Positions 1 to 64,000 of a stretch of 64,000 bases of DNA are shown here, piece by piece. The translations under genes were made by a program, and so were the position numbers. How positions within the stretch are numbered: the stretch's first letter is position 1; the number at the start of each line of letters is the position of its first letter. The notes below the pieces were generated by a model, which was not told where the DNA came from, made no database searches, and was given only the letters and a program-made list of their open reading frames with translations. The DNA is taken from NCBI GenBank assembly GCA_016712475.1, contig JADJRA010000001.1, forward strand, positions 1,669,414-1,733,413, written 5' to 3'. This DNA is from Deltaproteobacteria bacterium (lineage in GTDB: Bacteria; Myxococcota_A; Polyangia; Nannocystales; Nannocystaceae).

Positions 1-537
1 GAGAATCCCGTCTATCGCCACCTCACGGTGACCACCGGAGGCATCGCTGAATCGGCCGTGCGAGACCTCCCGCTCGATCCTCTGGGCATGCGAGTCGAGA
101 ATCGTACCCACGCCGAGACGGTCACGGAGGAGGACGTCCACCCCGAGTTCGGTCTCGTCGGATACACGACGCTCTCGTCGACCGCCCAAGCCTGGGCGGA
201 CGTGTCGGTCGCAGCGACCTTGAGCGTCGACGGGCCCGGCGTGGGTGCAAACACGGTGTGCCTCACCGCCCGCCCGGCGGGTCTGCCCGAGTCGAGCTTC
301 GTGCAGGATCACCTCCTCGGTGCCCACGACGACGAGAACGCGGCACGATTCGGCCACTGGTGGGGCTCGCAGCTGAGCCTCAACTGCGACGACAAGTGGA
401 GCTTGTTCCCGCTCGCGCAGCGGCTGCCGCTGCCGTGCGCGGCCGAGCTGGCAGAGCAATCGGTGGGTTGGGAGTGCAAGTTCGACGAGTTGTGCGGCGC
501 GACCGTGGGGACCTGCATCACACCCGAATCGGTGTGA
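1..537 (+). CDS. hypothetical protein, C-terminal part (gene probably starts upstream of the window)
   Basis: Frame 1 is open from nt 1 to TGA at 535-537. Codon bias is typical of this GC-rich genome. No domain recognised. Confidence 0.4.
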   Translation, partial: ENPVYRHLTVTTGGIAESAVRDLPLDPLGMRVENRTHAETVTEEDVHPEFGLVGYTTLSSTAQAWADVSVAATLSVDGPGVGANTVCLTARPAGLPESSFVQDHLLGAHDDENAARFGHWWGSQLSLNCDDKWSLFPLAQRLPLPCAAELAEQSVGWECKFDELCGATVGTCITPESV

Positions 538-635
538 CCCGCCCTCGGCGCTTGACATGCGTCGGCAGCGTGGCATCTTTAGACCATCGGTCGAACCGAT
601 GGTTGCACCGCTGGTTGAACAGGGACACGCAAGCA

Positions 636-1810
636 TGGACATCCTCATCGTCGGCACCGGCATTGCCGGGCCCACGCTGGCCTACTGGCTGCGGCGCGCG
701 GGCCATCGGCCGACGCTGGTCGAGCGCGCGCCGCAGCTGCGCACAGGCGGCTACCTGATCGACTTCTGGGGCGCCGGGTTCGAGGTCGCCGAGCGCATGG
801 GCATCGTGCCGGAGCTGATCCGGCGGGGCTATCGCGCGCGCGAGGTCCGGCAAGTGGATCGCGACGGCGCGCGCATCACCTCGATGAACCCCGAGGTATT
901 CGTGGGCTCGCAGTCGCGCTACGTGAGCCTGGCCCGCAGTGATCTCGCCGCTGTGGTGTACGACACGCTCGCGGGTGAGGTCGAGACGATCTTCGACGAC
1001 ACCGTGCGTGCGCTCGATGACGACGGTCGTCGCGTGCACGTGGAGTTCGAGCGCACGACCGCAAGGGAGTTCGATCTGGTGGTGGGCGCCGATGGTCTAC
1101 ATTCCGCCGTGCGGCGGCTGGTGTTCGGCCCCCACGGCGACTTCGAGCGCTACCTCGGCTTCAAGATCGCCGCCTTCGACCTGGTCGGCTTCCGGCCGCG
1201 CGAGGAGTCGGTCGCGACCCTCTACACCGAGGTCGGCCACCAGATCACGTCGTTCCCCATGCGCGACGACGCCACGATGATCGCGATCACCTTCATCGAT
1301 GAGCGCCCCGAAGTGCCGGCGACGCGTGCGGAGCAGGAGGCGCTGCTGCGCTCGCGCCTCGCGGGTGCGGGCTGGCACGCGCCCGAGATCCTCGCGCAGA
1401 TGTCGGCGGCGGAGGGCCTCTACATGGATCGCGTGAGCCAGATTCGCATGCCCGGGTGGTCGCGCGGTCGTGTGGTGCTGCTCGGTGATGCCGCCGCGTG
1501 TCCATCGCTGCTGTCGGGCCAGGGTTCGGCGCTCGCGATGGTCGAGGCCTACGTGCTGGCCTCGCAGCTGGCGCACGCGCCCGATCACGAGGCGGCCTTC
1601 GCCGGCTACGAGCAACTGCTCGCGCCGCTGCTGCACTCGAAGCAACAGGCAGCCCAGCGGCTTGCGCTCGCGTTCGCCCCGAAGAACCGATTCCAGTTGT
1701 TCGTGCGCAACGGCGTGATGAAGCTGATGGGAGTACCGTGGGTCGCGAGGCTCGCCGCCGGCAAGAGCTTCAACGACGCCATCCGGCTGCCGCCGCCGCC
1801 CGACCCGTGA
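636..1810 (+). CDS. FAD-dependent monooxygenase (salicylate hydroxylase / UbiH-like flavoprotein hydroxylase family)
   Basis: ORF 557..1810. N-terminal Rossmann motif ILIVGTGIAGPTLAYWL and later LLGDAAACPSLLSGQG (GD motif) are typical of class A flavoprotein monooxygenases. Start placed at MDILIVG. Confidence 0.8.
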
Positions 1811-1819
1811 CCACCGAAC

Positions 1820-2007
1820 ATGCCCCGACCGCGCTTCCACAAGCTTCCCCCCGAGCAGCAGCAAGAGATCGTGCGATCGTGTTCGGCGTGGGCCAGGCCA
1901 TCGACACCTGGCTGCTCACGCAGGAGCTCGACGCCAAGTCGCTGCGAAAGTACGGCCCGATCTTGATCGGCATGTTCCGACGAACCCTGTCACCCGAGGA
2001 GCCCTGA
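1820..2007 (+). pseudogene. TetR-family regulator pseudogene (internal ~440 bp deletion with frameshift)
   Basis: Begins MPRPRFHKLPPEQQQEIVR, identical to the start of the intact TetR at 3298. Homology then jumps to the TetR C-terminal region (..VFGVGQAIDTWLLTQELDAKSLRKYGPILIGMFRRTLSPEEP) in a different frame. Confidence 0.6.
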
Positions 2008-2008
2008 G

Positions 2009-2075
2009 ATGGACATGTACGGCCACAAGCACTCGAACCTGCCGCAGAAGACGGTGATCGTCGCGATCGAGCTGA
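2009..2075 (+). pseudogene. truncated 5' fragment (22 codons) of the ICMT-like membrane methyltransferase gene, duplicate of 3926..
   Basis: MDMYGHKHSNLPQKTVIVAIEL is near-identical to the N-terminus of ORF 3926..4603. Homology ends at about 2075 and the frame runs into unrelated sequence. Confidence 0.5.
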
Positions 2076-2186
2076 GTACCAGCCGGAGGCGATTGGAATT
2101 CTGCGTGGCTTCGGATGATTCCGGTCCCAGCCGCGGAGGTTCGCTTACGGCGGGGGGTTTTCTTTCGTAGGGTCGAGTCTTCGAGA

Positions 2187-2723
2187 TTACGGGCACTCGA
2201 CCGTGTCGGTGACTTCGCAGTCGATCCCCCACGCGCTGAAGTCGGCGCAGTCGCTCGTGCCGAAGGGCTGTCCTTGGCAGGGCTCGAAGATCTCTCCGCG
2301 CAGGGTGCAGCGTAGGATTTCTCCGTAGCTCGTCACGTCCGTGGTGCTCCAGGCCTGCACGTATAGGAAGCCGAAGCTGATGAGTAGGTCGGTACCGGAG
2401 CAGCCGATGTCGCAGTAGGACTCGGTCAGCTCGGAGACGTTGCCTTCGAGGGAGGACAGGAGTGCCTCGTGAATCGCACACTCGAGGTTCGGATCGACCG
2501 CCTCCTGGTTCGAGCCCGGATCGCGGGAGACCGGCTCGCAGGGCACAGGCGCGTCGCATCGCTCGAGCATCGACGCCGGCAGTGGGTCCCCCGTCGTCGT
2601 GTCCTCGCCCGTGTCCGAGGTTGCACCACCCGAGGCGCCCCCTTCGTCCTCGATCTGCTCCGGCCCACATCCGAGCGCCAACGTCCCGACAACAAGAGCC
2701 CCAACCAAGCCACAAATATCCAC
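2187..2723 (-). CDS. small Cys-rich secreted lipoprotein
   Basis: C-terminal about 180 aa of minus ORF 2187..3434 has a lipobox (VGTLALGCG), then an acidic Ser/Thr linker and many Cys, ending ..ECP. The upstream part of that ORF is antisense to TetR 3298..3924 and was rejected. Start probably GTG near 2723 (uncertain). Confidence 0.5.
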   Translation of the reverse strand: MDICGLVGALVVGTLALGCGPEQIEDEGGASGGATSDTGEDTTTGDPLPASMLERCDAPVPCEPVSRDPGSNQEAVDPNLECAIHEALLSSLEGNVSELTESYCDIGCSGTDLLISFGFLYVQAWSTTDVTSYGEILRCTLRGEIFEPCQGQPFGTSDCADFSAWGIDCEVTDTVECP

Positions 2724-2755
2724 GGCTGGGAGGCTAGCACAGCTCGGCCGGCGGA

Positions 2756-2900
2756 CTACTTCTCGAGTGACGCCGTCGCCAGCAGCGTGATCTCGATGCG
2801 CCGGTTCTTCTTCTTGCCGCGCGAATTCTTGTTGCCGTGGGCCAATCGAGTCACCTCGTGCCCAGCCTGGCTCAGCATATCCCTGAGCGGCCGGCTCGGG
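2756..2900 (-). pseudogene. remnant of an OmpA-family C-terminal domain
   Basis: C-terminus ..LSQAGHEVTRLAHGNKNSRGKKKNRRIEITLLA matches the conserved OmpA-like tail (..NRRVEI..). The N-terminal part of ORF 2756..3115 is Arg/Pro-rich junk. Confidence 0.3.
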
Positions 2901-3160
2901 CCAGACGACTTCGAGCACGTCTTCATGGAAGCAGTTTCGGGCAGCAAGTTTGACGGGCCCGTCCACAGGCCAGCCGGGCCAGCCGCGGTGGACATCGGGC
3001 CGAGGGCGCTGCACTGCGCGGCAAAGACTCGGTGATCGCGGCGCGCTCGTGCTGGCGCACGAGCAGCAACGCCGGGCCGCGGCTTGGGCCGCGGCTTGGC
3101 CCACCGCTGTGTCACGACGCCCTACGTTCCGCGTACGACCGCGCGCAGCGATGCGGTGGC

Positions 3161-3288
3161 AGAACCGATTCCAGTTGTTCATGCGCAACGGCGTGATGAA
3201 GCTGATGGGAGTACCGTTGGTCGCGAGGCTCGCCGCCGGCAAGAGCTTCAACGACGCCATCCGGCTGCCGCCGCCGCCCGACACGTGA
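3161..3288 (+). pseudogene. duplicated 3' fragment of the FAD-monooxygenase gene
   Basis: NRFQLFMRNGVMKLMGVPLVARLAAGKSFNDAIRLPPPPDT is near-identical to the C-terminus of the 636..1810 gene. There is no upstream coding continuity. Confidence 0.5.
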
Positions 3289-3297
3289 CCACCGAAC

Positions 3298-3924
3298 ATG
3301 CCCCGACCGCGCTTCCACAAGCTTCCCCCCGAGCAGCAGCAAGAGATCGTGCGCGCAGCCCTCACAGAATTCTCCGAGCACGGCTTCAACGCCGCGTCGT
3401 TGAACCGCATCATCGACGCGGCCGGCATCTCCAAGGGGTCGATGTACTACTACTTCGACGGCAAGGAGGACCTCTACGGCCACGTGGTCCGCGTCGAGCT
3501 CGGGCGGCTCTTCGAGGCCTCCGGTCCGTTCCCGGTGCCCTCCGCCCGCGATGCCGCCAGCTTCTGGGCCACGCTCACGGAGTACTACGGCCGCATCATG
3601 GGCGCGCTCATGGCCTCGCCGGCCCTCGCCGCGCTCGCCCGTGGCTGGCTCGCGGCGTCGGCCAGCCCCGCGCTGCAGCAGGTCCAACGCGAGATGGAGT
3701 CGGCCGTGCTGCCGTGGTTCGAGCGGGTGCTGACCGCGGGCCAGCGCGCCCGTGCCGTACGCAAGGACATCCCGACCAGCCTCGCGATCGCGATCGTCTT
3801 CGGCATGGGCCAGGCCATGGACACCTGGCTGCTCACCCAGGCGCTCGATGCCAAGTCGCTGCGAAAGTACGCGCCGATCCTGATCGGCATGTTCCGGCGA
3901 ACCCTGTCACCCAAGGAGCCCTGA
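3298..3924 (+). CDS. TetR/AcrR-family transcriptional regulator
   Basis: N-terminal HTH region (..ALTEFSEHGFNAASLNRIIDAAGISKGSMYYYF) is typical of TetR. 208 aa. Stop overlaps the next start (ATGA-like junction). Confidence 0.85.
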   Translation: MPRPRFHKLPPEQQQEIVRAALTEFSEHGFNAASLNRIIDAAGISKGSMYYYFDGKEDLYGHVVRVELGRLFEASGPFPVPSARDAASFWATLTEYYGRIMGALMASPALAALARGWLAASASPALQQVQREMESAVLPWFERVLTAGQRARAVRKDIPTSLAIAIVFGMGQAMDTWLLTQALDAKSLRKYAPILIGMFRRTLSPKEP

Positions 3925-3925
3925 G

Positions 3926-4603
3926 ATGGACATGTACGGCCACAAGCACTCGAGCCTGCCGCAGAAGACGGTGATCGTCGCGATCGAGCTGGTGCTCCTC
4001 GGGATCGCAGGCCTCGTGCTGTTCGGCCCGCTGGGCGCCAGCTTCCGCGCGTTCGGTGATTCGCCCCACCTCGGTCGCAACCTGACGCTGCTGGTCTTCG
4101 ACATCGTCGTGTTCGCGCGCTACCTCGCGACGATGTTCGTGTTCGTCGAGCGGCGGATCCCCTGGGACGAGGCATTCTCGATCCCGCTCGCGTTCGCGCT
4201 CTACCTGGTCGGCTTCCCCTTGCTCGCGAAGCCGGCGTCGACGGGCTTCGGTGCGCTCGAGCTGCTCGGGATCGGCCTGTTCGTCGGCGGATCGTTCATC
4301 AACACCTACGCCGAGTACCAGCGACGCCGCTTCAAGCGACTGCCACAGAACGCCGGCCAGCTCTACACGGGTGGATTGTTCGCCATCACGATGCACCCGA
4401 ACTATTTCGGCGACCTGCTGTGGGTCGCCGGCTTCGCCTGCGTCACCCACAACGCCCTTGCCTGGCTCATCCCCGCGTTCCTGCTGGGATTCTTCTACTT
4501 CTACAACATCCCCAAGCTCGACGCCTACCTGCGCAGTCACTACGGCGCGGCGTTCACCGCCTACGCGCAGCGAACGAAGCGGCTGGTGCCGTTCGTGCTC
4601 TGA
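3926..4603 (+). CDS. membrane methyltransferase-like protein (isoprenylcysteine carboxyl methyltransferase / DUF1295-type)
   Basis: Multi-TM protein. C-terminal motif ITMHPNYFGDLLWVAGF resembles the ICMT/PEMT-type HPxY..G signature. Translationally coupled to TetR. Confidence 0.7.
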   Translation: MDMYGHKHSSLPQKTVIVAIELVLLGIAGLVLFGPLGASFRAFGDSPHLGRNLTLLVFDIVVFARYLATMFVFVERRIPWDEAFSIPLAFALYLVGFPLLAKPASTGFGALELLGIGLFVGGSFINTYAEYQRRRFKRLPQNAGQLYTGGLFAITMHPNYFGDLLWVAGFACVTHNALAWLIPAFLLGFFYFYNIPKLDAYLRSHYGAAFTAYAQRTKRLVPFVL

Positions 4604-4759
4604 CGGTGCTCTGCTTGGGTGATCCGTCACCTGTCGCCGCGGGCACCGTGCCACCGACCTCGACGAGGTTCTACGGGTGTGGCGAGTGACGGCGGTGCGA
4701 GGCACCTCGCCATCGACTCGTCGCTTGCCTCCGTCCTGATCTCCCGGCATCGTCGAGCG

Positions 4760-5344
4760 GTGGTTCGCACCTTCGCGTTGCTCGGCATCCTCATCGCCGC
4801 ATGCGACCGCTCCGAGCCGTCGCCGGCCGGCCACGACCCCGCGTCGACGCCGACGGCCGACGAGCCGTGCGCGCGGGACGAGGACTGTGTGTTCGCGAGC
4901 GGCTGCTGCACCGGCTGCTCGTTCTTCAGTGGCCGCACCGCGAGCGCGCGCATGAGATCCGCGAGCGAACAGGCCAGCGAAGATCGCAAGTGCTGGCTGC
5001 GCGGATGGTTCGAGGACTGCCCGCATGTCGACTGCGCCTCGCCGCCGCCGTGTCGCCTCGATCTCGGCCCGGCGTGCGTGGAGGGCCGTTGCCGACCCCG
5101 CGCGACCGGGGTCGTGGGCGACGCCAACGATCGCTGTCGGGCCGACGCCTGCGGCGAGCCACCGGCGTTCACCGGCTCCGACTGCGATGACTTCGCCCAG
5201 GCGGCGTACGAGCGCTGCGCGTGCCTCGACGGCGGCGGCCCCTGCCCGCTGGAGATCTGGCGCGGCCTGTGTGCGGAGGCCAGCCGCTGCGTGGGAGACT
5301 CGCCGGGCGTCGCGGTGACGCGCGCGACCGCCGACTGCCCGTGA
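4760..5344 (+). CDS. Cys-rich secreted lipoprotein
   Basis: In frame with ORF 4619..5344. Signal/lipobox RHRRAVVRTFALLGILIAAC, then about 24 Cys, ending ..ADCP. Start taken as GTG near 4760 (uncertain; the ATG at 4619 would give an implausibly long pre-signal region). Confidence 0.5.
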   Translation: MVRTFALLGILIAACDRSEPSPAGHDPASTPTADEPCARDEDCVFASGCCTGCSFFSGRTASARMRSASEQASEDRKCWLRGWFEDCPHVDCASPPPCRLDLGPACVEGRCRPRATGVVGDANDRCRADACGEPPAFTGSDCDDFAQAAYERCACLDGGGPCPLEIWRGLCAEASRCVGDSPGVAVTRATADCP

Positions 5345-5419
5345 TCGATGACGCCACGACCATGTGTGCGACGCCGCGGCGGGTGCGGGACGCCGCCCAC
5401 GCGGCGAATGGTCGCTCGT

Positions 5420-6748
5420 TCACTCCTCGAACGGGTTCGCGAACGCGGGGTCGAGGAGGAACTCGTCGTCGGTCATCGACTCGAGGAATGCGATGACGGC
5501 GTCGATCTCTTCGTCGGTCGCGGGGAATCCGCGCACCAGCCCCGACTTGAGCGGGCTGACCCGACCATCGCCGGCGTACGGGCCCGTCTCGGTCACGGTG
5601 CCACCCGCGGCGTAGTGGTCGAGCACGTCACGGAGCGTCGCCTTGCTGCCGTCGTGCATGTACGGCCCGGTCACCGCGATGTTGCGCAGCGACGGGGGCC
5701 GGAACAACCCGCGATGGTCTGGATCGAAGGTCACCTCGAAGAGGCCCTGATCGTACGGCGGATAGCTGCCGTCGCCACCGACGTTGTAGAGCCCGTTGTT
5801 GAAGAACGGATACTGGATCGACCCCGGGTCGGAGTCCGCGTCGCGGTACGACGTGGTGAGGTTGATACCGTTGTGGCAGTGGAAGCACTCGAAGCGCTCG
5901 CCGAAGAACAGCGTCATGCCCTGGCGTTGCTGCTCGGTCAGCGCGTCGTGGTCACCGGCTACGAAGCGATCGTAGGGGCTGCGACCCGGGATCATCGTGC
6001 GACAGAAGCTCGCGAGCGCGAACACGATCTTGTTGACGGTCGCGCCCGACTCGCTCTCGGGGAACGCGGCCGCGAACATCGCTGCGTACATCGGATCGTC
6101 GTCGAAGCGCGCGAGCACCTCGGCCTCGTTGCCATCGTTGATCCCCAGCTCGACCGGATTGTCGTTGCGCAGCGGCACCTGCAGCTGGTCCTCGAGCTCG
6201 AGCAGCACGTTGCTCGCCCACGTGAACGTCGTGCGATACGCGACCATGCCGAGCGCCTGGCTGTTGCGCTCGAGCACAGTACCGGTCGAGCCGCTCGGCG
6301 TCGTCTCGGGGTCTGCAAATCCCAGCTCTTGGAAGTGGCAGTCGGCGCACGACTGCTCGAGGTTTCCCGACAGGCGACGGTCGTAGAACAGATGCCGCCC
6401 GAGCTCGATCTTCTCGGCCGTGAGCGGATTGAACTCGGGAATGTAGGGGGTCTCGAGGTGATCCGGCAGCCGCAGCAGCTCGCGAACGGGATCGACCGGG
6501 ACGCCGCCGCTCGACGAATCGGCGGCGCCCGTGTCGGTCGGCACACCCGTGTCGTCGCTGCTGCCGCTCGTGCTCGTGCTCGTGCTCGTTCCGGTGCCCG
6601 TGCTGCCGCCGCTGCTGCTGCTCGCACTGGCGTGCTCACCCGCGCCGCTGGGCGACGAGCATCCGATCGACGCGCACAGCGCGAGCGCAAGCGACGTTGC
6701 CGCCCGCGCCCGCGGCCGCTCTGCCTCACTGGGCAGCGAACACCGCAT
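5420..6748 (-). CDS. di-heme cytochrome c peroxidase family enzyme (MauG/CCP/MbnH-like)
   Basis: Two CxxCH heme motifs (CADCHF and CFHCHN). Spacing and surrounding residues are typical of the bacterial di-heme CCP/MauG family. Lipoprotein signal LALALCASIGCSS and a Ser/Thr/Gly linker. Confidence 0.85.
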   Translation of the reverse strand: MRCSLPSEAERPRARAATSLALALCASIGCSSPSGAGEHASASSSSGGSTGTGTSTSTSTSGSSDDTGVPTDTGAADSSSGGVPVDPVRELLRLPDHLETPYIPEFNPLTAEKIELGRHLFYDRRLSGNLEQSCADCHFQELGFADPETTPSGSTGTVLERNSQALGMVAYRTTFTWASNVLLELEDQLQVPLRNDNPVELGINDGNEAEVLARFDDDPMYAAMFAAAFPESESGATVNKIVFALASFCRTMIPGRSPYDRFVAGDHDALTEQQRQGMTLFFGERFECFHCHNGINLTTSYRDADSDPGSIQYPFFNNGLYNVGGDGSYPPYDQGLFEVTFDPDHRGLFRPPSLRNIAVTGPYMHDGSKATLRDVLDHYAAGGTVTETGPYAGDGRVSPLKSGLVRGFPATDEEIDAVIAFLESMTDDEFLLDPAFANPFEE

Positions 6749-7847
6749 CTTGATCCGCCGCCGAAACGCCATCGTCGATGTCGACGCCGAACGAGGCAAA
6801 GATGGTCCCACAGTGCGGCTGCATCGGCGACGAGTGACACTCGACGCCGGGCCCCTCGCCGATGATTTCGAACGTCTTGGGGTCATAGATCGGCGCGAGG
6901 AAGTCCACCCCCTCGAGCGCGCGCCCGAGGTCGACCGCGACCACACCGGTCGCGAGATCGAACCCGTCGAGGTCGACCTTCGGTGTGTTCAAGAATCCGC
7001 ACGCGTCTTGGTTCTCGAGCGCGAGCTCGCCATCCCCCGCGCAATCGGTGCTCCCGATGTGCAGGTAGCCGCCGCCCGCGACCGCCTCGGGGTCCTCCAC
7101 GGAGAAGTTGAACACGAAGTGGCGGTAGCCGGTCGCCCACGACCAGTACATCTCGCCCAGCGGCGACGGAGCCGCCTCCGCGCTCGTGGTGTTGATGAGA
7201 TCCTTCATCACGGCCTGCGGCACACCGACGTCGAAGCTGATCCGCGTCACGTCCGCGACCTGCGTCATGCCGGTGATCACGTCGTTCTCGCGCGCGGTGC
7301 CTTCGGCGAAGGCAATCGCGGAGGCTTCGCAATCGCCTTGGGTGTTGCTGGTGAGATCGATGAGCGAGACCTGTCCGGCATCACTCGTGTACTGGAAGTC
7401 GTTGACGTCGAGCTCGACGGTCACCTCGCTGCCGTCGGCGGCGTACATGTGCAGGTTGCTGATGTAGAACCGCAGATCCGCCGGGCTCGCGGTGTGCTCG
7501 CCGTCGGGGCCGAGCCCGGTGATCGTGCTGCCGCAACCGACCTCTTCGCCGTTGGCGACCGCCGCGAACCGCAGGCTGAACGGCGCGAGCGCCTCGCCGG
7601 TCGTGCTTCCGCCGGAGCTGTCGAGCCCGGTCGGGTCGGTCTCGCTCGTCGCCGTGGTGGCGCTGGTGGTGGTGGCGGTCGGGTCTGTCGTGGTCGTCGA
7701 TGCGGTGGTCGCCGAGGTGCTCGACATCGTCGGATCGCCGGTCGAGCCGTCGGCGTTCGTCGAAGTCTCCGCGTCGTCGCCACCGCAAGCGCCGAGGACC
7801 GCAGCAAACAAAAGGGTGGGCGCGAGTGTCCGGCAGTCCATCGTCAT
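6726..7847 (-). CDS. lipoprotein partner of the di-heme enzyme (possibly MbnP-like copper-binding protein)
   Basis: Lipobox LFAAVLGACGG, then a long Ser/Thr/Asp linker and a globular domain of about 270 aa. Overlaps the downstream di-heme gene by about 20 nt (operon). Identity is inferred from gene order only. Confidence 0.55.
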   Translation of the reverse strand: MTMDCRTLAPTLLFAAVLGACGGDDAETSTNADGSTGDPTMSSTSATTASTTTTDPTATTTSATTATSETDPTGLDSSGGSTTGEALAPFSLRFAAVANGEEVGCGSTITGLGPDGEHTASPADLRFYISNLHMYAADGSEVTVELDVNDFQYTSDAGQVSLIDLTSNTQGDCEASAIAFAEGTARENDVITGMTQVADVTRISFDVGVPQAVMKDLINTTSAEAAPSPLGEMYWSWATGYRHFVFNFSVEDPEAVAGGGYLHIGSTDCAGDGELALENQDACGFLNTPKVDLDGFDLATGVVAVDLGRALEGVDFLAPIYDPKTFEIIGEGPGVECHSSPMQPHCGTIFASFGVDIDDGVSAADQDAVFAAQ

Positions 7848-8129
7848 GTGTCGCGACGCTAGCCAGGCCGACCGCGCGCCGCCAGCGAGAATGGGGGGGC
7901 GCGAAAATTCGCCACATGCCTGGTGCCGCGTAGGCTCGAGTCGCGCATTGGGCATCGCAGGTGTTCCGCGAGGTGTTCAAGACTTGGCCAGCGCCGCCGG
8001 AGGGTCGCGGTGGCTGCGATGCCGTCGCGAACAGCGATGCCTCCCGCGTGACAGATCCGCAACGGGCATTCTCCGCCGCGTGCGCTAGCCTCGACGCAGG
8101 TCCGCCTCCGACGGGCAGCGGGTAGGATC

Positions 8130-8621
8130 ATGCGAAGGACCCTCAAGTTCCTGCACGAGGTCGGCAGCGCGGGGCTCATGGGCGCCGTCGCGGCCCAGGC
8201 AATCCTGTCGTTCGCCGCCGACGGTCGCGGGCCGCTCGAGTACGCGGCGATGCGCCACGCGATCTTGCTGGTCTCCCAGTGGCTGCTGGTCCCGTCCCTG
8301 CTGGTCGTGCTCGTCAGCGGGCTCGCGGCGATCGCAGCCCACCACCCGTTCCAGAACGCCGGCTGGGCGTGGATGAAGGCCGCCACCACCCTGCTGGTGC
8401 TCGAGGGCACGCTGGTCGCCCTGTCGGGCCCCGCACAGGGGGCCGCGGTGGTCTCCGCGCGGATCGCCGCCGGTGAACCGGCCGACGCCGAGGAGCTCGC
8501 CGACTTCGTCCGTCACGAGCGCGGCGGCCTCGCGATGATCGCGTTGCTGTCGATCGTCAACATCGCCCTGGCGGTGTGGCGCCCTCGATTCAAGCGAAGG
8601 ACGCCGCCGCCGCCGGAGTGA
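8130..8621 (+). CDS. small integral membrane protein (4 predicted TM)
   Basis: Hydrophobic helices and coding-like composition. No motif recognised. Confidence 0.5.
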   Translation: MRRTLKFLHEVGSAGLMGAVAAQAILSFAADGRGPLEYAAMRHAILLVSQWLLVPSLLVVLVSGLAAIAAHHPFQNAGWAWMKAATTLLVLEGTLVALSGPAQGAAVVSARIAAGEPADAEELADFVRHERGGLAMIALLSIVNIALAVWRPRFKRRTPPPPE

Positions 8622-8672
8622 GTCCGTCGTCGATCGCGGCGCAGCTTGGTCTCGACCCGAAGGTGCCGTGCC

Positions 8673-9698
8673 TCAGCCGGCGGGACAGCTCGGCGCACGC
8701 AGAACTTCGACGGCTGCGGTGGCGCGATCGATGACAGCGAGGCTGCCGGTCGGCGCGTCCAGCCGAACGACGACGATCGACCCCTCCGGCTGCCAGCCGA
8801 CCAGCGATGCGTGCCGCTCGCGGGGCGAATCGAACCACAGAGCGTCGAGCGAGTAGCGGGCGATCTCCGTGCCCGTCGACACGTCGAGCACGAGCAAGGT
8901 GTCGAGGCGATCGACCAGGAAAGCCCAGTGATCGCCGCCGAGCCACGCAGGCTCCGTCGCAATTCCACCTCGAGGCTCGTCGATGACGCTCGTGAGCCGG
9001 TTGCCGTGTCGGTCGTAGAGCCAGCTCCGCACGCCGGGCTCGTCGCAGCCCTCGAGCAACACGTACAACGTATCGCCCAGCCAAACGTGGCTCGCGCAGC
9101 GCAACTGCGGGTCGTCGAGCTCGAATGCGGCGACTCGTCGGTGATCCCGGTACGCCCAGATCTCCGCGCTCGCGGGGCCGCTCTCGAAGGTGTTGGTGAC
9201 GGCGAGAACGCTGCGTTGCGCGGTGCTGGTGACGTGGCGGTCGAGCACGCCACTGCGCGGAACGCCGACGCGCAGCACGAAGCCCAAGTCGTTGGAGACC
9301 ACGCCATCGAGGTCGATGCGGTCGATCCACTCTTGCGGTGTCGCGGGGCGGACGGTGGCGAACGCCGCTTCTGGCACGCGCGCGTCGGTACGCTGGTACT
9401 GCTTGTCGGCGAGGTCGACGAGTACGAGCACGGGCGAGATGCCGTAGTTGAACTCCAGCCCGAGCTGCCCGTCGACGATTCTCCCCATTGCGACGGAGTA
9501 CGCTTCGGGAACACAGTCGCCCCTCGCCGCTGCGGATCTCGCGGACGCGGAAGTCCGCGGGGCGACGGGCTCCCCGGGGCGCACCGGTGCGACGTCGACG
9601 GGAGAGGCCCTGCGCTCGGTGCTTCCAACTCGACAGCCCGCGCCGACCAAGAGCGCGGTCGACAACGCCGCCCTGAGTGTCCGAGAACGCAGGTGCAT
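8673..9698 (-). CDS. hypothetical lipoprotein
   Basis: Signal/lipobox MHLRSRTLRAALSTALLVGAGC within ORF 8673..9788. No domain recognised. Confidence 0.55.
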   Translation of the reverse strand: MHLRSRTLRAALSTALLVGAGCRVGSTERRASPVDVAPVRPGEPVAPRTSASARSAAARGDCVPEAYSVAMGRIVDGQLGLEFNYGISPVLVLVDLADKQYQRTDARVPEAAFATVRPATPQEWIDRIDLDGVVSNDLGFVLRVGVPRSGVLDRHVTSTAQRSVLAVTNTFESGPASAEIWAYRDHRRVAAFELDDPQLRCASHVWLGDTLYVLLEGCDEPGVRSWLYDRHGNRLTSVIDEPRGGIATEPAWLGGDHWAFLVDRLDTLLVLDVSTGTEIARYSLDALWFDSPRERHASLVGWQPEGSIVVVRLDAPTGSLAVIDRATAAVEVLRAPSCPAG

Positions 9699-9984
9699 CC
9701 ACGCCGCAACGTCCCGGCTCATCGCCGGCGAGCGTAGCCGTCTTGCTCCGCGGGTTCCACCGACGCCAGGGAAGCCGGATCGGCTCATTGCGGGTACCCG
9801 GCGCTCAGAGTCTGCATGTCGTGCCAGACCCGCGACGCGAAGCGGAGCTCACGGGATGTGCGGCACCGTGAAGCATGTCTCGAATCCCGCACGGCGTGCT
9901 GACCTCAGGTCTGACATGAGGACGAACGCGCGCCCGCGCCTGGGGTGGTGTCGGCGAGCACGCACTCGGATACGCTGCGGCCCC

Positions 9985-10884
9985 ATGATTCGCACGGGTT
10001 CTCCGGGCTGGCTTGCGTCGGTGACATTCGGCGCGCTCGCATGCGCTGCTCGTCCAGCCGGCATCCCCAACGGTGCGCCGCACCTCGCACGCTCGAATGC
10101 GGGCTTCGACGCCGAGCAGCAGTTGAACCGGGCCCGAGGTCCGCTCGAGCTCCAGGCACCACCCCAGGGCTGGTGGGAAGCCGAGCACGCGTGCCCCGCG
10201 GGCACGACGTTGCTCGTACAGGGCAGCGACTACGATCCGGCGCACCCCGAGACCGCAAGCGACTTACCGCGCATCGGGTGTGTGCGGCCGGATGGCACAC
10301 AACACGGGCCATCGACGATCTTCGCTCGCAACGGTGTCGCGATCCAGCAGGGCCACTACCGCAACGGGCGCGAGCACGGCACGTGGGAGGAGCACAGCGC
10401 CACGGAGCCCGACGACGGCGGACGCGAGTACTGGGATGACGGAGTCGGGATCGGAACGTGGTCGAGCACGTTCGGCGGCAGAGAGCGGTTGCTCGAGCAT
10501 CGCGGACCCGGCGAGATCCATCGAACGATCCGTGAAAAAGGCGCCGTCATCGAGCAGGGCCTGCTGGTCGATGGCCTGCGTCAGGGCCCGTGGACGATCA
10601 CCACCGATGGTGTCACGCGCGAGGTCGAGTTCGTCGATGGACGGGCAGCCGGCGCATCCGCGTTGATCGCCGTGCAAGCATGCGACGACTTTCTCCGCCG
10701 CATCTCCGTTTGTTTGGAGAGCAAGTCGGGCGCCGAGCGCTACGAGCTATCCTCGCTCCTCATCTTGCTGGTCGACCTCTGGGAAGACTTCGGCCTCGAG
10801 GTCTCTCCAGGAAGGAGCGAGCCGCTGTGTGTCGTCAACGTGCGCAACACGCAGGACACACTCGCGGCGCACGGCTGTGAGTGA
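9985..10884 (+). CDS. secreted MORN-repeat protein (YwqK-like)
   Basis: ATG at 9985 in frame with ORF 9448..10884. Signal peptide MIRTGSPGWLASVTFGALACAA. Repeated G..G..W motifs (HYRNGREHGTWEE.., DGVGIGTWSS.., DGLRQGPWT..) are MORN-like. Confidence 0.6.
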   Translation: MIRTGSPGWLASVTFGALACAARPAGIPNGAPHLARSNAGFDAEQQLNRARGPLELQAPPQGWWEAEHACPAGTTLLVQGSDYDPAHPETASDLPRIGCVRPDGTQHGPSTIFARNGVAIQQGHYRNGREHGTWEEHSATEPDDGGREYWDDGVGIGTWSSTFGGRERLLEHRGPGEIHRTIREKGAVIEQGLLVDGLRQGPWTITTDGVTREVEFVDGRAAGASALIAVQACDDFLRRISVCLESKSGAERYELSSLLILLVDLWEDFGLEVSPGRSEPLCVVNVRNTQDTLAAHGCE

Positions 10885-10900
10885 CCGTCGTCGGTGACAA

Positions 10901-10938
10901 GGGGAGCGAGTGCTGTCGTTCGGCGACACCCGCTCCCC
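10901..10938. terminator. GC-rich hairpin between convergent genes (possible bidirectional terminator)
   Basis: GGGGAGCG .. 22 nt .. CGCTCCCC with an inner GTCG/CGAC sub-stem. No U-tract. Confidence 0.3.
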
Positions 10939-10948
10939 ATGTGCACCG

Positions 10949-11104
10949 TCACGCCCCCTTGAACGCGAGCACCGGCCGCAGCCGTCGCACCGCGCGGGTC
11001 AGCTCCCGCTGGGCGCGCATCACCGCGCCGATGTCCTTGTACGCATCGGGGGCTTCCTCGACCAGCCGTGGCGCGACCCGGTGGTCGAACCACACGCCCT
11101 GCAT
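10949..11104 (-). CDS. small ORF (51 aa) downstream of the oxidoreductase gene
   Basis: MQGVWFDHRVAPRLVEEAPDAYKDIGAVMRAQRELTRAVRRLRPVLAFKGA has high GC3 and a coding-like composition. Not in the supplied track (below its length cutoff). 17 nt after the stop of 11121..11843. Confidence 0.3.
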   Translation of the reverse strand: MQGVWFDHRVAPRLVEEAPDAYKDIGAVMRAQRELTRAVRRLRPVLAFKGA

Positions 11105-11120
11105 CGATCGATGCAGCGAT

Positions 11121-11843
11121 CTAGCCGGCGATGAGCGCCATCATCTCGGGGTAGTGATACGTCGCGCTCGCGGCCGGGTGGCGCTTGGCGGTGGCGACCA
11201 TCGCCTTGGCGATCTGCTGCACCGTGATCGATTTGTACTTGGCCGGCGTCACGAACGAGAGCAGCGGCAGGGTCTTCTCGAGCAGCCACGGCGTGTGCTG
11301 CGAGCCGATGATCATGGCCGGCCGGAACACGCTGACGATCGCAGGGCCACCGGCGCGCACCGCCTCCTCGGCCTCGCCCTTCACACGGCTGTAGCGCGCC
11401 ATGCCGGCGGCACCGCTGCCGGTCGACTTGGCGGTGGGGTCGGCACCGGCGGCGCTCATGAACGCCAGGTGCTGCACCTTGCCGGAGTCGCGCAGCGCGC
11501 GGGCGAAGGCCTCGTTGAGCACGACATCGATCGCGCGGTGCTCGTCGAGGCTCAGCTTCGACGTGCCCGCACCGACGCCGAGCACACTGAACCCTTCGGC
11601 CTCGCCATCGATCACCTTCAACGCGTCCAGCGTTGCGGCCGCGAGCGACGCGGCGCTCATCTCCGGCACCAACACCTCGACCAGCCGTCGATCGCGGGCC
11701 TGTGCCATCGCGACGGCCTCGGGCAGCGATCGACGCGACAGCGTGATCACCGTGGCGAAGTCGTCGGCGAAGACCTCTTGCAAGAGCGCGGCGCCGACCG
11801 AGCCGGAGCCGCCCAAGACGATCGCTGTGCGTGGGCTGGGCAT
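11121..11843 (-). CDS. NAD(P)H-binding oxidoreductase (atypical SDR / HTATIP2-like)
   Basis: N-terminal Rossmann motif TAIVLGGSGSVGAAL. 240 aa. Confidence 0.8.
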   Translation of the reverse strand: MPSPRTAIVLGGSGSVGAALLQEVFADDFATVITLSRRSLPEAVAMAQARDRRLVEVLVPEMSAASLAAATLDALKVIDGEAEGFSVLGVGAGTSKLSLDEHRAIDVVLNEAFARALRDSGKVQHLAFMSAAGADPTAKSTGSGAAGMARYSRVKGEAEEAVRAGGPAIVSVFRPAMIIGSQHTPWLLEKTLPLLSFVTPAKYKSITVQQIAKAMVATAKRHPAASATYHYPEMMALIAG

Positions 11844-11984
11844 CGCGTGGGGATGGTACGCCGGCTTGGCTGCGTCCGGGGCCGCCGGCCGACACTCGAA
11901 ACGTCATCGGTCGGATCCCTCATCGGCCTGCGCCAGGGCTCATGGCAACCAGCGCTGGCATCTGCCGTGCGGCGCGCGATCGCT

Positions 11985-12416
11985 TCACCGCGGCCAGCCG
12001 ACGAACCACGCCTCGCCGCTCACCCGCTCCCACGTGAGCGTGAAGCCGCCGGCGGTCACCTCCCACTCCGACCAGCCAGCGGTATGCATGCCGGCGAAGC
12101 GATAGCTCGTGACCGCGTCGGCACTGACTTGTCTGGCCTCGACGATCTCGCCGGACAGCGGCGCTGCGGCATCAGCATGCGCGACCCAGGCCTGCGCGGC
12201 ATCGTCGAACAGGCGCGCGCGCTCGCCAGCGACGTCGCGCAGCAGCAGCACGCAAGGCTGCACGCACACCGCGGTCGGCTCGGGGTTGGCGGGGTGCTCG
12301 GCGCGCAGGTTGGCGTGGCCGAGTCGCAGCGAGATGCCGTCGCGGGTGCGCTCGATCGCGAGGATCGGCGCGTCGTGCAGGTCGAGCAGGTCGAAGCGCT
12401 CGGACGTGGACGGCAT
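11985..12416 (-). CDS. hypothetical protein (143 aa)
   Basis: Balanced composition, unlike the Arg-rich overlapping frame 12056..12601. Divergent from 12448..13077 with a spacer of only about 31 bp. Confidence 0.5.
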   Translation of the reverse strand: MPSTSERFDLLDLHDAPILAIERTRDGISLRLGHANLRAEHPANPEPTAVCVQPCVLLLRDVAGERARLFDDAAQAWVAHADAAAPLSGEIVEARQVSADAVTSYRFAGMHTAGWSEWEVTAGGFTLTWERVSGEAWFVGWPR

Positions 12417-12428
12417 CTCGTCGTGGCG

Positions 12429-12440
12429 ATGCTAGCATCC
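12429..12440. promoter_or_regulatory. perfect 12-bp palindrome GATGCTAGCATC between two divergent start codons
   Basis: The only sequence of note in the about 31-bp spacer between 11985..12416 (-) and 12448..13077 (+). Confidence 0.25.
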
Positions 12441-12447
12441 CGCCGAC

Positions 12448-13077
12448 ATGGAACGCCCGTCGGACGACGCCGCACGCACGATGCTCGGACTCCCCATGGC
12501 CTACGTGCTGCCCGCGACCGACGTGATGATCTCGGAGGCGCGCCGCATCGTCGAGACCAACCTCGCGCTCGCGCGCGAGCTCGGCCCGCTCCAGCTGCCA
12601 TCGCCGATCTGGGAGCGCAAGGGCAGCCGCGCGGGCGTACGCCTGGTGACGCTGCCCGCCGCGTTCGCGCAGCGCTACTTCACCGGGGGTGGCGCGCTCG
12701 TGCTCGGTAAGGATCGCGTGCGGACCTTGGTCGCCGAGCTCATGCCGTGGATGGCCGAGGATCCCGCCGGTGCCGCGGTCGCACTCGAGGACACGCTCGA
12801 GGTGTGGACCACCGACGGCGCGCCGCTGCGCGAGCTCGAGTCGCCCTACGGCGGCCACTACAAGCTGTTGTCGCTGATGCTCGCCGACTTCGCGCGCAAG
12901 GCCGATGCCGGCCTCGACACACTCGACTGGATCGCGTCGCTGGGGCTTCCGGTGGAGGAGTTCCGCGACGACGACGATCCCGACGCCGACGCGATCCTCG
13001 AGCGCATGGAGGCCCGCGTCGACGCGATGTGGGCCACGGAGGACGCCTGGCTCGAGGCCGCCGCGCCGCGCCCGTGA
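12448..13077 (+). CDS. hypothetical protein (209 aa)
   Basis: Coding-like composition. No domain recognised. Confidence 0.55.
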   Translation: MERPSDDAARTMLGLPMAYVLPATDVMISEARRIVETNLALARELGPLQLPSPIWERKGSRAGVRLVTLPAAFAQRYFTGGGALVLGKDRVRTLVAELMPWMAEDPAGAAVALEDTLEVWTTDGAPLRELESPYGGHYKLLSLMLADFARKADAGLDTLDWIASLGLPVEEFRDDDDPDADAILERMEARVDAMWATEDAWLEAAAPRP

Positions 13078-13084
13078 GCGTGCA

Positions 13085-13558
13085 TCACAGCGCGCGCACG
13101 TAGCCGCGGGTGCAGCGGGCACCGCGGATCTGCACATCGTCGCGGACGAAGCCGTGTCGCTCGTAGAACGCGATCGCGGCCGCCATGCCCTCGATGGTGT
13201 CGAGCACGATGCGCTCGCCGCCGCGGGCCTTCACCCACGCGACCGCCTCGTCGAGCAAGCGCTTGCCGACGCCCAGCCCGCGGGACGCGGCGCAGAGGTA
13301 CATCTTGCGCAGCTCGAAGCTGCCCGGTGCGACCGGGAACACGCCGCAGGTGCCGACCAGCGTGCGTCGATCGCCCTCGACCTCGTGCGCCACCCAGAAC
13401 GCACCCCCGTGATCGAGGTACGACGATGGCAGGCCACGCACCGCCTCGTCGGTCTCGCTACCGACGCCGAAATCGAGTCCGAACTCGGCGAGCACCGCGG
13501 TCACGTGCGCGACGACCTCGGGCACATCCGCGGCTTCGACCACCCGCACGACGATCAC
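13085..13558 (-). CDS. GNAT-family N-acetyltransferase
   Basis: Motif A region RGLGVGKRLLDEAVAWVKARG is typical of GNAT acetyl-CoA binding. 157 aa. Confidence 0.8.
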   Translation of the reverse strand: MIVVRVVEAADVPEVVAHVTAVLAEFGLDFGVGSETDEAVRGLPSSYLDHGGAFWVAHEVEGDRRTLVGTCGVFPVAPGSFELRKMYLCAASRGLGVGKRLLDEAVAWVKARGGERIVLDTIEGMAAAIAFYERHGFVRDDVQIRGARCTRGYVRAL

Positions 13559-13603
13559 GGACGCGAAGGTAGCACGCCGCGACGCGGCCGCGCCTCCGCG
13601 AGC

Positions 13604-14683
13604 TCAGTTTGCCGGCGGCAGCGGCGTGCCGTCGTCCCACACGTTCGCGATCCACTGATTGCCCGGCCGCGTCTCGTCGAAGTCGGTGATCGGAAAGTAG
13701 TATCCACACTGCCCGCCGCGCCCGCGCTGGAACACGTTCTCCTCGAACACGATGTTGTTGGCCTGGTCGCCGTAGGGCTTCGAGCCGTCGTCGCCGCTCG
13801 AGCCTCCGTACGCGCATGCACCCCCGGTGGTGGCCATGAACAAGTTGCGATGGATGGTGTTGTTCTGGATCGGCGCAAAGTCGCCGTAGCCCGTGAGATC
13901 GGCAGAGCAGCCGGCATCGGGCGGGAAGTCGGGCGCGTTGCAGAGGATCGAGTTGTGCTCGATCGTCGAGCCGTCGCCCATGCGCACCGCGGACTCGTGG
14001 GCGGTGCCGGTCGGATCGGGCGCCTGATCGTGGATCCACGAGTCGGTCACGCTGCACGCGAACTCGCACCACACGCCCCGCTTGCCGCCGTAGACGTCGA
14101 CGCGCGTGGCGGTGAAGTCGCTCTTGCCGATGCCGCTGTCGTCGTCGGTGCCCTGCACGGGGCCCGCGTCGATCTCGCTGTCGGAGATCGCGAACGAGTA
14201 GCCCATGCCGGGCGCCTCCACCAACACGCTGCCGTTGATCTTGGTGCGCGTGATCCGAACGTCGGCCGCACGGATGACGAGGGGATCACACGTCACCGAC
14301 TTCGCATCGATCTCGGTGCCGTTCTGCGTGATCGTGCATTCGCCGTCATAGTCGGTGAGCGTCGTGCCCGCGGGGATGCCCGTGCGCGTCGCATCGGGCC
14401 AGCATCCGCCGAACGGGTCGGGGCCTCCCGGCGTGTTGGCGGGTGCGTCGCACGGCAGCGGAGCTCCACCGCTGTCGCCGCTGCTGCCTTCACCACCCTC
14501 GCTGGCGTCGCCCGAGCTGCCCGCGCCGGTGCTCCCGCCCTCGCCCCCACCGCCGCCGGACGTGCCGCCGCTGGTCGCGGTGACCACCGTGCCGCCGGTG
14601 GTGTCGGCCCCGGTGCCGGTCGCCGGCCCGCTCGACGGGCAGCCGAGGATCAGCCATCCGAACCACACGGAGCGACGGTGCAT
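13604..14683 (-). CDS. secreted lipoprotein with Gly/Ser-rich linker and probable beta-helix (pectate-lyase-like) domain
   Basis: Lipobox WLILGCPSS, a long G/S/T linker, then a repetitive beta-strand-like sequence. Its 5' end is duplicated at 15802..15943. Confidence 0.65.
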   Translation of the reverse strand: MHRRSVWFGWLILGCPSSGPATGTGADTTGGTVVTATSGGTSGGGGGEGGSTGAGSSGDASEGGEGSSGDSGGAPLPCDAPANTPGGPDPFGGCWPDATRTGIPAGTTLTDYDGECTITQNGTEIDAKSVTCDPLVIRAADVRITRTKINGSVLVEAPGMGYSFAISDSEIDAGPVQGTDDDSGIGKSDFTATRVDVYGGKRGVWCEFACSVTDSWIHDQAPDPTGTAHESAVRMGDGSTIEHNSILCNAPDFPPDAGCSADLTGYGDFAPIQNNTIHRNLFMATTGGACAYGGSSGDDGSKPYGDQANNIVFEENVFQRGRGGQCGYYFPITDFDETRPGNQWIANVWDDGTPLPPAN

Positions 14684-14735
14684 GCTCGACACCTCAGCAC
14701 GCTATCACCGGCCCACGCGCGCCGTCGAGCAAACC

Positions 14736-15431
14736 TCACGCTGCGGACGGCGGCGGATCGCGGCGGCCGTGGGCCACGAGGACGAGTCGGGGAGCCGCAC
14801 GATCTGCTCGCTCGGCGGGCGGTACGGCGAGCGCCAGGCTGTCGGCGTGGGCGTGCGCAACCGCGAGCACCATCACTGCGAACACGACGGGCACCGCACT
14901 GGAGGTCGCCATCGCCGTGGCGATCGCAGCCAGCCCGATCGCCCCTGTCATCGCGACCCGCACACCAGCTCGAACGCGCCGCGCAACGTGGTACACGCCC
15001 CCACCGAGGATCCACACGCTCCACGCGATGAGAAGCACCAACGCGTAGGCATCGAGTGTAGTGCCGCCCGAGGCCGGCAACATGCGCGGGTCGAGCCCGT
15101 GGGCGAACACCGACGCCAATGCGAGCGCAATTCCCCAGCCGACACCGCTGGCGCCGAGCAGCAACACGCTCGACGCGAGTGCAGGAATCCCCAGCGCCAC
15201 GAGACCAGCGCCGCCGCTCGCCATGGCACAGCCGGCGATGATCGAGCCCGCGAGCACCGCGGTGACACCGTTGGCCAGTCGCGGCGTCGGCAACAAGATG
15301 CCGGCCACGACGAGCACGCCCACGACGGCGCCGACAGCGATCCGCTCGACGTTCGACACCAGCCCCAACACGCACAGTACACCACCCACGAGGAGGATGA
15401 GCCCAGCGACGAGGCGATGTTCGGTTGGCAT
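14736..15431 (-). CDS. integral membrane protein (about 6 TM)
   Basis: Very hydrophobic, Gly/Ala/Val/Leu-rich helices. 231 aa. Confidence 0.55.
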   Translation of the reverse strand: MPTEHRLVAGLILLVGGVLCVLGLVSNVERIAVGAVVGVLVVAGILLPTPRLANGVTAVLAGSIIAGCAMASGGAGLVALGIPALASSVLLLGASGVGWGIALALASVFAHGLDPRMLPASGGTTLDAYALVLLIAWSVWILGGGVYHVARRVRAGVRVAMTGAIGLAAIATAMATSSAVPVVFAVMVLAVAHAHADSLALAVPPAERADRAAPRLVLVAHGRRDPPPSAA

Positions 15432-15476
15432 GAGTGCGGGCTCCGAGCAGACAGAACCGGAGTCCGCGTGTCGACG

Positions 15477-15701
15477 TTACGCCGAGTCCCCGGTGGCCCG
15501 CGCCTGCTCGTTCCGAATCGCACTGTAGGTCGCCACGCAGAACGGCACGCAGAAGTTGAGCAACAGGCGCCCCCACGGAATCGCGCCCGCCCCCAGCATT
15601 GCGTCACCGTAGTTGATCACGTTCAGCACGGTGCCGACGACGGCGGCGATCCGCAGGCTGGTGAGGATCATGCGCCGTCGCGTGGCAATCGCGGAGAACA
15701 T
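15477..15701 (-). CDS. small membrane protein (74 aa)
   Basis: Two predicted TM helices, YGDAMLGAG motif. Sits upstream of the 14736..15431 membrane protein in a likely operon. Confidence 0.4.
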   Translation of the reverse strand: MFSAIATRRRMILTSLRIAAVVGTVLNVINYGDAMLGAGAIPWGRLLLNFCVPFCVATYSAIRNEQARATGDSA

Positions 15702-15770
15702 CAGCGTGCAGAAACGGGTCCGCCCGAGCCCGCGTTACGGGGTGCTGGCCGCGGGCTCGGATTCGCGGCC

Positions 15771-15807
15771 ACCGGTCAGCGATCCCCATCCGCGAGCGAT
15801 TCGCCGC
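15771..15807. repeat. 37-bp direct repeat R (copy 1), CCGGTCAGCGATCCCCATCCGCGAGCGATTCGCCGCC
   Basis: Identical copy at 18381..18417 overlapping the cydA stop. Here it abuts the duplicated lipoprotein 5' fragment. Confidence 0.6.
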
Positions 15808-15900
15808 CGGTGGTGTCGGCCTCGGTGCCGGTCGCCGGCCCGCTCGACGGGCAGCCGAGGATCAGCCATCCGAGCCACACGGAGCGACGATGCACGTTCG
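15781..15900 (-). pseudogene. gene fragment: duplicated signal-peptide region of lipoprotein 13604..14683 fused to a 9-codon tail shared with cydA
   Basis: Minus-strand translation [39 protein letters not shown]. The first 30 aa copy the lipoprotein N-terminus. The last 9 aa plus stop lie in a 37-bp repeat also present at the cydA 3' end. Confidence 0.5.
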
Positions 15901-15997
15901 ACACCTCAGCACGCTATCACCCGTCCGCACGCGCCGTCGAGGAATCCCGTGCCGGGGCGCGCCCTCGACTGCGGACGAATGCAATCTCGGTCCGCCG

Positions 15998-16999
15998 TCA
16001 CTGCGTCCCGCGATGGCCCGCGTCGCCGCGAACGGCGACTTCGAGATCCGGCAACCCATCGAGTGCGGCATCCACCGGGTCCGCCGCCACCGCCGACGGC
16101 GCGGGTGCGATGACCTTCAGCGCGCGTGGCAACGCCGTCAGCGTCACCGGCGTCTCGCCGAAGGGCTCGCCGTCGAGCAGGATCTGCTGCCGTGGATCCG
16201 TGCGAATCGTGACGGTCGACGACGCGAGCGAGCCGACGTTGTCGCGGTTCGCGGGCTCCCCCTCGAGCGCGCTGCGGTAGAGGTGCCACGTCGTGGCAAC
16301 CGCCTCGCTGATGCCCTCGGCGGCGACGATGGTCGTGTCGAGCAGGCCGTCGTCGGGCACGAGGTGAGACGGGCCCTGGGCCATCATGGCGCGCGGCGGC
16401 GCAATGTTGGCCACGCCGACGCCGATCGATCGACAGCGAATCTCGTGTGCGTCCGACGTGATTTCGACGGCGAACGACGCGAGGCTCGCGAGCTGACGCA
16501 GCGCCGAGCCCACGTACGCGAGCACGCCCCAGCGTTGCTTCGACTCGACCGTCGCGGACGCGATGGTGTCGGCGTGGATGCCGATCATGCAGTGCAAGAT
16601 CATCGTGCGCTTGCCGGCCTCGGCCTCCGCCACGCCGACGTCGATCGTGCGCGTCGGGGCCGACTCGAGCAGCGCGATCGCCTCGTGGAGATCGCCGGGA
16701 ATGCCGAGTGCGACCGAGAACGAGTTCGACGTGCCCATCGGCAGCACGCCGAGCGCTGGTCCGTTCTCACCCAGGCCGAGCTCGAGCAGCGCAGCGGCCA
16801 CCGCCGACACCGTGCCATCGCCACCGGCCGCGACGATGCGATCGGGCTGCGATCGCAGGCAGTGCCGCGCGCGATCGACAGGGTCCTCGTCCTCGCCGAG
16901 CTCGCACACCGTCACGCCCTCGAGCTTGGCGCGCGCCTCGTCGAGCAGCTCTGCGGTCGCACGCGACGCCCGCGGGTTCCACACCAAGATCGTCGTCAC
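15998..16999 (-). CDS. diacylglycerol kinase catalytic-domain lipid kinase (YegS/DgkA-like)
   Basis: Conserved ..RIVAAGGDGTVSAVA.. (GGDGT) motif and overall DAGK_cat-like architecture. 333 aa. Confidence 0.8.
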   Translation of the reverse strand: MTTILVWNPRASRATAELLDEARAKLEGVTVCELGEDEDPVDRARHCLRSQPDRIVAAGGDGTVSAVAAALLELGLGENGPALGVLPMGTSNSFSVALGIPGDLHEAIALLESAPTRTIDVGVAEAEAGKRTMILHCMIGIHADTIASATVESKQRWGVLAYVGSALRQLASLASFAVEITSDAHEIRCRSIGVGVANIAPPRAMMAQGPSHLVPDDGLLDTTIVAAEGISEAVATTWHLYRSALEGEPANRDNVGSLASSTVTIRTDPRQQILLDGEPFGETPVTLTALPRALKVIAPAPSAVAADPVDAALDGLPDLEVAVRGDAGHRGTQ

Positions 17000-17127
17000 G
17001 CGGGCATGCTACCCGAGTCGACGACAAGCGCACGCAGGCGGCACGGCGCGCGAACCCGCCGGCGAGCGCGAGGCGTCGACGCCGTGACCGAGCCGACGAC
17101 CATACCGCGTGACCGAGCGCCCGCGTC

Positions 17128-18297
17128 TCACATGCAGCAGTAGGTGATCGCGTCGGTCGGCGCCACGCCGCCGACGAGCGATCCGCCCGACGGGGTGCAG
17201 CTGGCGTCTGGCTCGGGATAGTAGGTCGCGTGGCTCGCCGCGGGCTGGACGGCACACGTGCCGGGCGAGGCGTCACCGAGGTAGATCACGCCGCAGCCTT
17301 GGTTGTTGAGCTCGACGTACCCGCCGCAGCTTCCGGTCGGCGTGCCGCAGCTGCACGCGGTGCAGTCGCGATCATCGTCGAGGTCGCCATACGTGATCAC
17401 CTGCTGCGACCACGGCCCGGGCGGACATGCGGCCTCGCCGGCGGCCCAGATGCACATCTGATGAGCATCGGGCGTGCTCGGCAGACAGCCGCCGCCGTCG
17501 CAGCCCTCGGCAATCGCCGCGCTGCAGCTGCGAACGTCGCGGCCCCAGGTGGGCGCGGGGATCGACTCGGTCGCCTCGGGGTCACAGCTCGCGCCGCCGA
17601 TCTGCAGGCTCGGCGTGCTGATCGCGTAGGTGCCGGCGGCGTTGCTGACGAACGTGCACACGTTGGGCTGGAGCACGTCCGCGAGGCCTTGGCTCGCGGT
17701 GCACATCGCGTTGGTCTGCTGCACGGTCACCGCGCCGCAGCTCACGCCCACCGCGTCACCGCACTCGCAGCCGCACGTGGCGTTGCCGGGCGAGAGCTCC
17801 GCGTGTTGATCGCCGTGCACGAGCTGCGGGAAGTCGGCGGGACACGGGTCGGCGTCGGCGCCCTCGTTGATCACCACCGGTCCCTGCCAGCCGCCGGGCA
17901 CATCGGGCGCACACTGGCCGGCGCACACCGGACCGCCGCTGTCGCCCGAGGTGTTGCCGTCGTCGCCGGACGAGGTCGACGGGTCGGTCGCGGTCGGGTC
18001 GGTCTCCGAAGCGGTGCTCGAGCCTCCCGTCGACCCGTCGGTGTCGGACGAGGCTCCCGTCGGATCGCCGGACGAGGCTCCCGTCGGGTCGCCGGACGAG
18101 GCTCCCGTCGGATCGCTGGTCGCCGTGTTGCCGGTGCCGGCGGTCGACGCCGTCGTCGATGCGGTCGTCGCCGAGCTCGAGGACTCGTCGCCCGAGGTCG
18201 GCGCGCCGACGGTGCTCTCGGCCGAGGTGCCGGTGGGATCGAAGCAGGCGGGAACGAGGGCGAGCAAGCCGGCACAGGCGATCGAGGCGCGTGACAT
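17128..18297 (-). CDS. Cys-rich secreted lipoprotein with tandem DPTGASSG repeats
   Basis: Lipobox ACAGLLALVPAC within ORF 17128..18450. Three tandem 21-bp repeats (about 18046..18117) encode DPTGASSG x3. About 30 Cys in the C-terminal half. Confidence 0.6.
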   Translation of the reverse strand: MSRASIACAGLLALVPACFDPTGTSAESTVGAPTSGDESSSSATTASTTASTAGTGNTATSDPTGASSGDPTGASSGDPTGASSDTDGSTGGSSTASETDPTATDPSTSSGDDGNTSGDSGGPVCAGQCAPDVPGGWQGPVVINEGADADPCPADFPQLVHGDQHAELSPGNATCGCECGDAVGVSCGAVTVQQTNAMCTASQGLADVLQPNVCTFVSNAAGTYAISTPSLQIGGASCDPEATESIPAPTWGRDVRSCSAAIAEGCDGGGCLPSTPDAHQMCIWAAGEAACPPGPWSQQVITYGDLDDDRDCTACSCGTPTGSCGGYVELNNQGCGVIYLGDASPGTCAVQPAASHATYYPEPDASCTPSGGSLVGGVAPTDAITYCCM

Positions 18298-18380
18298 GCC
18301 CCCGAAGACCGCGGCGGCGGCGGTTCTGATCACACCGCGGGGTGGGTTTTCGGCGAGCCGAGCGAACGGCCACGCCGGCG

Positions 18381-18417
18381 GCCGCCGGTCAGCGATCCCC
18401 ATCCGCGAGCGATTCGC
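18381..18417. repeat. 37-bp direct repeat R (copy 2) at the cydA 3' end
   Basis: Encodes the last 9 codons (GESLADGDR) plus stop of cydA on the minus strand. Confidence 0.6.
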
Positions 18418-19834
18418 CGCCACGCCCCATCGCGACGTCGGCGGCGGCACGAACCATCGAGGTTGCCGCCGCGGGCTCGGGCGCGTGCGGTGCCTCCGTA
18501 TCCTCGGGCATGTGCGGCCCGTGACGCACCTTCTCGTTCACCACCACCAGCCACAGGGCGAAGAGCGCCAGATAGATCACCGCGAACATCACCAGCGACA
18601 CCATCACCTGGTCGGCATCCACGGCGACGGAGTTGGCATCGCGCGTCCGCAGCAGTCCGTACACCACCCACGGCTGGCGACCGACCTCGGCGGCGACCCA
18701 GCCGCCCTCGTTGGCGGCGTAGGGGCCGAGCACCGCGAGCACGAAGATCCACAACAGCCACCGCTGCTGCCACAGCACACCGCGCCACCACAGCACGCAC
18801 GCCAGCGACGTGAGGCCGATGAACGCGGTGCCGAGCATCGCCATGACGTGGTACGCGAGAAACGGGATCACGACCGGCGGGCGCTCGTCCTCGGGCACGC
18901 GATCGAGCCCGGCGACCGGCGTGTCGAAATCCTCGTGGATGAGGAAGCTGAGCATGCCGGGGATCGCGATGCCGCCGCGGACCCGCTGTGCGTCGACATC
19001 GGGCCAGCCGACGAGGTACATCGGCGCACCGCCTTCGCCGGTCACGAAGTGGCCCTCGAAGGCGGCGAGCTTCGCGGGCTGGTGGCGCGCGACCATGTTG
19101 GCCTGGGCGTGCCCGGACACCAGCTCGCCCCACGACGCCAGCGTGGCGATGACGAGCCCGATCGCGAAGCTGCGCCGGGCGAAGCCGACGTGGCGCCCCC
19201 GCAGCAGGTACCACGCGCTGATGCTCATCACGAAGAAGCCACCCAGGATGAACGCGCCCAGCAGCACGTGATTGAGCCGGTGAACGGTCGAGGGATTGAA
19301 GACCATCGCCCAGAAGTCGGTCACCTCGACGCGCGCGGCGCCATCGTGCACCACGAGGCGGTGCCCGGCCGGCGTCTGCTGCCACGAGTTGGCGATGATG
19401 ATCCACACCGCGGAGAACGTGCTGCCGAGGAACACCATCACGGTCGCGAAGAAGTGCATGCGCCGCGACACGCGGTCCCAGCCGAACACCAGCACCGCGA
19501 GGAAGCCCGACTCGAGGAAGAACGCGAAGATGCCCTCGGCCGCCAGCGCCGAGCCGAACACATCGCCGACGAAGCGCGAGTAGGTGGCCCAGTTGGTGCC
19601 GAACTGGAACTCCATCACGATGCCGCTGGCGACCCCGACCGCGAAATTGACGGCGAAGATGCGGGTCCAGAAGCGAGCCATCGCCTCGTATGCGGCGTCG
19701 CCGGTGCGCAGCGCAAAGCCCTCGATCACGACCATCACCAGCCCCAAGCCGATCGAGAGCGGCGGGAACAGGTAGTGGAACATGATCGTGAACGCGAACT
19801 GGATCCGCGACAGCAGGACGACGTCGAGATCCAC
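18389..19834 (-). CDS. cydA: cytochrome bd-type quinol oxidase subunit I
   Basis: Conserved CydA N-terminus ..[28 protein letters not shown].., Q-loop region and 9 TM. Start GTG with a GAGGTG RBS about 6 nt upstream. No cydB follows. Confidence 0.9.
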
Positions 19835-19844
19835 CGCGATCACC

Positions 19845-20909
19845 TCACTTGTCGAACAGACCGTCGAGGTCCTCGCGCCGCGCACCCTTGGCGTCGCAGA
19901 CCGCGAACTGGCCCCCGGGATAGAGCGCCGCGCCGCCGTAGCGACCGCCGCGATCGACCGCGTAGAAGTTGACGTTGAAGTCGGGCCGCCCATCCGCCCG
20001 CAGCAATCGCTTGGCGCGGGTGGTCTCGACGATGCGCTTGCATGCGGCCATGCACGCGTCCTTGGGGTGCTTGCCCGCGCGGATGAACTCGACCACCGTG
20101 TGACTGCCGGCGCTGACGATGTTGGCCTCGCCACGCCCGGTGCTGCCGGCCGCGCCGACGAGGTTGTCGACGAACAGACCCGCGCCGATGAGCGGCGAGT
20201 CGCCGACGCGACCGGGGATCTTGAACGCGAGTCCGCTGGTGGTGGTGACACCGCCGAGGTCGCCGTTGCGATCGACGCCGCAGCAGTTGATGGTGCCGGT
20301 GATGCCGAAGTGCGCCTTGACGTCGGCGGGCACGTCCTTGCCGGTCTTGGGCAGCCAGTCGTCGCGATCGGACAGCGTCGACTTCCAGTACAGCCAGATC
20401 TCGCGCGCCTCGGGCGTGAGCAGCTCCTGCTCGACGAAGCCGTGGGCGTTGGCGAACGCGCGCGCGCCCTCGCCCGACAGCAGCACGTGATCGGTGTAGC
20501 GCAGCACCGCCAGTGCGACCTGGCTGGGGTTCTTGATCCGTCGCAGCGAGCACACCGCGCCCGCCAGACCGCTCGGTCCATCCATGACCGAGGCGTCGAG
20601 CTCGACCTCGCCGTCTTCGTTGGGCAGACCGCCGAGGCCGACGCTGTGATCGTTGGGATCGTCCTCCACCAGCGTCACGCCCTTCACCACCGCGTCGACC
20701 ACCGGTGCACCGTCGAGGATCGCCTTCATCGCGGTCTCGACGCAGGCGGGATGACCGTTGGCGGAGGCGACCACGACCGGGTGCTTGGGCTTGCGCAGCA
20801 CCGCCGGCGCGGCCGCACTGGCGCCGCGGCTGGGCGGCGCCATCAGGCAGCCGGAGCCGAGCACCATCGACGATCGGAGCAGGAAACCGCGGCGTCGCAA
20901 TCGGGGCAT
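19845..20909 (-). CDS. iaaA: isoaspartyl peptidase / L-asparaginase (Ntn-hydrolase, Asparaginase_2 family) with Tat signal
   Basis: Motifs [32 protein letters not shown]-terminus [21 protein letters not shown] has a twin-arginine (RRxFL) signal. Ends 10 nt before the cydA start. Confidence 0.85.
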
Positions 20910-20940
20910 GGACACCCGCGAGCGTGCCAGAAAATCCGGG

Positions 20941-23865
<2,925 letters not shown>

Positions 23866-24129
23866 TGGACGGGCTCGAACGGCCCCCGGGAGGGCGACGC
23901 AGCGCCCCGCCGGTACCCGATCGAATGGCCAGTCTATCAGTCGCCCCCACCGACGTCGGCGGCCCGGCCGCTCGTGGGGGCCCTGGCCGTCGACTTGCTC
24001 CGCACGCTCGCCACCCCCATCACGACCACGAAATCGCCAACCATCGACACCCCTGCGGGGTCCGGCCTACCCTCGCGCGCCGAGGCCGCGGCGACGCACG
24101 TCCCTTCCCACGGCAGAAGAGGTTCGACC

Positions 24130-25326
24130 ATGCTTGCGAAGTTTCTGACGCGCTCTGTTTTCTCGTGCATCGGGCTCACGCTCGTTGCGTCCGGTTGTGA
24201 AAAGCAGCAGACCACCCCGCCGCCGAGCGATCCGGTCGCGACCGCGCCGGCCAAGCCACCGGCGAAGCCGATCCCCGATGGCTTCTTCACGCTGACGCCG
24301 CAGCTGACCGTCAACGATGTCGACGCCGCGATCGCGTTCTACACCACCGCGCTCGGCGCCCAGAAGCTGTTCACACTGCCCGGCGCCGACGGCAAGACGA
24401 TGCACGGCGAGATCAAGATCGGCGACTCGATCGTGATGATCGACGCCGAGAACCCGCAGGGCAAGTCGCCGCTGACGCTCGGCGGCACGCCGGCGACGCT
24501 CATGGTCTATGTCGAGAAGGTCGACGAGACCTACGCGGCCGCGCTCGCAGCCGGCGCGAAGCAGGAGCAGCCGGTGCAGGATCAGTTCTGGGGCGATCGC
24601 TACGGCGAGCTCAGCGATCCGTTCGGACACCGCTGGGCGCTCGCGACCCACGTCGAGGACCTGACGCCCGAGCAGATGCAGCAGCGCAGCGCCCTGGTGA
24701 TGGCCGAGATGGCGCCGCCGGCCAAGGGCAAGAAGAAGAAGAAGGCCAAGAAGGGCGCGCCGCCGGTGTGGAAGGCGGTCGCAGGCACGCCCGCGACGCA
24801 AGCCGTGCCCGCGCCGTACCACACCGTGACCGTGGCCTACACCCTCGACAACGCTGCGGCCGCGATCGAGTTCTACAAGACCGCCCTGGGTGCACAGGAG
24901 CGCGATCGCATGGCGATGCCCGACGGTCGCATCATGCACGCCGAGATCTCCATCGGTGACTCGTTCCTCATGCTCTCCGACGAGATGCCGGGCATGTCGA
25001 AGTCGGCCAAGACCCTCGCGGGCTCGCCGGTGGCGCTGATGCTCTACACGCCCGACGTCGACGCCGCGATGACGACCGCGACCGGTGCCGGTGGCACCGC
25101 GGTGATGCCGGTCAGCGACATGTTCTGGGGCGATCGCTACGGCGCGATCGTGGATGTCGCGGGCTACCTGTGGGGCATCGCCACGCACAAGGAAGACCTG
25201 ACGCCCGAGGAGATCGCCGAGCGGGCCAAGGCAGCGATGCCGCCGGCCGCAGCCGAGACCGCGCCCGCGCCCGCGGCTGCGCCCGCCGGGGCCGAGACCG
25301 CCGCCGCGCCGACGCCCGCGAGCTGA
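24130..25326 (+). CDS. lipoprotein with two tandem VOC (glyoxalase/bleomycin-resistance/PhnB-like) domains
   Basis: Lipobox LTLVASGC. Two repeats of ..DAAIAFY..ALGA...M.DG.I.HAE..IGDS..M..D...G.. joined by a KGKKKKKAKKG linker. Real start is the ATG at 24130 inside the 20758..25326 track ORF. Confidence 0.8.
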   Translation: MLAKFLTRSVFSCIGLTLVASGCEKQQTTPPPSDPVATAPAKPPAKPIPDGFFTLTPQLTVNDVDAAIAFYTTALGAQKLFTLPGADGKTMHGEIKIGDSIVMIDAENPQGKSPLTLGGTPATLMVYVEKVDETYAAALAAGAKQEQPVQDQFWGDRYGELSDPFGHRWALATHVEDLTPEQMQQRSALVMAEMAPPAKGKKKKKAKKGAPPVWKAVAGTPATQAVPAPYHTVTVAYTLDNAAAAIEFYKTALGAQERDRMAMPDGRIMHAEISIGDSFLMLSDEMPGMSKSAKTLAGSPVALMLYTPDVDAAMTTATGAGGTAVMPVSDMFWGDRYGAIVDVAGYLWGIATHKEDLTPEEIAERAKAAMPPAAAETAPAPAAAPAGAETAAAPTPAS

Positions 25327-25477
25327 GCCCTCTCGAACTGTTCGCACGACGCCCGTGCAACTTGCCCAAGGCCCGCGTGATCCCGAGTCGATCGCGCGGG
25401 CCTTCGCGGGTGGCAGCGGAGCACGATCGCAGGAAGATCGCGTGCGGACTCCGTACCCGTGATTCGGGGCACACCGG

Positions 25478-26953
25478 TTGCAGTCCAGTGCGTCCATGCG
25501 GAAGCGATCGATCGTGGAGACCCTGTGGTGCGCATGCCTGGGACTCGTCGCGGCGGCCGGCTGCAGCGCGGCGAGCTTGCAGGGCGACGACCACGGCGGC
25601 GCGTGCCGATCGCCGGCAGGCTGCTTCGGTGACGACGCCGGCACCAGCGGTGCGAGCGGCTGGGATCCCGCCGACGACAGCAGCGACGGCAGTGGAGCCG
25701 CAACCGGCGGCGACGAGGCGACCTCGTCCGAGCCACCACGAGGGCCGCAGCTGCCGTGCGACGTCGCGGCCGCGCTGTCGCGGGCGTGCGGCGAGTGCCA
25801 CGGCGACACGCCGGCCTACGGCGCCCCGATGTCGCTGGTGGACTTCGATGACCTGCACGTGCCCGCGCCGACCGACCCCACCCGCTCGGTGTTCGATCTC
25901 GTCGGCGAGCGCATCACCGCCGACACGAAGATGATGCCACCCGACGACGACATCACCGACGCCGAGCGGGCCGCGTTGTTGTCGTGGATCGAGGCCGGCG
26001 CACCGGCGGATCCCGACGCCCAGTGCGGCGATCTCCCGCCGCCCGACGATGGCCCCGACGTCGGCCCCGAGGCGCTGCCGTGCGAGACCAACTTCGAGGT
26101 GCGTGCACACGCGCCCGGCGGCCAGGGTGGCTTCCAGGTGCCAGCGCAGGGCGCCGACGATCTCTACCAGTGCTTCGCCTTCAAGGCGCCGTTCACCGAG
26201 CCTCGGCAGGCGGTCGCGTGGGCCCCGATCATCGACGACGAGCGCGTCGTGCACCACTGGATCCTCTACCGCACGCCGTCACCGCAGGAGGACGGCGGTG
26301 TGTTCCCCTGCGATGTCTCGCTGCAGGTCTCGGCGGAGTTCGTCGCGGGCTGGGCCCCCGGTGGTGGCAACGTGCTGATGCCCGAGGGCGTCGGCCTCGA
26401 GCTCGGCGATCCCAACGACTGGTACGTGCTGCAGGTCCACTACCACAACACCGCGCACCACCAGGACGCCGTCGACGCCAGCGGCGTGGCCTTCTGCATG
26501 CCGGACGAGCCGCGCCCGCAGACCGCCGGCGTGCTCACCCTCGGCACCACGAGTCTGAACATCCCCGCCGGCGCGGTTGCCCACGAGGAGACCGGCAACT
26601 GTGGCGGGCTGCTGACGCTGTTCTGGCCCGGCGACCTGCACATCATCGGGAGCTCACCGCACATGCACGAGCTCGGCCGTGGCTTCCACACCGAGCTGGT
26701 GCGCGCCGGCGGCGTCACCGAGGTCGTCACGGACGTGCCGGTGTTCAACTTCGAGAGCCAGGGCATGTACTTCAACGCGCCCGAGATCGTGGTGCACCCC
26801 GGCGAGTCCCTGCGCACTACCTGCGTCTTCGACAACCCCGGCGCCGAGATGGTGCACTTCGGTGAAGGCACCACCGACGAGATGTGCTTCAACTTCGTGC
26901 TCGCCTACCCCATCCAGCAGCTCAACAATCGCAACTGCGGGATCGTGTTCTAG
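25478..26953 (+). CDS. secreted protein: N-terminal CxxCH module fused to a copper type II monooxygenase-like (PHM/DBH-like) domain
   Basis: Lipobox LGLVAAAGC. CGECHGD heme-c-type motif near the N-terminus. HHWILY, HYHN, HMHELG and DEMCFNF are spaced like the CuH (H,H..H) and CuM (HxH..M) ligand sets of PHM/DBH. Fold assignment is inference. Confidence 0.6.
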   Translation: MQSSASMRKRSIVETLWCACLGLVAAAGCSAASLQGDDHGGACRSPAGCFGDDAGTSGASGWDPADDSSDGSGAATGGDEATSSEPPRGPQLPCDVAAALSRACGECHGDTPAYGAPMSLVDFDDLHVPAPTDPTRSVFDLVGERITADTKMMPPDDDITDAERAALLSWIEAGAPADPDAQCGDLPPPDDGPDVGPEALPCETNFEVRAHAPGGQGGFQVPAQGADDLYQCFAFKAPFTEPRQAVAWAPIIDDERVVHHWILYRTPSPQEDGGVFPCDVSLQVSAEFVAGWAPGGGNVLMPEGVGLELGDPNDWYVLQVHYHNTAHHQDAVDASGVAFCMPDEPRPQTAGVLTLGTTSLNIPAGAVAHEETGNCGGLLTLFWPGDLHIIGSSPHMHELGRGFHTELVRAGGVTEVVTDVPVFNFESQGMYFNAPEIVVHPGESLRTTCVFDNPGAEMVHFGEGTTDEMCFNFVLAYPIQQLNNRNCGIVF

Positions 26954-27116
26954 TACCTCGACACAGCGATAGTGATGGGTCAGAACGCCGTCATGGCCGC
27001 GACTCCGCAAGGCGCCGTGCCGCCGGAATACCGGGCGTATTTCAAGGTGCGGCAACGCAGCGAGGCGCGGTCAGGGCGGTGTTATGGCCCGTCACTATCG
27101 CTGTGTCGAGGTACTA
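26950..27116. repeat. MITE-like element: 167 bp bounded by 26-bp perfect inverted repeats
   Basis: Left arm CTAGTACCTCGACACAGCGATAGTGA (about 26950-26975) is the exact reverse complement of the right arm (about 27091-27116). The arms are less GC-rich (about 54%) than the genome. The outer CTAG of each arm supplies the stop codon of a convergent flanking gene. Confidence 0.6.
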
Positions 27117-27734
27117 GCCGGGTGCGGTGTTGCGGCGCAGCGGCTCGGGCAGCCACGCGTCGAGCATGCTGTGCGGCGGATCGCCCAGCGGTGTCAGCAG
27201 CAACGGGGTCCGTCGCGTCGCGATCGGCGAGGCCAGTGTGGTCTCGCCGAGCGCGAGCTCGATCCGCTTGGCGGCGCCGGCGACCAGCTCGGCGCCGCTG
27301 GGCAGCCGCGCCGGGCGACCACGCACCGCCAGCACACACTCGATCGCCACGATGATCCGCGAGCGCTCCGAGACGGGCCACGCGCTGGGATCGTGCTCGC
27401 CCCACGGCACGAGCGCGTCCTCGATGAGCGGCAGTCGTCGCGTGACCTCCAGCTGCAGTGACTCGCCCGGTGGCAGAGCGCAGGCGGTCGGCCACACCGG
27501 CATCGCCGTCGCCGCGGCCCACGGCGCGGGCCGAAAGCGCCCTGCGCCCACGACGATGCAATCGTCGCCACCGTGCTGGCAGTGCCACCAAGCCCGAGTG
27601 CCGGTGGGATCGAGCAGCATGGGATGGATCGGCGCACGCGTGTCGTTGTGCAGCACGATCGCGAGTTCGAGGCGATCACCGCGCACGCGTGCGTCGACCC
27701 GGAGCGGCACCGAGGTTGCGACGACGATCGTCAT
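27114..27734 (-). CDS. hypothetical protein (206 aa), candidate second immunity/accessory protein
   Basis: Start overlaps the stop of the upstream gene (ATGA). Composition is coding-like. Confidence 0.5.
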   Translation of the reverse strand: MTIVVATSVPLRVDARVRGDRLELAIVLHNDTRAPIHPMLLDPTGTRAWWHCQHGGDDCIVVGAGRFRPAPWAAATAMPVWPTACALPPGESLQLEVTRRLPLIEDALVPWGEHDPSAWPVSERSRIIVAIECVLAVRGRPARLPSGAELVAGAAKRIELALGETTLASPIATRRTPLLLTPLGDPPHSMLDAWLPEPLRRNTAPG

Positions 27735-28330
27735 GGACTCCGCGACCGCAGTCGACGCAGCTCAACCGGCAAGAGATGATCGACGGTGCTCATGATCCCG
27801 CGCGGCAGCGGATCGGGAAGCACCGCGCGCGCGATCGTGCTGGGCGCGGGCAGCTCGGCCCACGCCCACGCGGCGATCACCGGCTCGACCAGCCCGATGC
27901 CATGGCTGTCGGTGCGCGCGTCGTGGGTGGCCGCGACCGCAGCGACCGGCACGACCTGCACGCCGGCCAGCACCCGCAACACCGGCACGCGCTCGACTTC
28001 GAGGGCGGCGGCGCGGGCGATGGCGGTCTCGGTGAGGCGACGCCCGAGCGAGAGCGTGCGCTGCCAGCCGCGCTCGGGATCGATGCGTTCGCCGCGGGGC
28101 AGGATCGGCGCCGCCGACAGCAAGCCGTCCGGCACGCGCACCTGACCGAACCACACCAGGGCGCCATCGTTGCCGATCGACTGCACAACCGGACGCGCGC
28201 GGGGGCCTTGGCAGTCGCGAACCAACGCGAAGCAGCTGTCCTCGATCCGCAGCCGCAGGCTCAGCCGCAGCTCGCCGCGATCGATCGCGATCGCAGCGTC
28301 GAGTCGGTGGCGAGGGCTGGCTGCGTTCAT
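27731..28330 (-). CDS. hypothetical protein (199 aa), candidate immunity protein
   Basis: Begins 13 nt after the toxin gene stop, same strand. No motif recognised. Confidence 0.5.
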   Translation of the reverse strand: MNAASPRHRLDAAIAIDRGELRLSLRLRIEDSCFALVRDCQGPRARPVVQSIGNDGALVWFGQVRVPDGLLSAAPILPRGERIDPERGWQRTLSLGRRLTETAIARAAALEVERVPVLRVLAGVQVVPVAAVAATHDARTDSHGIGLVEPVIAAWAWAELPAPSTIARAVLPDPLPRGIMSTVDHLLPVELRRLRSRSP

Positions 28331-28343
28331 GGCTCGCGCTCGC

Positions 28344-29735
28344 TCACGGGAACGGCGACGTATAGGTGGTGCGGGTCGGCAGGCCGGTCTCGGTGCGGTA
28401 GCTGTTCTCGGCGGCGACCGTCGAGTACTCCTCGTGGTTCACCCACCGGCTGTCCCAGCCATGCTCGGAGTTGGTCGCGAGCTGGCGACTCGCACCCTCG
28501 GAGTGGTTCGCCGCGTGGTTCATCTCGTGGAAGAGAATCGCGTCCGAGCTGGTGCCCGGCGCGGGATGGGCGTGGCCGCCGGCGGCCCACGGATTGGCGG
28601 GGTGGTTGGCCCAGTTCGAGGGCATGTGCTCGACGGTGGTCGGCGCCCCCGGCATGCGCAGGCCCGTCGGCGTGTCCATGAACGCGTCCCAGTTGCCGTG
28701 ATGATCGGCGACGGCGTTGAGCGGGCCGTTCGCGCCGTGGTACGGCACGATCGTCACCGGCTTGCCCGCGCGTTCGATCCGCTCGAGCGCCTCGCGACCG
28801 GCCCGCGTCCGCGCCATGCGTTCGAGATCGCGGGTGACATCGTCGGCCCAGCCGGTCGGCGCACCGTGGGGGCTCACGTGCACGTGCTGCAAGTTGCGCA
28901 CGTAGCGAGCCGCGGTCAGGCGCCGGAACACCGAGCCGCCCACGCGGAACAACGCCTTGAAGCCCTGGGCGATCGCGAGGCTGAACAGCGACGGGAACGG
29001 GATACCGCCGACCACCACGTTCGCCGAGCCCGGGCCGACCGTGGTGCCGATCATCGGCCCCATCGGCGGATCGCTGGGCTTCGGCGACGAGAAGGTGCAG
29101 TGCTTGGTGATGTCGACCGCGAGCCGAGCCGCGCGCGCGCCCTCGATCCACACCGACGACGAGCCCAGGAAGATCTCGAACATCGGGAAGTAGCCACCGC
29201 ACCAGATGCCGAGGCCCATGTCGCCGCAGCGGGCGGCCGCGCGAGCGTTGACCATCACCGTCGAAGCGCCCGAGAGGATCGGAATCGGGATGATCGGGCC
29301 CATGCTCGGCAGCGGGATCGGCACGGGATTGGGCGGCGTCAGGTTCGGCGGGTGGTTGTGCGCGTGGGGTAGCCCGACGTCGAGGTCCCACATGCGCAAC
29401 GCCGGGAACGCAGGGAACGCAGGCAGGCCGAGCGCGTCGGCGATCTGGCCCATGGTCTGGGTGATCGCCATCTCGACGTGGATCGCCGCCTGCACGCCCG
29501 CGGCCAGGGTCGCGAGCACACCACCGCCACCGCCGGCGTGACCATCGGCGCCCGCCGGGCCACCGGCCTCGCCGCCGCCGGAATCGGCGTGGCCCGACGC
29601 GCGGCCGGCCGCAGCGACCGTGACCCCGCCGGCACCCGATCGACCGGCGTTGACCGTCGCGCGCTCGCCCCACTGCGAGTACAGCTCGGCGGCACGCGAG
29701 AAGCGGATGTTCGACAGATGATCGAGCACGCCCAT
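28344..29735 (-). CDS. PAAR-like (DUF4150-type) protein with C-terminal HExxH metallopeptidase-like toxin domain
   Basis: Real start MGVLDHLS at 29735 inside ORF 28344..30353. Repeats GASTVMVNARAAARCGDMG and GSSSVWIEGARAARLAVDITKHC match the PAAR consensus (G..V.ING.PAAR.GD..HC). Pro-rich LPHAHNHPPNLTPPNPVPIPLP segment. C-terminal ILFHEMNHAANH gives an HExxH motif. Confidence 0.7.
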   Translation of the reverse strand: MGVLDHLSNIRFSRAAELYSQWGERATVNAGRSGAGGVTVAAAGRASGHADSGGGEAGGPAGADGHAGGGGGVLATLAAGVQAAIHVEMAITQTMGQIADALGLPAFPAFPALRMWDLDVGLPHAHNHPPNLTPPNPVPIPLPSMGPIIPIPILSGASTVMVNARAAARCGDMGLGIWCGGYFPMFEIFLGSSSVWIEGARAARLAVDITKHCTFSSPKPSDPPMGPMIGTTVGPGSANVVVGGIPFPSLFSLAIAQGFKALFRVGGSVFRRLTAARYVRNLQHVHVSPHGAPTGWADDVTRDLERMARTRAGREALERIERAGKPVTIVPYHGANGPLNAVADHHGNWDAFMDTPTGLRMPGAPTTVEHMPSNWANHPANPWAAGGHAHPAPGTSSDAILFHEMNHAANHSEGASRQLATNSEHGWDSRWVNHEEYSTVAAENSYRTETGLPTRTTYTSPFP

Positions 29736-29737
29736 GG

Positions 29738-31570
29738 CTACGGCTCCTCGCTCGGCGGCGCGATCGCCCCGTGTCGGCGTGCGGACTCGATCTCGCGCTT
29801 CTTGTCGGCACCCATGCCGAGCTTGTCGAACACCCGCGCCTTGCGCTGGAGGATGTCGGCGCGCGAGCTGTCGGCGGCATCGCCGAAGGTCTCGGGGACC
29901 GCATTGCAGCAGGCCAGCGCGCGATCGAACTCGACCACGGCGTCGACGCGACGCCCGGCCTTGGCGTGCGACTCGGCGATCCACGTGCGCGCGTACGCTT
30001 CGGCGAGGTGGTTGCGCATGTTGGCGTAGTACTTGGCCGCGATCGTGTAGCGCTCGATCGCTCGATCGCAGGCGCCGACCATGAAGTCGCAGTGACCGAT
30101 GCCGGTCATGCCACTGGCCGCGAGCACGGCGTGGTCGTGCTCGACCGCGACCTCGACGCAGCGGGCGTACGCCTCCATCGCCTTGTCGAACGCGGCGCAG
30201 TGGTACAGCGCGCCGCCCATCCCGTACCACGCGCTGGCGATCTCGATCGGCTCCTCGGTCGCGTGCGCGAGCTCGAGGCTCTCGATCTGCAGGGCCATGC
30301 CGCGCTCGGGATCGCCATTGTGCATGCGATAGGCGGCCAGCGCCGAGAGGCACCGCAGTCGTTCGATGGTCGGCAGCTCAGGCTGGGCGAGCTTGTCGGT
30401 CAGGCCCTTCTCGATCACTGGACCGTCGATGCGAAAGTCGAGGGTTCGCATCACCGCGCGCAAGGGCGCGCCAGCGAGGCGCTCGACGCCGGGGGCAACG
30501 GCGCACACACGGACCTTCGCGCTCACCAGTACACGGGCGAGTCGCGCCAGCGAGGCGAGGAACTCCTGCTGCTCGCCCGGTGGCACCTCGTCGTCGATCG
30601 CAGCGGCGAGCACGACGATGAGCTCCTGCTCGGGGTCGAGCACGGTGCGTTGCACCCGGAGCAACAGCTGCGCGAAATGGACCTCGGCACCGTGGCGCCC
30701 GATCGGAGCGGCGATCTCCGCCAACAGTGCAGCGGTGCGATCACCTCGACCCACGCGCTCGGCGTGGGCGTGGACCTGGCGCACGACCGCCTCGGCGACG
30801 CGACCATAGAAGTGAATCGGCCGCCAGAACCTGACCTCCTCGGCATGGACGACCAGCGCGCGGTTGGCCAGCCCGGCCTCGATCAACGCCGAGACCAGCC
30901 ACGCCTGCCCGCGGCGCGGCGCGTCATAGACCAGCATGCGCGGCAGCGGATCGATCATCGCATGGCGGATCGTCGCGCCGATGGCCGCCGCGTCGCCCTG
31001 CCGCAGCGCGACCACGCGCGGCCGCGCGACCTCGACGTCGCGCACGATGCCCGCACTCGGCTCGACCATCAGCAGCAGCTTGAAGCGACCGCTCTCGGTC
31101 GCCTCGGTGATCCGGCCGAGCGTCGCTGCGAGCTCGAGCGAGCGCGCGTCCTCGCGATCGATCGACAGCACCATCACCACGCCCTCGACGAAGGGGTCGA
31201 ACGCGAGCGCCGATTGCTCGGCGTACTCGGCCAGCAGCTGCTCGATCGTGCGACCGCGGGAGCCCGCACGCGGATCGAACGGTGGCGGCGGCTCGATCGT
31301 GATCTCGGCCGCGGCGGCCTCGCGCACGGCGGCATCGACTGCCGCGGCGATTGCCTCGCCGATCGCCGCGCAGTACGACGCGCCATCGACGAAGCGATCG
31401 TCCATCGCCGCCCACAGCCGCCGACCATCGTCGGCGAGCCCGGCGAGCAGCTTCGCCGCCGCGGCCCGCTGATCCGCTGCGGCGCGCAGCTCGAGCACCA
31501 CCGCGTCGGGCTCGGCGAGGAACCCGTGGATGGCAGTGATGCGCGACTGCACGTACTCGGTGAGCGGCAT
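29738..31570 (-). CDS. hypothetical protein with C-terminal TPR-like repeats (610 aa), first gene of the toxin operon
   Basis: Start MPLTEYVQ at 31570 inside ORF 29738..31780. Stop lies 2 nt before the toxin gene start. Confidence 0.55.
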   Translation of the reverse strand: MPLTEYVQSRITAIHGFLAEPDAVVLELRAAADQRAAAAKLLAGLADDGRRLWAAMDDRFVDGASYCAAIGEAIAAAVDAAVREAAAAEITIEPPPPFDPRAGSRGRTIEQLLAEYAEQSALAFDPFVEGVVMVLSIDREDARSLELAATLGRITEATESGRFKLLLMVEPSAGIVRDVEVARPRVVALRQGDAAAIGATIRHAMIDPLPRMLVYDAPRRGQAWLVSALIEAGLANRALVVHAEEVRFWRPIHFYGRVAEAVVRQVHAHAERVGRGDRTAALLAEIAAPIGRHGAEVHFAQLLLRVQRTVLDPEQELIVVLAAAIDDEVPPGEQQEFLASLARLARVLVSAKVRVCAVAPGVERLAGAPLRAVMRTLDFRIDGPVIEKGLTDKLAQPELPTIERLRCLSALAAYRMHNGDPERGMALQIESLELAHATEEPIEIASAWYGMGGALYHCAAFDKAMEAYARCVEVAVEHDHAVLAASGMTGIGHCDFMVGACDRAIERYTIAAKYYANMRNHLAEAYARTWIAESHAKAGRRVDAVVEFDRALACCNAVPETFGDAADSSRADILQRKARVFDKLGMGADKKREIESARRHGAIAPPSEEP

Positions 31571-31731
31571 GTTCGAAGGTAGACCGAAACGTAGCGCCGA
31601 GGATCCGAGGTGTCCACGTCGCCGCGGGGTCGTGCCGCGTCGTCGCGGACCCCCGTCGGATGGCTCGATCGCGCACGATCGGGCGCGCAGACGCGAATCC
31701 GCAGGGCAGCCCGCGCACTGCTGCTGCGCGA

Positions 31732-32526
31732 TTAATTCTCGCGCGGGGCCGTACCGCTCGCGCCGTCGCGACAAGGCCACAGGCCCACGAGGTCGTCGCC
31801 GCGGCGGTACATCCAGCGCATCACCTCGCGCTCGACGAGGTCGTCGTCGTCCACGCGCTGACGAGCATACGCGGGGCCCTTGGGGTCGAGCGCCATGAAT
31901 GCAAAGAACCGTTCCGAGCCCTCACCGCACGGTGCGTCGAGGCGATAGACATCGAGGGCATCGTCTTGCCGCTGCCCGACTCCGAACGCGCGGCGCAGCG
32001 GTGCGCAGGCCCGCGCGGCCTCGATCAGTCGGTTCATCTCGCGCTCGTGACTGTCGCCGTCGAGCAGCGGCACCTTGCTGCGCAGGGCCGCGGCACAGGG
32101 GTACTCCGCGCAATCGACCACCTCGAGCTCCGCGTCGATGCCGCAGGCCTCGAAGGCCTCGTCGACCGTCGCGGACCACTGCTCGGGCGACTCGATGCCC
32201 GCCGGCTCGGGGAACTCGTGGCGCACCGCAGCCCGCTCGCGGCGAGACTCGGCGAGCTCCGACTCGCACCAGCGTTGCCGCAGCTCGAGTTCCTCGCACG
32301 AGGCGTCACGCCCGAGCGGGCGCCCGACCGGCGCGCACACCAGCGATCGCAACGCGCGTGGAACCGGCTGCGCTTGCGCGGGCTCGGGCTCATCGGGGGC
32401 CGAGGTCGGCGGGATCGCGTCGATGGGCGCAGGCCACACGCAGCGCCCAAGCGCGAATGCGGACCCCAGTGCGAGCACGCCGATCGCTGCGCGCAGTACA
32501 GACGACACGTGCGATGGCGTGGACAC
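31732..32526 (-). CDS. secreted hypothetical protein
   Basis: Signal peptide MSTPSHVSSVLRAAIGVLALGSAFALG. 264 aa, acidic. Confidence 0.5.
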   Translation of the reverse strand: MSTPSHVSSVLRAAIGVLALGSAFALGRCVWPAPIDAIPPTSAPDEPEPAQAQPVPRALRSLVCAPVGRPLGRDASCEELELRQRWCESELAESRRERAAVRHEFPEPAGIESPEQWSATVDEAFEACGIDAELEVVDCAEYPCAAALRSKVPLLDGDSHEREMNRLIEAARACAPLRRAFGVGQRQDDALDVYRLDAPCGEGSERFFAFMALDPKGPAYARQRVDDDDLVEREVMRWMYRRGDDLVGLWPCRDGASGTAPREN

Positions 32527-32553
32527 TGCTCGCGATTGTAGCGCGCCGGCACG

Positions 32554-33633
32554 TCACTTCGGGCGCGGCTCGGGCAGCGGCGCGTCGCCGGGCGGCCACC
32601 GACCCTCGCGCATCACCCTGACCGCACGGCACAGCGTGATCGCGGCGTTGTGGACCTCGGCCTCGACCGCATCGTCGAGTTCGAGATCGACATGGTTGGT
32701 CGCGTACGGCCGCAGGTAGCCGATGTAGCGGCCCACGGTCGCCTGCGGCCCGGCCGAGGTGAGGCCCAGGGTCGTGAGCCAGTCGACCAGCGCCGAGGTC
32801 AGACCGCGCACGCCCTCGGCGTCGCCGTGCACCACCACCGAGAAGGCGCGGCCCGCCAGGTGCTTGGGGTAGTCCCAGCCATCGAGCTCGACCTGCTTGG
32901 CGCGGCGAGGATCCTTGCCGCCGGTCAGCGTGGGATCGGGGTTGCCACCGTCGGCGCACACCAACCGATCGATCATCAGCTTGAGCACGCTGGGTGCCTG
33001 ATACCAGTGCACGGGGGTGATGATCATGACCCCGTGCGCGGCGATCCACCGCTCGTAGATCTCCGCCATCCAGTCCTGCACCTGACCGAGACCGTGGTTG
33101 GGGTAGCACGAGCACGGCCAGTGACACAGCGGCATCGCAGTGGAGACGCAGCCCTTGCACGGGTGGATGTTGCGCCCGTACTCGGCGGTGATGCGGCCGA
33201 GATCGAGTACGTCGGTCTCCACGTCACCCGCCGTCGCGATGCTCTCGCGCGCGAGCTCCAGCAGGCGATGGCTCTTGGGCTGCTCGCCGGGGCAGGTCTG
33301 ATCGTTGCGTGGCGAGCCGCTGATGAGCAGGATTCGTCGCGGGTGCGATCGGTCGCGCCAGCGCTCACCCGCCGCCTCGATGCGCTCGCGGGTCGCGAGC
33401 CAGTCGACCGAGAGCTCGTAGCTGGGATCGTGGTAGCCGGGCCCGGCCGCACGCGTGCGCGGGGCCTTGCGACCGGCCTCGTACGCTTCGTGGGCGACGC
33501 CGACGATGCGGTCGATCGCGTCGTCGACCGCACGAAACCCGGAATCGACGAAGCGCTCGCGGGCCCGCGCACGGAAGGCTTCCGCCGTCAGGTGCACGCT
33601 GGGCTGGCCCTTGCGTGGATCGATGTCGGCCAT
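32554..33633 (-). CDS. flavodoxin-like / NADPH-dependent FMN reductase family protein with compact Cys cluster (iron-sulfur flavoprotein-like)
   Basis: ILLISGSPRNDQTCPG (FMN_red-like), then CKGCVSTAMPLCHWPCSC. Start MADIDPRKG at 33633 (GGAGAA upstream) inside ORF 32554..34089. Confidence 0.7.
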   Translation of the reverse strand: MADIDPRKGQPSVHLTAEAFRARARERFVDSGFRAVDDAIDRIVGVAHEAYEAGRKAPRTRAAGPGYHDPSYELSVDWLATRERIEAAGERWRDRSHPRRILLISGSPRNDQTCPGEQPKSHRLLELARESIATAGDVETDVLDLGRITAEYGRNIHPCKGCVSTAMPLCHWPCSCYPNHGLGQVQDWMAEIYERWIAAHGVMIITPVHWYQAPSVLKLMIDRLVCADGGNPDPTLTGGKDPRRAKQVELDGWDYPKHLAGRAFSVVVHGDAEGVRGLTSALVDWLTTLGLTSAGPQATVGRYIGYLRPYATNHVDLELDDAVEAEVHNAAITLCRAVRVMREGRWPPGDAPLPEPRPK

Positions 33634-33724
33634 GCGGAGGTTCTCCGGGCACAGCATGCGATCCAGGCCGAGGGGCGCCACCTCGCGCGGGGCGCTCGCG
33701 CGAGCAGTGGGCGCGAACGCGACG

Positions 33725-35374
33725 TCAGCAGCCGCCCAGGCCCGCGATCGCCGGGGCGTTGGGGTAGTTCGCCTTCGCCTCGCAGCCGCGTGCGCTCCGC
33801 AGCGACCGCAGCGGCTCGCGCCCGGCGGATTGGTCGGCCTTGAAGCGCGCCTCGACCATCGCGCCGAGCCCATCGTTGTCGGTGACGCACATGCCGCTGC
33901 CATCGGCACCACAGGCCTCGTCGCCGAGCTTGCCCGCGGCGAGCGCCTCGGCGAGCGCCTGCAGCGAGGCCTCGTCGGCCTTCGCGAGCGCGATGAACTT
34001 GCCCGCCGTTGGCGACGCCAGCGGAATCGAAGCCGGCAGGTCGGTGCCACCGATGCCGAAGTCGTCCTTGTGCACGGTGAGGATCTCATCGAGCAGCGGC
34101 ACGAAGAGCTCGGAGTTCTTGGCGCCGGTGAAGCTCTTGGCCTTCACGCGCGGCAGCGCGTTGTGCCAAAGCCCGCAGCGGAACGACGACAGCGTCGGCG
34201 TGGTCCAGTCCAGCGCCCGCACCCGCATGACCTGGTCGGCCGTCAGCGCGCGCACCGACAGCAGCTGCTTCTCGTACGCGATCGTCGCCGCGCCGCGGGT
34301 CGGCATCATCGTGAGCGGATCGTTCGTGGCGGCCGGCGAGAAGCGCATGACCTTGTCCTGCCACCAATCCCACGGCCAGCCGGTCCCCATCAGCTGGAAG
34401 TAGACCGATGCGAGCCCCTCGTCGATGGTCGCATTGGTGGAGATGAGGCCGCTCTTGCCGTCCTCGGTGACGTACGTGAGCTGCTCGTCGCAGAACAGCG
34501 GCCGCAGCAGCGACATCGCCTCGTCGACGTTGGCGGGGTTGCGACGCAGCCGCAGACGCGCCGTGGCGATGCGCTGCGTGTACGCCGAGCGGATGGTCTG
34601 CTCGAGCCGCGCGGCCGACTTGCGGAAGCTCGAGCCCACGCCCGCCAGCTGCTTGAAGTGCGGCGCCGCTGCCGTCTTGTCGGGCACGTGGTGCTCGAAG
34701 CTCACCGGCTCCGCGAACCAGTGCTGCCAGGGCGCCGACAGCTCGTTCATGATCGGCGTCATCGGCATCTTCAGGCCCTCGATGTGCTCGGGCTGCTCGT
34801 GGCACTCCCGACAGTCCGACGGCGCGACCTGCAGCGCGACCGCGGTGTCGCTGCCCTCGACCGGCGTGCCCTTGTAGAAGCGATACTGGAACGCCGCCGA
34901 GTCCCACGCGAACATCTCGATGGTTCGGACATCGACGTCGACGCCATCGGCGTCGGCAAACGACAGCGCGAAGAAGGCGAGATCGGCCTTGGTGCGATCA
35001 TCGGAGCACACCGTGTTGACCACGCGGGGGAACGCACCGCCGCCATCGGCCACGAGATCGTCGGAGATCACGTAGCTGTCGATGGTGGTCTCGGCGCAGC
35101 CCTGCTGCTTCGCGATGCCCTTCAACAGGTCGAGATACCCGACCTCGAACTGGCCATCCTCGTCGACCTGCGTGCGCAGGAAGGTCGCGATGGGGTCCTG
35201 GAAGCCCGCCAGCTGCTCGGCGACCGGGCCGTTCGCGTCGCACTTGCCGTCGACGCACGCCGCACCATCGTCGCCGTCCTCGTCGCCCTCTTCCGCGCAG
35301 CCGGGCAGCAGGCTTGCCAGCGCGAGCGCGAGACCCAACTCGAGGGGGGAACGGCGGCGAGACGTCGCAGACAT
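33725..35374 (-). CDS. lipoprotein with single CxxCH heme-binding motif (paralog of 55561..57159)
   Basis: Lipobox LALASLLPGC and an acidic linker. SDCRECHEQPEH followed by PWQHWF, mirrored in the paralog as DCKQCHEPDGPG..PWTHWL. Confidence 0.65.
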   Translation of the reverse strand: MSATSRRRSPLELGLALALASLLPGCAEEGDEDGDDGAACVDGKCDANGPVAEQLAGFQDPIATFLRTQVDEDGQFEVGYLDLLKGIAKQQGCAETTIDSYVISDDLVADGGGAFPRVVNTVCSDDRTKADLAFFALSFADADGVDVDVRTIEMFAWDSAAFQYRFYKGTPVEGSDTAVALQVAPSDCRECHEQPEHIEGLKMPMTPIMNELSAPWQHWFAEPVSFEHHVPDKTAAAPHFKQLAGVGSSFRKSAARLEQTIRSAYTQRIATARLRLRRNPANVDEAMSLLRPLFCDEQLTYVTEDGKSGLISTNATIDEGLASVYFQLMGTGWPWDWWQDKVMRFSPAATNDPLTMMPTRGAATIAYEKQLLSVRALTADQVMRVRALDWTTPTLSSFRCGLWHNALPRVKAKSFTGAKNSELFVPLLDEILTVHKDDFGIGGTDLPASIPLASPTAGKFIALAKADEASLQALAEALAAGKLGDEACGADGSGMCVTDNDGLGAMVEARFKADQSAGREPLRSLRSARGCEAKANYPNAPAIAGLGGC

Positions 35375-35596
35375 GGCTCGCGCTAGTAGTGCGGGATCGC
35401 GGCCGGCCGTTCGCGACGATCGCCCGCGAAGGGCCATTTGGAGTGGAAACCCGTCACGCCGCAGGCGAAGGCGCGACCGCCCGTGCGGCGCCACGCCGTC
35501 TGGTTCGCGCGCGCCTGCGCGGGCAATCTCACGGTCTTTGCGGCGGGGCCGATCACGTCGGTACGCGGCCGCTCAGGGCGACGCGACGATCGGTCG

Positions 35597-38506
35597 TCAC
35601 GGCCGCACGAGCGTCGCGAGCCACGCGTCGATCTCGGCGCGCTCGGGCGCGGCCGGATCGTAGAGCGCTTGCGCGGCACGGGCGAGCTCGTCCACGTCGG
35701 ATCGCGAGCCGCCGCTGGCCCAGGTCGCCTCGGCGAGTCGGCGGCGTGCGGTCGCGCGCTGATCGGCCGACGCACCGCCGCGATCGAGACGCTCCTGCGC
35801 CTCACGAGCCGTGGCAAGGGCCGCGTCGGCGTCGCCCAGCTGCAGCTGCGCGGTGCACAGATCGAGCAGGACCGCGCCGAGGTCGGGATGATCGGGCTGC
35901 GTCTTTGCCAGCAAAGTGCGAGCGCGCTCGAAATGGGCGAGCGCCGCGGCCGGGCGCTCGAACGCGAGCTCGTCGTTGCCCAGGCCCACGAGGATTGGCG
36001 GCAGCAAGGTGTGCGCGGGGCCCAGCTTCTCCTCGATGATCGCGAGCGCCCGCCGGTGATGCGCGAGCGCGTCGTCGAGGCGACCCAACGCTCGTTCGGC
36101 GTCGCCGAGGTTGCCGAGGGCGTTGGCCAGCTCGGGATGGTCCGGCCCGAGCGCGCGCTCGAAGATCGCCACGGCGCGCTCGAGCTGCCGCGCGGCGTCG
36201 GCCGGCCGCTTCGCACTGCGCGTGACGACGCCCAGATTGGTGAGGCTCTGCGCAACGCGGGGATGATCGGGCCCGAAGGCGGCCTCGTTGACCGCGAGCA
36301 CGCGCGCCATCAATGCGGCAGCCTGCTCGAGATCGCCGCGACGCCAGTACACCTCGGCCTCGTTCGACAGCGCGTTGGCGACGTCAGGGTGATCCTCGCC
36401 GAAGGTGGCGACGAAGATCGCTCGCGCCCGCTCGTAGCTCGCGAGCGCCTCGTCGAGGCGGCCGAGATCGACGAGCGTGGTGCCGAGGTTGTTGAGCGAC
36501 AACGCCACGTCGGGGTGCTCGGGACCAAGCCGCTCGCGGAGGATCGCGAGTGCACGCGTGTGATGGGCGAGCGCATCGTCGAGGCGGCCGAGATCGCGGG
36601 CCATCACGCCGAGCTCGTTGTGCATCCGCGCACCGCGGAGGTCACCCTCCTCGCCGAGTCGCTCGACCAGCGACTCGGCCCAGCGCGCCCACAGCTGGCC
36701 TTCGGCGGGCCGCACCAGTCGCAGCGCGACGACCACCGCGAGGCGGCGCGCCGCATCGGCCGCCTCGGCATCCTCGCCCAGCTCGACGGCGGCGAGCACC
36801 GCCTGGGTCAGCTCGCGCTCGGCATCGTCGTGACGGCCGACCCTCTCGAGCAGTGCCCCGACACGCGCGCGGCTGCGGACGATGAGCGCCGGATCACCGT
36901 GCGCCTCGGCGTCGGCGAGCAAGCCCTCGGCCATCGCGAGCGCGGGTTCGGCACGGCCTGCCGCCTGCAGCGCATCGACGCGGACGAGCTGCCGTTCGAT
37001 CGCGAGATCGCTCGCATCGCGCTCGGCCGGGGCATGACGAACCACCCAACCGACGTCCTGGCAGCGCTCGACCGGGGGCAGCTCGGCCGCGAGCAGCAGT
37101 GCCTTGCCGACGAACTTCCGGTCGGCCTCACGCGCGACCTCGAGAAGCGCCGCGAACGACTCGGCCTCGAGGTCCAGACAGTCGCGCATTCCGGCGACGA
37201 TCGCAGGGGGCTGCGTGCCGTCCAGCCCCGCACGGCACGCATCGACGCGCGCGGCGGACCAGCGTGCGGCATAGTCGTCGATGGCGGGCGAGAACTTCGC
37301 GATCGTCGGGGTCGCAAACGGCACCTCGGTGGTGCGCATCGCGGTCTCGACCTCGGCACGGATGCGATCGTCCCAGTGCTCGTCGATGGCATCGCCCTCG
37401 CGATCGCAACCTGCGAGCGCGCGCACGTGGGCGATCCGCCACGCCGCCGCGCCGCCGCCGGCGAGCGCGAGCAACCCACCCACCGCCAACCAACGTCGAC
37501 GGCGCTGTCGCGGATCGCGGGCGAGGGCAGCGAGCAGCGCATCGAGATCTTCGAAGCGGTCGGCCGGCGCCAGGGCAAGCCCGCGATCGAGCACCCGGCG
37601 TACGAACGTGGGAACGCCAGTCGCGAGCTTCGGTTCGACACGTCGGCCCGAGAGCACCGCGGCCGCCAGTTCGGGCAGCGAACGCGCGGCGAACGGACGA
37701 CTGCCGTACACGCCCTCCCACAGCGCCACGCAGAAGCTGAACTGATCCGAGCGGGGATCGATCGGCATGCTCTGGAACTGCTCGGGGGACATATACGCTG
37801 GCGTACCCACCGTCGTGCCGGTGCGCGTCAGATCGGTGGCGAGCGCGTCGGTGCGCGGCCGCGGCCCGTCGCTCGTGATCTCGTCGACGTGCTGCACCCG
37901 CACGAGCCCGAAGTCCATGACGAGCACGCGACCGTCGTCGCCGACCATCACGTTGTCGGGCTTGAAGTCGCGATGCACGAGCCCCTTGCGATGCGCGGCC
38001 GCGAGTCCGCGTCCGGCCTGCATCATGACGGCGATCACCTCGCTCCACGTGCGCGGACTCGCCTGCAGCCACTGCCGGAGCGTCACGCCCTGCACCAGCT
38101 CCATCGCGAGAAACACCTGGCCCTCGTGCGTGCCGACGTCATGCACGGCGATGACATTGGGGTGGCTCACCCGCGCCATCGCCTGGGCCTCGCGCAGCAG
38201 TCGATCGTCGACGCCGGGGCTGGCGGCCGCCTGGTCCTCGTCGCCGAAGAGCCGATGCATGAGCCGCCCCAGCACGCGGGCCTCGCCGAGCTCCGCATGC
38301 AGTCGATGCAGCAGTTTGAGCGCGACCCGGCGGTCGAGCTCGGGATCGTACGCCGCATAGACGGTCCCCATGCCGCCCGCACCGAGCCGATCGAGCACCA
38401 CGTAGCGACCGATCGTCTGGCCGCGCGCGAAGCCCTCGCCGCGTGGGCGGGCACCGGTGCCGTCGGCCGGCCCCGAGCCTTTGGTCGTCTCGGTCTCGCC
38501 GCTCAC
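35597..38506 (-). CDS. Ser/Thr protein kinase with TM segment and C-terminal TPR repeats
   Basis: Kinase motifs LGAGGMGTVYAAYD, HRDFKPDNVMV, DFGLVR, GTPAYMSPEQ. Hydrophobic segment WLAVGGLLALAGGGAAAW. About 450 aa of TPRs. Start taken as GTG (VSGETETT) at 38506 with GGCGGAAG upstream. The long Arg-rich N-terminal extension in the track ORF is doubtful. Confidence 0.85.
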   Translation of the reverse strand: MSGETETTKGSGPADGTGARPRGEGFARGQTIGRYVVLDRLGAGGMGTVYAAYDPELDRRVALKLLHRLHAELGEARVLGRLMHRLFGDEDQAAASPGVDDRLLREAQAMARVSHPNVIAVHDVGTHEGQVFLAMELVQGVTLRQWLQASPRTWSEVIAVMMQAGRGLAAAHRKGLVHRDFKPDNVMVGDDGRVLVMDFGLVRVQHVDEITSDGPRPRTDALATDLTRTGTTVGTPAYMSPEQFQSMPIDPRSDQFSFCVALWEGVYGSRPFAARSLPELAAAVLSGRRVEPKLATGVPTFVRRVLDRGLALAPADRFEDLDALLAALARDPRQRRRRWLAVGGLLALAGGGAAAWRIAHVRALAGCDREGDAIDEHWDDRIRAEVETAMRTTEVPFATPTIAKFSPAIDDYAARWSAARVDACRAGLDGTQPPAIVAGMRDCLDLEAESFAALLEVAREADRKFVGKALLLAAELPPVERCQDVGWVVRHAPAERDASDLAIERQLVRVDALQAAGRAEPALAMAEGLLADAEAHGDPALIVRSRARVGALLERVGRHDDAERELTQAVLAAVELGEDAEAADAARRLAVVVALRLVRPAEGQLWARWAESLVERLGEEGDLRGARMHNELGVMARDLGRLDDALAHHTRALAILRERLGPEHPDVALSLNNLGTTLVDLGRLDEALASYERARAIFVATFGEDHPDVANALSNEAEVYWRRGDLEQAAALMARVLAVNEAAFGPDHPRVAQSLTNLGVVTRSAKRPADAARQLERAVAIFERALGPDHPELANALGNLGDAERALGRLDDALAHHRRALAIIEEKLGPAHTLLPPILVGLGNDELAFERPAAALAHFERARTLLAKTQPDHPDLGAVLLDLCTAQLQLGDADAALATAREAQERLDRGGASADQRATARRRLAEATWASGGSRSDVDELARAAQALYDPAAPERAEIDAWLATLVRP

Positions 38507-38745
38507 ATGCTTCCGCCCGCTTCGCGCTGCCCGCTGGCTGTCGTCGGGCGCTCGGCAACCTGTGCGGGACGCCGGTCGCTCGAGCGTACCAGGGTTGTAC
38601 GCGGCCGCGGCACCAACCCCACCGCGCCGCCGCTCCCCACGGCGCATCGCACGGATCGGCTCGCGCCATCGAGCCACGCATGGACGCGACGCGGAGCGAC
38701 GCGGCCGGCTTCGGGTAACATCGCCGCCCCGAGGGAGAGCCGACG

Positions 38746-39207
38746 ATGCGCAAGGTGACGCCGTTTCTGATGTTCGACGACCAGCTCGAAGCCGCGATGG
38801 CGTTCTACACCGCCACGTTCCCGGACTCCGAGATCAAGAACGTCGCGCGCACCGGCGCAGATGGGCCGGTCAGTTCCGCGGAGTTCGTCGTCGGTGGTCA
38901 GGCGTTCATGGGCTACAACGGCGGGCCGTACTTTTCGTTCTCGGAGGGTTTCTCGCTGTACGTCGACTGCGAGGACCAGGCCGAGGTCGATGCGTACTGG
39001 AACAAGCTCGTCGAGGCCGGCGCCACGCCGACCCAGTGTGGTTGGATCAAGGACCCGTTCGGCGTCACCTGGCAGATCGTGCCGCGGCGCTTCACCGAGC
39101 TCATCCGCGACGCAAACCGGAAGAAGGTCAAGGCCGTGATGGACGCGATGTTGACCATGGTGAAGCTCGACGTCGCGGCGCTCGAGCGCGCCTACGACGA
39201 GGCGTAG
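38746..39207 (+). CDS. VOC-superfamily protein (PhnB-like / 3-demethylubiquinone-9 3-methyltransferase-domain family)
   Basis: MRKVTPFLMFDDQLEAAMAFYTATFPDSEI.. is typical of the PhnB-like family. GGGAGAG RBS upstream of the ATG. Confidence 0.8.
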   Translation: MRKVTPFLMFDDQLEAAMAFYTATFPDSEIKNVARTGADGPVSSAEFVVGGQAFMGYNGGPYFSFSEGFSLYVDCEDQAEVDAYWNKLVEAGATPTQCGWIKDPFGVTWQIVPRRFTELIRDANRKKVKAVMDAMLTMVKLDVAALERAYDEA

Positions 39208-39289
39208 CCCGCCGCACCGAACCGGCCTCGATGACGTGGGTCACCCTTCATCCGGGAACCCGCGGGCGCGCCGGTGGTCGTTGGTCCCG

Positions 39290-41515
39290 ATGCGACTGGG
39301 TGCTGGCCTGCTCCTCGTGCTCACGAGCTGCTCCGCGGTCGCGTCGCCGAGCTCGCCCGACGACGTGCCGACGGCGGACGCCGACGTGCTCGCAGTGGGC
39401 AGCACCTACGCGAGCGCAGGATTCCCGGAGACCGCCGGTCGACCTTGGGTGGTGCGCGTGGAGCAGGTGCCCGGGCGCGCGAGCGCCTGTGTCGAAGGGA
39501 TCCTGGTGCGATCGAGCTTGGGGGACGAGCTGTTGTTGACCCCGAATCTCGAGGTCGACTGGGAACCCAGCCTGCCGGCACGGGTGCCGCCGTGGCTGCG
39601 CACCGCCTCGCCGGTGGGGACGGACGAAGCCTTCGATCCGGTGCCCCGCGTGGCGCGTGCGGGGCGTGCACGCGAGGACGTGACGATCCACGAGGTGCGA
39701 CTCGATGCGACGGCGGAGCTCTCGGCGCCCCTGCGCGGTGCAACGCCGGCGTGGACGCTCCTCGGTTGCGGCGGTGAACCGCCCGCCGGCGACTACCGGC
39801 CGCTGGTGCTGGCGGCGTGGGCCATGGCCGCGGGGCAGCGGCAGCTGGCCGCCGACCTCGAGCGCACCAGCACCGAGAACGCGCGTCGGGGATTCGCCGA
39901 CCACCTCGCCACGCAGGTGGCCATCGAGGCCGCATCGGCGTTCGCATCGTTCGCGCCGCGGCCGTACGTCATCGGGCGGCTCGCGCGGGTCGTCGCGTTG
40001 GCGCCACGATCCTCGGCGGCGAAGTGGGCGAGCGACATGGCGGCGCGAATCGGCCACGATCCTCGTCCGGACGGTACTGGTCTGCAGGCGGACGCGGCGT
40101 TGCTGGCGGACGATCACGGATCAGGCGTGATCGGCCCCGAGCTGCGTTCTCCGTTCGCCGAGCTGACGCGTGCGCGATGGCGAGGACTGCCCTGGCTCGT
40201 GGCTCGGCTCGGTGACGCCACTCCCACGCGCGATGCGGATTTCTCGGATGGGGGGCGGATCCCGCGGTTTCGCACGGTCGGAGAGAAAGCACACCAGGCG
40301 ATCGAGCGCATCGCCGGCCGGCGATTCGCCGACCGCGACGCGATCGTCGCGTGGTGGAAGGTCGCCGAGGCCCGCGGCGAGCGGCGCACGTGGTTCGCCG
40401 ACTTCGCCGATGCCGCGGGCGTCGAGACCTGCATGCTGGCCGAACGCATCGTAGTCACGGCCGCACCGGCCGCGCTGCAGGCCGACGTCGACGCGCTGCT
40501 CGCCCTGCAGCCGCACTCACGGGCATCCACCCTCGCGTGCGTGCTCGCGTCGCTGCCCGAGTACGTGCGGATCGACGCGCCCGCCCGGACGGGCCCCTCC
40601 GTCGCGCTGCTGCAGCGCAGCCTCGACGATCCCGATCCACAGCTGGTCGCGCGTGCGGCCGAGGTGTTGCTGGAGATCGACCCGGTCCGCGCCGCGCGTT
40701 CGGTGGTCGAACCATTGCGACGCACGCGGCCGGCCGAGTGGAACGACGAATGGTCGGTGGACGCGCTGGTCTACGATCTGCTGCGTGCCGACCCGAGTGC
40801 CGGTGGCGACGCGGTGGTGGGGTTCTTGGCCGATCGCGAGGGCGAGTGGTTCGAGGCCGCGGTGCAGGGCCTGTCGGAGTGCCTCGACGACGACTGCCTG
40901 CCCACGCGGCCCCGGACGCGCCGCCGCGCCGCTGCGGTGCTGCATGCCGAGGCCGCACGCACGACCAACCTCGCGAGCTGGGACGATCGCGTGTATCGAG
41001 CCGCGCATCTGCTCGCCACGGGCCGCCGGCTCGCCCCGTCGGAGACCTTGCTGGCCGGGCTGCGGCGCGCGCTGCCCGAGCTGCGCCGAAGGGGGCTGAG
41101 CGTCGGAATCGAGCCGCGCGTGCTGCAGCCGACCGCCGCGGCCACGAGCGACGAGGTGGCACGCGTGGTGTTCGTCGATGCATCCGCGGGCGCCGAGGTC
41201 GAGGCCCTGCGTTCGTTGCCGGGCGCAGCCTTCGACCCGGTGCGGTTCTCCGACGCGCTCATGCGTTGGGTGGGCACCCGCGGCCGCGCGACCGCGGTGA
41301 TCGAACGCCACCCCGAAGGCGGGATCTCCATCTATCTCGAGCGGCGCTGCGACGACGAGCAGACCGGCGTGATGGTTCGCGTCGACGGTCTCGGCACGGG
41401 CTGCGGTACGCTGGAGTGCTTGCCCGATCTGGTGCGCGAGCGCGTCCTTCGACGACCCACCCGCGAAGCGATCGTCTGCGTGGTGACCGACGATCCCACG
41501 CAGGGCGTGGACTAG
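39290..41515 (+). CDS. large hypothetical lipoprotein (about 740 aa)
   Basis: Lipobox LLLVLTSC. Mostly alpha-helical, Arg/Ala/Leu-rich (HEAT/ARM-like?). Confidence 0.6.
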   Translation: MRLGAGLLLVLTSCSAVASPSSPDDVPTADADVLAVGSTYASAGFPETAGRPWVVRVEQVPGRASACVEGILVRSSLGDELLLTPNLEVDWEPSLPARVPPWLRTASPVGTDEAFDPVPRVARAGRAREDVTIHEVRLDATAELSAPLRGATPAWTLLGCGGEPPAGDYRPLVLAAWAMAAGQRQLAADLERTSTENARRGFADHLATQVAIEAASAFASFAPRPYVIGRLARVVALAPRSSAAKWASDMAARIGHDPRPDGTGLQADAALLADDHGSGVIGPELRSPFAELTRARWRGLPWLVARLGDATPTRDADFSDGGRIPRFRTVGEKAHQAIERIAGRRFADRDAIVAWWKVAEARGERRTWFADFADAAGVETCMLAERIVVTAAPAALQADVDALLALQPHSRASTLACVLASLPEYVRIDAPARTGPSVALLQRSLDDPDPQLVARAAEVLLEIDPVRAARSVVEPLRRTRPAEWNDEWSVDALVYDLLRADPSAGGDAVVGFLADREGEWFEAAVQGLSECLDDDCLPTRPRTRRRAAAVLHAEAARTTNLASWDDRVYRAAHLLATGRRLAPSETLLAGLRRALPELRRRGLSVGIEPRVLQPTAAATSDEVARVVFVDASAGAEVEALRSLPGAAFDPVRFSDALMRWVGTRGRATAVIERHPEGGISIYLERRCDDEQTGVMVRVDGLGTGCGTLECLPDLVRERVLRRPTREAIVCVVTDDPTQGVD

Positions 41516-41715
41516 CTCTGCCGCTCGTGCCCATGCTCGAGCGAGCTCGGCGATCCGCGTGGACGTTGCGTGATCGCATGTGACGGGCGCCAGCGTCCGT
41601 CAATTCGATTGAAGGCCGAGCGTCGCGCCGACGTAGGTGCATCGAGGCGCCGTCCGCATGGTCTTCCGCTGCACCACGAGCGCACGCATCGCGTGGCCCC
41701 TGGGCGGGGCGTCGC

Positions 41716-42337
41716 GATGACGCGGCGGCGTGCCGATCCCAGTGCCCTGGTCCGAGCGGGTGCCGATCGCTCCGACGCCCCCGCACCTGCGGCGCCCGCC
41801 CGCCTGCAGTCCACCGTCACCTCGTTCGGGACCGTCGCCCTCTCCCGCGGCGAGGTGCTCGCCCGGCTCGCTCCGCCGGAGCCCGAGCCGCGGGTGCTCT
41901 TCGCCGAGCGCTACGACCTGCGCATCACGGAGTCGGGCGCGCGGGCGAGTCGCGATCGCAACGGATTGTTCTTCGCCAAGGCCGCGGTCGAGATCGATCT
42001 CGTCGCCATCGACGACATGCACACGAGCGTCGCCATCCGCGCGGTCCGCCGCTGGGGCCCCGTCGAGATCGCCGTCGTCGTCGTGCCGCTGCTGGTACTC
42101 GTTCTCGAGGCGTTGATCACGATGCCGCTCGCCTCGGGGTACATGCTGCGCGCGTTCGCCCTGTTCACGCTGTTGGCCACCGGCGCCCGGCGGTACCGGG
42201 CGTGGGTCGAGCGCACACGACTGGAGCGCGAGATCCGTGCGCGTCTCGCCGCCTTCGTGGTGCCGGACCAGCCGCTCGAGCTGCCGTACCGCAAGGGCGC
42301 CGCGCAGCTGCCCGAAGGCGAACGCTCGCCACAGTGA
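41716..42337 (+). CDS. hypothetical membrane-associated protein
   Basis: Internal Met of ORF 41570..42337. One clear TM stretch (IAVVVVPLLVLVLEALI). Weak call. Confidence 0.3.
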
Positions 42338-42432
42338 CGGGGCGTCGACCACCGCTCGCGTGGCGTCGATGTCGTCACCCGGCGGCGAAGACGTCGTGAC
42401 GCAGGTGGGCGCTCTCGAATACGATCGTCGAC

Positions 42433-43608
42433 ATGCGATCGTCGTCGATCACCCGCGGGTTGCTCGTACTTCTGCTCCTCGCGCCGTCGACCGCGTACGC
42501 AGTCGAGCCGTACTGCGTCGACAACCCCGCGGTCATCTACTGCAACGACTTCGAAGAGAGCTTGGACGGCATCGAGGCGCTGCCGCGCGCGACGCTCGTC
42601 TCGGCGCAGAGCGGTGCGCCGACCTTCGAAGGCGACGGTGCTCTGCTCGCCGACTTCACACCGCCGTACGGCGCCGACGCGGAGTTCTCGGTGCGCTTCG
42701 CCGGTGCCGATCGGGTGTACGCGCGCTTCTACATGCGCTTCGACGATTCGTGGACCGAGCCGATGCACCACTTCTACGCGATCCACGGCGATCGCACCGA
42801 CGACGAATGGTCGTGCCACGGCGACGCGGGCTGTCGCCCGAACGGTGTGCAGTGCCTCAACGGCACGACCGTCGACACGCGCGTCGTCACCGACGGCGAG
42901 CTACCCGGGCAGCCGTTCTTCTACACGTACCACCCGGCGATGAACTGCGATCCGGGCGACAGCTGCGCGAACTATGCCGACCCGCAGGCGATCTGCGACG
43001 GCTGTGCCGATCGCGGGCTGCCGTGCGAGATGGGCCTCGAGTGTTGCTGGGGCGAGAACCTCGACATCTCCGATCCCTCGGTCTCGCTCGTCGCCGACAC
43101 CTGGTACGCGATCGAGACGATGGTCGCCGCGAACACGCCGGGCGTCGCCGACGGCGAGATGACGCTGTGGATCGACGGGGTGGAGATCGGGCATCACGAC
43201 GGCATTCTCTGGCGCGAGGATCCGACCCTGCAGCTCAACCACTTCATCGTGTGGAACTACTACCCGGAGGCCGAGGTCGCGCATCGCATCTGGTTCGACG
43301 CGCTCGTGATCAGCACCGAGCCGATCGGTGTGCTCGGTGGGGGCGCGTCCGATACGAGCGGCAGTGGCGGCGGCACCAGCGACGGCATGACCACCGCGCC
43401 GGGCGAGGGGAGCGCGACCAGCTCGGCGACGACGTCACCGGACGGAGGCAGCGCGAGCACGACGACCCCGGGCGCGGGTACGGCGGGCGAGTCGACGGGC
43501 GCTGGGGAGAACGCCGATGGCGCGAGCGGCTGCGGGTGCCGCAGCGCCGGCACGCCGACCGCGTTCGCGTGGCTGCTCATGCTCGGCGTGCTGCGACGCC
43601 GGAGGTGA
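42433..43608 (+). CDS. secreted concanavalin-A-like (polysaccharide-lyase/glucanase-fold) protein with MYXO-CTERM sorting signal
   Basis: Signal peptide LLVLLLLAPSTAYA. Jelly-roll-like core (TWYAIETMVAANTPGVADGEMTLWIDGVEIG). C-terminal GCGCRSAGTPTAFAWLLMLGVLRRRR is the MYXO-CTERM pattern. Confidence 0.7.
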   Translation: MRSSSITRGLLVLLLLAPSTAYAVEPYCVDNPAVIYCNDFEESLDGIEALPRATLVSAQSGAPTFEGDGALLADFTPPYGADAEFSVRFAGADRVYARFYMRFDDSWTEPMHHFYAIHGDRTDDEWSCHGDAGCRPNGVQCLNGTTVDTRVVTDGELPGQPFFYTYHPAMNCDPGDSCANYADPQAICDGCADRGLPCEMGLECCWGENLDISDPSVSLVADTWYAIETMVAANTPGVADGEMTLWIDGVEIGHHDGILWREDPTLQLNHFIVWNYYPEAEVAHRIWFDALVISTEPIGVLGGGASDTSGSGGGTSDGMTTAPGEGSATSSATTSPDGGSASTTTPGAGTAGESTGAGENADGASGCGCRSAGTPTAFAWLLMLGVLRRRR

Positions 43609-43682
43609 TGTTGGGGTGCGTCGTCGGGCCCGAGCCGAACGGCCGGGGCAGCGGCGAGTGCCGGAACCAACGGACGCGCCGC

Positions 43683-44774
43683 CTACTTCGCCGCGATGTA
43701 GACCATCCCCCGCTGCCCGACGACCAGCCCCGACGGCTCCGCGAGCGCCACCACCACCTCGAGGATCTTCGTGTCGTTGCGCTCCACGGGATCATCCGTC
43801 CGCAGGTTCTTGCGACCCATGCGTCGGCCGATCTCCACCACCTCACCGCCGAGATCGCGGCCCGGCATCGCGGGCACCCGCAGGATCGCGAGCGCCCCCA
43901 GCTCGATCCTCGCGACGTCGCGCTCGTCGACATCGACGCGCACGTGCAAGATCCGCGTGTCACCCATCACCATCAACGGCTCGGCGCCGCCGGGCTGGTA
44001 GTACTCGCCCTCGCGGAACTTGCTCTGCAGCAACTCACCGGCGAGCGGCGCGTCGACGAAACGACTCGCCAAGGTCGCGGCGGCCTGATCGCGCCGGGCC
44101 TGCGCGGCGACGAGGCGCGCGCGGGCGGCTTGGATGTCCTCGCGTCGCGAGCCGCGGATGCTCGCGTCGCGTCGCGCCTCGCTCTGTCGCGCGGCGGCGG
44201 TGTCGACCTCGGCCTGCTTGCGCGCGCGCTCGAGCTCGTCGACGGTGGTGCCGCCCTTGGCGATCACGGACTCGAGTCGCGTGAGCACGCCGGCGGAGAG
44301 CTCGGCGCGGGCGCGGGCGGCCTCGGCCTCGGCCTCGGCGGCGCGGATGTCCTCGCGACGATTGCCGCGGAGTGTCCGGTCGAGCTCGGCCTGGGCGGCG
44401 AGCACCTCGGCCTGCGCGCCGGCGAGCGCCGCCTGCTCGACGCCGTGCTCGAGCTCGACCAATCGCGCGCCCGCCTCGACGAACTGGCCCTCCTTCGCGG
44501 CGATCGCCACGATGCGTCCACCGACGTCGCCGGCGACCTTCACCTCGCGACCGCTCGGCTCGACGACCCCGTTGCCGCCGACGAAGTTGCCCTCGGGCAC
44601 GGCCATGCGCTCGTCGAGGCCGCCCTCGGGGATTGTCTCGCGCGCGGCGATCTCGACGTCGGCGGGGCGCGGATCGGTGGGCGACGGCGCGACGTAGGCG
44701 CGGGCCACGACGGCGACGAGGCCGATCGTGACCGCGGGGGCGACGACGGCGGTGAACCAGCGAAAGCGACTCAC
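43683..44774 (-). CDS. HlyD-family periplasmic adaptor (membrane fusion protein, DevB-like)
   Basis: N-terminal TM, long coiled-coil (..EAEAEAARARAEL..), C-terminal beta-barrel region (ILHVRVDVDERDVARIELG..). Start overlaps the ABC ATPase stop (ATGA). Confidence 0.85.
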   Translation of the reverse strand: MSRFRWFTAVVAPAVTIGLVAVVARAYVAPSPTDPRPADVEIAARETIPEGGLDERMAVPEGNFVGGNGVVEPSGREVKVAGDVGGRIVAIAAKEGQFVEAGARLVELEHGVEQAALAGAQAEVLAAQAELDRTLRGNRREDIRAAEAEAEAARARAELSAGVLTRLESVIAKGGTTVDELERARKQAEVDTAAARQSEARRDASIRGSRREDIQAARARLVAAQARRDQAAATLASRFVDAPLAGELLQSKFREGEYYQPGGAEPLMVMGDTRILHVRVDVDERDVARIELGALAILRVPAMPGRDLGGEVVEIGRRMGRKNLRTDDPVERNDTKILEVVVALAEPSGLVVGQRGMVYIAAK

Positions 44775-45472
44775 GGGGCTGCTCCTGTCTGTTCCTGCAC
44801 GATGTGGCCGTCCTCGATGTGCACGATGCGATCGGCGAGGTGGAAGATGCGGTTGTCGTGGGTGACGACCACGACCGTGTCGCCACGCTCGCGGCTGACC
44901 TCGCGCAACAGCTCGGTGGCCTGCAGGCCGCTTGCGGCGTCGAGGGCTGCGGTCGGCTCGTCGGCGAGCACCAGCGGCGGATCTCCGGCGAGCGCGCGGG
45001 CGATCGCGACGCGCTGGCGCTGCCCGCCCGACAGCTCTGCGGGCCGCGCATGCAGCTTGGTGCCGAGCGACACCCGCTCGAGCAGTCGCTTGGCCTCGGC
45101 GTTCGCGTCGCCCACCGACCAGCCCTTCATCTTCAGGACCAAGGCGACGTTGTCGCGCGCGGTGAGGGCCGGCAGCAGGTTGTGGCCCTGGAAGATGAAG
45201 CCGATCGTGGCCATGCGCACCGCGGGCAGCTTGCGCTCGGGCAAGCCACTGACGCGCGCGCCGAAGAGCGACAGCTCGCCTTGCGTGCTGCTGAGCACGC
45301 AGCCGAGGATCGATAGCAGCGTGGTCTTGCCGCTGCCCGAGGGCCCCGCGAGCATCACGAACTCGCCGCGGCGCACCTGCAAATCGACGCCGGCCAGCGC
45401 CTGGAATGCCAGCGCGCCGGAGCCGAAGGTCTTGGCGATGCCGCGGGCATCGATCGCGAGCTCGGCGCTCAT
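44771..45472 (-). CDS. ABC transporter ATP-binding protein (MacB/LolD/DevA-like)
   Basis: Walker A GPSGSGKTT, signature LSGGQRQRVAIARAL, Walker B LVLADEPT. Start MSAELAIDARG at 45472. Confidence 0.9.
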   Translation of the reverse strand: MSAELAIDARGIAKTFGSGALAFQALAGVDLQVRRGEFVMLAGPSGSGKTTLLSILGCVLSSTQGELSLFGARVSGLPERKLPAVRMATIGFIFQGHNLLPALTARDNVALVLKMKGWSVGDANAEAKRLLERVSLGTKLHARPAELSGGQRQRVAIARALAGDPPLVLADEPTAALDAASGLQATELLREVSRERGDTVVVVTHDNRIFHLADRIVHIEDGHIVQEQTGAAP

Positions 45473-46650
45473 CGGAACACCATCCCCGGCTCGAGGCCGC
45501 GTACGCGCAGCAGCGCCAGCCCCGAGGCGAGCATGCACAGCACGATCATCGCGGCGGGGGCCAGCAGGTACAGCTCGGGCACGATGATCGGCACCAGCTG
45601 CGGGCTACGGATGCCCTCGGACATGCCGGTGACCAGCGCCATGCCGAGCAGCGATCCGAACACGGCGTAGCCGATCGACTGCGCGAGCAACAGCTTGGTC
45701 AGATCGAAGTTCGTGCAGCCGATCGCCTTGAGCGTCCCGAACTCGCGGATGTGGTCGAGCACCGACGAGAACATCGACAGCGCCACGATCGCGAAGCCGA
45801 CCAGCAAGCCGAACGCGGTCGAGGTGCCGAACGACACGCCCAGCTGATCGGCGATCAGGCGCCCGACGATCGAGTCGTGGAACTGCGCGCCCGTCATGAC
45901 CTTGGTCTCGGGCAGCGCGGCGGCGAGTCGGGCGGCGACCTCCTCGGGATCAACGCCCGCATCGACGCGCACGAGCACGAACGTGTGCTGGTCCGCGGGC
46001 GCGCGCACGAGCTCGCGCACCAGCTCGATGTCGCCGAAGGCGTACGGCGGCCCGAACGGCAGCAATCCCCACGTGAAGCCGCCGACGGTCACCAGCCGGC
46101 CGTTGAGCTCGCGGCGGCTGCCGAGGTTGAGCGCGCCGAGCTTGTCGCGCTCGGCGTCCTCGAAGATCACGGTGTCGGGCCGCGCGAGGACGTCGGGATC
46201 GCCGGCGACCATCGCCCACGGTCCGCCCAGCCGCAGCGGCGCCGCGGTGCCGATGAGCGTGACCGGCTCGGAGGCCCCCAGCGGCGTCTTGATGACGGCG
46301 CCAGCGTAGACCAGCGGCTCCGCGATCGCGACGCCCGGGGTCGTGCGCGCGCGCATCAGCACCGCGTCCGACAGCGGCGCGCCGGGCTGCAGCTGCTCGG
46401 TACCCGCCGGGGTGATCCACACGTCGGCGCCGGCGTGGTCGACGAACATCGTGTTCTTGTCGAGCAGGCCGAACAGGATGCTGAGCTGCTGCAGCGACAG
46501 CACCACCGCGAAGACGACGCCGACGAGCGTGCCGGCGAGCTTGGGCTTGTCGTAGATCATCATCTCGACGCCGAGCGCGGCCATGGCCCGCGCGCGGTAG
46601 CCGAACCACGCGCGACGAGGTCGTCGTGGCGATGTGGGGTTCGGCGTCAT
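45469..46650 (-). CDS. ABC transporter permease (FtsX/MacB/DevC-like)
   Basis: Start MTPNPTS.. at 46650 with GGAGG about 8 nt upstream. N-terminal TM, large periplasmic domain, three C-terminal TM (FtsX fold). The 5' part of ORF 45469..47202 is Arg-rich shadow. Confidence 0.8.
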   Translation of the reverse strand: MTPNPTSPRRPRRAWFGYRARAMAALGVEMMIYDKPKLAGTLVGVVFAVVLSLQQLSILFGLLDKNTMFVDHAGADVWITPAGTEQLQPGAPLSDAVLMRARTTPGVAIAEPLVYAGAVIKTPLGASEPVTLIGTAAPLRLGGPWAMVAGDPDVLARPDTVIFEDAERDKLGALNLGSRRELNGRLVTVGGFTWGLLPFGPPYAFGDIELVRELVRAPADQHTFVLVRVDAGVDPEEVAARLAAALPETKVMTGAQFHDSIVGRLIADQLGVSFGTSTAFGLLVGFAIVALSMFSSVLDHIREFGTLKAIGCTNFDLTKLLLAQSIGYAVFGSLLGMALVTGMSEGIRSPQLVPIIVPELYLLAPAAMIVLCMLASGLALLRVRGLEPGMVFR

Positions 46651-47936
46651 CGCAGATCCTCCACCCCGCGGCCCGCGGCGAGCCGCAGCTGCGCGCGCGC
46701 GTACGACAACTCGCTGGTCGCCTGGATGCGGCTCGCCTCGGCGACGAAGCCATCGCGCAACGCCTGCACCACCTCGAGCTGCGTCGCGGTGCCGCCCTCG
46801 TAGCGGGCCTGCGCCACCGCGATCGCGGCCTGGCTCGCCTCGGCCTCGGACGCCGCGGCGACGGCCCGCACGCGCAGCGACTCGACGCGATCGTGGGCGT
46901 CCTCGATCTCGAGTCGCTTGCTGCGCTTCGCGAGATCGAAGCGGGCCTCGCTCGCCGCCACGTTCGCCCGCTCGGCGCGGGCGCGGTGGATCGCCTGCAC
47001 GTCGAAGCGCGCGGTCAGGGTCACGCCGACCGCCCACTGCGCGGGCTGGCCGAAGCCGGCGGCGTTGGTCAGCCGCTCGGTGGCGCGGGCCGACAAGAGC
47101 GGCAGGAACACCGAGCGTCGCGCGCGGAGGTTGGCCTCGGCCGCCCGGATCTTCGTCCGCGCCGACGCGACCTCGTCGGTGCCCTCGAGGCCGTCGAGCC
47201 ACGTCGGCAGCGCGGCCTCGGCCCGGAGATCCGCGGGCGGCGCGGGGATCGGATCGGCCACGGCGATTCCGGTGATCGCCTCGAGTTCACGCGCGGCGCT
47301 CCGCTTGCGAAGCGACGCCTCGGCGATCGCCTGCTCGGCCGCCGCGACCTGGGCGGTCGCGCGGCGCACGTCGAGATCGGACGCCAGCCCGCCCGACTCG
47401 CGGGCGCGCACCACCTCGAGGTTCGCCCGCGCCGCATCGAGGCCGCCCTCCGCCGAGCGCGAGAGCGCCTCGTAGGCGAGGAGGTTGGTGTAGGCCGCGA
47501 CGATCCGGTCGTCGAGATCGACGAGCGCGACGGTGCGATCGCGAACCGCAGCCTGCTCGCTGGCGCGGGCCGACTGGGTCCGACGGATCGCCGCGAGATC
47601 GAGCAGCGGCACCGTCAGCGTCACCGAGGCGTCGAGCTGGTTGCGCGGGGTGAACGTCGCCTCGTCGAAGCCACCGGCCGCGTTGGGGATCCGCGCGACG
47701 ATGTCGAACTGATTGCGCGTGTAGCCGGCCGAGGCCTCGAGCGCGGGGAACAGCCCCGCCCGCTCGGCGCGGGTCTCGGCCTTACGCGCCGTGACGGTGG
47801 CCGCGGTCTCGCGCGCCTCGGCGGCATGGCTGCGCCCAGCCTCGAGGTAGCGCGCCAGCGGCTCGAGCGCGGCGGCGGCGGTGGGGGTGCACGCGAGTGC
47901 GCACGCGATCGCGATCGACGGAATCCTACGGCCCAT
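46647..47936 (-). CDS. TolC-family outer-membrane efflux protein
   Basis: Signal/lipobox IAIACALAC. Two repeats of the OEP coiled-coil/beta pattern. Stop overlaps the permease start (ATGA). Confidence 0.8.
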   Translation of the reverse strand: MGRRIPSIAIACALACTPTAAAALEPLARYLEAGRSHAAEARETAATVTARKAETRAERAGLFPALEASAGYTRNQFDIVARIPNAAGGFDEATFTPRNQLDASVTLTVPLLDLAAIRRTQSARASEQAAVRDRTVALVDLDDRIVAAYTNLLAYEALSRSAEGGLDAARANLEVVRARESGGLASDLDVRRATAQVAAAEQAIAEASLRKRSAARELEAITGIAVADPIPAPPADLRAEAALPTWLDGLEGTDEVASARTKIRAAEANLRARRSVFLPLLSARATERLTNAAGFGQPAQWAVGVTLTARFDVQAIHRARAERANVAASEARFDLAKRSKRLEIEDAHDRVESLRVRAVAAASEAEASQAAIAVAQARYEGGTATQLEVVQALRDGFVAEASRIQATSELSYARAQLRLAAGRGVEDLR

Positions 47937-48028
47937 GCTCGTGCCAGCGGTCTACGGCACACCTCCGGGATCGTCGAGGTGCGCCGAGGTCACGATTGTG
48001 GCCCGCGCGACCGCAGCGAGCATGACCT

Positions 48029-49258
48029 TTGGCCGGTGTGGCGGCGCTGCGGGAGGCCGCTAGACTCGTCGCCGACGTGGCGACGAGCGCGATCGAGGAC
48101 GGCGACGTCGAGGCCAAGTTGCGGGTGCAGATCCGCTTCTGGGCGAAGGTCGCGAGCACGGTGGTGCTGGCGTCGAACGTGACACTCGCGCTGTGGCCCG
48201 GCGAGCCCTTTCGCTGGACGATCGTGGGCCTCGATTGCGTCTGGGCCATCGCGCTCGTGCTCGGCGCATCGCGGCCCCGCTGGTTGGCGGTGTCGGTCAT
48301 CGCCGCGGTGATCGAGCTGTCGTTCTATGGCTGGGCCGCGGCCGGAGCGTTCATCGTGCTGGTCGCCGCGCTCGCGATGCGACTGCCGCCCGCCCGCGCG
48401 GGGGCGTCGACGTTGGGCATGTGGGGCGCCGCGGCGCTCGGGATCCTGTGGCTGGGCGACGGCCATCCACCGGAGTACGACATGCAGCCGCGGGAGCTCA
48501 TGTTCGCGGCCTGCAACATGTTCGTCCTCGGTGCCTTGATGCGCAGCTCGCTGCTGTCGCGGTTCCGTGCGGAGTCGCTGGCGTCGCAGCTCCACGCCGC
48601 GCACGACATGCTGCGCCGCGACCTCGCGACCACCGAGGCGCTCGCCGCCGCGCAGGAGCGCACGCGGATCGCCCACGAGCTCCACGACAGCCTCGGGCAC
48701 TCGCTGGCCACGGCGCACGTGCACACCCAGCTCGCGCGTCGGCTCGCGCAGCAGTCGTGCGAGCCCGCCGACCCCGCTCACCCGGCCCTGCTGCAGGCGA
48801 TCGATCAGGTCGGCGAGTCGACACGGCGGGCGATGCACGAGCTGCGCGATGCGGTCTCACTGCTACGCCATCGCTCGGACGTCGCGACGCTGGGCACGCG
48901 GATCCGGGCGCTGCTGGCCCGCCTGCCGGAGGCCGTGCTCGCCCACGAAGTCGCCGTCGTGGGCGACGAGCGAGCGCTGGCCCCGGCGACCGAGTTCGCG
49001 ATCTATCGCGCGCTGCAGGAGGCGATGACCAACGTCGTCAAGCACGCGCGCGCCCGCGCGGTGTCGGTGCGGCTCGAGTACACGGCGTCGTGGGTGCGAC
49101 TCGAGGTCGTCGACGACGGTGCCGGCACCGACGAGCTGCGCCCCGGCTTCGGCCTGCGCGGCATCGCCGAGCGCCTGAAGTCGGTCGGGGGTCGTCTCGA
49201 CGTGTCGTCGGCGGCGGGCAAGGGGTTGCGTCTGCGGGTCGAGGTCGACGCGGCATGA
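48029..49258 (+). CDS. NarL-class sensor histidine kinase (HisKA_3 + HATPase_c) with multi-TM N-terminal region
   Basis: At least 5 TM helices with almost no periplasmic loop. H-box RIAHELHDSLGHSL. ATP-lid region GFGLRGIAERL. Divergent from the efflux operon with a 92-bp spacer. Confidence 0.8.
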   Translation: MAGVAALREAARLVADVATSAIEDGDVEAKLRVQIRFWAKVASTVVLASNVTLALWPGEPFRWTIVGLDCVWAIALVLGASRPRWLAVSVIAAVIELSFYGWAAAGAFIVLVAALAMRLPPARAGASTLGMWGAAALGILWLGDGHPPEYDMQPRELMFAACNMFVLGALMRSSLLSRFRAESLASQLHAAHDMLRRDLATTEALAAAQERTRIAHELHDSLGHSLATAHVHTQLARRLAQQSCEPADPAHPALLQAIDQVGESTRRAMHELRDAVSLLRHRSDVATLGTRIRALLARLPEAVLAHEVAVVGDERALAPATEFAIYRALQEAMTNVVKHARARAVSVRLEYTASWVRLEVVDDGAGTDELRPGFGLRGIAERLKSVGGRLDVSSAAGKGLRLRVEVDAA

Positions 49259-49902
49259 TCCCGCGCGTGCTCGTGGTCGACGATCAGGCGCTCTTCCGCC
49301 AGGGGCTGTGCAGCTTGCTGGCGGGCGACGGCACGCTTCAGATCGTCGGCCAGGCTGGCAACGGCCTCGAGTGCCTGCGACAGGTCGCGCTGCTGCAGCC
49401 CGACGTGGTCCTGCTCGATCTGCGCATGCCCGAGCTCGACGGCGTGCAGACGATCCGGCGGCTCCGCGAGGCGGGCAGCGATGTGCGCATCGTCGTGCTC
49501 ACCACCTTCGACGACGACCAGCTGGTGTTCGAAGCGCTGCGCGAGGGTGCGCTCGCGTTCCTGCTCAAGGACGCGGATGCCGAGGAGATCGCCGATGCGA
49601 TCCGTGAGGCCGCCGAGGGTCGCGGGCGTCTGGCATCCGCGGTGACGCACAAGGTCGTCACCGAGTTCGCCCGCATGGCGCGGCGGCTCGGGGACACGCC
49701 GACCGACACCGCCGGGTTGTCGCGCCGCGAGATCGAGGTACTGAAGCTGCTCGCCCGCGGCGCGACCAACAAGGAGATCGCGAGCACGCTGCACATCGCC
49801 GAGGGCACAGTGAAGAACCACCTCACCAACATCTTCACCAAGCTCGACGTGAACGATCGGACCCGCGCTGCGCTCCGGGCCCGCGAGCTCGGGTTGCTGT
49901 GA
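49255..49902 (+). CDS. LuxR/NarL-family response regulator
   Basis: Receiver VLVVDDQALFRQG..VLLDLRMPELDG and C-terminal LuxR HTH (LSRREIEVLKLLARGATNKEIASTLHIAEGTVKNH). Start overlaps the HK stop (ATGA). Confidence 0.9.
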   Translation: MIPRVLVVDDQALFRQGLCSLLAGDGTLQIVGQAGNGLECLRQVALLQPDVVLLDLRMPELDGVQTIRRLREAGSDVRIVVLTTFDDDQLVFEALREGALAFLLKDADAEEIADAIREAAEGRGRLASAVTHKVVTEFARMARRLGDTPTDTAGLSRREIEVLKLLARGATNKEIASTLHIAEGTVKNHLTNIFTKLDVNDRTRAALRARELGLL

Positions 49903-49950
49903 GGGTCGGCGGTCGGCGCAGCCCGACCACAATCGGTGTACGCTGGACGC

Positions 49951-50655
49951 ATGACGCAGGCCGTCGGCCCGATCCTCCGTGCGGTCCTGGGCGTTGCTTC
50001 GAGCCTGTCGCTCGCCTGCGATCCGGCGACCCCCACGGTCCCACCGACGTCTTCGTCGGCGACGAACATCGCCCCGCAGGCTGCGGGCGTGCAGGCGACA
50101 TCGGCATCGCCGTGTGCGGGCAAGCGAGCGTCGCCGCTACTGCTCCAAGTCGATGCGACCCAGCAGTCGTCGATCGCGCAGGCGATGTCGCGAGACCTCG
50201 CCGTGGTGGCGTTCGACTGCACATCGATCACGGTCCTCGAGTCGTGCCGTCTCGAGGGGCGCTATCGATTCGTGGCGGGCCGCCGCGACGAGATCCAACG
50301 CCGCGTGTCGTCGGCCGAGGATGCGGCCGCGTCGCTGTGGGGGGCGGCCACGCCACCGCTCACCCTCGAGCCCGGCGAGACGCTCGAGCTGCGCGCCATC
50401 GCCATCGGTCAGCAACGGGCCGATGTCGCCGGCGCGAGCGCGAAGCTTCTCGCGGGAGACTGCGCCAAGGCGACGCACTTCATCCGGAGCGCGCGCATCG
50501 GTGCCTACGAACTGACGGGCAGGGTGGGCACGACCAAGCACGAGTCCAAGTCGGGCGATCTGACCACCTGCCCCGGCGACGGCGTGCGCACGCGGCTCCC
50601 GCCACCGCAGTGCAGCGGGCCGCTGCAACTCGAGCTGGTTCCAATCGGTCCATGA
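49951..50655 (+). CDS. hypothetical lipoprotein
   Basis: Lipobox VASSLSLAC. 49 nt downstream of the response regulator. Confidence 0.45.
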   Translation: MTQAVGPILRAVLGVASSLSLACDPATPTVPPTSSSATNIAPQAAGVQATSASPCAGKRASPLLLQVDATQQSSIAQAMSRDLAVVAFDCTSITVLESCRLEGRYRFVAGRRDEIQRRVSSAEDAAASLWGAATPPLTLEPGETLELRAIAIGQQRADVAGASAKLLAGDCAKATHFIRSARIGAYELTGRVGTTKHESKSGDLTTCPGDGVRTRLPPPQCSGPLQLELVPIGP

Positions 50656-50748
50656 CGGCCTCCGGACCGGTCGGGGGACACCGGGCCACGACCGGTTCCC
50701 GCGCGAGCCCTAGAGAGACGAACCGCAGATGTTGGACGTGGCGCGGGC

Positions 50749-51315
50749 GTGACGGGCTCTACGGGCGGGTGTCGCCCTCGTCGCGAGCGGGAGGGCGCGT
50801 CTCGTTCTACGATTGCGTCGGCCTTGTTCTGCGCCCGCTCGACGTCGTGTCTGTTCGCGCTCTGCCTTCTGCTCGGCCTGCCCTGCGGCTGCGCAGGACG
50901 AACGATCCGCGGTCAGCCGGATGCATGGTACGCACCGCCTGCGTCGTGGGACTGGCCGCGAGACCGCGTGCCCGACGAACAGTTCCGCGTCGTCACGTCC
51001 GCAGGACGGGCCGCGGCCGAGGCCTCGCTCTCGACCCGCGCTTGGGTGCCGCTCGATGAGGTGCCCGGTCTCGCGATCGAGACCGAGGGTCTCGTCGTTC
51101 CTGCGGGAGGCCGCGTCTACCTGGTGCGCGGCGTGATGCTCGAAGGCACCGACGGCACCGGCCGATTCTCCATCGAGCAGGCCGACGACGGCACTACGGC
51201 CGTGAACTGGGGCTGCCTGGGCGCCGGCGCGGCGCGGCAGGTGCGACGACCACTGATCGTCGCGCTGCCTCGACCGCCACGAGACCTGGTCGTCGCCGTC
51301 TCGATGGCGCGCTGA
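50749..51315 (+). CDS. hypothetical protein (possible lipoprotein, start uncertain)
   Basis: ORF with hydrophobic LFALCLLLGLPCGC segment. Weak call. Confidence 0.3.
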   Translation: MTGSTGGCRPRREREGASRSTIASALFCARSTSCLFALCLLLGLPCGCAGRTIRGQPDAWYAPPASWDWPRDRVPDEQFRVVTSAGRAAAEASLSTRAWVPLDEVPGLAIETEGLVVPAGGRVYLVRGVMLEGTDGTGRFSIEQADDGTTAVNWGCLGAGAARQVRRPLIVALPRPPRDLVVAVSMAR

Positions 51316-51351
51316 CGCCCGAGTCCCTCGTCGTGCACGGCACCGCCTCGA

Positions 51352-52263
51352 TCAGCGCGGCTCGAGGATGTCGCGGTGCTCGGCGCTCATGCTGCCGAAG
51401 TGCACGTTGCCCCTGATCTCGGCCACGCTGGGGAACACCTCGGTCTGCATGCAGTGCACCGCCTTGCCCCACCGGCTCCACCCATTGCCGGGCGGCTCGT
51501 CGACGATCGGCGTGAGCCCGTGGTGACGCACGAACTGGGTCAGCATCTCGCCCCAGACCTGCTTCACGACGGCAGGGATGCTGCCCATTGCGATCTCGGA
51601 GCCGGCGACCACCTGGCTGGAGAAGCGCTCGATGGCGACGGTCTCGAACACACAGCGATCGTCGCGGTAGCCGAACGAGCTGCCCACGTCGAAGCGAAAC
51701 GCGCGACGACCGGCGAGGAAATGACACTGGTTGTAGTAGACCGCGATGTCGGCCAGCTTGCGAGCGATGACCGCGACGAGCAGGCCACCGCCGGGCACCA
51801 GCGCCGCGAGGATGCTCGCGAGCGCACCAGCGGCCTGGCGGATCTGCTTGTCGTTGTCGTCTTCGAACTCGCGCTTGAGCGTCTGCACGGTGAAGCCGGT
51901 GCCATGCTTGGTCACGAGCCCGACGCAGTCGGTGTGCAGGTCGGGCATCATCCAGTCGCGCACGCGTTCGGGCACTGGCACCGGGATCGGAATGCCAGCG
52001 ACCGGGATCGTCACATAGACGTTGAACGGCCTGATGCGCGCGACGCCGCGGAATCGCAGCGTACCGCTGCCGTTCCAGGTTCGATCGCTCCACTGCACCG
52101 AGGCGGTGTTGGCCGCCATGTAGCGCGGCATGTTGGCCATCAGGGAACCGCCGATGGCTGCGATTTGGCTCCGGTCACGCGGCGGCCTCACGCAGATGCG
52201 GAACCGGTTCATGTGTACATTGCCGTAGCCGTTGTGGATGGAGATGGATGTGAAGTCGCTCAT
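51352..52263 (-). CDS. hypothetical cytoplasmic protein (303 aa), compositionally atypical
   Basis: No signal peptide. More Ile/Phe/Asn/Tyr/Lys than neighbouring genes and somewhat lower local GC. Confidence 0.5.
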   Translation of the reverse strand: MSDFTSISIHNGYGNVHMNRFRICVRPPRDRSQIAAIGGSLMANMPRYMAANTASVQWSDRTWNGSGTLRFRGVARIRPFNVYVTIPVAGIPIPVPVPERVRDWMMPDLHTDCVGLVTKHGTGFTVQTLKREFEDDNDKQIRQAAGALASILAALVPGGGLLVAVIARKLADIAVYYNQCHFLAGRRAFRFDVGSSFGYRDDRCVFETVAIERFSSQVVAGSEIAMGSIPAVVKQVWGEMLTQFVRHHGLTPIVDEPPGNGWSRWGKAVHCMQTEVFPSVAEIRGNVHFGSMSAEHRDILEPR

Positions 52264-52486
52264 GGTCGTCGGGGAGGGGGACCCGATCCCAGCGACTGCG
52301 AATCGCCGGACTCGAGAGAGCTACGCCCGAGCGCGCGCCGTGCTTCACGTGATCGGGTCGGCGCCGGCGGCGACCCGATCACGTGAACCGAGCGGGGGTC
52401 GTGGGCATCACTGGAAAGCTGTCATGGCAGGCCAGGACTCGCGGTGAGCCGTCTCGGCGGCCTCGCGCGACTTCCCCTGCGCCACG

Positions 52487-53863
52487 ATGCGCCACCGCTC
52501 CCCCGCGATCCACCACGTCACCGTCGCGCTTGCCCTCGCCGCCTGCGGTGGCGACGACGCCCACGATGCCGACGCGAGCACCGAGTCCTCCACCGGCTCG
52601 GCATCGACGGCTTCGACGAGCGTCTCCGCCACCGCAGATGCCACCGGCATCACGACCGACAGCTCGGCCGAAGCGAGCTCGGGCGTCACCGCCTCGACCA
52701 CCGACGCGGGCGATGACACCACCACCACCGGCGAACCCGTCGGCCCTGGCGGCTGCGCTGGCGAGGGCGCGCCGCTCACCGATCTCGAGCGCGACATCGC
52801 GGAGCTCCCCGCCGACACCTGGTGGTCTGCGCCCGACACGAAGATGCGTGCGGTGTGCTCCGACGATCTGAGCGAGTACATGTGTGCATCCGTCATCGCG
52901 GCGTGGAGCGGCGGCGCGTGGGATCCCGTGCATCGGCAGATGCTGATCTTCGGCGGCGGCCACACCGACTCGGGGGACAACGCGCTCTACGCCTTCGACC
53001 TGGGCACGCTCGCGTGGTCGCGACTCACCGAGCACTCGTCGGTCGATCTGAAGGACGCGGATCCCCTGCCCGATGGGCAACCCGCGTCGCGCCACACCTA
53101 CGACGGGCTGCAGTACCTCACGGGCGCGCAGCGCCTGTTCGCGTGGGGCGGATCGCAGTGGGAGAACGGCGGCATCACGAACATCACGTGGACGTTCGAT
53201 CACGCCTCGGGCTGGCACGACACCGGCGTGCAACCGCCGATGTCGTTCACCTACGCCCACGGCACAGCCTACGACGCCGCCAGCGATCGCGTGATCATGC
53301 ACCACGACTACGGCCTGCACGCCTTCGACCCCGCGAGCAACACGTGGACCAAGCTCGAGGACTACGGCACGCCGCCCTACTGGCCGCGCTACTCGATCTC
53401 GGGTGACTACCGCGGCGTGGTCGACAGCTCGCGCGGGCTGGTGTGGTTCCTCGGTGCGCGGCTCTACCTGGTCTACGATCTCGCCACCGGTGAGCACGTC
53501 ACCGACGACTGGATCACGCAGGGCGGCGGCGCGTTCACCAACGCCGATGCGGTCGCCGGTCACCCCGAGCAGGTGATCCAGACCGGCGGCGCCGTCGTGA
53601 TCGAGGCCGCAGGGCCCGGCGTCGACTACGATCCCGCGGGCGACGCCCTGGTCGCGTGGGCCGGCGGTGCGCCGTGGCGCCTCGATCTCGCGAGTAAGAC
53701 GTGGAGCGAGCTCTCGGCCGAGGGCGCCCCCGCAGCACCGCAATCATCGGGCGGCACGTACGGTCGCTGGCGCTACGTCCCCCGCGTCAACGCGTTCATC
53801 CTCGTCAACGACGTCGACCAGGACGTGGTGTTCTACAAGCACACCGCCGGCTGCGGTCCGTGA
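52487..53863 (+). CDS. lipoprotein with probable beta-propeller (Kelch-like) domain
   Basis: Lipobox VALALAACGG, Ser/Thr linker, then repeated W/G-containing blades (..LIFGGGHTD.., ..LFAWGGSQW..). Confidence 0.6.
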   Translation: MRHRSPAIHHVTVALALAACGGDDAHDADASTESSTGSASTASTSVSATADATGITTDSSAEASSGVTASTTDAGDDTTTTGEPVGPGGCAGEGAPLTDLERDIAELPADTWWSAPDTKMRAVCSDDLSEYMCASVIAAWSGGAWDPVHRQMLIFGGGHTDSGDNALYAFDLGTLAWSRLTEHSSVDLKDADPLPDGQPASRHTYDGLQYLTGAQRLFAWGGSQWENGGITNITWTFDHASGWHDTGVQPPMSFTYAHGTAYDAASDRVIMHHDYGLHAFDPASNTWTKLEDYGTPPYWPRYSISGDYRGVVDSSRGLVWFLGARLYLVYDLATGEHVTDDWITQGGGAFTNADAVAGHPEQVIQTGGAVVIEAAGPGVDYDPAGDALVAWAGGAPWRLDLASKTWSELSAEGAPAAPQSSGGTYGRWRYVPRVNAFILVNDVDQDVVFYKHTAGCGP

Positions 53864-53970
53864 TCCCGCGGGCGACCACCAACCGGTGCCGCGCAGGTCG
53901 TGGGTGTGGTGGAACCGCTGCGCGCGGGTAACCTGGGCGTCGCGGTCGGCGTCCGATCGCCTGCACCGTC

Positions 53971-55008
53971 ATGTCGTCGCTCGCCATCCCGCTGTCCATC
54001 CTCGATCTCGCGCCGATCCGCGAGGGCGGCACCGTCGCCGATGCGCTGCACGAGAGCCTCGCGCTCGCCCGCGCCGCCGAGCGCCTGGGCTACCGGCGCC
54101 ACTGGGTCGCGGAGCACCACGGCATGCCTGGCATCGCGAGCGCGGCGACGGCGGTCGTGATGGCCCACCTCGCGGCGGGCACGTCGACGATTCGCATCGG
54201 GGCCGGCGGCATCATGCTGCCGAATCACGCGCCGCTGGTGATCGCCGAGCAGTTCGGCACGCTCGCGGCGCTGCACCCTGGCCGCATCGACCTCGGCCTG
54301 GGGCGTGCGCCGGGCAGCGACGGGCGCACCGCTCGCGCGCTGCGTCGCGACCCCGCGCGCGCCGACGCGTTCGCCGATGACGTGCGCGAGCTGCAGCAGC
54401 TACTGGCGCGACCGAGCCCCACGCAAGCGATCGTCGCGACCCCGGGCGCCGGCAGCGACGTGCCGCTGTGGATCCTCGGCTCGAGTTTGTTCGGGGCCCA
54501 GCTCGCGGCCGCCTACGGGCTGCCGTTCGCGTTCGCCTCGCACTTCGCACCCGACGCCTTGATGGATGCGCTCGCGATCTACCGCCGGCGCTTCGTGCCC
54601 TCGGCGCAGCTCGAGCAGCCCTACGCCATGCTCGGCCTCAACGTCCTCGCCGCCGAGACCGACGCGGCCGCGCGCCGCTCGTTCACGACCGTGCAGCAGG
54701 CCTTCGCCAACCTCGTGCGCGGCCAACCCGGCAAGTTCCGACCGCCCGTCGCCGACATCGAGGGCCACTGGTCCGCGGCCGAGAAGCAGCATGCCGAGCA
54801 CATGCTGCGTCACGCCGTCGTCGGCTCACCCAGCACCGTGCGCGATGGCCTCGCACGCTTCGTCGAGCAGACCCGCGCCAACGAGCTGATCATCACGACC
54901 ACGACCTGGGATCCCGCACAGCGGCTCGCGTCGTACGCGATCGTGGCGGAGCTCGCCGGACTCGAGGGCGCCGCCACACTGCCGGCGGCTTCGCTGCCGG
55001 CATCGTGA
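53971..55008 (+). CDS. LLM-class flavin-dependent oxidoreductase (luciferase-like monooxygenase)
   Basis: N-terminus LSILDLAPI..., WVAEHH, GIMLPNH are typical of the bacterial luciferase-like family. 345 aa. Confidence 0.8.
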
Positions 55009-55042
55009 ACGACCCCGGACGCCACCCGCCGGTCGCGGGCCC

Positions 55043-55444
55043 TCAGTCGACCGGGTGGAACTCGATCCAGTTGGGATCGTGGTACCACTCGGGCGCCTCG
55101 CACCGCAGCACGTCGCCGTCGAGCAGGCAGAGCGCATCGAAGTCGTAGGTTTCGCATCCGAACTGCCGACCGTTGCAGCGCAGTGACATCTCGAACTGCT
55201 CCTGGTCCGGCGCGCCCTCTTCGGTTGCCACGACGACCACGTCGCCGTCGACCGCGAAGATCGCGGAGGTCCGCCGGAGCAGCGTCGCGGTGCCCTCGCC
55301 GTGCTCATCGAGCTCGAGCACGTCGGTCGAGCCGGGAACGACCGACTCGGCTTCCCACCGCCCGGCAAGCTCGGCGACGGGCCCGGAGTCGACCGCCGGC
55401 TGGCACGCGGCCAGCCCCAAAACGAAGGGGAAGAAGCGCCTCAT
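55043..55444 (-). CDS. small lipoprotein (133 aa)
   Basis: Start MRRFFPFVLGLAAC (lipobox) inside ORF 55043..55774. Confidence 0.5.
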   Translation of the reverse strand: MRRFFPFVLGLAACQPAVDSGPVAELAGRWEAESVVPGSTDVLELDEHGEGTATLLRRTSAIFAVDGDVVVVATEEGAPDQEQFEMSLRCNGRQFGCETYDFDALCLLDGDVLRCEAPEWYHDPNWIEFHPVD

Positions 55445-55560
55445 TCTGGGGGAGTGCCGGGGCCGGGGATTTCGATCGCCGCCGTGCACCACGCTGTGCG
55501 AAGCCGAGGCCGAAGCCGCCCCGCTCGCCCCGTGAAGCCCCCCGCGAGCTCGCCCTCGTC

Positions 55561-57159
55561 CTACTGCTCGAGCACGGCGGCCGCGAGCTCGATCTGCTCG
55601 TCGGTGAGGTGCCGGAAGCGGGCCGGCGGCATGAGCAGCGCCGAGTCCTTCGGGGCCCGGAGCCGATCGGCCGCGAGCTGCTTCTCGGCCGCCGACATCT
55701 GATCGAGGGTCTCGACGTTGAAGCGCGCGCGCGTGAGCGACTGATCGAGCCGCGAGTTGTGGCACTGGATGCACATCTGCGTGAGGATCTCCTCGCCGGT
55801 CGCGTCGGGCCGCGGCGTGATCGTCATATCGGGCAGCGCTGCGTCGAGGAACACGTCGCTGATGTCGGGCAGCTGATCGGGCGAGGTGACGCCGTTGCGC
55901 ACGTCGAGGTAAGCGTCGGTCATGTCGGCGACCTTCTGCGCATCGGTCACGCGGAAGTCGTGATACGGCGGCGGGATCGCGCTGCCGCCGAGGTAGGCGG
56001 CATAGAGACCATCCCAGGTGTTGCTCTGGCCCGGCGGCACGTTCACGCCCGGCTGCATCGGGTTCGAGGCGGTGACCTCGTTGTTGATCATGTCGGTGAT
56101 GAACTGATTGGGCTGCGCGATGAAGCCGTTGTTCTCGACGAAGTTCTCGAGCGCCGGTGGGCCGGCGAAGGTGCCCTGCGGGGCGCGGCAGCCGCTGGCG
56201 TAGTTGAGCGCGGGGATGCCGGCGTAGTCCTCACCGGAGTGCGCAGCGCGGAAGTCCGCGCACAGGAAGACGTTGCCCTGCGGCTCGTCGAACAACCAGT
56301 GCGTCCACGGGAACTGCAGCTCCTGCATGCGCAGGATCGATGCCGTGCCGGGACCATCGGGCTCGTGGCACTGCTTGCAATCGAAGATGGTGTTGGCGAT
56401 GTCGACGTCCTCGTAGAGCGTGTACTTGGTGTAGTCGCTCTCGATCGCGGGCGTGAAGAGATCACCGGGTGAGCAACCGCCGGGCTGGTCGTTGCAGGCC
56501 TGCTCGAACTTGAAGAGGAAGAAGCGCAGCTGATCGTTCGCGGTGGTGTCCTTGGCGACCAGCTCGACGAACTGCTCGCCGCGCGTGAAGCCGAGCGCGG
56601 CGTAGTGATCGTTGGGCAGCACGTTGCCCTGGCGCGGCTGGCCGCCGCGCGGTCGGGTGAACATGATGGCGCGGGGATTGATCGGCGAGACCAGCCGCAT
56701 CACCAGCGACGACGAGTGCGAGCTGAGCGCGAACGACGTGGTCGTCGGATCGGTCATGTCGAGACCAATGAAGTTCTGCAGCTCCACGAGGCTCGCGATC
56801 GTCGGCTGATCGTCGGTGGCGCAGAACGCCTGCGAGATCGGGTCGCCGTGCCCGCGGGCACACAGCGCATCGTGCTGGTCCTCGCCGTCGGGCAGACCAT
56901 CGAAGGGATCGGTCGGATAGTCGTCGCCGCCACCGCCGGTGCTCTCCTCGCCGCCACCGCCCGAGCTCGAGTCGCCGCCGCCCTGCGTGGTGCCGGGGCC
57001 TCCACCGCTGCCGCTGCTGCCGTCGCTGCCCATGCCCACCGTTGCCGAGGGCAAGGTATCGCCCTCGCTGCCGCTGCTGCCGTCGGCGCCCATCGGGCTC
57101 GCACCCGCGTAGCAACCCGCCAGACATGAACCAATCCACAACCACGCTGAGCGTCGCAT
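55561..57159 (-). CDS. lipoprotein with single CxxCH motif (paralog of 33725..35374)
   Basis: Lipobox WIGSCLAGC and G/S linker. DCKQCHEPDGPG and PWTHWL are conserved with the paralog. A second CIQCHNS lies near the C-terminus. Confidence 0.65.
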   Translation of the reverse strand: MRRSAWLWIGSCLAGCYAGASPMGADGSSGSEGDTLPSATVGMGSDGSSGSGGGPGTTQGGGDSSSGGGGEESTGGGGDDYPTDPFDGLPDGEDQHDALCARGHGDPISQAFCATDDQPTIASLVELQNFIGLDMTDPTTTSFALSSHSSSLVMRLVSPINPRAIMFTRPRGGQPRQGNVLPNDHYAALGFTRGEQFVELVAKDTTANDQLRFFLFKFEQACNDQPGGCSPGDLFTPAIESDYTKYTLYEDVDIANTIFDCKQCHEPDGPGTASILRMQELQFPWTHWLFDEPQGNVFLCADFRAAHSGEDYAGIPALNYASGCRAPQGTFAGPPALENFVENNGFIAQPNQFITDMINNEVTASNPMQPGVNVPPGQSNTWDGLYAAYLGGSAIPPPYHDFRVTDAQKVADMTDAYLDVRNGVTSPDQLPDISDVFLDAALPDMTITPRPDATGEEILTQMCIQCHNSRLDQSLTRARFNVETLDQMSAAEKQLAADRLRAPKDSALLMPPARFRHLTDEQIELAAAVLEQ

Positions 57160-57322
57160 CGTCGCATCCCCCACGCAGGTCTTCACCCGCGTTGCCGTCG
57201 GTAACTCGGCGCCCGCGCGGATTACAGCTGGGGTGCGCAGCGCGTCGGTCTACGCACCGAGGTGCAGCACCTCGCAAAGAAGTCAGAGGCGGGCAAGGGG
57301 TGCTGCTACGCTCGCGACCTTC

Positions 57323-58012
57323 ATGCTCCGCACGCTGACGCTGTCCCTCGTCGCTCTCACGGCATGTGCGAAGACCTCGACGCCGGGCTCCGACGGCGAT
57401 GCGCCCACGCCGCCCGCCAAGCCGACCGATCGCGACAGCCCCGAGCCCGAGCTGCCGGCACCGCTGCCGCGCGATGATCGAGCCGCCGTCGCGGAGGCGC
57501 TGCGGCCCCACGGCGTCACGCTCGACGACAGCGACTGCATCGCGTGGCCGCCGAGCTTCCCCCGCGTGGTCGTGATCGGCTCGTTCGCCAACGATCGCTG
57601 CTGCCAGCACAGCGGCACGCTGGTGGACAGGCAGTGGTCCACCGACGAGGCCTCGGTCGCGGGCCTCGCGACCCGTGGCTTCGCGTCGGCGAGTCTCGAC
57701 GACAAGCACACCATCGCCCGCGCGTGGGTCGACGAGGTCAACCACGCCTTCGGCCACGACTTCGTCACGGCCAGCGAGCCGGCGTTCTCACAGCCTGGCA
57801 GCCCCGCGTTCACGCCCGTGCACGTGCGCGACGACAAGCTCGCGGGCGTCGTCATCGAGGGCTGGGTTCGCCTGCCGTCCGGCATGGTCGACGAGACCGC
57901 GTACGCGTTCGAGAAGCACCGGATCACACGCGACGGCGCGCACAGCCACGAGTCCGATCGGCGCTTCGCGGTCGACGGCGCGGTGCTGCGCGGCGAGACG
58001 ACGAAGCCGTAG
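57323..58012 (+). CDS. hypothetical lipoprotein
   Basis: Start MLRTLTLSLVALTAC inside ORF 57233..58012. Confidence 0.5.
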   Translation: MLRTLTLSLVALTACAKTSTPGSDGDAPTPPAKPTDRDSPEPELPAPLPRDDRAAVAEALRPHGVTLDDSDCIAWPPSFPRVVVIGSFANDRCCQHSGTLVDRQWSTDEASVAGLATRGFASASLDDKHTIARAWVDEVNHAFGHDFVTASEPAFSQPGSPAFTPVHVRDDKLAGVVIEGWVRLPSGMVDETAYAFEKHRITRDGAHSHESDRRFAVDGAVLRGETTKP

Positions 58013-58032
58013 CGGCACTGCGCCGGTCGGCT

Positions 58033-60051
58033 TCAGAAGCGCGCCGAGATCACCGAGTTCCCGCCGTCGCGCACGACCTCGTCGGCGTGGATCGTGATCA
58101 ACGCGGTCCCCGGTGCCAACCCGAGCTTGCTGCTCAGATCGATCTCCGGCAGGGTGATCTGAGCGAAGCCGTCGGTCCCCAGCTGACCGAGCAGACCCAC
58201 CACCAGCTGCGCCTCGAGCAGCTCGGTGAGCGACTCCTCCATGCCGATGTGCGCGTCGTCGGCGGTGAGTTCGGTCTGCACCAGCTCGACCTCGCCGAGA
58301 TCGATCGAGACGCCGGTCTCACCCGCGTTCAGGCTCATCTCCACCACCAGTGTGGTGAATGCGGTGAACTCGACGGGGTTGCCGTTGCTGGTGAAGCTGG
58401 CATCGATGCGGATGTCGCCGATCGTCGCCAGCAGCTTTCCGCCGGGTCCACAGTCGGAGATCGTCGGCGCGAGCATGCCGCTGACGTCGACCTTCAGGTC
58501 CTCCAGCAGCCCGCCGCCGGCGCCATCGCCCAGCGGGAACTCGAGCAGGCCGCCGCGCCAGCCCGCGAACAGCAGCTGGTTGAGCGTGTCGTCGGCGAGC
58601 ACGATCTCGAGCGGCGCGCTGCGAGGCATCGAGAGCGCCTGCGGGCCGGCCCCGCAGCCGTCGCGATTGGGCACGCCGTCGTTCTCGTAGGGCGTGACGG
58701 CGAGCGTCGGGTAGCCACCGGCACGCAACACCACCGCACCGCCCTGCGGTGGCGAGGGCTCGGGGGGCGCGACGCCGTCGTGGAAGTCGGTGCTGGCGAA
58801 GTCGGCCACCAGCTCGACCGGGATCGACTTGCGCGCGTTGCCGAGGTTGGGAAAGTCGAAGGTCGTCGCCAGCGAGAGGTCCGACAGGCCACCGGCGAGC
58901 GCGGGGCCGAGGTTCGACTCGATCTGGTCCTCGAGTGCGCCCTCGAGGCTCGAGACCAGCGAGTCGTGGATGAAGATCTCGACCACCGACAGCAGGAAGT
59001 TGGTCCAGCCGTTGTTGGACCAGATGTCGACGTCGTCGGGATCGACCGTCGCGTCGACACCCGAGAGCGTCGCGACCAGGTGGTGCTCGGCGTCGACGTC
59101 GATCGAGAGCAGGCCGTCGACTTGCACCGCGGATACGCTCACGCCGCCGGTGCCGTCGCCACCGGCGAGCTCGCAACCGAAGTTGGTGCAGTCGAAGACG
59201 AGGTCGCCGACGATGTCCTGGATCGCCGCGCCGATGTGGATGCCACCGTCGGCGCCCTGCAACGAGACCTCGGCGCTGCCGAGATCGAGCGAGCTGAGGT
59301 AGACGTCGAAGCCCGCACTGCTGGTGATCGGCGTGGTTGGATCGGCGAACTGGTTGGTGTCGAACGACGCCAACGCTAGCTCGAGCGCGGTCGCGAGATC
59401 GTCGAGCGGCAGCGCGTGGTCGCCGTCATCGAGCGACTCCTGACCGAGCCAGAAGCCGAGGCCCTCGGGTACGGGTTGGTCGCCCGCGGTCATCGGCTCG
59501 CGGAAGCCGGTCGACCACAGGAACGACTGCACGCGACGGCGCGCGTTGCCGGCGCTGTCGGTGGCCTCGAACACGAGGAGGTTGCCGCCGACCACCGCAT
59601 CGACGGTGTGGCTGAAGCTGCCGTCTTGCGCGACCTCGACCGGCTCGCCACCGAGCGTCAGGGAGGTGATGTCACCCAGGCCGCTGTGGACGCTTCCGGT
59701 CACCGTGACGCTCGACGACCCGGCCGCGCCGGTCACGGTCGCGGCGCGGGGCGGGTACTCGACATCGATCGCCGGGCGGCAGGCGTTGTCGACCAGCGGT
59801 GCGTGGGTGCAGGTATCGCCGTCACACTGATCGATCGTGCACGGATCGCCGTCGTCGCAGGTGGCCATGCAATCGCCCGCGGTCCCGTCGGCCTCGGCCG
59901 CGGTCGCACTGACCGTATTGCCGCCGCCGCTGCTGTCGCCCGCACTGCCACCGCCGTCGGCATGGCTGGTGTCGTGGCGGCAGGCACCGCACACCAACGA
60001 GGCGACCAGCGCGCCCATGCTCGGAAACCAACCCGCCGCCCGTCCACGCAT
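58033..60051 (-). CDS. large secreted lipoprotein (672 aa)
   Basis: Start MRGRAAGWFPSMGALVASLVCGAC at 60051 (GGTGGA upstream). Asp/Gly-rich and repetitive. The 350-aa N-terminal extension in the track ORF overlaps the divergent gene at 60137 and was rejected. Confidence 0.6.
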   Translation of the reverse strand: MRGRAAGWFPSMGALVASLVCGACRHDTSHADGGGSAGDSSGGGNTVSATAAEADGTAGDCMATCDDGDPCTIDQCDGDTCTHAPLVDNACRPAIDVEYPPRAATVTGAAGSSSVTVTGSVHSGLGDITSLTLGGEPVEVAQDGSFSHTVDAVVGGNLLVFEATDSAGNARRRVQSFLWSTGFREPMTAGDQPVPEGLGFWLGQESLDDGDHALPLDDLATALELALASFDTNQFADPTTPITSSAGFDVYLSSLDLGSAEVSLQGADGGIHIGAAIQDIVGDLVFDCTNFGCELAGGDGTGGVSVSAVQVDGLLSIDVDAEHHLVATLSGVDATVDPDDVDIWSNNGWTNFLLSVVEIFIHDSLVSSLEGALEDQIESNLGPALAGGLSDLSLATTFDFPNLGNARKSIPVELVADFASTDFHDGVAPPEPSPPQGGAVVLRAGGYPTLAVTPYENDGVPNRDGCGAGPQALSMPRSAPLEIVLADDTLNQLLFAGWRGGLLEFPLGDGAGGGLLEDLKVDVSGMLAPTISDCGPGGKLLATIGDIRIDASFTSNGNPVEFTAFTTLVVEMSLNAGETGVSIDLGEVELVQTELTADDAHIGMEESLTELLEAQLVVGLLGQLGTDGFAQITLPEIDLSSKLGLAPGTALITIHADEVVRDGGNSVISARF

Positions 60052-60136
60052 CGCGATCCACCGTAGCACGCTCGACGCGCGCCATCGACCGCCAGGATTT
60101 GGTCTCGGCGACATCGGCTGATGTACTCTGATCGCT

Positions 60137-61663
60137 ATGCCTAGCCCTGGGACTCGTGTGCCTGCAGCCGTGTCGATCGTGGTGCCGAACCGTCGCCTCT
60201 TGCCCCGCGCCACACTCGCTGCCATGGCGATGGCGCTCGGTGCCTGCGCCGATCCGTGCCTCGACGATGGTCTGGGACAGTCGGCGTGTCCGGTGCAGCA
60301 GACCGATGGCGCCAGCGGCAGCAGCACCGGCGAGACCGACTCGAACAGCAACACGATCTCCGACTCCGACTCCGCCAGCGCGACGCTGACCGCGGGCTCG
60401 GCCTCGATGAGCGCATCGGCCAGCGACACCGACACCGACTCGGCCACCGCATCGGCATCGGCCAGCGCGACCGACTCGGCCAGCGCAACCGACTCGGCGT
60501 CGGACTCGGGCAGCGCGAGTGACAGCGAAGGTGGCACGCAGTGGTGCCCCGACGCCGACATGGACGGCTTCGGCGACCCCGAGGGCTGCGTGAACGCGAT
60601 GGACCCCCCGCCCGGCACCGTCGACAACGACGACGACTGCGACGACGGCGACGCGGACACCTTCCCCGGCGCGGCCCCCAACGACGACGCGACCGCGTGC
60701 ATGCACGATGGTGACGGCGACGACTGGGGCGACGACAACCCCGGGCCCGGCGTCGACGCGGGCACCGACTGCGACGACGAGGACGCCGAGACCTTCCCGG
60801 GTGCGGCCGAGGCCGAGGCCGATCCGACCCAGTGCAGCACCGACGCCGACGGCGACGGCTGGGGCGACGCGAACCCCAGCGGCACCGCGGTGCCGGGCGC
60901 CGACTGCTTCGACGGCAACGATGCGCTCAACCCCTCGACGATGGCGCTCACGGCATTCGTGAACCAGGGCTTCCAGCCGGTGGTCGCGACCGCGAGCACG
61001 CTCGACGCCGCACTCTCGACGGTGGCCCCGCTCGACACGCCATTCCAGTGGAACCCGGTGTCGGCGACGATCGACGAGACCGGCCTCATCATCCTCAACA
61101 ACGACTCGCAGAACCGGCTCTACTCCGTCGAGTACCTCGGGGTCTGCGACGGCAGCGAGGCCGAGGGCACGACGACTGCGCTGCCGCAGTCCCACGGCAT
61201 CGACGTCTTCTGCGGCCTCGGCTTCGGCGTCGACGGTCTGCTCTACGGCGTGCAGAACGCGACCGACGAGGTCGCCGAGTTCGATCCCACCACCGGTGCG
61301 GTGCTCAGCTCGGTGCCGCTGACGCTGGGCGGCACGCCGTTCGACGCCGGCTCGTGTGGCATGACCTTCGACTGCCACACCCAGCGCCTGCTCTACGCCC
61401 ACGGCCCCAGCGGTGACATCTTCGCGCTCGACCCCGTCGCCGGCACGCTCGAGCTGGTCGCCGACACCGCCTTCACGTGGTCACCGACCGGCCTCGCCTA
61501 CGATCCCGTCGATCGCGTGGTGTGGGTCGCCGGCGACACGACGATGTATCGCATCGCGATCGACGGCAGCAACACCGTCGAGGAGATCGGCAACTTCGAC
61601 TTCGGACCCGGCGGCGACGTGTCGGTCTCGAACATCGAGACGCTGCCGGTCTGCGTACCGTAG
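60137..61663 (+). CDS. lipoprotein with MopE-type putative metal-binding Cys/Asp repeats and C-terminal beta-propeller-like domain
   Basis: Probable Tat/lipoprotein signal (NRRLLPRATLAAMAMALGAC). Repeats DCDDGDADTFPGAAPNDDATAC and DCDDEDAETFPGAAEAEADPTQC fit the putative-metal-binding (MopE-like) motif. A DSASATDSASDSGSASDS low-complexity tract follows. Confidence 0.65.
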   Translation: MPSPGTRVPAAVSIVVPNRRLLPRATLAAMAMALGACADPCLDDGLGQSACPVQQTDGASGSSTGETDSNSNTISDSDSASATLTAGSASMSASASDTDTDSATASASASATDSASATDSASDSGSASDSEGGTQWCPDADMDGFGDPEGCVNAMDPPPGTVDNDDDCDDGDADTFPGAAPNDDATACMHDGDGDDWGDDNPGPGVDAGTDCDDEDAETFPGAAEAEADPTQCSTDADGDGWGDANPSGTAVPGADCFDGNDALNPSTMALTAFVNQGFQPVVATASTLDAALSTVAPLDTPFQWNPVSATIDETGLIILNNDSQNRLYSVEYLGVCDGSEAEGTTTALPQSHGIDVFCGLGFGVDGLLYGVQNATDEVAEFDPTTGAVLSSVPLTLGGTPFDAGSCGMTFDCHTQRLLYAHGPSGDIFALDPVAGTLELVADTAFTWSPTGLAYDPVDRVVWVAGDTTMYRIAIDGSNTVEEIGNFDFGPGGDVSVSNIETLPVCVP

Positions 61664-61695
61664 CGGCGGGTTGCGCCGAAGCCAGCGTCGATGCG

Positions 61696-62682
61696 CTACG
61701 GGGTCGTGCAGTGAGAGGCGCTGCAGTGATGGCAGCGCCCGCTGCTCGTCGCGTCGTCGACGAGCCGCATCGCTCGTCCATCGAACGCGTAGTGACGGGT
61801 GCGTTCGTGGTGATCGGGCACCATCGACGCACCCCCGCGCGTCGCCCACGACGCGGCGGTGTGCAGTTCGCGGATGCCATGATCGAAGCCGGCGACGTGG
61901 GAGCTGACGTCGACGAACCCGATGAACGTGCCGATGCGGTGGCCGCAGCTCCCGCGCATGACGTAGGCATCGTGGGGCACCTCCCACGGGCAAGTGCCGC
62001 CCTCGGCGTGCGGTACGACCACGTCGAGCTGGCCATCGCCGTCGAGGTCGATGAGCGGCGTCGTCGACAGCAGCCAGCGAACCGAAGATTCGCGGAACTC
62101 GCCTTGCTGATCGATGCCCGACGAGGTCACCAGGATCTCACGGGCCTGCGTAGGCGGCTTCACACAGGGTCCGGGGAGCGACGAGACGGGCTGGTGCCCG
62201 ACCGGGAGCCACTGCACCGTGGCCTCGACCTCGCCGTTGCCGCGCGCGCCGATGTCGACGCCGACGCGGCGATCGTGGCCGATCCACGCGCAGGTGTGAC
62301 GCGGCGCTTCGACACACGGGGTCACGCGCGTGAAGCCACCGGTCTCGAGGACCTCGCCCCACGTCGCCGCGACCTCGGTGTACGACGCATCCGCGACGTG
62401 ATGGCGCAGGCGCAGATCGCCGCCCTCGCCGATCGACACCGACGCATCTGCGGGGTCGTAGATGGACGGGAACAGCAGTGCCGGTGGCCACTCGGCGGGA
62501 CGAGCGAAGGTGTGCGTGCGATCCGGCGCGACCGCGCGCGATGCCGTGCCGGCTGTCTCGGCGACGGTGGGCACAGGACTCGCGTCCGGTGAGGCGTGGG
62601 CGGTCGTCGCGTCTGGCGGGCGCGCCGGCGAGTTGGATGCGGCACAGGCGAATGAGGCGACCCACAACGCACCCGCCGCCAT
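61696..62682 (-). CDS. hypothetical lipoprotein
   Basis: Start MAAGALWVASFACAASNS inside ORF 61696..63780. The upstream part of that ORF is antisense to the serine hydrolase gene and was rejected. Confidence 0.5.
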   Translation of the reverse strand: MAAGALWVASFACAASNSPARPPDATTAHASPDASPVPTVAETAGTASRAVAPDRTHTFARPAEWPPALLFPSIYDPADASVSIGEGGDLRLRHHVADASYTEVAATWGEVLETGGFTRVTPCVEAPRHTCAWIGHDRRVGVDIGARGNGEVEATVQWLPVGHQPVSSLPGPCVKPPTQAREILVTSSGIDQQGEFRESSVRWLLSTTPLIDLDGDGQLDVVVPHAEGGTCPWEVPHDAYVMRGSCGHRIGTFIGFVDVSSHVAGFDHGIRELHTAASWATRGGASMVPDHHERTRHYAFDGRAMRLVDDATSSGRCHHCSASHCTTP

Positions 62683-62784
62683 TGCCCGAGGACGTCTGTG
62701 CTCGGCAACCACGCCAGCGATTCTGCCACGACCGCGTCGGTCTCGCGGCTCGTACCGTCGTTGGCACAGCATGCTGCGCCCCGA

Positions 62785-63918
62785 ATGCGGGTGGCGGCGC
62801 CGAGGCCGATCCGTGGCCGGCGCTCGTGGCATGCTCGCCGCATCCGCGTGGACGACTCGGTTCCGACCAAGGTCTCCGGCCACCTGCGCAAGCGCTTCGG
62901 CCACAACGAAGGCGTGCAGTACTGGTTCCGCACCCCCGACGGGCAGACACGCACCTCGTCGGCGGGCTTCGCCAGCCGTCGGCCGCCACGCCGCGTCACG
63001 CCGGCGACGACGTTCCACTGCTTCTCGACCACCAAGCCGATCACCGCGCTCGCGCTGCTGCAGCTGGCGGCCGACGGCAAGGTCGATCTCGACGCGCCGG
63101 TGCGCGAGTCGTTGCCGGAGATTCCCTACGACAACGGCATGACCGCCCGTCAGCTGCTGTCGCACCAGGGCGGCCTGCCGAACCCGCTGCCGCTGGCGTG
63201 GGTGCACCGCGCCGAGGACCACGCGGGCTTCGACCGGCAGGCCTTCCTCGAGCGCGTGCTGAAAGAGAACCCGCGCGCCGAGCCGCCGGGCAAGAAGGCC
63301 CGCTACTCCAACATCGGGTACCTGCTGCTCGGTGCGATGATCGAGCGCGTCTCGGGCCAGCCCTACCCCGTGTTCGTGCGCCAGCGGATCCTCGACGTGG
63401 TGCGATCGCGCGACGTCACGGCCTTCCTCGACTTCGGGGCGCCGGTCGAGCGACACGCGGTGGGCTACACGCGCGTGGTCTCGGGCATCGGCCTCGCGCT
63501 GGCGTTCATGCGTGATCCCGCCAAGCTGCGCACGCGCGAAGGCGGCTGGATCCGCTACCACCCCTTCCACCTCGACGGCGCCGCGTACGGTGGGCTCGAA
63601 GGCAACGTACGGGGCTGGGCGCCGCTGCTCACCGCGATCGTCGATCGTGATCCCCGGCTGCTGCCACCCGAGTGGTACGCGACATGGTTCGCGCCGCAGT
63701 CGCTCGCCTCGGGTGCGCCGTCGGGCCACGCGTCGTCGTGGTTCACCGGCGACACCGCCGGCCATGCGCACCTGCGCCACGCCGGCGGTGGCTCGGGCTA
63801 CGGCGCCGAGATCCGCATCTACCCCGAACTCGGGGCCGCCAGCGCGATCCTCTGCAACACCACGGTCGTCAGCGACACGCGCATGCTCGACGAACTCGAT
63901 GCGCTGTGGCTGCCGTGA
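62785..63918 (+). CDS. serine hydrolase of the beta-lactamase/transpeptidase-like (class C / esterase) family
   Basis: S-x-x-K motif in FHCFSTTKPITALALL, a YSN-like element (RYSNIGY) and HAGGGSGYG (KTG-like region). Start at MRVAAPR is approximate. Confidence 0.7.
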   Translation: MRVAAPRPIRGRRSWHARRIRVDDSVPTKVSGHLRKRFGHNEGVQYWFRTPDGQTRTSSAGFASRRPPRRVTPATTFHCFSTTKPITALALLQLAADGKVDLDAPVRESLPEIPYDNGMTARQLLSHQGGLPNPLPLAWVHRAEDHAGFDRQAFLERVLKENPRAEPPGKKARYSNIGYLLLGAMIERVSGQPYPVFVRQRILDVVRSRDVTAFLDFGAPVERHAVGYTRVVSGIGLALAFMRDPAKLRTREGGWIRYHPFHLDGAAYGGLEGNVRGWAPLLTAIVDRDPRLLPPEWYATWFAPQSLASGAPSGHASSWFTGDTAGHAHLRHAGGGSGYGAEIRIYPELGAASAILCNTTVVSDTRMLDELDALWLP

Positions 63919-64000
63919 TCCACACCCACGACGATGGAAAAGACCGCGGCCGCTCGATGCGACCGCGGTCCATGCCGTCGTGCACGAAGACGTGCACGCA

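Follow-up and report, generated by a model that had tools for sequence, protein, structure and literature searches.

A cydA gene without an adjoining cydB in a sludge myxobacterium, and a strain-specific insertion downstream of it

How did a complete gene for subunit I of cytochrome bd quinol oxidase come to stand without cydB in a myxobacterial genome, and are the repeats found near it the trace of that loss? The window analysed here is a stretch of 64,000 nucleotides (64 kb) from a sludge myxobacterium of the Nannocystaceae (Myxococcota), represented by a metagenome-derived NCBI MAG (locus tags IPK74_0689x-069xx). A preliminary description of this DNA had pointed out a complete cydA without its cydB partner, placed between a Tat-signal gene of the asparaginase family, ending 10 nt upstream on the same strand, and a Cys-rich lipoprotein gene 91 nt downstream. 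It had also interpreted repeats in the region as the residue of a recombination or duplication in which cydB might have been lost. All genes, repeats and the chimeric ORF of the region between cydA and the lipoprotein gene discussed below are on the minus strand. The features around cydA are the following.

19845..20909, minus strand: Asparaginase_2 (Ntn-hydrolase) gene (Pfam PF01112, E 2.5e-58)
18389..19834, minus strand: cydA, cytochrome bd quinol oxidase subunit I, GTG start, intact
18378..18421, minus strand: repeat e, comprising the final 30 coding nt of cydA, its stop and 11 nt downstream
17128..18297, minus strand: Cys-rich lipoprotein gene with an S/T/G-rich linker, ATG at 18297
15998..16999, minus strand: YegS/BmrU-type lipid kinase gene (Pfam DAGK_cat and YegS_C)

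This layout agrees with the preliminary description. The cydA product matches the Pfam family Cyt_bd_oxida_I (PF01654) over the full length of the profile (positions 1-418/418, E 3.6e-164). The encoded subunit I has a short Q-loop. A tblastn search of the 64-kb window with two CydB proteins of relatives revealed no cydB, not even a remnant (best E 0.26), and no second cydA was found in the window. The ATG of the Cys-rich lipoprotein gene lies 91 nt past the cydA stop; this gene contains 24-nt tandem repeats (repeat family D4) and its product has no match in Pfam or NCBIfam. The protein was considered as a CydB substitute and rejected, being soluble, without a TM helix beyond the signal peptide and without family match. 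The lipid kinase scores 136.8 against TIGR00147, above the cut-off of 118.65.

Comparison with relatives indicates how this arrangement arose. Among the relatives that do carry cydB, the closest are L004/L005 (GCA_019694555.1 and an ENA contig) and L087 (a JGI sequence), whose CydA is 79% identical to that of the window. Their gene order is Pkinase, Asparaginase_2, cydA, cydB, with the same upstream synteny as in the window, and cydB (338 aa, PF02322) overlaps the cydA stop. More generally, cydB adjoins cydA in 78 of the 80 GTDB cydA loci among the matches listed, that is, in all those with enough downstream sequence; in the remaining two, unlike every other case, the contig stops just past cydA. 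At least five sibling assemblies lack cydB. Two of them, L001 (99.5% identical to the window) and L003 (97.7%), are the siblings whose DNA was compared, and both show a junction between the cydA end and the Cys-rich lipoprotein gene identical to that of the window, this gene occupying the position that cydB has in the relatives. The three others are NCBI MAGs where the same gene order was read from consecutive protein accessions. The tail of the window cydA can be aligned with GGESLVAGERPRDDGGA* in L004, and blastn matches with L004, L005 and L087 stop at 18407-18408. The cydB deletion has its left breakpoint within repeat e or immediately past it.

Because the 79%-identical relatives carry the kinase–asparaginase–cydA–cydB order, cydB was deleted, and the final ~7 codons of cydA went with it. 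As the preliminary description had supposed, cydB was thus really lost in the lineage of the window, cydA without cydB being the derived state. It can be proposed that, in an older event common to the whole species cluster, a clean deletion or replacement removed cydB and these ~7 codons from an ancestral operon comprising the glycosylasparaginase-like gene, cydA and cydB; the Cys-rich lipoprotein and lipid kinase genes now follow cydA. Two further ideas were discarded. The cydA stop and next bases (TGACCGGCGGCC) were compared with TGACCCGGGGCG (L004) and TGACCCGGCAGG (L087) as a possible old cydB stop and downstream region; this is speculation, ~10 matching bases with an indel not being evidence in 70% GC DNA. 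Similarly, the NCBI CydA match P0012, considered as a second cydAB locus of the same species, comes from another MAG with an intact cydAB.

The relatives also clarify the status of the upstream gene, which the preliminary description had called an isoaspartyl peptidase and viewed as an odd partner for a respiratory oxidase. The gene has a twin-arginine-like start at 20909 and stops at 19845, leaving 10 nt to the cydA GTG. This gap is kept in L003, L004 and L005, and the Tat-like motif is kept in L087. The Asparaginase_2 gene is therefore the ancestral upstream partner of cydA; a pairing created by rearrangement is at odds with the conserved spacing in L004/L005. Concerning its product, the best PDB matches are glycosylasparaginases (E 4.6e-64), with 220 bits over the full length vs 115 bits to the E. 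coli-type enzyme, and its score against the NCBIfam IaaA equivalog NF007589 (114.9 bits) is far under the cut-off of 567. Judged by these scores, the protein resembles periplasmic glycosylasparaginase more closely than IaaA, and the isoaspartyl peptidase label was imprecise. To our knowledge, no association of glycosylasparaginase and cydA genes has been described. This periplasmic glycosylasparaginase-like enzyme and cydA(B) form a conserved, unexplained pair.

This raises the question of whether cydA still matters to the cell. Since the loss of cydB, cydA has been under purifying selection. Between the window and L003, 35 synonymous and 9 non-synonymous differences were counted (dN/dS 0.08, equal to that of the asparaginase gene), with a dS of ~0.10 accumulated since the shared deletion; neutrality is rejected with P = 6e-14. 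In a relative-rate test against the cydB-bearing relatives, 30 vs 33 unique changes show no acceleration, and other outgroups give similar results. No stop or frameshift was found in cydA of seven cluster members, and the GC3 of the gene is 0.93. The requirement of canonical qOR-type bd oxidases for CydB (Murali et al. 2021, bioRxiv 10.1101/2021.01.16.426971), together with the lack of cydB in the 64-kb window, would fit a functionless cydA, a relic of a recent deletion awaiting degradation. However, the low dN/dS over this span of synonymous change, the open reading frames of all seven members, the unaccelerated rate and the high GC3 make such a relic very unlikely. Moreover, the positions aligned with E. 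coli H19, E99, E107, H186, K252, E257, M393 and E445 are kept, as is the GRQPW motif. Compared with the structures 6rko/7ose, the haem ligands and catalytic residues (H19, H186, M393, E99, E107, E445) and the quinol-site K252/E257 are intact, and the sole replacement among the residues checked is R391 to His. Purifying selection and intact catalytic residues therefore indicate that the product of cydA is still required.

The most likely partner for this protein is a CydB whose gene lies elsewhere in the genome and which acts in trans. If so, the locus would illustrate how bd oxidase paralogues can share a subunit in nature once an operon has decayed, a useful if modest case. On its own, E. coli subunit I reportedly carries haem b558 only, a result attributed to Green and colleagues in 1984; an unpartnered CydA under selection therefore needs another explanation. 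It could work without any CydB, be it singly, in a homo-oligomer or together with an unrelated partner, as a haem-b quinol-oxidising membrane protein whose electrons might go to oxygen or another acceptor. We regard this possibility as doubtful. If true, it would provide a natural minimal form of the bacterial qOR-type bd oxidase: in a genome without any cydB, a canonical bacterial CydA would be kept by selection on its own. A lone CydA of this kind would contradict the assumption that qOR-type bd oxidases need at least two subunits, and haem and quinol chemistry could be studied on a simpler natural scaffold.

The second part of the initial question concerns the repeats, which lie at the ends of a segment next to a second lipoprotein gene.

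15803..15947, minus strand: repeat p', resident (ancestral) upstream region and first 30 lipoprotein codons
15776..15895, minus strand: chimeric ORF, GTG start, 39 codons, read from sequence
15765..15808, minus strand: repeat e', probable imported copy of the cydA 3' end, 43/44 identical to e
15477..15701, minus strand: gene for an nrtS-like small membrane protein (NCBIfam NF038050), within the insertion
14736..15431, minus strand: gene for a 231-aa polytopic membrane protein, within the insertion, a near-orphan
14591..14735, minus strand: repeat p, probably imported, diverged upstream region and first 30 codons
14461..14590, minus strand: likely extension of the donor tract within the lipoprotein gene (homologous anchor side)
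13604..14683, minus strand: lipoprotein gene L, 359 aa, intact

The repeats are located where the preliminary description had placed them, with coordinates that were off by 1-3 nt. An exact 37-mer is shared by e' and e (15772..15808 and 18385..18421; 0 matches expected in shuffles). Over their 145 nt, p and p' are 92% identical; p now heads the functional lipoprotein gene, and the body of this gene is severed from p'. The repeats e' and p' overlap by 6 nt, GGCGGC (15803..15808), and with L003-type alleles the microhomology is longer (GGCGGCGA, 8 nt). A dispersed repeat element as their source is ruled out by the absence of further copies of either repeat in the window. The 39-aa signal-peptide ORF announced by the preliminary description does exist as a predicted reading frame. 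It would encode a predicted lipoprotein signal peptide with the lipobox ILGC, 14 more residues and an 8-residue cydA tail. A promoter scan by consensus found 0 sites, a terminator scan found 3 terminator-like sites vs 1.6 expected, which is chance level, and the folding of RNA at the junction regions gave z-scores of -1.07 to +1.12, also at chance level. A GC-rich hairpin after e' was considered as a terminator and is not supported by these scans.

As the segment occurs in a single MAG and is flanked by repeats of 44 and 145 nt, it could be suspected of being an assembly artefact. This is barely credible. The Logan contig L002 (run SRR11674035, 1172 nt) matches window 14659..15830 at 100% identity and crosses both novel junctions, linking a p'-type SNP via e' to nrtS, and the 231-aa gene to p-type SNPs; it is a short-read contig whose run possibly derives from the MAG's own sample, hence an independent assembly and maybe not an independent sample. 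Moreover, the length of the MAG contig (2.89 Mb) suggests long-read assembly.

The siblings separate the repeats from the loss of cydB. L001 and L003 lack the equivalent of window ~14730..15801, and with it the scars, nrtS and the 231-aa gene, and carry one p copy that is of p' type right up to the junction. In the three further MAGs, consecutive accession numbers show that the lipoprotein gene adjoins the lipid kinase gene, and no NrtS or 231-aa protein was found at >=90% identity in sibling genomes. Because siblings without cydB are also without scars, the scars mark a later, strain-specific insertion and not the residue of the cydB deletion. The preliminary description was right to see recombination residue here, and the tie that it drew to the loss of cydB is contradicted by L001, L003 and the three MAGs. 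Each scar is one end of a 1,212-bp insertion into lipoprotein codon 30, found only in this strain. Overall, we favor, with a probability of roughly 0.6, two separate events superimposed at this locus: an older loss of cydB and a recent insertion from a diverged relative.

Allele patterns point to the origin of the insertion. The repeat p' differs from the single copy of L001 at 2/145 positions, and L003 has the same allele type, whereas p differs from L001 at 11/145 positions (7.6%) vs a background of 25/6403 (~0.4%; Fisher p 1.6e-10). At site 15874 (C/T), L001 has the p-type T, the single exception to its p'-type bases. The 135 nt past the p junction contain 4 mismatches, a small number, vs a background of 0.39% (Poisson p 0.002), and e' bears a T variant found at the L003 cydA end, vs the resident C. 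It can be proposed that a fragment of ~1.35-1.6 kb entered from a diverged relative in which the order would be cydA 3' end, nrtS, 231-aa membrane gene, lipoprotein-gene promoter and 5' end. A donor-type locus, with the cydA end directly before nrtS, was not found. The right end of the fragment would have been integrated by homologous recombination inside the lipoprotein gene, and its left end, the donor cydA tail, by illegitimate joining to resident lipoprotein codon 30 at the GGCGGC microhomology. Such homology-facilitated illegitimate recombination would account for a net gain of 1,212 bp. Through this joining, 38 nt of donor cydA tail would have become attached to the resident promoter and signal-peptide stub (p'), yielding the 39-codon ORF, and the lipoprotein gene would have survived because a promoter and 5' end (p) arrived with the fragment. 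Integration of a circle via p is disfavoured, the donor-type differences running on past the junction.

Two other histories were considered. In the first, the arrangement of the window is ancestral, and the siblings lost nrtS and the 231-aa gene by recombination between the direct repeats p' and p. Direct repeats of 145 nt are able to mediate such deletions, which would leave the lipoprotein gene intact, in line with what is observed. However, L001 and L003 are p'-type at diagnostic sites, one of them 12 nt before the junction, and a crossover within the last ~12 nt would therefore be needed. Moreover, the deletion would need to have struck both lineages or else their ancestor, the second option being in conflict with the grouping of the window with L001, and the 8% divergence of p would stay unexplained. 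We consider this history quite unlikely. In the second, an intragenomic tandem duplication running from the cydA end to lipoprotein codon 30 was followed by complementary deletions, cydB being lost meanwhile. Duplicating 14597..18415 would indeed create exactly the p'-e' junction, and every gene survives as exactly one copy. Nevertheless, the p copies are 8% apart, vs 0.4% between the strain and its sibling, which argues against duplication because copies made within a genome start identical. In addition, siblings wholly devoid of the nrtS and 231-aa genes still lack cydB and have the same cydA-end junction, and with L003 as the outgroup to the window and L001, parsimony favors one insertion. 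A tandem duplication is thus highly improbable.

Under the favored two-event history, the insertion brought in two genes. The first encodes a putative member of the NrtS nitrate/nitrite transporter family (NCBIfam NF038050, 34.4 bits, cut-off 25), whose nearest homologues are 62-71% identical and lie in a different conserved context. The 231-aa protein matches itself only among 5.8e9 proteins, has no relatives in JGI metagenomes and has one 30%-identical homologue, in an unrelated context, among 1.84e9 representatives. The GC3 of its gene is 0.81, vs 0.89-0.93 in neighbouring genes. The insertion would represent a cleanly reconstructable gene gain by one-sided homologous recombination and a microhomology joint in an uncultured myxobacterium, and the 3 kb downstream of cydA appear to be a hotspot of strain-level gene-content change.

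It is useful to compare these features with known systems. Like the bacterial glycosylasparaginase of Elizabethkingia/Flavobacterium (PDB 1p4k, 9gaf), the Asparaginase_2 protein aligns over its full length, including the nucleophile Thr, and bears an export signal. Unlike these enzymes, it has Gly in place of the Asp before the nucleophile, and its gene belongs to a conserved pair, 10 nt upstream of cydA.

Homology-facilitated illegitimate recombination (de Vries and Wackernagel 2002; Prudhomme et al. 2002) has been shown experimentally in bacteria capable of natural transformation and during conjugation in E. coli (summarised in PMC3240628, PMC5361080). The insertion is alike in having what is probably an allele tract running into homologous sequence at one end, a 6-8-nt microhomology joint at the other and foreign genes trapped between both ends; unlike in the demonstrated cases, the host is an uncultured myxobacterium and the donor is unsampled. 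In V. cholerae T6SS immunity arrays and in Rhs C-terminal displacement, incoming modules leave orphan gene-end stubs (PMC5361080). Here too, stubs of neighbouring gene ends stand as direct repeats, with strain-variable content between conserved flanks. Unlike in these systems, no toxin or immunity gene takes part here, and the stub consists of an N-terminal signal-peptide piece joined to a cydA tail.

With canonical CydAB (qOR; E. coli bd-I/bd-II, 6rko/7ose), the CydA studied here shares the full-length PF01654 domain, the haem ligands, the Q-loop Lys/Glu and the GRQPW motif, and among solved structures it is nearest to E. coli bd-II subunit I (E 3.6e-98). Unlike in canonical CydAB, no cydB follows its gene, whereas CydA of the qOR1-3 families associates with CydB (Murali et al. 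2021, bioRxiv 10.1101/2021.01.16.426971). Archaeal CydAA' (qOR4a/4b) is a bd oxidase without CydB (same reference). It has a paralogous cydA' adjacent, whereas the window has no second cydA, and, unlike archaeal CydAA', the CydA of the window groups with bacterial sequences of the cydAB type. Nevertheless, CydAA' provides a precedent for a CydA working with a partner other than CydB.

In the window, every gene of the locus is carried by the minus strand. The proteins are those of the NCBI MAG 'Deltaproteobacteria bacterium', encoded on a contig of 2,886,238 bp. The lipoprotein L (359 aa) has the locus tag IPK74_06895 (accession MBK8235264) and the 231-aa protein IPK74_06900; the accession of CydA, subunit I of bd oxidase, is MBK8235269.

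Features of the locus in minus-strand 5'-3' order, followed by the repeats (window coordinates)
20941..23865, minus: Ser/Thr kinase-TPR gene
19845..20909, minus: Asparaginase_2 gene, ATG at 20909, twin-arginine-like signal
18389..19834, minus: cydA, GTG start, 10 nt after the Asparaginase_2 gene
17128..18297, minus: Cys-rich lipoprotein gene, 91 nt after cydA
15998..16999, minus: YegS-type lipid kinase gene
15765..15947, minus: chimeric segment of 183 bp, e' + p'
15477..15701, minus: nrtS-like gene (NCBIfam NF038050, score above the cut-off)
14736..15431, minus: gene of a 231-aa polytopic membrane protein
13604..14683, minus: lipoprotein gene L
after L, minus: GNAT gene, last in this order
18378..18421 and 15765..15808: repeat e (cydA 3' end) and its copy e', 43/44 identical
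14591..14735 and 15803..15947: repeat p (promoter-proximal region and first 30 codons of L) and its other copy p', 92% identical

The e-type and p-type repeats overlap by GGCGGC, and neither has a further copy in the window. The preliminary description had placed these repeats correctly to within 1-3 nt, and the 39-codon chimeric ORF that it mentioned is present at 15776..15895. Its statement that cydA is complete and lacks cydB, the subunit II gene, also stands: cydA covers the Pfam subunit-I profile fully (positions 1-418 of 418, E 3.6e-164), and no trace of cydB was found in the 64-kb window (tblastn best E 0.26). In the MAGs, CydA is annotated by NCBI (PGAP) as 464 aa, from MFHYLF; the homology-supported GTG at 19834 gives 17 more residues (19784..19834, minus strand), which align with the E. 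coli N-terminus. The Cys-rich lipoprotein gene contains three 24-nt tandem repeats (18045..18122) in a S/T/G-rich linker. It is 87% identical in the sibling contig L003, versus 98-99% for its neighbours, indicating fast evolution.

Comparison with related genomes, a check that the preliminary description had proposed, separates two states of the locus. The nearest cydB-bearing relatives, with CydA 79% identical, are a Nannocystaceae MAG (GCA_019694555.1) with an ENA contig (L004/L005) and a JGI metagenome contig (L087). They share the upstream genes of the window (Cu-monooxygenase, glyoxalase, kinase-TPR, Asparaginase_2), followed by cydA and by a cydB of 338 aa, the start of which overlaps with the stop of cydA. 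More widely, cydB follows cydA in 78 of the 80 cydA loci listed from one-genome-per-species contigs, the two exceptions being contigs that end just past cydA. The C-terminal tail of the window CydA aligns with the L004 tail, which ends in GMGHGGESLVAGERPRDDGGA before the stop, and DNA homology to L004, L005 and L087 ends at 18407-18408. Thus, the deletion took the whole of cydB together with some seven codons at the end of cydA.

The sibling MAGs, labelled Nannocystaceae, lack cydB at this locus too. L001 (GCA_020050275.1), retrieved through its identical CydA, is 99.5% identical to the window in DNA; L003, reached through a 99%-identical CydA, is 97.7% identical. Both have the order kinase, asparaginase, cydA, Cys-rich lipoprotein, lipid kinase, L, GNAT, with no cydB, nrtS, 231-aa gene, e' or second p. 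The same order is implied in three further MAGs by the consecutive accessions of L, lipid kinase, one gene and CydA, and neither NrtS nor the 231-aa protein was found at ≥90% identity in sibling genomes. The post-deletion junction is identical in the window, L001 and L003, which points to a single loss of cydB in their common ancestor, before a 1,212-bp insertion in the window lineage. Two side observations concern these contigs. Between L and GNAT, L003 has an extra 221-aa gene (9091..9756) with no function assigned, absent from the window and L001, a second gene-content polymorphism in the same ~3 kb. In L001, an ORF of 121 aa at 17520..17885, which aligns to the window at about 10.7-11.1 kb, has a Pfam match to RtcB; it is far below the normal RtcB ligase length and may be a gene fragment. 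A MbnP-family gene lies further along.

The asparaginase gene had been regarded as an odd operon partner for cydA. The pair is, however, conserved: the 10-nt gap is kept in L003, L004 and L005 (54 nt in L087), and no Asparaginase_2 gene lies near cydA in any of the 80 more distant loci listed. The pairing is thus confined to this subclade, where it predates the loss of cydB. In the window, a Shine-Dalgarno-like GAGGTGA overlaps the asparaginase stop codon. The label of isoaspartyl peptidase has to be revised. The protein best resembles glycosylasparaginase over its full length (PDB 9gaf and 1p4k, E ~5e-64) and scores 220 bits against the periplasmic glycosylasparaginase, also full length, versus 115 bits against isoaspartyl peptidase/EcAIII; it is not an IaaA equivalog. 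It has Gly, not Asp, before the aligned nucleophile Thr.

The 1,212 bp gained by the window relative to L001 and L003 equal the distance between the starts of p and p'. These siblings have a single p copy, which as far as the junction is of p' type (the kinase-side copy) and has the p' base at a diagnostic site 12 nt short of it; the one exception is a C/T site at 15874, where L001 has the p-type T. Between the window and L001, mismatches number 25/6,403 in the background, 2/145 in p' (not significantly different, p 0.12), 11/145 in p (Fisher p 1.6e-10) and 4/135 in the 135 nt past the junction (14461..14595; Poisson p 0.002); beyond, divergence is back at background. The copy e' differs from the resident e by one base, at which it has the L003 variant. 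A recent intragenomic duplication would have left identical copies, yet p and p' differ, which excludes it as the source of the scars. If, alternatively, the window arrangement were the older and the siblings had deleted the insert, a crossover inside ~12 nt would be needed, which argues against this order of events. Nor is the arrangement an artefact of one assembler, since a Logan contig (L002, run SRR11674035), 100% identical to 14659..15830, connects a p'-type SNP, via e', nrtS and the 231-aa gene, with p-type SNPs. Thus, the facts of the preliminary description hold, but its causal account, in which one event left the scars and may have removed cydB, fails: L001 and L003 lack cydB and have none of the inserted elements. 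There were two independent events, an older loss of cydB and a later insertion.

What remains unusual at the locus is an intact, selected, canonical cydA without its former cydB. Between the window and L003, cydA shows 35 synonymous and 9 non-synonymous differences (dS 0.10, dN/dS 0.08; P = 6e-14 for 9 or fewer of 44 under neutrality); dN/dS is 0.08 for the asparaginase gene, 0.15 for the lipid kinase gene and 0.17 for L. Moreover, cydA is not accelerated relative to the cydB-bearing L004 and L087 (Tajima-type relative-rate tests with five outgroups, e.g. 30 vs 33 unique changes), its GC3 is 0.93, and CydA keeps the counterparts of E. coli H19, E99, E107, H186, K252, E257, M393 and E445 and the GRQPW motif in an alignment with bd-I and bd-II. 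Taken together, purifying selection, steady rate, intact residues and GC3 rule out a decaying relic. In the quinol-oxidising families qOR1-3, CydA associates with CydB, and only the archaeal CydAA' does without it (Murali et al., bioRxiv 10.1101/2021.01.16.426971). The simplest and most likely reading, to which we give a probability of about 0.6, is that CydA uses a putative CydB from another locus. A CydA that functions with no CydB at all is improbable, and would be of high interest if true.

As to the inserted genes, the 231-aa protein (GC3 0.81, below its neighbours) has no close relative in 5.8e9 proteins or in JGI metagenome contigs. Among 1.84e9 representatives it has one homologue, 30% identical (P0168; L097 5098..5697), sharing an N-terminal MPxEHR motif; this lies in an unrelated myxobacterium-like context, adjoining a kinase-FGE-sulfatase gene. 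The closest NrtS proteins (62-71% identical) come from other Nannocystaceae, including the MAG of L004, where the order is conserved (L089-L095, e.g. L091 1900..3871): a Pel9A-like beta-helix protein and NrtS, with Sua5/YciO next to them on the other strand. This context bears no relation to cydA. Since searches with the 231-aa protein and NrtS relatives found no donor locus, the donor gene order is deduced only from the flanks on the insert.

We propose that a linear fragment was imported from a diverged relative, whose locus would have read cydA end, nrtS, 231-aa gene, p-L, with genuine cydA sequence preceding e' and leading into nrtS as in GATGGGGCGTGGCGGCGAATCGCTCGCGGATGGGGATCGCTGACCGGTGGCCGCGAATCCGAGCCC. 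The right end would have been resolved by homologous recombination within L, between 14461 and 14195, and the left end by an illegitimate joint in which the donor cydA-tail GGCGGC(GA) met the GGCGGC at L codons 29-30; with the L003 type of L allele, which has GGCGGCGAG here, the microhomology is 8 nt. The resident promoter p' would now head the 39-codon ORF, nrtS and the 231-aa gene, and L would be driven by the imported p, possibly with read-through too. Scans of the junction regions gave no promoter, no terminator and no fold of unusual stability. Inter-strain recombination produced these scars, which can be reconstructed neatly but are otherwise ordinary. The insertion pattern matches the signature of homology-facilitated illegitimate recombination (PMC3240628), and the scars resemble the stubs of gene ends that cassette displacement leaves behind at V. 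cholerae T6SS and Rhs loci (PMC5361080).

Follow-up and report, generated by a model that had tools for sequence, protein, structure and literature searches.

Between two convergent genes of an uncultured Myxococcota-like bacterium lies what is very probably a MITE, namely a non-autonomous DNA transposon of 164 bp that has no coding content and is bounded by perfect terminal inverted repeats of 22 nt, inserted at the CTAG in which the stop codons of both genes converge. It was found in a stretch of 64,000 nucleotides, which we refer to as the window. The element is a clean and well-documented example of a kind of element that is already known. It encodes nothing and stays below the limit of about 500 bp for such elements, it has terminal inverted repeats, and the comparison of filled with empty sites reveals a duplicated target at two independent loci. 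Several dispersed copies at unrelated loci, counted across related (meta)genomes, complete the picture, and the mobile MITE-like insertion that an earlier note had suspected from the letters of the window is thereby borne out.

An inverted-repeat unit between two stop codons

Including both copies of the CTAG target, the unit measures 168 bp and spans window positions 26950-27117. The earlier note had described a unit of 167 bp at 26950-27116; the inverted-repeat element itself is real, while its right end has to be moved to 27117. The 26-bp perfect terminal inverted repeats reported there, of which 22 nt belong to the inserted DNA and four to the CTAG, were confirmed as exact: the left arm CTAGTACCTCGACACAGCGATAGTGA at 26950-26975 returns as its reverse complement at 27092-27117, with 116 bp between the perfect arms (earlier given as about 115). 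Within the 64-kb window the 22-mer core occurs only twice, at both ends of the element, and it was matched in none of 100 shuffles. The arms are indeed AT-richer than their environment, as had been remarked, with a GC content of 50% (13 of 26 by direct count) as opposed to about 70% in the surroundings. A few open reading frames touch the unit and run out of it, some on the opposite strand of the 206-aa gene, others overlapping the monooxygenase gene out of frame; they were judged spurious, and no coding capacity is left to the unit.

Table 1. Coordinates of the element, its target copies and the flanking genes in the window
Feature	Position	Strand	Basis or remarks
Copper type II monooxygenase-like gene	25496..26953, start approximate	+	Pfam PF01082, PF03712; gene calls of relatives
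Target CTAG, left copy	26950..26953		TAG at 26951-26953 is the stop of the monooxygenase-like gene; empty sites of relatives have one CTAG
Left terminal inverted repeat, 22 nt, TACCTCGACACAGCGATAGTGA	26954..26975	+	Same CTAG-preceded terminus in L010, L013, L020, L031, L064
Internal non-coding part, imperfect palindrome prolonging the hairpin	26976..27091		Arm pairing; RNA and DNA folding
Right terminal inverted repeat	27092..27113	-	Exact reverse complement of the left repeat
Target CTAG, right copy	27114..27117		Contains CTA at 27114-27116, read as stop TAG by the minus-strand 206-aa gene
206-aa gene, no Pfam family	27114..27734	-	Final gene in the PAAR/Peptidase_M91 effector operon

On one side the element is flanked by a gene whose monooxygenase-like product has a length of about 480-485 aa in relatives, on the other by a gene for a 206-aa protein identical to MBK8235273.1 (IPK74_06945). 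The outer CTAGs provide the stop codons of both genes, as the earlier note had recognized (Table 1). One of its two readings was that the insertion rewrote the 3' ends of the genes, which is not the case: empty sites already end both genes in one shared CTAG, and the alignment of filled with empty alleles leaves both C-termini unchanged. As the duplication of the target restores a TAG for each gene, both proteins remain the same. The idea that the element marks the boundary of an accessory region had to be abandoned as well, since relatives without it show an unchanged order of the flanking genes, comprising on both sides together the PAAR/M91 effector operon, the Cu-monooxygenase and a glyoxalase.

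Filled and empty sites at two loci

The site in the window, locus 1, is found empty in 18 contigs of relatives. They read ...CCCGG-CTAG-AACACG... at this position, and the convergent genes overlap in the single CTAG. The set comprises L002-L007, which agree with the window at 93-97% of nucleotides, L008 and L009 (78-88%), and L054-L063. Compared to the empty allele, the filled one has 164 extra bp and a second CTAG. The identical 168 bp are present in the window and in three MAGs (L036-L038) that are 99.57% identical over 20.6 kb, and the junction from gene to repeat is also seen in short-read contigs from eight more samples (L001, L039-L045). An assembly artefact was considered and rejected, because the junction recurs in the assemblies of four MAGs, and many independent samples show it in their short-read contigs as well.

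A second locus between an LTD gene and a SpoU methylase gene offers the same comparison. Here the empty site is GGGCTG-CTAG-GCCATCC in L046-L053, and the filled site is represented by a complete 168-bp copy in L064, which has CTAG on both sides and two differences to the window copy (98.8% identity). Further contigs contain only the junction (L031/L069, L065-L068, L070-L072); among these, the flanks of L031 are 98.2% identical to L046 and its 122 nt of the element are 100% identical to the copy in the window. The search for target-site duplications in relatives, suggested earlier as a check, has thus returned a duplicated CTAG, or a duplicated TA within CTAG.

The two loci are occupied in a reciprocal manner. 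Locus 1 is filled and locus 2 is empty in GCA_016709225.1, GCA_017996215.1 and ERR14790672/73/92, and the opposite holds for GCA_009612795.1, ERZ25038378, SRR21112150, SRR29782983, SRR29782969 and SRR14932526. This reciprocity is observed within single assemblies and samples.

Further copies and the extent of the family

Decayed copies were detected at three more unrelated loci, all of them starting with CTAG-TACCTC: an internally deleted copy with CTAG on both sides (L010), a solo end (L013), and a right half that stops at the apex of the hairpin (L020). Together this amounts to five distinct loci across related (meta)genomes, with two complete copies and three remnants. Near L013 and L010 no second inverted end was seen at three or fewer mismatches, nor any inverted repeat, and no homologues were found of the open reading frame flanking the copy in L020.

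Searches with the end of the element return little beyond this set. Among 185,579 species-representative genomes, a single one has the exact 18-mer end in its CTAG context, and in the metagenome collection it was met in two contigs, both from the same assembly. The 18-mer alone has 22 metagenome and four genome matches, of which only L010, L013, L020 and L031 combine the CTAG-T context with further similarity; the remaining ones were set aside as chance matches or unrelated conserved genes. As the end is matched so rarely, the family appears to be low-copy and narrow, unlike classic high-copy MITEs. A looser search for the end, allowing six or fewer mismatches in 26 over 528 kb of window and related sequence, gave no new copies. 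A set of 72,556 plasmids contained no BLASTN match to the 168-bp unit, and the end is absent among viral contigs. In full-text literature the end sequence coincides with an unrelated primer only, and a literature search for MITEs in myxobacteria returned nothing relevant.

The CTAG target and the presumed transposase behind it

In the host genome, which has a GC content of 70%, CTAG is strongly avoided: the window contains 14 sites, compared to 173 expected from composition and corresponding to 0.31 of the Markov expectation. At four of the five insertion sites the target CTAG contains the TAG stop of a gene. Because CTAG is rare and often lies on TAG stops, insertions come to lie at the ends of genes, whose stops they restore.

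How could the element have arrived there? A transposase encoded elsewhere would bind the repeats and integrate the element at CTAG; as no autonomous element with matching repeats was found, we infer that a DDE transposase mobilises it in trans. Integration would duplicate either CTAG as a whole (4 bp, IS5/IS701-like) or only its central TA (2 bp, IS630/Tc1-mariner-like), and since CTAG is palindromic, the two outcomes look the same in the sequence. At locus 1 the insertion probably took place in the ancestor of the lineage, into the single CTAG of the overlapping convergent stops. Each gene would have kept its own TAG with neither protein altered, so that the sole effect would be the replacement of a 4-bp tail-to-tail overlap by a 160-bp intergenic gap that is predicted to form a very stable hairpin. 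On a larger scale, a CTAG-specific element and selection against insertions within genes would together lead to an accumulation at gene 3' ends.

Two main candidates come into consideration for the family of the transposase. An IS5-group or IS701-family enzyme that produces a true 4-bp CTAG duplication, with an element reading TACCTC...GAGGTA, has in our view just short of an even chance of being the right answer. Duplications of CTAG or of exactly 4 bp are known from such systems: IS5 gives CTAG direct repeats (PMC10379815), MITEPsy1, a 100-nt derivative of ISPsy2, duplicates CTAG or YTAA (PMC3189936), and members of the IS701 family have duplications of exactly 4 bp (PMC2266710). The ends weigh on the other side. 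After CTAG our element starts with TACCTC, which bears no resemblance to the ends of MITEPsy1 and IS5 (GGAAGGT...; GG/GA-initial), and a comparison by eye with the IS701-type consensus ---YACT-Y--YR, starting after CTAG, matches four of seven specified positions, which is not above chance. No partner of either type was found in the scanned genes.

Somewhat less probable, and still a serious candidate, is a transposase of the IS630/Tc1-mariner type that prefers CTAG and duplicates TA only. The element would then be the 164 bp GTACCTC...GAGGTAC, and its left repeat would have 23 nt counted from G26953. Full CTAG flanks all eight element ends seen, as a CTAG-preferring TA duplicator would give. 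IS630 transposes preferentially to the TA within 5'-CTAG-3', according to the title of Tenzen & Ohtsubo 1991 as given in the references of PMC2170065. A terminal TA is found in most bacterial MITEs, one of which, RUP, has been ascribed to IS630-Spn1 (PMC2229807). On the other hand, a 4-bp CTAG duplication fits the eight ends equally well, and neither a transposase of this type nor a full-length partner is present in the scanned genes. Pfam detected no transposase domain in the 39 ORFs of the window (two repeats among them), nor is there one among the precomputed Pfam matches for the gene calls of related loci, which add up to about 460 kb.

Gain or loss

The empty sites could in principle be read in the opposite direction, with the element ancestral at locus 1 and lost from relatives by a precise, hairpin-stimulated deletion between the two CTAGs. 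Long palindromes between short direct repeats are deletion-prone, and the internal deletion in L010 and the half copy in L020 show that the element does suffer deletions. We nevertheless regard this course of events as very unlikely. The distant L008 and L009 are also empty, which makes a single gain in the 99.6% clade more parsimonious, and locus 2 shows the opposite distribution. In addition, copies at different loci share 98.8-100% identity, with differences at only two to three positions among the copies, despite a divergence of 2-7% between their host lineages.

The hairpin and the question of RNA

The complementarity of the arms runs past the perfect 26 nt to 56 nt at 86%, and the entire unit folds as one near-perfect hairpin. 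Folding of the element, which had also been recommended, gives this single structure with -125.1 kcal/mol for the plus-strand RNA (z = -13.4), -102 kcal/mol for the minus-strand RNA (z = -10.1) and -71.2 for DNA (z = -11.9). Its apex loop is CGGGC at 27032-27036, with GAATAC and GTATTT on its sides. The two related segments of about 21 bp that the earlier note had spotted in the spacer are the next stretch of both hairpin arms and pair via G.U wobbles.

Such a stable structure on both strands, located between convergent genes, might suggest a native and non-mobile origin, either as a bidirectional intrinsic terminator or as the gene of a structured small RNA. The outer 56 pairs include five transition mismatches, every one of which is a G.U pair in the plus-strand fold, and this would agree with selection on an RNA; with a two-sided p of about 0.06, this asymmetry could equally reflect strand-biased C>T mutation. 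For high-GC bacteria, 'I-shaped' terminators that lack a U-tract have been proposed. Yet this origin, to which we give next to no credence, is already contradicted by the distribution of the element: the 18 contigs of relatives lack it at the syntenic site, and unrelated loci contain it, so that the conserved bidirectional terminator considered in the earlier note falls away. The local signals point in the same direction. In an intrinsic terminator a GC-rich stem-loop is followed by a T/U run, but no T-run follows the stem here, the plus strand continuing with CTAGCCGGG and the minus strand with CTAGAACAC. Consensus scans found no terminator-like site on either strand of 26600-27500, and no promoter motif or IHF site at the element. 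None of the Rfam 15 covariance models has a match overlapping 26950-27117, even at E up to 10.

The hairpin may have a terminator-like side effect, and it may act as a transcription barrier or as a 3'-end stabiliser for the converging mRNAs. It is just as implausible as a native origin that we are dealing with a PATE (a transposase-free IS200/IS605-type derivative) or another single-strand, hairpin-dependent element that inserts beside CTAG and duplicates nothing: the unit does form a single long hairpin, and with a right end itself ending in CTAG, an insertion 3' of a CTAG target would mimic a duplication, but PATEs and IS605-type elements have no terminal inverted repeats and carry separate subterminal palindromes at each end (PMC3119063), whereas here we find perfect inverted repeats of 22-26 nt, a duplicated target and no local end hairpins.

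Comparison with known elements and implications

The inserted MITE has several counterparts among described elements. MITEPsy1 of Pseudomonas syringae pv. phaseolicola is likewise short and non-coding, has terminal inverted repeats and inserts at CTAG, and its mobility was shown, as here, via filled and empty sites (PMC3189936). Its ends GGAAGGTCTGAAAAAGCC have no sequence similarity to TACCTCGACACAGCGATAGTGA, it measures 100 nt and its parent IS is known, whereas our element has 164 bp, is palindromic throughout, resides in a Myxococcota-like host and has no parent among the sequences found. With IS630 and its MITEs it has in common the CTAG/TA target, TA at the boundaries, a repeat length in the range of 20-30 nt and an overall size within about 100-170 bp. 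Among them, RUP of S. pneumoniae reaches about 100 copies per genome (PMC2229807), in contrast to the few documented for our element.

Along the same lines, Correia/NEMIS, ERIC and YPAL/RU-2 are MITE-like units of 100-170 bp that form one long stem-loop on transcription (PMC2229807). Most of their copies occupy intergenic regions or the 3' ends of genes, where an influence on the processing or stability of mRNA can result (PMC2229807). YPAL, with 168 bp, lacks the terminal TA and shows variable duplications of 3-26 bp (PMC2229807). These families differ from ours in their hosts (Neisseria, enterobacteria and Yersinia), in their unrelated sequences and in their high copy number.

One could go a step further and propose that uncultured Myxococcota-like bacteria harbour a low-copy MITE family not described so far, which is 'stop-codon-seeking' via CTAG, lands on TAG stops, overlapping convergent ones among them, and regenerates them at no coding cost, whose hairpin has been co-opted as a U-tract-less bidirectional insulator or 3'-end stabiliser, and whose G.U bias towards plus-strand folding is a trace of RNA selection. 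Taken as a whole, we consider this extended scenario unlikely.

What the locus offers is a natural experiment, in which the same gene pair exists either with a 4-bp overlap or with a hairpin of 164 bp in between, the proteins being unchanged. Lineages of both states co-occur across public wastewater and environmental metagenomes. By comparing the two states, one can directly examine how converging transcripts respond to a MITE hairpin with regard to termination, RNA stability or antisense interference, in a phylum whose terminators are poorly understood. The locus also illustrates how a rare, stop-containing palindrome as target steers a transposon to harmless sites. In practice, the element breaks short-read assemblies at locus 1, and annotators should label it a repeat rather than a regulatory RNA or the boundary of an island.

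An element present or absent at two loci

The 168-bp element between the converging copper monooxygenase-like and 206-aa genes is, very probably, a miniature inverted-repeat transposable element (MITE), as the earlier note had proposed. It has the features that define such elements: empty and filled alleles, here at two loci, a duplicated target, dispersed copies, inverted ends and no coding capacity. The class is well known, and this is a new, low-copy representative of it.

At its site in the window (locus 1), 18 contigs of related genomes and metagenomes (L002-L009 and L054-L063) are empty and read CCCGG-CTAG-AACACG. There the convergent genes overlap by 4 bp, and the single CTAG is the stop of both (e.g. 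L002, 7417-7420). The flanks of L002-L007 are 93-97% identical to the window in nucleotides on both sides; those of L008 and L009 are more distant (78-88%), and the tail-to-tail overlap of two TAG stops is kept that far out. Aligned with the empty site, the window shows 164 additional bp and a second CTAG between the same flanks. Over 20.6 kb, three MAG assemblies, L036-L038 (GCA_016709225.1, GCA_020050275.1, GCA_017996215.1), match the window at 99.57% identity, and each has exactly its 168 bp in the identical position; the junction from gene to element end is found in short-read contigs of eight further samples (L001, L039-L045), which break inside the element. An assembly artefact is ruled out by these three MAG assemblies and eight samples. 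At locus 1 a single narrow clade has fixed the element, which its sister and outgroup lineages lack.

Both flanking TAG codons named in the earlier note were recovered, one on each strand. Its suggestion that an insertion rewrote both gene ends fails, since the last residue of each protein is the same at empty and filled sites. Nor does the element mark the boundary of an accessory region: the order of TPR protein, PAAR and Peptidase_M91 effector, 199-aa gene and 206-aa gene on one side, and Cu-monooxygenase and glyoxalase on the other, is conserved in genomes without it.

An 18-nt element end was scanned against 185,579 species-representative genomes and a metagenome collection. This gave mostly chance matches and four with a CTAG-T context and further similarity: L031 and three decayed copies at other loci (L010, L013 and L020). 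In L031 (WBZX01015357), 122 nt up to the contig end show 100% identity to the window copy and lie downstream of an LTD-domain gene; the source assembly is empty at locus 1. This second site (locus 2) is empty in L046-L053 of the window's clade, reading GGGCTG-CTAG-GCCATCC (e.g. L046, 10902-10905), where a convergent SpoU-methylase gene has its stop codon in the CTAG. L064 is completely filled, GGGCTG-CTAG-[164 bp]-CTAG-GCCATCC, and seven further contigs hold the filled junction. Within single assemblies or samples the pattern is reciprocal: filled at locus 1 is empty at locus 2, and vice versa. Copies at the two loci are 98.8-100% identical despite flanks that differ by 1.8% (L031 against L046) and, at locus 1, by 3-7% between the two lineages, which fits insertion after the lineages split.

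The L064 copy differs from that of the window at two bases (L064 3923 and 4048, element positions 22 and 147). The two positions pair with each other in the hairpin; the changes, A>C in the left arm and T>A in the right, are not complementary. The former also occurs in L066, L068, L070 and L072; the latter, in a single contig at 1.7x coverage, may be an error.

A hairpin between converging genes

The element runs from CTAGTACCTCGACACAGCGATAGTGA to TCACTATCGCTGTGTCGAGGTACTAG. Its 26-nt termini are exact reverse complements, as first described, although the right end had been placed one base short, at 27116; the unit is thus 168 bp. A repeat finder extends the inverted repeat to 56-nt arms, 86% complementary, around a 56-nt spacer, and two "related 21-bp segments" reported earlier exist as the continuation of these arms. 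A direct count gives 50% GC for the ends, which are thus AT-richer than the background of about 70% GC. The 22-nt core of the end occurs nowhere else in the 64-kb window and in none of 100 shuffles.

When folded, the entire unit forms a single hairpin, at -125.1 kcal/mol for plus-strand RNA (shuffle mean -70.4, z = -13.4), -102 kcal/mol for minus-strand RNA (z = -10.1) and -71.2 kcal/mol for DNA (z = -11.9). The greater stability of the plus-strand fold comes from the transition mismatches in the outer 56 pairs: all five are G.T on this strand and A.C on the other (two-sided p ~0.06 for the G.U asymmetry). Strand-biased C>T mutation can also explain this; a C at position 27 of remnant L010, where the window copy has T, fits it. 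The element matches no Rfam family.

A native terminator, the alternative offered earlier, is not supported: relatives lack the element at the syntenic site, and neither a T-run nor a terminator or promoter consensus is present. Before insertion, a transcript of either gene would have had to enter the other; afterwards, both would end in or traverse the hairpin (-100 to -125 kcal/mol). As an analogy to Correia, ERIC and related elements would have it, this could block read-through or 3' exonucleases (PMC2229807).

Logan short-read contigs (L001, L039-L045, L065-L072) stop systematically 7-52 nt into the element, so the hairpin or repeat breaks de Bruijn assemblies at both loci.

Target choice and mobilisation

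Avoidance of CTAG in the window is strong: base composition predicts 173 sites, and there are 14 (0.31 of the second-order Markov expectation). Two of these sites are the element's own flanks, and at least three of the other 12 are TAG stops of well-supported genes (11121, 20941, 41512). Other 4-nt palindromes (e.g. GATC, TCGA, GGCC) are near expectation. At four of the five known insertion sites the CTAG holds a stop codon. An element requiring CTAG would meet few targets in this genome, and selection would remove insertions inside genes. Insertion into a stop-bearing CTAG would be harmless because the duplication returns a TAG to each side; a neat feature of the element is that it entered the overlapping stops of two convergent genes without any cost to coding.

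Its ends would be bound, and the element integrated, by a DDE transposase whose gene lies elsewhere. Pfam revealed no transposase domain in the window genes scanned or among precomputed matches of the related-locus neighbourhoods, and there is no further end-like sequence in the 528 kb examined. As CTAG is palindromic, a 4-bp duplication looks the same as a TA duplication within it. A true 4-bp duplication by IS5-group- or IS701-like mobilisation is plausible, if short of probable: IS5 gives CTAG repeats (PMC10379815), MITEPsy1 targets CTAG/YTAA (PMC3189936) and IS701 duplicates exactly 4 bp (PMC2266710), but the ends are unlike those of MITEPsy1 (PMC3189936) and match the IS701 consensus at chance level only (PMC2266710). 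IS630-like mobilisation with a TA duplication is possible, and held more tentatively; the IS630 target is TA within CTAG (Tenzen & Ohtsubo 1991, cited among the references of PMC2170065). Something else is unlikely.

Neighbouring genes and decayed copies

Features of the window and remnants of the element in other contigs
Feature	Position	Strand	Remarks
MbnP-like and di-haem cytochrome c peroxidase (MauG/MbnH-like) genes	5420-7955	-	
Ser/Thr kinase-TPR paralogues	20941-23865; 35597-38677	-	bracket locus 1
Copper type II monooxygenase-like gene	25496-26953; stop TAG 26951-26953	+	PF01082, PF03712
Element	26950-27117		164 bp inserted plus second CTAG
206-aa gene	stop TAG = CTA at 27114-27116	-	gene call
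Operon adjoining element	27114-31780	-	TPR protein, PAAR + Peptidase_M91 effector, 199-aa and 206-aa genes
PAAR-motif + Peptidase_M91 effector, 463 aa	28344-29735	-	PAAR 28.2 bits, M91 38.3 bits
Remnant L010			left 42 nt joined to last few bases of right end; CTAG both sides, left = M28 peptidase stop
Remnant L013	3189-3221		solo end
Remnant L020	591-677		right half from hairpin apex (element position 82); CTAG = stop of Cys-rich ORF

The 206-aa protein is identical to MBK8235273.1 (IPK74_06945) of a MAG labelled "Deltaproteobacteria bacterium", a placeholder that NCBI now files under Myxococcota; this placement agrees with a GC content of 70% and with numerous Ser/Thr kinases that carry TPR domains. 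Parts of the two kinase paralogues are about 70-77% similar in nucleotides. A search of 5.8 billion proteins found only four homologue clusters of the very rare 206-aa protein, and their contigs led to the empty sites at locus 1. Neither this protein nor the 199-aa product matches a Pfam family; that they are immunity proteins is a guess. The Cu-monooxygenase-like gene also has a weak cytochrome c domain match and lies about 19 kb from the MbnP-like and MauG/MbnH-like pair, with which it may form a copper-related set.

The element family predates the species holding the window, since remnants L010 and L013 belong to another MAG (ZH-15may19-289, 66-68% GC). The half copy in L020 could reflect a centre-break deletion of the palindrome or a chimeric metagenome contig. 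The solo end in L013 abuts a 14-bp GC-rich stem-loop (AGGAGCCAGACCCC/GGGGTCCGGCTCCT), whose final stem bases overlap the CTAG.

Follow-up and report, generated by a model that had tools for sequence, protein, structure and literature searches.

A probable orphan type VI secretion PAAR-M91 effector module with candidate adaptor and tandem immunity genes in a Nannocystaceae bacterium

Organization of the locus

The window examined here is a stretch of 64,000 nucleotides from the assembly GCA_016712475.1 (contig JADJRA010000001.1), a member of the Nannocystaceae, and positions are counted from its first letter. ORF calls in the window place four genes on the minus strand in the order 610-aa gene, toxin gene, 199-aa gene and 206-aa gene. 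The genes and the features of the toxin are as follows.

29738..31570, minus strand: gene for a 610-aa adaptor/chaperone-like protein (ORF call)
28344..29735, minus strand: PAAR-M91 effector gene (463 residues; 464 codons including the stop)
29406..29735, minus strand: N-terminal extension of the effector, aa 1-110 (alignment of homologues)
28986..29405, minus strand: PAAR core of the effector, aa ~111-250 (Pfam match and invariant alignment columns)
28362..28850, minus strand: Peptidase_M91 / Tox-HopH1 domain of the effector, aa 296-458 (Pfam)
28515..28529, minus strand: HExxH zinc-binding/catalytic motif, H403-E404-M-N-H407 (translation; invariant in 30 aligned homologues)
27731..28330, minus strand: immunity-family paralogue 1, 199 aa (iterative HMM family membership)
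27114..27734, minus strand: immunity-family paralogue 2, 206 aa (iterative HMM family membership)

The original prediction, which was made from the letters of the window, described four co-directional genes, and the ORF calls agree with it: 2 nt separate the 610-aa gene from the toxin gene and 13 nt separate the toxin gene from the 199-aa gene, which in turn overlaps the 206-aa gene at an ATGA. The length of 464 aa given for the toxin is right as a number of codons with the stop counted, and the protein itself has 463 residues. An alternative GTG start would carry the 610-aa gene to 31780 and lengthen its product to 680 aa, and a near-equivalent long version (678 aa) appears in one MAG annotation. 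The 610-aa start is preferred because the homologues of this protein are 599-616 aa long and begin with MPLT.

The order of the four genes is repeated in related genomes, which indicates that they are real genes and not chance ORFs. Across those genomes identity declines from 82% to about 50% for the toxin, from 65% to 30% for the adaptor-like protein, and from 45% to about 30% for the immunity proteins. Additionally, an identical toxin is found in four other assemblies, where its flanking genes are 99.2-100% identical to those of the window. All four ORFs are intact with a strong GC3 coding bias, and the composition profile reveals no shift in GC of the kind expected had the module been inserted recently from a foreign source. 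The DNA is 70% GC, and a scan for promoters and terminators yielded nothing informative. A reading of the module as a defence system was discarded, as none of the four proteins had a PADLOC match.

The probable PAAR-M91 effector

A Pfam search of 28344..29735, the check put forward with the original prediction, returned PAAR_motif and Peptidase_M91, both above their gathering thresholds. Residues 1-110, which precede the PAAR core, open with a clade-specific MGxLDHLSNxRY start and continue into a Gly/Ala-rich low-complexity stretch. The alignment reveals a moderately hydrophobic, helix-like segment at aa ~73-105 that is kept across the family, and the Kyte-Doolittle 19-residue maximum of the extension (1.61) falls at aa 73. 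We infer that this extension could be the region bound by an adaptor.

The PAAR assignment is marginal by Pfam, as PF05488 (PAAR_motif) scores 28.2 bits against a gathering threshold of 27 at aa 152-205, and homologues of the effector score 21-35 bits against the same model. PAAR motifs occur as PALR (aa 111-114), AAAR (aa 166-169) and RAAR (aa 201-204), and across 30 aligned sequences the core residues H124, H126, H128, C170, C179, H212 and C213 never vary. The motifs quoted in the original prediction were all found in the translation: NARAAARCGDM at aa 163-173, GSSSVWIEGARAARLAVDITKHC at aa 191-213, and the HExxH segment ILFHEMNHAANH at aa 400-411. A profile search of the PDB matched the effector weakly to the PAAR chains 4jiv_D/4jiw_D (E = 0.016), and its score of 27 bits with the NCBIfam T6SS PAAR model NF033420 is far short of the cut-off, which is 124. 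Judged by its sequence, the PAAR of the effector is a divergent subclass and not a canonical stand-alone PAAR. The N-terminal module had been called PAAR-like and of DUF4150 type; the first half of that description holds, while the DUF4150 assignment was rejected, PF13665 being absent from the Pfam matches even at E <= 1. The core is predicted to cap the tip of the VgrG beta-helix.

Peptidase_M91 scores 38.3 bits against a gathering threshold of 25, with profile positions 13-176 of 176 matched at aa 296-458. The earlier guess of a Zn-metallopeptidase is thereby supported at the level of family, and the HExxH tail, which had been taken to resemble nothing recognisable, belongs to the known family Peptidase_M91/Tox-HopH1. 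Among 30 aligned homologues, H403, E404, H407, G414, E435, E436 and R447 of this domain show no variation and N444 and Y446 almost none, the [DE]N motif being E/D443-N444. The effector thus carries the Tox-HopH1 signature of HExxH, a downstream acidic ligand and [DE]N. BoNT-like light chains were also matched by the effector profile in the PDB search (E = 0.0025), and many of its 238 homologues are named 'M91 family zinc metallopeptidase' or 'Zn-binding protein involved in type VI secretion'. The C-terminus is most likely a toxin of the Tox-HopH1/NleD type with predicted zinc endopeptidase activity.

Tox-HopH1 was described in 2012 as a polymorphic-toxin domain with an HExxH and [DE]N signature, and T6SS is among the delivery routes given for it (Zhang et al., PMC3482391). 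The same survey assigned no immunity family to this domain (PMC3482391). The founding members of M91, NleD and HopH1, are T3SS effectors that cut host proteins (PMC3482391, PMC9846239).

The probable downstream immunity family

Two diverged paralogues of a single all-beta family, and not two different proteins, are encoded by the 199-aa and 206-aa genes. Both had been predicted to be immunity-like, which their association with M91 toxins supports. A direct BLASTP comparison of the two was not significant (E = 0.41), and phmmer matches the 199-aa protein to the orthologue of the 206-aa protein at a related locus, L005 (E = 7.9e-5). The two proteins have a C-terminal D..LP.ELRR motif in common. 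The family also has a conserved LPLxE loop, in which E105 of the 206-aa protein is invariant. We accept their paralogy because of the shared matches, the phmmer result and the convergence of the HMM iteration. Searches of Pfam, NCBIfam and PADLOC found nothing for the 199-aa protein, and its family has no Pfam or NCBIfam model. The suggestion of an undescribed toxin/immunity pair fails for the toxin, whose C-terminal domain is of the known family M91.

An HMM seeded from the window, L005 and L007 alone grew to 18 members, each located immediately 3' of an M91 toxin. In that iteration the family was present at 15 of 19 M91 loci and at none of ~22 loci with other toxins. L050, a locus outside the training set, was then recovered with E = 2.4e-15, which brings the total to 16 of 20 M91 loci, a count that, like our other co-occurrence counts, overstates independence because the compared loci are phylogenetically related. 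The downstream genes are thus conserved beside homologous toxins, as the original prediction required, and the family is missing at four of the 20 loci. A reverse profile search added two members, both of which lie 2-10 nt behind PAAR-M91 genes. Since the small family tracks M91 and never the other toxins, it behaves as an immunity family, and the 199-aa and 206-aa proteins are predicted to neutralize their cognate M91 toxin.

No signal peptide or transmembrane segment was found in any member of the family. Tandem arrays of these genes occur at L005 and L013 as well as in the window. Comparison of the window with L005 gives 40-45% identity for the immunity proteins and 87% for the toxins. A word-indexed search with the 206-aa protein recovered four close relatives only, and an exhaustive profile search for the family recovered 11 representatives only; the narrow profile finds few members because the family diverges too fast. 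A confident predicted fold was obtained for the family (~190 aa).

The upstream TPR protein

The N-terminal region of the 610-aa protein is alpha/beta, and a TPR domain occupies its C-terminal part (aa ~400-580). The copy in the window contains a lineage-specific insertion of ~200 aa (aa ~125-320) in a family that is otherwise ~400 aa long. Its structure prediction, built from a 6-sequence alignment, is of medium quality; fold matches identify the TPR domain as LGN/KLC-type, and none was informative for the predicted N-terminal alpha/beta part. No Pfam or NCBIfam model was matched above threshold, with only TPR, SNAP and LcrH below it, and AfsR, NsdA and Rap-type proteins are among the sub-threshold and fold matches. 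Neither database revealed a DNA-binding or signalling domain. Assignment as a DUF4123, DUF1795 or DUF2169 adaptor was rejected, as none of these Pfam profiles matched. A word-indexed search returned five close relatives only.

At 38 of 40 loci a member of the TPR family is encoded directly upstream of this class of PAAR gene, irrespective of the toxin domain, which ties the protein to the PAAR class and not to the toxin. The family is found in Myxococcota, Planctomycetota, Gemmatimonadota, Acidobacteriota, Zixibacteria and Alphaproteobacteria. In the original prediction the protein was TPR-like with an open role; the TPR domain is confirmed for its C-terminal part, and by position the protein is now the conserved partner of the PAAR class. 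Its position and fold suggest that it may be an adaptor or chaperone dedicated to this class. We found no described TPR-type T6SS adaptor in the literature, coverage of which was incomplete and does not prove that there is none.

Polymorphism of the PAAR module and linkage to type VI secretion

The N-terminal and PAAR module is 55-91% identical over 40+ loci and carries other C-termini as well, namely Gln_amidase, DUF6782/M78 metallopeptidases, RHS with DUF6531, and unassigned domains. As far as sequence can tell, this is a polymorphic toxin system, with a constant N-terminal trafficking part and variable C-terminal toxins. Of the 35 loci whose flank extends for 4.5 kb or more, 20 have a vgrG directly ahead of the adaptor and PAAR genes. 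Two of the neighbouring VgrGs were scanned and score 549-607 bits against TIGR03361 (TssI/VgrG). One such locus, L047, has the order vgrG, TPR gene, PAAR-M91 gene and a 186-aa gene, and L049 is the single locus with TssB, TssC, Hcp, TssE and TssF within 10 kb of the PAAR homologue. The T6SS polymorphic-toxin architecture first proposed from the window is thus borne out by the variable C-termini and by the vgrG and T6SS genes beside homologues.

Pfam scans of ~1-55 kb of the window and a VgrG tblastn, the only search applied to ~55-64 kb, found no T6SS core gene or vgrG, and the earlier statement that the window has no T6SS core gene holds for the scanned ~1-55 kb. We call the effector module an orphan because the scanned parts of the window hold no such gene. 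An adjacent vgrG is likewise lacking throughout the long-adaptor, Nannocystaceae-type clade, which consists of the window, L006, L008, L011, L042, L046 and L050. The module at L050 sits after a transposase.

Proposed mechanism and alternative explanations

We consider it likely that the locus is an orphan T6SS PAAR-M91 effector module with an adaptor and two immunity genes. The model that we infer covers secretion, toxicity and neutralization, what the adaptor does, and where and on which substrate the protease acts. In it, a VgrG trimer from another part of the genome would be capped by the PAAR core, and the effector would ride the spike into a neighbouring cell, where the M91 HExxH domain would be the toxin, most likely as a zinc endopeptidase. 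The 610-aa protein would probably grip, in its TPR groove, a stretch of the effector that is extended or hydrophobic, and help to load the effector onto VgrG. The tandem, cytoplasmic, all-beta immunity proteins would keep the producing cell and its kin safe, probably through binding to the protease. The protease would probably act in the cytoplasm of the target cell, a site proposed solely because the immunity proteins carry no export signal.

The M91 domain could instead be anti-eukaryotic like NleD and HopH1, for example against amoebal or other grazers, with the small genes as unrelated accessories. Such a role would suit the cleavage of host proteins by these two T3SS effectors (PMC3482391, PMC9846239), the lack of an immunity family for Tox-HopH1 in Zhang et al. 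(PMC3482391) and the four M91 loci at which the small family is absent. However, we regard it as highly improbable, given that the small family is closely coupled to the toxin, through gaps of 2-13 nt or overlaps, that it follows M91 and never other toxins of the same PAAR chassis, and that tandem arrays and divergence faster than that of the toxin are hallmarks of immunity genes; moreover, an antibacterial M91 T6SS effector has been demonstrated (PMC13556075). We also think it unlikely that the module is a stranded relic in a genome without T6SS, or that its PAAR forms the tip of an eCIS spike or of a phage-tail-like one. The lack of vgrG and T6SS genes from the scanned parts of the window, the whole clade without an adjacent vgrG and the transposase ahead of the L050 locus are in keeping with these ideas. 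A relic is nevertheless at odds with four intact ORFs of strong GC3 coding bias, with invariant catalytic and Zn-ligand residues, and with an identical toxin and near-identical flanks in four other assemblies, and orphan PAAR/effector modules are normal in genomes with T6SS, as in S. bongori (PMC9635880). As for another injector, the informative neighbours of the homologues are T6SS-type VgrG and TssB/C/Hcp/E/F, not eCIS genes.

The function of the 610-aa protein has its own alternative, in which it is a regulator or scaffold, or a second and structurally unrelated immunity or anti-toxin component, and not an adaptor. The protein is dissimilar to DUF4123, DUF1795 and DUF2169, and TPR domains are common in regulators, some of which (AfsR, NsdA and Rap-type proteins) appear among its sub-threshold and fold matches. 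Yet its family accompanies the PAAR chassis irrespective of toxin, which disfavors an immunity role in particular; it occupies the slot between vgrG and PAAR that known adaptors occupy, 2 nt from the effector gene, and no DNA-binding or signalling domain accompanies its TPR. We find this alternative doubtful and favor the adaptor.

The type of cassette is already known, and the helper and antidote families are undescribed in curated databases. PAAR-fused M91 proteases are recognized but barely studied T6SS effectors, to which the toxin itself adds little. What is gained is an immunity family for Tox-HopH1/M91 that is defined by comparison of loci, where the 2012 survey, Pfam and NCBIfam have none. 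A further gain is the TPR helper, whose gene in many phyla lies between vgrG and the PAAR gene of this class, and which is a promising candidate for a new adaptor/chaperone family. Tentatively, and with slightly less than even confidence, we suggest that the TPR family is an undescribed class of T6SS adaptor or chaperone and that the all-beta family is a new immunity protein of protease-inhibitor type against cytoplasmically acting M91 toxins. Some M91 toxins may then act in the bacterial cytoplasm, which raises the question of which bacterial protein is cut.

Relation to known systems

The closest studied counterpart is the SPI-19 pair of Salmonella Dublin, SED_RS06335/SED_RS06340 (PMC13556075, PMC8867033), in which an antibacterial Rhs-PAAR-M91 T6SS effector is neutralized by the product of the adjacent gene (PMC13556075). 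SED_RS06335 and the window effector have in common an N-terminal PAAR, a C-terminal M91 HExxH domain and an immunity gene (a predicted one in the window) directly 3', and the M91 domain of SED_RS06335 is needed for interbacterial killing. The Salmonella effector is a 1,406-aa Rhs protein within a T6SS island, whereas that of the window has no Rhs cage and stands in an orphan locus, which, unlike the Salmonella pair, also encodes, upstream of the effector, an adaptor-like protein that has a TPR domain in its C-terminal part. The M91 domain of the Salmonella protein, the only one of a T6SS studied experimentally, acts in the periplasm and is countered by a membrane-anchored immunity protein (PMC13556075). 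That immunity protein has a transmembrane domain, in contrast to the window family, which is soluble, all-beta, free of export signals and present in two copies. H403ExxH407 and E443-N444 are shared with Tox-HopH1/Peptidase_M91 proteins in general (NleD, HopH1 and P. aeruginosa Tpe2, PMC9846239). As in Tox-HopH1 toxins, the M91 domain of the window is C-terminal, behind a trafficking domain, while NleD and HopH1 are stand-alone anti-eukaryote T3SS effectors.

Like the genes for DUF4123 (Tap/Tec), DUF1795 (Eag) and DUF2169 proteins, those of the TPR family lie between vgrG and the PAAR/effector gene, and like known adaptors the family is specific to the chassis and not to the toxin and is translationally close to the effector. 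The moderately hydrophobic segment ahead of the PAAR in the extension of the partner effector suggests an analogy with Eag. The TPR family, an alpha/beta region with an LGN/KLC-type TPR, has no kinship in sequence or fold to DUF4123, DUF1795 or DUF2169. With stand-alone PAARs (4jiv_D/4jiw_D, NF033420) the window protein shares PAAR motifs and His/Cys ligands, and homologues of it are linked to vgrG. It differs from them in its 110-aa N-terminal extension, its C-terminal toxin and a proline-rich PHxHxHPPN..PP..P..P insert within the PAAR.

Gene organization and orphan status

The module is very likely an orphan T6SS PAAR-M91 effector accompanied by helper and immunity genes. This interpretation agrees overall with the original prediction, although its DUF4150 label and its view of the HExxH tail as unrecognizable did not hold. 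ORF analysis and spacing confirmed four co-directional genes at the coordinates originally assigned, with spacings of 2 nt and 13 nt and then an ATGA overlap:

29738..31570, minus strand, gene for the 610-aa protein
28344..29735, minus strand, gene for the 463-residue central toxin
27731..28330, minus strand, gene for the 199-aa small protein
27114..27734, minus strand, gene for the 206-aa small protein

GC content is approximately 70% across the region with no local anomaly. The identical toxin, with flanking genes 99.2-100% identical, is found in GCA_016709225.1, three more assemblies and one sequencing-run assembly, and the nearest distinct relatives are Nannocystaceae MAGs, from which a Nannocystaceae-like myxobacterium is inferred as the most likely host. 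Just upstream of the adaptor gene, a 264-aa ORF (31732..32526, minus strand) has no Pfam match on record and no homologue in related loci, and is apparently species-specific and outside the module.

Within the scanned parts of the window the module is an orphan. As had been claimed from the sequence, no T6SS core family was found at ~18-40 kb (precomputed annotation) or at ~0.5-17 and 39-55 kb (Pfam), and tblastn detected no vgrG in the window. The module is likewise an orphan in all close relatives, namely L006, L008, L011, L042, L046, and L050 (such handles denote loci in other genomes bearing the homologous PAAR module).

The central PAAR-M91 protein

Pfam profiles matched the central protein above their cut-offs for PAAR_motif (aa 152-205, 28.2 bits against 27) and for Peptidase_M91 (aa 296-458, 38.3 bits against 25, with the profile covered almost fully), which identifies the HExxH tail; DUF4150 was not matched in the Pfam scan. 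The motifs quoted in the original prediction lie at aa 163-173, 191-213, and 400-411. Because the NCBIfam equivalog for T6SS PAAR proteins matched only weakly (27 versus 124 bits), we place the protein in a divergent subclass of PAAR. Among 5.8 billion proteins searched, 238 were relatives, with database names including 'M91 family zinc metallopeptidase' and 'Zn-binding protein involved in type VI secretion'.

Across 30 aligned PAAR-M91 sequences, we found invariant His and Cys residues in the PAAR region (H124, H126, H128, C170, C179, H212, and C213) and invariant H403, E404, H407, G414, E435, E436, and R447 in the protease, where N444 and Y446 are almost invariant. Judged by this alignment, the conserved protease residues match the 'HExxH, [DE]N' signature that Zhang et al. 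assign to Tox-HopH1, as the NleD/HopH1 or M91 family is called among polymorphic toxins (PMC3482391). Matches in a PDB profile search were limited to BoNT-like light chains (E = 0.0025) and two PAAR chains, 4jiv_D and 4jiw_D (E = 0.016), a result that fits reports by others on M91 domains (PMC9846239, PMC13556075). PAAR- and Rhs-linked Tox-HopH1/M91 effectors are already known, having been predicted in 2012 and one since validated.

Polymorphism and linkage to type VI secretion

A scan with one genome per species yielded 41 loci with the PAAR module, and context look-ups added five more. The polymorphic-toxin architecture originally proposed is evident across them: the PAAR core is 55-91% identical between loci, and the C-termini include M91, Gln_amidase, DUF6782/M78-type metallopeptidases, RHS+DUF6531 (in proteins 1,400-1,700 aa long), along with several domains that have no assignment.

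The PAAR class is linked to T6SS, since 20 of the 35 loci whose upstream sequence spans 4.5 kb or more have a co-oriented VgrG gene directly upstream, and the gene orders of two loci agree: vgrG, TPR protein, PAAR-M91, and a 186-aa gene in L047; vgrG, TPR protein, and PAAR-toxin in L049, followed within 10 kb by TssB, TssC, Hcp, ImpE, TssE, and TssF. Five further loci of the 35 carry VgrG elsewhere in the locus, and two VgrGs scanned against TIGR03361 (T6SS TssI/VgrG) scored 549 and 607 bits.

In an Enhygromyxa MAG (L010:7619-9877) the VgrG gene, normally upstream, follows the adaptor, PAAR-M91, and immunity genes. A Gemmatimonadales MAG (L033) has three VgrG genes in 14 kb of one contig (6314-8383, 12084-14042, and 18421-20277), one of which precedes a TPR-adaptor and PAAR pair. 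The L047 module adjoins several DDE transposases and an integrase, and that of L050 lies directly behind a transposase, which suggests that these cassettes are mobile.

The 610-aa adaptor-like protein

The 610-aa protein gave only sub-threshold generic TPR matches in Pfam and NCBIfam. Of the loci with room for a homologue, 38 of 40 have one directly before the PAAR gene, irrespective of the toxin domain. As known T6SS adaptors do, the protein occupies the slot between vgrG and PAAR, follows the PAAR chassis rather than the toxin, and lies close to the effector (2-nt spacing). Since it shows no sequence kinship to DUF4123, DUF1795, or DUF2169, we read it by analogy as probably an adaptor or chaperone, without assigning it to any of these three families. 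The most hydrophobic stretches of the effector, a conserved pre-PAAR segment (aa ~73-105) and a post-PAAR segment (aa ~238-256; Kyte-Doolittle maxima 1.61 and 1.64), might speculatively be its binding sites. A literature search of incomplete coverage found no published description of such a TPR adaptor; curated libraries lack both this family, which has a TPR domain at its C-terminus, and the all-beta family of putative immunity proteins.

Members are usually ~400 aa long, and a ~200-aa insertion (aa ~125-320) occurs in the window protein, Nannocystaceae relatives, and one Longimicrobiales locus. P0125, a 637-aa homologue and cluster representative, has a differing, longer N-terminus and precomputed Pfam matches (PF25174, PF23381, PF25175) missing from other members, and it may represent a fusion or a chimeric gene call.

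The putative immunity family

Both small proteins lack matches in Pfam, NCBIfam, and PADLOC. Although direct BLASTP between them was non-significant, four results link them: in L006 and in L007, both match the same lone downstream ORF; phmmer connects the 199-aa protein to the L005 orthologue of the 206-aa protein (E = 7.9e-5); they align end to end, sharing a C-terminal D..LP.ELRR motif; and an HMM from five seed sequences grew to 12, then 18 members, and converged.

All members, from Myxococcota, Planctomycetota, Gemmatimonadota, and others, lie immediately downstream of M91-type toxins, including the divergent toxin of L030. The family occurs in 15 of 19 M91 loci versus none of the ~22 that bear other toxins (Fisher p ~6e-8, inflated by relatedness). 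L050, outside the HMM training, scores E = 2.4e-15 and raises the count to 16 of 20. Conversely, a profile search over 1.84 billion representatives recovered 11 members, and both of those whose contigs were examined sit 2-10 nt behind PAAR-M91 genes. L005 and L013 likewise carry tandem copies. Compared with the window, L005 shows 87% identity in the toxin domain but only 40-45% in the small proteins. By these genomic patterns, the small all-beta proteins behave as a putative immunity family.

Because the immunity proteins are soluble and unexported, we lean slightly toward a cytoplasmic site of action or target. In contrast, toxicity of the Rhs-M91 effector from Salmonella Dublin is confined to the periplasm, and the matching immunity protein is anchored in the membrane (PMC13556075).

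The PAAR-M91 loci L008, L011, L015, and L041 lack the all-beta family and may have alternative immunity types or unprotected toxins; in its place, L011 has a Cys-rich, lipoprotein-like ORF of 206 aa and L041 an ORF of 146 aa. In the L030 toxin (L030:1743-3824), HEGLH replaces the usual HExNH with the immunity family still adjacent, and about ten EIP/EMP-type acidic repeats (APTEEIPIxD...) form a C-terminal tail past the protease domain.

Neighboring genes

The region is flanked by two paralogous Ser/Thr protein kinases of ~970 aa that contain long TPR arrays (20934..23849 and 35597..38506, both minus strand; 36% identical over 936 aa), at distances of ~4.5 and ~4 kb from the module; nothing indicates that they delimit a mobile island. 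At 5420..7955 (minus strand), an MbnP-like protein adjoins a di-heme cytochrome c peroxidase (CCP_MauG, MbnH-like); the two make up the MbnPH pair, which is copper-related, and no obvious methanobactin operon accompanies them. A Cu2_monooxygen/Cu2_monoox_C gene (25478..26953, plus strand) converges on the final immunity gene and encodes a ~485-aa PHM/DBH-like copper monooxygenase, a family uncommon in bacteria.
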